A DNA stretch of 11,620 nt from an uncultured bacterium (GCA_963977445.1 CAXBPH010000221.1:1-11620); one strand, 5' to 3'; numbered from the stretch's first letter, positions 1-11,620 are shown. The notes: a model not told the origin generated them from the sequence alone. Translations and numbers: made by a program.

Positions 1-564
1 GATGCTGCCGGGCACGCCACTGAGTTGGCTGCTGTAAACGGACTGAATCGAGTCAACCACGACAAAACTGTATTTGTCTTTTTGAATCTCTTTCGTAATA
101 TTCGTTACCGACGTTTCGGTGTAGATAAAGAGGTGCTCATGGATGGCCTTGAGGCGATCCGCCCGCAGTCGGGCCTGGCTGAAGGATTCTTCGCCCGATA
201 CATAGAGGACGGGGCCGTTGTTCGCCGCAAGATACTTGGAAAGCTGGAGCATCAAGGTGGACTTGCCGATGCCCGGGTCGCCGCCGACGAGAATGAGGGA
301 GCCCGGCACAATGCCGCCGCCAAGGACCCGGTCGCATTCTGACATGCCGGTCGAGATGCGTGTGGGCGGCGGTTGGGAACCGTCGGTGACGGGAATTGGC
401 TTGCTGGAAGCCACGATGCTCGCCCGCTTATGGGTTCCTTCTTCGGCCACTTCCTCTTCGGCCAGGGTATTCCACTCGGCGCATTCGGGACACTTGCCCA
501 TCCATTTGGCGGCAACAGAACCACAGGACTGACAGACAAACTGGGTGCGGGGAGGCTTACTCAT
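1..564 (-). CDS. radA: DNA repair protein RadA/Sms, N-terminal 188 codons (truncated by the window edge)
   Basis: Manual translation from ATG at 564: MSKPPRTQFVCQSCGSVAAKWMGKCPECAEWNTL (C4 zinc finger), RISTGMSECDRVLGGGIVPGSLILVGGDPGIGKSTLMLQ (Walker A), VLYVSGEES, VVVDSIQ (Walker B). The frame is open to position 1. Confidence 0.97.
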   Translation of the reverse strand, partial: MSKPPRTQFVCQSCGSVAAKWMGKCPECAEWNTLAEEEVAEEGTHKRASIVASSKPIPVTDGSQPPPTRISTGMSECDRVLGGGIVPGSLILVGGDPGIGKSTLMLQLSKYLAANNGPVLYVSGEESFSQARLRADRLKAIHEHLFIYTETSVTNITKEIQKDKYSFVVVDSIQSVYSSQLSGVPGSI

Positions 565-1387
565 TGGCACCCCCCTGCGAATCGTCAAATTCCGTCTCCG
601 CCGGTTTGGGTGCCGGGGCGGTGACCGCCAGAATGCCTACATACTCAAGGCCCGGCGTTTTCCGACCGATGGCAGGCGCATAAAGGCCCGACAACGAGCC
701 GTCGAGATAGAGGGCGTTGGGACAGTTCAACACGTCGCGAAAATAAGACGCGAAGGTGTGTAGATTTACAGGGAGATTGGCAATCACAATCGCAATGCGC
801 GTTGGCGAGGCCACGCCGATTCCGTTGCGAAAATGCACACTGGTCGAGTCCGCATTAAACTTGGGATGAAGCGCACCGTCTATAACCAGCAAGGGTCCCG
901 ATTGAACCGCCAAGCTTGGCTGGGGCGTCGCGGTGGCATAGTCTTCGGTGGTCCGAATGTGGGCCCCGGCGTCGTCGATGTAAAAGACACCATTGGGTTT
1001 CAGGGCAAAATTACCCTTGCCCCCCGTGTGGGGATTGAGGCCCCGCAGCTCCTGCCCCTGCGCTACGTGGAGTCCGAGGGGCGTGCGGTCTTCGGCGTAA
1101 ATGCCCGAATTCGTCGCCACGACCAGGGTCTTCCCCTGGGTGCCAAGCCAGGATTCCAGGCGGGCAAAATTGACAAAGGGCTTGTTGTCCGTATCTTTCC
1201 AGAACAACTCAAGCTTCGCCGTCGTCAAATCTACCCACGCGACGGTAAATGGAACCCCATGAAAAGACTCCGACGTAAACGACACGCCAGAGGCATCATT
1301 ATTCTCGGCCACGACCGAAATACTACTGCCCAGCGCTGCAAGAAAGATGCAGGCGCAGGCCAAGTATATTCGAAAAGTTCGCGGCAT
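557..1387 (-). CDS. Secreted phosphodiester glycosidase family protein (YigE/DUF2233, NAGPA-like)
   Basis: N-terminal signal-peptide-like segment; motifs NSGIY..D..PLGLHV, GNFALKPNGVFY, QSGPLLVIDG, RNGIGV and CPNALYLDG are typical of YigE/DUF2233. Confidence 0.88.
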   Translation of the reverse strand: MPRTFRIYLACACIFLAALGSSISVVAENNDASGVSFTSESFHGVPFTVAWVDLTTAKLELFWKDTDNKPFVNFARLESWLGTQGKTLVVATNSGIYAEDRTPLGLHVAQGQELRGLNPHTGGKGNFALKPNGVFYIDDAGAHIRTTEDYATATPQPSLAVQSGPLLVIDGALHPKFNADSTSVHFRNGIGVASPTRIAIVIANLPVNLHTFASYFRDVLNCPNALYLDGSLSGLYAPAIGRKTPGLEYVGILAVTAPAPKPAETEFDDSQGGANE

Positions 1388-1428
1388 AGATCAATTCAAT
1401 TCCAGGACGATCCGTTGGGCTGACAAAG

Positions 1429-1449
1429 GGCGGTAAGTCCTTTACCGCC
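1429..1449. repeat. Perfect 8-bp inverted repeat (hairpin or operator) in the divergent intergenic region
   Basis: GGCGGTAA (1429-1436), 5-nt loop, TTACCGCC (1442-1449). No U-tract follows. Confidence 0.6.
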
Positions 1450-1547
1450 TATGTGATAAGGATAACACACCTCAGCCCTTCGGGGCAATGAAAACCGCAT
1501 TTTTCACTCCAGTATGCATGAATTGTGTGCAATATACCGCCACAGCT

Positions 1548-1556
1548 TGGTAGAAT
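1548..1556 (+). promoter_or_regulatory. Putative extended -10 promoter element for lysA
   Basis: TGgTAGAAT about 120 nt upstream of the probable lysA start. Confidence 0.4.
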
Positions 1557-1674
1557 TTCCTACGGCTGTCGCTCAAGATTACCTCCACGACGTGGAGACA
1601 ACGACACGACGAAATCCCTGCACCTATATTCACGGCACCTCCCTTATGGAGTGCCACAAAGGATCACAATATTC

Positions 1675-2928
1675 ATGGAATCGCTCCGCTTTCTTTCTGC
1701 CGACGAAGTTCGTACTATTGCCCGGGACCATGGTACGCCCATTTACGTCTATGACGAAGCCACCTTGCGTCAGCGGGCGGCGGAAGTGCTCGCATTCCCC
1801 CATGCCTTCGGTTTGACGGCGCGCTATGCCATGAAAGCCCTTCCTACGGCTGCGGTGGTGCAGGTATTGACCCAGGCAGGCCTCCAGATTGATGCCAGCA
1901 GTGGCTATGAGGCCGAGCGGGCCATTCGTGCCGGTGTGGCCCCGGAACACATACAGATCACCGCCCAGGAAATACCACGCTTCCTGAAAGAATTGATTGA
2001 CCAGGGGGTGCGCTTCAACGCCTGCTCCATCAACCAGCTTCGGGCCTATGGCACGCTGTTTCCCGGCACCGAAGTATCGGTCCGCATCAACCCGGGCCTC
2101 GGCTCAGGACACAGCAACCGCACCAATGTGGGCGGGCCCTCATCAAGTTTCGGCATCTGGCACGAACACCTCGACGAGGTAAAGGCCGTCGCTGCCGAAC
2201 ACCAACTCACCATCAGCGGCATGCACACCCATATCGGGTCGGGCTCTGATCCCGATGCCTGGGCGCGCTGCGCGGGACTGTCCCTGGCCATCGTGGAGCG
2301 CCTTCCCGACGTCACCCGACTGAGCCTCGGGGGCGGTTTCAAGGTGGGTCGCATGACGGGCGAGATTTCGGCAGACATGACCAGCATCGGCAATCGGGTC
2401 AAAGATGACTTCGTGGCCTTTGCCGCCCAGCACGGTCGCGAACTCCATCTCGAAGTGGAACCGGGCACCTTCCTGGTGGCCAACGCCGGCGCCCTCGTCA
2501 CGACCATCATGGATGTAGTCGATACCGGCGCCGAGGGGTATACCTTCCTCAAGATAGACGGCGGCATGACCGAAATCGTTCGGCCGAGCATGTATGGTGC
2601 CCAGCACCCCATCGTCGTTGTACCCCAGACCGATGAACGTCGTGGACATGGCACCTACCTCATTACGGGACACTGCTGCGAAAGCGGTGACATCCTCACC
2701 CCCGAACCGGGCAATCCCGAGGGCCTGCTGCCCCGCGACCTCTGCGAAGCCCAATTGGGTGACTATCTGGTCATCGAAGGGGCGGGGGCCTATTGCGCAG
2801 GTATGGCGTCCAAGAACTACAATTCCTTCCCCGAATGCGCAGAGCTTCTGCGCGGAGACAACGGCGAAGTACGGCTCATTCGGAAGCGCCAGGACTTGAG
2901 TCAGATCATGCAAAATGAGGTACTGTAG
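1675..2928 (+). CDS. lysA: Diaminopimelate decarboxylase
   Basis: GTPIYVYDE, YAMKA (PLP lysine), HTHIGS, LGGGF, EPG.FLV, RPSMYGA.H, CESGD, GAY..MASKNYN. Start placed at ATG 1675 (MESLRF), after AAAGGA at 1658-1663, rather than at 1525. Confidence 0.93.
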   Translation: MESLRFLSADEVRTIARDHGTPIYVYDEATLRQRAAEVLAFPHAFGLTARYAMKALPTAAVVQVLTQAGLQIDASSGYEAERAIRAGVAPEHIQITAQEIPRFLKELIDQGVRFNACSINQLRAYGTLFPGTEVSVRINPGLGSGHSNRTNVGGPSSSFGIWHEHLDEVKAVAAEHQLTISGMHTHIGSGSDPDAWARCAGLSLAIVERLPDVTRLSLGGGFKVGRMTGEISADMTSIGNRVKDDFVAFAAQHGRELHLEVEPGTFLVANAGALVTTIMDVVDTGAEGYTFLKIDGGMTEIVRPSMYGAQHPIVVVPQTDERRGHGTYLITGHCCESGDILTPEPGNPEGLLPRDLCEAQLGDYLVIEGAGAYCAGMASKNYNSFPECAELLRGDNGEVRLIRKRQDLSQIMQNEVL

Positions 2929-2998
2929 TTGACGGCATACTGAGGTGCTCGGTATCGGCAATTGTAGCTCCCGTGGGGTGCTGGAGTGCGGGCATCAC

Positions 2999-3028
2999 TT
3001 GACGCCTGCCCCGTCCCTGCCCTACACT
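2999..3028 (+). promoter_or_regulatory. Putative sigma70-type promoter for the transglutaminase-like gene
   Basis: TTGACG (2999-3004), 18-nt spacer, TACACT (3023-3028). Confidence 0.5.
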
Positions 3029-3074
3029 CGGGATGTCGGCTCTTTCGCCCTACCTCCACCCATTGGAAAATGCC

Positions 3075-3872
3075 ATGTGGTTACGCACCTCCTGCGTCTT
3101 GGAATTTGACGCGCCTGTTTCCACGCCCTTCCTGTTCATGCTCCGTCCTCGAAGTGGCGAACAGCAATGGGTCAGCCGCGAGGAATTCGTCCTCACGCCA
3201 AGAATAAGCGCCGATGAATGCACCGATCCCTTTGGCAACCTATGCCAGCGCATGGTCGTGCCTGCGGGCCCCTTTATAATTCGCACCACCACCGATGTGG
3301 AAGTGGCAAGCGAAGTGGACGTAGCCCCCGGAGCGCCCTTCGTAGAGGTTCAGGCGCTTCCTCATTCGGTTCTCCCCTTTCTCTTACCGAGTCGGTATTG
3401 TGAATCCGATCGCTTTTCCCAGATGGCCGCCTCGCTGGTCACCGGCTACCTGCCCGGCTACGATCAGTGTGCCGCCATTGTGCAATACATTCGGAACACC
3501 ATTCCTTATGTCCCAGGCACCGGACAGCAGATTATCAGCGCCTGCGAAGTAAACGAACGCAATGAAGCCGTGTGCCGGGATATGGCCCACCTCGGTATTG
3601 CCTTGTGCCGTGCCCTCTCCATTCCGACCCGCATGGTCGTGGGCTATCTTGCGACCTTGGAGCCTATGGATCTTCATGCCTGGTTTGAGGCCTATGTGGG
3701 CGATCGCTGGTATACGTTTGACCCGACCCAACCAACCCTGCAGGGCGGTCGGGTAGCCATCGCCTATGGACGGGACGCTGCCGATGTAGCGATCTATACC
3801 CAGTTTGGCGACCCCGTCGAGATAGTGCGCATGGAAGTCAGTGTGCAACAACTTCAGAATCCCCCCTCCTGA
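3075..3872 (+). CDS. Transglutaminase-like (cysteine protease fold) family protein
   Basis: [36 protein letters not shown] (catalytic Cys), DLHAWFEAY (His), W.TFDPT (Asp), GRDAADV. Start chosen at ATG 3075; ATG 3033 lies only about 5 nt after the predicted -10. Confidence 0.92.
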
Positions 3873-3896
3873 CGAATCGAATCTTAGCTTCGCCAG

Positions 3897-4685
3897 TTAC
3901 CCCTGCACGGCCTTGGCCCGGGCCTCTCGGGCCGTCTGCTGAATTTCCAGCCAGGGGAAGCGACGCTCACCTGCAAAAGGTTGGGGCGGCGTACCAAACA
4001 TCATGATGTAGGCGCGACGGGGCTGGTCCGTGTGATTGGCACCGGCATAGTGCAGAGTGCGGGCCAGGTGGAAGGTCGCTCCCCCTGCAGGCAACGGACA
4101 GGCCACCGCCGCCGCATCGTCGACCGGCGTATCCACTTCAAGGCCATGGACCCGTGGGTCGTGATTTATAGGATGATGGGCCTGCACCTCGCCCCGATGA
4201 CTTCCCGGAATAAAATGCATGCACCCGTTCTCCAGGGTTGCTTCCTGGAGAGGAATCCACAAACTGAGGGCATTGTATGCCAGGTCCGGGCTCCAGTAGG
4301 CCTCATCCTGATGCCAGGGCGTTGCCACGCCCTTGCCCGCCGGTTTGAGAATCGCGTGATCGCCCTGGGCCTCCGTGCCCTCTCCCAAAAGTTGGCGGGC
4401 CAGTGCCAAGGCGGTCTGCCCGCATTGAAGGGCGGCAAAGGCAGGCTCGTAGCGGGATGGATTGAGCATCTGTTGCAGCTTGGCAGGTGCGCCCGCCTCA
4501 TCATCACCGGCCAAGTCAAAGTGGTCGCCCGCCTCCCGGCCCGTCTGGTTTGCGAAAAGCCTGTCGTAAAGACCACGCATTTTTTCTACCTCGTCGGGAG
4601 ACACCAGCGCATCCACGGCAAGATAACCCGACTCATGGAATGATGCAATTTGCTCGGCGGATAACACAGATATCGTGGCTGACAT
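3897..4685 (-). CDS. Phytanoyl-CoA dioxygenase (PhyH) family Fe(II)/2-oxoglutarate dioxygenase
   Basis: LSAEQIASFHESGYL, TPWHQDEAYW (HxD), WIPLQEATLENGCMHFIPGSH, TLHYAGAN.TDQPRRA (distal His and Arg). Start at ATG 4685 with GGAG upstream. Confidence 0.92.
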   Translation of the reverse strand: MSATISVLSAEQIASFHESGYLAVDALVSPDEVEKMRGLYDRLFANQTGREAGDHFDLAGDDEAGAPAKLQQMLNPSRYEPAFAALQCGQTALALARQLLGEGTEAQGDHAILKPAGKGVATPWHQDEAYWSPDLAYNALSLWIPLQEATLENGCMHFIPGSHRGEVQAHHPINHDPRVHGLEVDTPVDDAAAVACPLPAGGATFHLARTLHYAGANHTDQPRRAYIMMFGTPPQPFAGERRFPWLEIQQTAREARAKAVQG

Positions 4686-4725
4686 AGGGGCAGGGCTCCG
4701 GGTAGGTATTTCCGCTGTTGGACCT

Positions 4726-4755
4726 ATCCTACGAGAGCCCGTCAACACACTGCAA
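4726..4755 (-). promoter_or_regulatory. Putative sigma70-type promoter for the PhyH-family gene
   Basis: On the minus strand: TTGCAG, 18-nt spacer, TAGGAT, about 40 nt upstream of ATG 4685. Confidence 0.3.
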
Positions 4756-4919
4756 CCGAAACAAACCTTCCAGAGCACAGGAAAATTAAACGGTTCATGG
4801 GCAACTAGTGGCGATTATTTATTTGAAACTTCAAGTGCCGGAGGTAAAAGGTGACTCGATGGAATCTTGCGAATCATGTCGCCACGCATCATTCTTCAGA
4901 TAAAGCTACAAACCATGGA

Positions 4920-5110
4920 CGTGCCGCGCGATCTGGTACTCCAGTTCGTGCGAAGGGGCTGTGGGACGTCATTGGGGTCTATGTAGTTGTGATATGTCTT
5001 CACGAGGCCATTGGGGACAAAACATTGTGCTTGGTCGTGGCCTTGATGTAGAGACGCAGTCGTATCGCCCATTCCGCGCACGAACCGGGAATACCGGATC
5101 GCGCGGCACG
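4920..5110. repeat. Imperfect 33/34-bp inverted repeat pair enclosing about 124 nt
   Basis: 4920-4952 CGTGCCGCGCGATCTGGTACTCC-AGTTCGTGCG versus reverse complement of 5077-5110 CGTGCCGCGCGATCCGGTATTCCCGGTTCGTGCG: 30 of 34 identical (3 transitions, 1 indel). Confidence 0.93.
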
Positions 5111-5314
5111 ATTGATGGGTGTAGTTTGTTTTTGGCGGAGTGAGTTTTTGTTGGCACCCACCTGCGGCGCACCGTTGGCCTTCAAACGGAGGCGAGACGT
5201 ACGCCTGTGGCGGAAGCAACGCGGGGGAGCTGCGAGGGCAATCGCATTAAAACCGACGCGCGCAAAATATAAGTTTGGTGGGCTCCTGAATCAACAAAGC
5301 GAACGCGATAGTGC

Positions 5315-5367
5315 CACCCGATCACGCTCTTCGTACGGCGTAGTCGTACCAAGAGCGGGTTCGGGTG
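5315..5367. repeat. 53-nt symmetric palindrome (25-nt arms, 3-nt loop)
   Basis: CACCCGA/TCGGGTG, CGCTCTT/AAGAGCG and GTACGGC/GTCGTAC all pair in one register: 21 Watson-Crick pairs, 1 G-U, 3 mismatches. Confidence 0.9.
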
Positions 5368-5829
5368 CCTTGACCCGCGCCTTTGTCCGATTAATGTGGA
5401 TGCCACCGTAGCACGGTTCACCGAAATGCCTGCAATGAAACAAGGCCACCGCCAAGTCGTCCACCAACCCGGCCAGTAGCGCAAGAGATGAATGTCCTAC
5501 CCGTATTACGTCGGACCAGCGCTCCCAATTGTCAAAGACTGCTTTAAGCGAAGTAGCCAAGCCGACGGCTGGTTGTCTTCTTGTAGACGCGCGCGTACGC
5601 TGCCGAAGCAAACGAGCAAAATCAGATCGAGGTCTCCCTTCGCTTATTTCGTTCACAACTGCGTCCCCCTTCAAAAATTGGGTATCCCTCCTCCCCACTC
5701 ACGGTGAGGCGTGAGCCACATCAGGCGGACCCGGCATAAAATTGGGGCCACCAGCTTTGCACGATACGTCGTGCACAGGTGTCACGCTCATGCTTCCCCA
5801 TACCCGCCACCTTCAACGTCCACGAGGAT

Positions 5830-6174
5830 CTACCGAAAGACGAACGTCCAGTCATAAGGCACAAAGCCGGCACAGTCCCGACGATGGAGAAAGCGAGTGG
5901 GTTGCCCCGGTGCGCCGACGGCCACCGTGTCGCCGGAGAGCACAATATAGCAGTAGATGCTTTTTTGAACCGTTGCACGATAAAGCTGAACACTGAGAAA
6001 CAACATCGCGACCAGCGAGGCCCCAATCACCCCCCAGGCAATCCATCCGAGACCATCTCCCGGACCATCAATGAGAACGACGATGGCAATGGCCGCGAGA
6101 AGGTGGACCAGGCCAAAAACGCGAATGGCGTAGTAGCTCTGCGCTTGTGCCTTCGTCCGCTTGTAGGTTGTCAT
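5830..6174 (-). CDS. Hypothetical small membrane protein with two predicted TM helices; possibly a frameshifted or truncated gene
   Basis: GGAGG about 9 nt before ATG 6174; hydrophobic stretches VFGLVHLLAAIAIVVLI and LGWIAWGVIGASLVAMLFLSV. No family recognised. Confidence 0.6.
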   Translation of the reverse strand: MTTYKRTKAQAQSYYAIRVFGLVHLLAAIAIVVLIDGPGDGLGWIAWGVIGASLVAMLFLSVQLYRATVQKSIYCYIVLSGDTVAVGAPGQPTRFLHRRDCAGFVPYDWTFVFR

Positions 6175-6359
6175 CGTGAATTGCCTCCAGAAATTGCCGC
6201 GCCCCAGACTAATAAGTAAAGAATATCATCTTCCGCTGATGGCCGTCGATTATTTTTTCTCGGGCCTGATATCGCCCTCCCCACGCCCAATTCATTGGAT
6301 TGGCTCCTTCCCATGGGGTAGGATATTCTTTCTATTAAACCTATTTCTGGAGAGTTGCT

Positions 6360-7025
6360 ATGAATTCCCTGCGCTGGCTTCTATGTTTCAGTTGGAGCGC
6401 CCTCTTAATCCTCCCCCAGGCCGTCGCTGACGAAACACAAGAAGCCCTCGAATTTGAATTGCCGAAGGCGTATTACGGAGGTACCGTCGCCTCCTACTGG
6501 AGCCCCCATCTGGACACCCGGATCTACGTGGATCGCAAACCCCTGCTGGCCCCGAAAGGGACCGCTGTTGTCTCGCTGAATAAGCCGGTCACCTCCAGTG
6601 GTCAACCCCTTCACGGTGAACTCAGCTGGCTCAATGACGGCAACAAGGAATTCGGCAAAAGCACCCTGCTGGAACTGCCCGAAGGCAAACAGTGGGTACA
6701 GATTGACCTGGAAAACACCTACGCCATCTATGCGGTCCTCCTCTGGCATTTCCACGAAGGAGGCCGGGTCTATTTTGACGTGATCGGGCAAATTTCCGAC
6801 GACCCCGAATTCAAAACCGGGGTAACAACGATTTACAACAACGACTACGACGATTCTCTCGGACTCGGCAAAGGCACGGACAAAGAGTACATCGAAAACA
6901 GCGATGGACGGCTTTTTATCCCGGAGGATGTATCCGGCCGATACGTGCGCTTTTACAGTCGGGGCAACACGGATCACGACTTCAACAACTACGTGGAGCT
7001 CGAGGTCTGGGGCAAGAAGAAATAA
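6360..7025 (+). CDS. Secreted discoidin / F5-8 type C-like (galactose-binding fold) protein
   Basis: GGAGAG RBS; signal peptide ending AVA; SLNKPVTSS, LNDG, QWVQIDLE, GRYVRFYS and ELEVWG are hallmarks of the fold. Confidence 0.8.
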   Translation: MNSLRWLLCFSWSALLILPQAVADETQEALEFELPKAYYGGTVASYWSPHLDTRIYVDRKPLLAPKGTAVVSLNKPVTSSGQPLHGELSWLNDGNKEFGKSTLLELPEGKQWVQIDLENTYAIYAVLLWHFHEGGRVYFDVIGQISDDPEFKTGVTTIYNNDYDDSLGLGKGTDKEYIENSDGRLFIPEDVSGRYVRFYSRGNTDHDFNNYVELEVWGKKK

Positions 7026-7122
7026 AAATACGCGATGAACGTGGTTTCCGCCCAACGCAAATTTCTCCCAACACACCAAACCGACACCGCATCGCAACCC
7101 CCACAACCAGGTCAGGTTCCTA

Positions 7123-8706
7123 TTGAATAACACGCGCCGAATTTACTTCGCACTTCTTGTCGTCATGCTGACGGCCGCCGCATTTCTCCGTTTCTACGAT
7201 CTGGGCTATCGCCCCATGCATGGCGATGAAGCCAATCAGGCCATGAAGACGGGCGTGCTGCTGGAAGAAGGCACCTACGCCTATGATCCCTTCGAACACC
7301 ATGGCCCTACCCTTTACTATTTCACCCTGCCCATCCTCTGGCTGAACGGTGCCCACACCATTCAAGACGTGACGGAGCCCATGCTTCGGGTGCTGCCGGC
7401 CTTGTTTGGCCTGGGACTGGTCTGGCTTTCGTGGGTATTGGTCTCCCCCATCTCTCGAAGGGCCGGTGTCTGGGCCCTTTTGCTGACGGCCGTGTCCCAC
7501 GGGCTTGTCTATTACAGCCGCTATTATGTGCAGGAGATTTCCTTCGTATTTTTTGCGGCGGCCCTCGTCGCCTGTAGTTACCACTTTCTGCTGACGCGAC
7601 GAATCGGGTGGGCACTGGCCAGCGGTGCCATGCTTGGCTTACTCCATGCCACGAAAGAAACAAGTGTGTTGGTGGTCATCGCCATGGTTGCTGCCCTCGC
7701 CACGACACTCTTGTGGGAAAAATTCGTGGTCCGTCGTGTTATTCCGTTGACGGTAAAACCCAAGCCGCTCGTCGGTGTCCTGGCGGTCGCGGCCGGCGTC
7801 TCCGTTTTGTTTTTCTCCTCCTTTGGCACCCACTGGCGCGGCCCCCTGGACTCGCTCTTAACCTACAGCACCTATCTCAATCGCGCCGAGGGTCACGGTA
7901 GCACGGCACTCCACGAACAACCGTGGTATTACTATCTTTCGCTCCTGACCTGGACCTATCGGAGTGCGGGCCCCAAATGGAGCGAAGGCCTGATTCTGGG
8001 GCTGGCGTTGCTGGGAGGTCTGTGGTGTTTCTTGCGACCAATGCCTGCTGAGCGTAGCGACAACCCAAGCGAATCGATCGCCCCCCTGTTACTCCAACGG
8101 TTCCTCATCCTCTACACGCTCTTTCTGGTAGTGGGATTCTCCATTATCCCGTACAAGACCCCGTGGAACCTCCTGATATTCCTCCATCCACTGTGCCTGT
8201 TGGCCGGACTCGGTGCCCATCGCCTGGTAAGCGCCCCCCCGTGGAAATCGCTTCGCATTGCCATTGCCCTTGTGCTGCTTTGCGCAACTGGCCAGTTGGT
8301 CCAACAAACCTGGCGAGGCATTTTCACCTACAGCGCCGACACGCGAAATCCATACGTCTACGCCCACACCAGCACGGCCATCCGGCGCCTGACAGAGCGG
8401 GTGGAAGCGATTGCCGCGGTACATCCCCAGGGCAACGCCATCCACATCAATGTCTTCCGTTTCGACGGAGACTACTGGCCCCTGCCCTGGTACTTCCGGA
8501 ATTATCCGAATGTAGGCTACTGGCCAAACTTTGGCGAATCATGCGATGCGGATATTGTACTCACCAGCCCCGAAATTGCCCCGGCACTACAGCCACGCCT
8601 GAAAAATGAATACCAAATAGAAATGAACGCCCTGCGCCCGAGTGTGTTGATGCCCACCTTCATTCGCAAGGACCTGTGGAACGAATTCATGAAATCGAGG
8701 AAATGA
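7123..8706 (+). CDS. TIGR03663-like (Agl23-like) polytopic membrane protein, GT-C/PMT-type glycosyltransferase fold
   Basis: LRFYDLGYRPMHGDEA (DE motif in the first external loop), YAYDPFEHHGPTLYY, YYSRY, ATKE, YKTPW, WPLPWYFR; many TM segments; TTG start (ATG 7165 is an alternative). Confidence 0.82.
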   Translation: MNNTRRIYFALLVVMLTAAAFLRFYDLGYRPMHGDEANQAMKTGVLLEEGTYAYDPFEHHGPTLYYFTLPILWLNGAHTIQDVTEPMLRVLPALFGLGLVWLSWVLVSPISRRAGVWALLLTAVSHGLVYYSRYYVQEISFVFFAAALVACSYHFLLTRRIGWALASGAMLGLLHATKETSVLVVIAMVAALATTLLWEKFVVRRVIPLTVKPKPLVGVLAVAAGVSVLFFSSFGTHWRGPLDSLLTYSTYLNRAEGHGSTALHEQPWYYYLSLLTWTYRSAGPKWSEGLILGLALLGGLWCFLRPMPAERSDNPSESIAPLLLQRFLILYTLFLVVGFSIIPYKTPWNLLIFLHPLCLLAGLGAHRLVSAPPWKSLRIAIALVLLCATGQLVQQTWRGIFTYSADTRNPYVYAHTSTAIRRLTERVEAIAAVHPQGNAIHINVFRFDGDYWPLPWYFRNYPNVGYWPNFGESCDADIVLTSPEIAPALQPRLKNEYQIEMNALRPSVLMPTFIRKDLWNEFMKSRK

Positions 8707-8930
8707 CGATCAGAGTTCCTCACTGATACCATAGCCCTCTCGCCACACTTCGCCAATACGCTTCATCCCTGCGTAGTGCGGACAATGGAGGGTCGTTTTT
8801 CCGAGAATTGGGCCCCTTCCGCACCTCACCTGCGAATCCTGACGTCTCTCCTTCGGGTCTAAGTCTGGATGAGGGTGCTTGCGTTATGATCGTGTAAACT
8901 AATCCAAACACGAATCTAACCTTCCCCCTA

Positions 8931-8960
8931 TGGAAACCTCTTCCGGCCGAGTGCTATAGT
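8931..8960 (+). promoter_or_regulatory. Putative promoter (extended -10) for the beta-propeller operon
   Basis: TGcTATAGT at 8952-8960, 40 nt before ATG 9001; weak -35 TGGAAA at 8931-8936; GAGGG RBS at 8989-8993. Confidence 0.4.
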
Positions 8961-9000
8961 CCCTCTGCGCAAGATAAGTCTTTACCATGAGGGTTTTCCC

Positions 9001-10437
9001 ATGTCATTTTGGCACCGCTGCATGCGTTTTGTACCATGCACTTCCCTGATGCTGGCCGCCTCGGTGGCCGTGTCCCCGACCCATGCCGACTGGCCCACCT
9101 ACCGCCATGATATCGCCCGTTCGGGAATCGCAAGTGATCCACTGGGCACGGACTTGAAGGAAGTATGGGTATACCATGCTGCCCACGCCCCCAATCCGGC
9201 CTGGCCCGGCCCCGCCCGTCGGGATGGCTGGCACAAGTCCGACCCCCTCAAAGCCCGCATGATTTTTGATTGGGCCTTTCATGTCGTCATCGATGAACAG
9301 AAGTTCTATTTTGGTTCTTCGGCCGATGACAAGATTTATGCCATCGATTTGGCCACAGGACAAGAAGACTGGACCTTCTTCACCGGGGGGCCAGTCCGTC
9401 TCGCGCCAACCGTGAGCGGTGGCAAGGTATACGCCGGCTCCGACGATGGACGGGTCTATTGCCTGGACAGTGCGACGGGCACTGAAGTCTGGCGCCATCA
9501 GGTGGCCCCAGACAGCTACCTCCTTCCCGGAAATTCCCGGGTAATTTCTATCTCGCCGGTCCGGACGGGGGTATTGGTCGACAAGGGCATGGCCTATTTC
9601 GGCAGTGGCGTGTTTACCTTTGAAGGAGCCTACCTCTGCGCTGCAGACGCCGAAACCGGCACGCCCATCTGGAAAAAGAAAATCAACAATACGGCCCAGG
9701 GCTATATGTTGGCTTCGGACGACAGTCTCTACGTGGCCCGTGCCCGGGTAAATCCATTGGTGCTCAGCCGCGATGGGGGTGACGTAAAGTACAGCCATTC
9801 CGGTGGCGGTGGCAGTTTCTCGGTTCTCGTCGACGACTACCTCTTTTACGGACCCGGCAGGACGGGCCAGATCGAAGCGGCCCGCTCGGACAAGAGTCGC
9901 CAACTCGTTACCTTCCAGGGCAATGTGCTCGTGGTGGATGGACCCACGGCCTATATGCAGTCCGATACGGAATTGCAGAGTCTCGATCGGGGCACCTATC
10001 TGGCCTTGGCAGAGGAGCGCAAACTGATCGACATGAAAAAAGACATGGCCAAGCAGAAATTGAAGACCCTCAAGAGAAAGGCCGAGCAGACTGAAGACGA
10101 CAAAGCCGAAATGGACAAACTCGTCGTAGAGATTGAAGATTTCGACAAAGAAATGGCGCCTTTTTCCGAAAAAATGGAGGCGTGTATGCGCTGGAAGGTA
10201 CCAAGTACCTATCCCTACTCCCTCATTCTCGCAGGAGAGCGTCTTTATGCCGGGGGACAAGACAAAGTCGCGGGGATTAACCCAGACAACGGCGACGTCA
10301 CCTGGACCGCCCCGGTAGACGGGCGCGCCCTGGAAATGGCCAGTGCCAATGGTTACCTCCTCGTCAGCACGGACAAAGGCATCATTCACTGTTTTAAGAG
10401 TGACCCGCCCACCGTGGCCCAGCTCCCTCAGCAATAG
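9001..10437 (+). CDS. Secreted PQQ-binding-like / BamB-like beta-propeller repeat protein
   Basis: Signal peptide followed by ADWPTYRHDIARSG; repeated blades YFGSSADDKIYAIDLATGQEDW, YAGSDDGRVYCLDSATGTEVW, ADAETGTPIW, INPDNGDVTW. Confidence 0.9.
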   Translation: MSFWHRCMRFVPCTSLMLAASVAVSPTHADWPTYRHDIARSGIASDPLGTDLKEVWVYHAAHAPNPAWPGPARRDGWHKSDPLKARMIFDWAFHVVIDEQKFYFGSSADDKIYAIDLATGQEDWTFFTGGPVRLAPTVSGGKVYAGSDDGRVYCLDSATGTEVWRHQVAPDSYLLPGNSRVISISPVRTGVLVDKGMAYFGSGVFTFEGAYLCAADAETGTPIWKKKINNTAQGYMLASDDSLYVARARVNPLVLSRDGGDVKYSHSGGGGSFSVLVDDYLFYGPGRTGQIEAARSDKSRQLVTFQGNVLVVDGPTAYMQSDTELQSLDRGTYLALAEERKLIDMKKDMAKQKLKTLKRKAEQTEDDKAEMDKLVVEIEDFDKEMAPFSEKMEACMRWKVPSTYPYSLILAGERLYAGGQDKVAGINPDNGDVTWTAPVDGRALEMASANGYLLVSTDKGIIHCFKSDPPTVAQLPQQ

Positions 10438-10482
10438 TCGGAACGCTACCGTCCAACGTTTCCCAACCAACGAGTAACGACG

Positions 10483-11620
10483 ATGAAAAAAACGCTCTCA
10501 CTACTGATTCTACTGTCGGCCAGCCTGGCATCCGCCCAGTCCGAAGACCATCGTGTGGCCCACTGGCGCTTTGACGAAGGGGCCCTCACCGACGGCCATT
10601 TTGTGGAAACCATCCACGGGGCCCACGCCAATCTCGACGGGCCTACGGCCTTTGGCGGCACGGGTAAAGAAAAAGCCGCCCTCATCGACCGAAGCGATAC
10701 CAAACTGACAGTAGCACCCGAGAACCTCTCGGCTATCTTGCCCCAGGAGGCCATGACGGTGTCGGTCTGGCTTTCCATTGAGCGTACCGTGGAATGGGCC
10801 GACATGCTCAACGCGGCACAAAATAACGGCGGCCTGCAAAAAGGTTGGGCCCTCGGATTCCGCCAGTCGAATTTCAGCTTTGGCCTGAGCACGGCCGGGG
10901 CCGACGATGGCGATGGCAATATGACCTATGCCCGCTCTCTGAATTCCCTCGAATGGGGACGGTGGTATAACGTGGTTGGCACCTACGACGGCACGACCCA
11001 GTGTCTCTACGTCAACGGCGAACTCGCGGCGGAGGAAACGGTACAAAGTGGTGCCATCCTTTATCCCGACGCGCCTACCCTGGCATTCGGCGAAGGCACC
11101 GATGGCGGTTGGCGGGGCTGGATGTATGAGAGCACCATCTACGACCGCGCCTTGAGTGCGGAAGAAGTGGTCGACCTCTACGGGAAAAAGCAACCCCAGT
11201 TCCCCACGAACCTCCACGTAGAAGTAGGCCCCTATCTCCAGCGGGTGGACGAAAACCGCGTCCGCATCGCCTGGGAAACAAGTACGCCGTCCTCCTCGAC
11301 ATTGCTCTGGGGAGACCACCTGCCCCTTTCCGTCTCTCAGCAGTCGGACGAAAAACGAAAGCAACACACGGTATTTGTCGATGGACTCGAGCCCGAGACA
11401 ATCTACTGGTATCGCGTCGCCTTTGAGGACGAGCGTGGCGAAACACAGTACACCCGGGTACACGAGTTTGATTCGACCTTCGACTACACGCCCGTTCGCG
11501 TTACCGCCAAGCCCTTCCCCTATGCGGACGATGCCGAGCGGGAACGGTTTTCCACCCTTGCAGAAACAATTCTGTCCGAAACCGGCATCACCAGCGGCTA
11601 TGCCCTCGTTGTGGGCGCCG
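10483..11620 (+). CDS. Secreted multidomain protein: LamG-like jellyroll + FN3/purple-acid-phosphatase-N-like domain + probable start of a class I SAM-methyltransferase-like domain (truncated by the window edge)
   Basis: Manual translation from ATG 10483: MKKTLSLLILLSASLASAQ (signal peptide); VAHWRFDEG, MTVSVW, GRWYNVVGTYDG...LYVNGE, IYDRALSAEEV (LamG); GPYLQ..IAWET, HTVFVDGLEPETIYWYRV (FN3-like); AETILSETGITSGYALVVGA at the edge. Confidence 0.88.
   Translation, partial: MKKTLSLLILLSASLASAQSEDHRVAHWRFDEGALTDGHFVETIHGAHANLDGPTAFGGTGKEKAALIDRSDTKLTVAPENLSAILPQEAMTVSVWLSIERTVEWADMLNAAQNNGGLQKGWALGFRQSNFSFGLSTAGADDGDGNMTYARSLNSLEWGRWYNVVGTYDGTTQCLYVNGELAAEETVQSGAILYPDAPTLAFGEGTDGGWRGWMYESTIYDRALSAEEVVDLYGKKQPQFPTNLHVEVGPYLQRVDENRVRIAWETSTPSSSTLLWGDHLPLSVSQQSDEKRKQHTVFVDGLEPETIYWYRVAFEDERGETQYTRVHEFDSTFDYTPVRVTAKPFPYADDAERERFSTLAETILSETGITSGYALVVGA

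Follow-up and report, generated by a model that had tools for sequence, protein, structure and literature searches.

The window analysed here is an 11,620-nt stretch of DNA from an uncultured bacterium (GCA_963977445.1, CAXBPH010000221.1:1-11620). It belongs to a Hydrogenedentota assembly (G000) of 7.1 Mb in 464 contigs that is 94% complete; to our knowledge, this phylum is known only from metagenomes. Two minus-strand genes frame the region of interest, a PhyH-family dioxygenase gene (3897-4688; PF05721, E = 1.5e-36), which served as synteny anchor, and an open reading frame (ORF) of 114 aa (5830-6174). Between them lies a segment of about 0.9 kb, 4793-5721, which a first-pass annotation had described as poor in ORFs and tiled by helices, and had put forward as a candidate large structured non-coding RNA (ncRNA). 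The segment is indeed ORF-poor: its two longest frames, both on the minus strand, encode 135 aa (5291-5698) and 107 aa (4896-5219), and neither has a Pfam match. The helices had also been placed accurately. All eight pairs checked against the sequence were exact, including 4793-4800/4913-4920, 4808-4815/4878-4885, 5116-5121/5155-5160 and 5396-5402/5458-5464, as well as two rods at 4920-5110 (rod 1) and 5289-5392 (rod 2). Beyond the 114-aa ORF, positions 6439-7020 of an F5/8-type-C-like gene (ORF 6360-7025) match tandem paralogous copies in sister genomes (e.g. G008:C1:2687081-2691017 and G001:C333:143258-148351).

The neighbouring membrane-protein gene is truncated

The PhyH gene of the sister genome G007 (C277, ~71% nucleotide identity to that of the window) is followed by 80 nt and then by an intact gene for a 398-aa membrane protein (P0001), and homologous open frames of 403-435 aa occur in five other genomes of the genus. 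By tblastn, the 114-aa ORF of the window aligns to P0001 residues 1-114 (40% identity, E = 1e-25) and is the N-terminal remnant of such a ~400-aa gene. Residues 121-151 align out of frame to 5724-5816 on the minus strand (35% identity over 31 aa, a match reported jointly with the N-terminal one), and beyond residue 151 P0001 has no match in the window or elsewhere in G000. Since the gene is intact in G007 and present here as remnants, the repeat mosaic described below stands, by synteny, in the position of its 3′ two-thirds, where the ~250 final codons and a short spacer to PhyH would be expected.

The whole segment could itself be the decayed C-terminal part of this gene. The gene is truly truncated, 5724-5816 still aligns out of frame, and the distance between the PhyH start and the last codon with homology, ~1035 nt, is near the ~824 nt expected from G007. 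However, a tblastn search with residues 152-398 against 4793-5721 (word size 2, E ≤ 10) gave no credible match, the best being 15 aa at E = 0.46, and 743 of the 860 nt of 4792-5651 belong to three multi-copy repeat families, A, B and C. Gene decay is therefore seen at 5724-5816, just outside the segment, and not in 4793-5721, and we consider it very improbable as an account of the whole.

The segment is a mosaic of three truncated repeats

We searched G000 with window positions 4700-5830, which gave 46 matches, and ran a local BLAST of 4600-5900, which gave 172 high-scoring pairs (HSPs). BLAST depth was ~40-67 over 4792-5160, 10-20 over 5235-5470 and 24-30 over 5514-5650, and fell to 1 (self only) in both flanks. 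None of the 172 HSPs joined two families except the self-match, no other G000 locus combining any two of A, B and C, and five sister genomes gave only single-family or flanking-gene matches. As no HSP joins two blocks, the three families are independent repeats. They are separated by low-copy filler, 5161-5234 between A and B (matching itself, two places on C4 and 24 nt on C179) and 5471-5513 between B and C (a single other match, on C180), and are followed by unique sequence at 5652-5723. Thus 4792-5651 is, with a probability of about 0.85, an accumulation of three non-autonomous mobile repeats that are unrelated to one another, lie side by side and are all truncated.

Family A (122 HSPs in G000, 17 spanning the query) is a miniature element of the terminal inverted repeat (TIR) type. 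Full copies measure 388-409 bp, and both ends are inverted repeats beginning GGTTCATGGGCAA. TIR pairs in G000 lie 381-390 bp apart, and where both ends are present, in 13 copies, they have the terminal 16-20 bp in common. The window copy (4792-5160, plus strand) has its left TIR (GGTTCATGGGCAA...) at 4792-4811 and diverges from the 24 other aligned copies after 5160; the ~18-20 bp that should follow, among them the right TIR, are therefore missing. An A/T run almost always lies just outside the ends. In 14 copies that keep both ends, the left and right flanks matched at a mean of 5.0 of 8 positions, against 2.99 for mismatched pairs, a value reached in 0 of 5000 permutations (1 of 5000 for k = 7). 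Such an excess over the permutations speaks for an old duplication of the target, about 8 bp long; the repeated flanks are degenerate and rich in A/T, and A/T-rich targets hamper their reading copy by copy. Because of its TIRs and target duplication, family A would be moved by a DDE transposase. We found no pair of family A TIRs more than 409 bp apart that forms one element in G000, and no autonomous partner by TIR pairs in G003, G004, G007 or G008, fragmented assemblies in which one may lie hidden.

The family is narrowly distributed. Full-length copies occur in two sister species only (72-74% identity), and matches of any kind in 6 of 41 genomes and 1 of 25 genera, with none found in the 24 other genera of the order. 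In an alignment of 25 copies from three species, the TIRs and the two hairpins of rod 1 (the V1 motifs described below) are nearly invariant, and the remainder is ~70% identical between species, which makes the V1 doublet the most conserved part of the element.

Four short family A copies of ~206 bp in G000 (C31:30326-30531, C90:3938-4143, C433:2305-2510 and C106:11394-11600) lack the whole V1 doublet and share one junction, which keeps the first 8-12 nt of the left hairpin and has its endpoints within the 4-nt direct repeat CGAT. They represent either an amplified excision footprint or an ancestral element that predates insertion of the doublet. Other copies, on C68, C159, C35 and C55, directly follow a G+C-rich hairpin and T run, which suggests insertion into the tails of intrinsic terminator-like structures.

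With 24 HSPs, of which 6 span the query, family B (5235-5470, plus strand) is represented here by the left part of a longer element, other copies extending further to the right. Full copies on C1, C35, C56, C79, C119 and C320 carry a second hairpin motif of the same V2 class on the opposite strand, 123-126 nt downstream. The window copy is without this right inverted hairpin, and rod 2 is a single long-loop V2 motif, with its core at 5311-5367 on the plus strand.

Family C (5514-5651, plus strand; 34 HSPs, 22 spanning the query) is the right half of a second TIR element. Its right TIR (...CTTCGCTTATTT) closes the window copy and its left half is missing; other copies extend leftward by another ~170 nt, as far as the inverted TIR CTAAATAAGCGAAG, so that in full the element comprises ~300 bp between inverted CTAAATAAGCGAAG ends. 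A TIR-pair search of G000, a fragmented assembly that may hide one, found no autonomous family C element. One pair enclosing 1552 bp was considered as a candidate and rejected, as what it encloses is an ordinary host gene. A 14-mer of family C with two mismatches was unspecific (99 hits against 47 in the control). The TIR pairs fall into two size classes, of about 155-190 bp and 262-307 bp, and an internal palindrome of the family contains an optional 22-nt module in 7 of 19 aligned copies.

Folding energy is concentrated in two palindromes

Folded as a whole, the 929-nt segment had z-scores of −5.2 (plus strand) and −6.2 (minus strand) against dinucleotide shuffles, 20 for each strand. These values, the absence of a protein-like ORF and the G·U-compatible positions in the hairpin stems are what would be expected if 4793-5721 encoded one structured ncRNA of ~0.9 kb in the size class of GOLLD, ROOL, OLE and HEARO. 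The segment was then considered in five pieces, with 100 shuffles each. Both rods scored strongly (−6.5/−7.5 for rod 1 and −5.0/−5.6 for rod 2), and the three remaining sub-segments were near zero (−1.2/−1.1 for 4793-4919, +0.8/−1.1 for 5111-5288 and +0.3/+0.3 for 5393-5721), similar to three coding controls of 329 nt (+0.35 to −2.3). The whole-segment signal thus arises from the two rods only, an outcome that the first-pass annotation had itself named as speaking against its large-RNA proposal, and similar values on the two strands are expected of DNA palindromes. A repeat search placed the arms of rod 1 at 4920-4942/5088-5110 (outer, 23 nt, 91% complementary) and 4941-4952/5077-5088 (inner, 12 nt, 92%), and those of rod 2 at 5315-5337/5345-5367 (23 nt, 87%). 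The series of helices said to follow one another almost without gaps is therefore present as placed, but outside the two rods amounts to no more than chance.

Conservation also argues against a single RNA. The three long-range helices of the first-pass annotation that fall in family A were not kept across the 25 aligned copies: unpaired cells numbered 21, 52 and 37, double changes were almost absent, and the pair 4812/4881 formed in only 2 of the 25. A search of the whole window against Rfam, covering both strands, returned nothing at E ≤ 1. The three families, all truncated here, occur separately elsewhere in tens of copies with other neighbours, and the sister species has an intact protein gene at the same position. 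Like GOLLD, ROOL, OLE and HEARO, the segment is of that size, has no ORF and has a strong overall folding energy; unlike them, it has no Rfam counterpart, is not conserved as a whole unit, and is a composite of repeats with its structure confined to two palindromes. We regard one large RNA gene as extremely improbable, and a pile-up of three broken small mobile DNA repeats as very probably the correct description. The first-pass annotation had named a nest of palindromic mobile elements as its alternative, and this matches what we observed, namely three truncated repeat families and REP-type hairpins.

The rods are built from REP-like hairpins

A single motif recurs, in different versions, in both arms of rod 1 and in the core of rod 2; it runs from a GTGC tail through one strand of a closing helix and a variable inner hairpin to the other closing strand. 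With up to one mismatch, its 13-nt core occurs 181 times in G000, against 8 times in a reversed control. A regular expression that left two stem positions free on each side gave 189 hits against 8 in a reversed/complemented control. The free stem positions co-vary, and three classes account for 172 of the 189 hits: V1 (G,G/T,C; 97 in G000), V2 (A,C/G,T; 40) and V3 (A,G/T,T; 35). The 30 distinct short forms are 32-33 nt long with a stem of 12-13 bp, an invariant T·T mismatch and one position that is either G·T or C-G. Seven closing pairs are formed in all 30, either six Watson-Crick pairs and one G·T or seven Watson-Crick pairs, and compensatory changes occur at further inner-stem positions.

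As DNA, the motif is predicted to fold into a hairpin with an unpaired tail. The left hairpin of rod 1 (V1) has a 12-bp stem with one G·T and one T·T and a 4-nt loop, with a predicted energy of −10.7 kcal/mol (z = −3.1); the V2 hairpin of rod 2 has a predicted −20.4 kcal/mol (z = −5.8). Outside open frames of at least 150 codons lay 120 of the 172 classified motifs, compared with 147 of 2000 random 40-mers; the other 52 lay inside such long frames, which may or may not be genes.

The motifs occur in G000 as 97 singlets and as doublets. Neighbouring pairs were in +/− orientation with tails outward in 32 of 39 cases, and never −/+ within one variant. A spacer of 122-126 nt separates most V1 and V2 pairs, including 15 of the 20 V1 +/− pairs. 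Rod 1 is a V1 doublet of this kind, with the left hairpin at 4921-4952 on the plus strand, a 124-nt spacer (4953-5076) that forms the interior of the rod, and an inverted short-form hairpin at 5077-5109 on the minus strand. This right arm is without the 22-nt module that most family A copies carry there. We considered the module, in either arm of rod 1, as a tiny mobile insert and rejected this in favour of heterodimers of long-loop and short-loop REPs; such heterodimers are described for other REP families (PMC3733652). V1 hairpins also occur with their flanks as same-strand tandem arrays, at C96:12782-13151, C385:41-308 and C346:24-269 of G000, with periods of 169, 107 and 214 nt, respectively.

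The rods might be REP-type by origin and now act as RNA elements, either as a 3′-end stabiliser or terminator of the minus-strand transcript from upstream or as part of the PhyH leader. The G·T pairs and the invariant T·T give a strand-specific hairpin, the segment lies between two minus-strand genes, and PMC3733652 reports REPs downstream of genes as active at the RNA level. On the other hand, the gene upstream is a truncated remnant, and a consensus scan of 4600-6300 found terminator- and promoter-like sites no more often than in shuffles (3 against 1.9 for terminator-like and 1 against 1.3 for promoter-like sites). Such a role is very unlikely in our judgement. Among public sequencing runs, four of DNA or unknown type held at most 0.09 of the sampled words, and no RNA runs were listed.

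Hairpin variants are associated with RAYT transposase clades

Pfam Y1_Tnp had 16 matches in G000. Of these genes, only that on C9 adjoins a strict motif within 500 nt, and one on C157 has a motif at 974 nt. The C9 protein is a RAYT of 195 aa, and V2 motifs lie 155 nt before its gene and 192 and 363 nt after it. By protein search, each of the other 8 genomes of the genus yielded homologues, and G000 itself a further two, on C171 and C11. With a cut-off of 80 bits for NCBIfam NF047646 ('REP-associated tyrosine transposase'), the C171 protein reaches 87.5 and the C9 protein 85.9. The sole PDB match is E. coli TnpA-REP (4ER8, E = 0.001), and HUH-like H-V/I-H and YIHNNP stretches are visible in the RAYT proteins. 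Apart from the three RAYTs, the Y1/HUH genes of G000 include three of the IS200 type (150-164 aa) and about eight of 200-250 aa, which have VMPNHVH and Y-I-x-x-NP motifs and are of a different group from the RAYTs.

Across the genus, 23 RAYT loci were defined as tblastn matches at E ≤ 1e-20. A motif was found within 450 nt at 12 of them and on both sides at 7, compared with a genome-wide frequency of about one per 37 kb. The other 11 have no motif matching the regular expression, and one or more of them, including C11, are flanked by a hairpin of another class. The 14-mers that flank the G000 RAYTs on both sides are highly repeated, 96 times for C171 (V1), 40-42 times for C9 (V2) and 43 times for C11 (another class). 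In a tree of 21 proteins, which left out G003:C7 (internal stop; flanks V1) and G007:C255 (<150 residues), the V1-flanked proteins formed one clade (support 99/97) and two V3-flanked proteins another (100/99). A ten-member clade, to which the C11 protein belongs, was without the regular-expression motif, bar one locus with V3 motifs 267-441 nt away. A genomic association between RAYT genes and hairpin variants is thus evident at the level of sequence.

The fourth hairpin class lies at C11:31572-31608, 31789-31828, 32480-32516 and 32683-32724 in G000 (14-mers up to 43 times), flanking the third RAYT paralogue (31787-32437) on both sides. Its stem is unrelated to those of V1-V3, and it has the end GTGCCACCC. 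Further stem variants, with A,A/T,T and A,A/A,T at the free positions, flank RAYT homologues at G006:C209 and G002:C219.

The doublets could be something other than RAYT substrates, such as the TIRs of small DDE-type elements or palindromes kept for another reason, with their nearness to RAYT genes being secondary. Their conserved ends point outward as those of TIRs do, V3 doublets have near-identical 33-nt ends and poorly related interiors, the spacers are long, and the 94%-complete G000 assembly contains no V3-flanked RAYT. Against this stand the excess of motifs near RAYT genes over their genome-wide frequency, the way in which variant and RAYT clade go together, and the REP-like form of the ends, every one of which folds as a hairpin with its tail unpaired. 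We hold this alternative to be quite improbable and favour the reading of the doublets as RAYT-related. The flanks of the V1 RAYT gene on C171 are homologous to the interior of family A (81-93% identity); therefore, the doublet and its surroundings within family A derive from the V1 REP population.

Discussion

We interpret the segment as the remains of REP/REPIN-RAYT elements and of miniature inverted-repeat elements (MITEs), two of the three repeats carrying REP-type hairpins, and we are highly confident in this. Family A is a TIR element that makes ~8-bp target duplications in A/T-rich DNA, and the REPIN-like doublet inside it is rod 1. Family B is the left part of a sister doublet with another stem variant, its long hairpin being seen as rod 2, and in family C one half remains of another TIR element. 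For RAYT (HUH/Y1) transposases, whose genes lie elsewhere in the genome, the REP-type hairpins would be the cognate sites in single-stranded DNA; by analogy with known REP-RAYT systems these enzymes may bind, cleave and mobilise them. The strong folding signal is then a by-product of DNA palindromes and not the mark of one RNA gene.

Established examples of REP/REPIN-RAYT systems are the GTAG-tagged REP super-family and REPtrons, the REPINs of P. fluorescens and the REP/BIME elements of E. coli. Our comparison draws on Di Nocera et al. 2013 (PMC3733652), Bertels and Rainey 2011 (PMC3116915) and Bertels et al. 2017 (PMC5581495). Described REPs have an unpaired GTAG tag, with GYAG, GTRG and GTGG allowed as variants, and doublets with a usual spacer of 20-100 bp (PMC3733652). 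They have G·T pairs and sub-families with complementary stem changes, and form HH dimers with outward tags, heterodimers with unequal loops and tandem clusters; RAYT genes are flanked by their own repeats, with a high frequency of oligomers in the flanks (PMC3733652, PMC3116915).

The Hydrogenedentota hairpins resemble these systems in their form, a short palindrome that is imperfect, contains G·T pairs and has an unpaired tag at its end, in having sub-families with complementary stem changes, and in their ~170 copies mostly outside long open frames. They also share inverted HH doublets with outward tags, heterodimers with unequal loops, tandem clusters, and RAYT genes that are flanked by their own repeat class and encode proteins above the NCBIfam cut-off. 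Unlike described REPs, they have the tag GTGC instead of GTAG/GTRG (the unpaired 5′ tail agrees with GTRG at three of four positions, the fourth base being C), an invariant T·T mismatch in the stem and a spacer of ~124 nt, and one doublet class lies inside a TIR element with target duplications. The host also differs, being a member of an uncultured phylum. Among the papers listed by a limited search of the REP, RAYT, REPIN and MITE literature, none mentions Hydrogenedentota, which does not prove absence from print.

Bacterial MITEs are non-autonomous TIR elements, for example Correia/NEMIS. Families A and C resemble them in their length (300-400 bp), lack of an ORF, TIRs of 14-20 bp and tens of copies, and family A in its ~8-bp duplications at A/T-rich targets. 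They differ in that the assemblies searched yielded no parent insertion sequence with the same ends for A or C, and in that family A carries a REPIN-like doublet.

These results remove a false candidate for a large RNA, and indicate that nested palindromic repeats can mimic such an RNA in a folding scan. They document REP/REPIN-RAYT systems and MITEs in the Hydrogenedentota, and the locus offers a tangible example of a truncated gene in association with repeats of this kind. Several hairpin variants exist side by side, differ by compensatory stem changes and correspond to distinct transposase clades; they offer ready pairs of enzyme and hairpin for tests of specificity. More tentatively, family A may be a two-layer parasite, in which a RAYT-dependent REPIN sits inside a TIR element and is spread by it, in a genus with at least four REP classes; we lean slightly against this extended reading. 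If it is true, the compensatory stem changes that track RAYT clades would naturally reveal how HUH transposases discriminate between hairpins.
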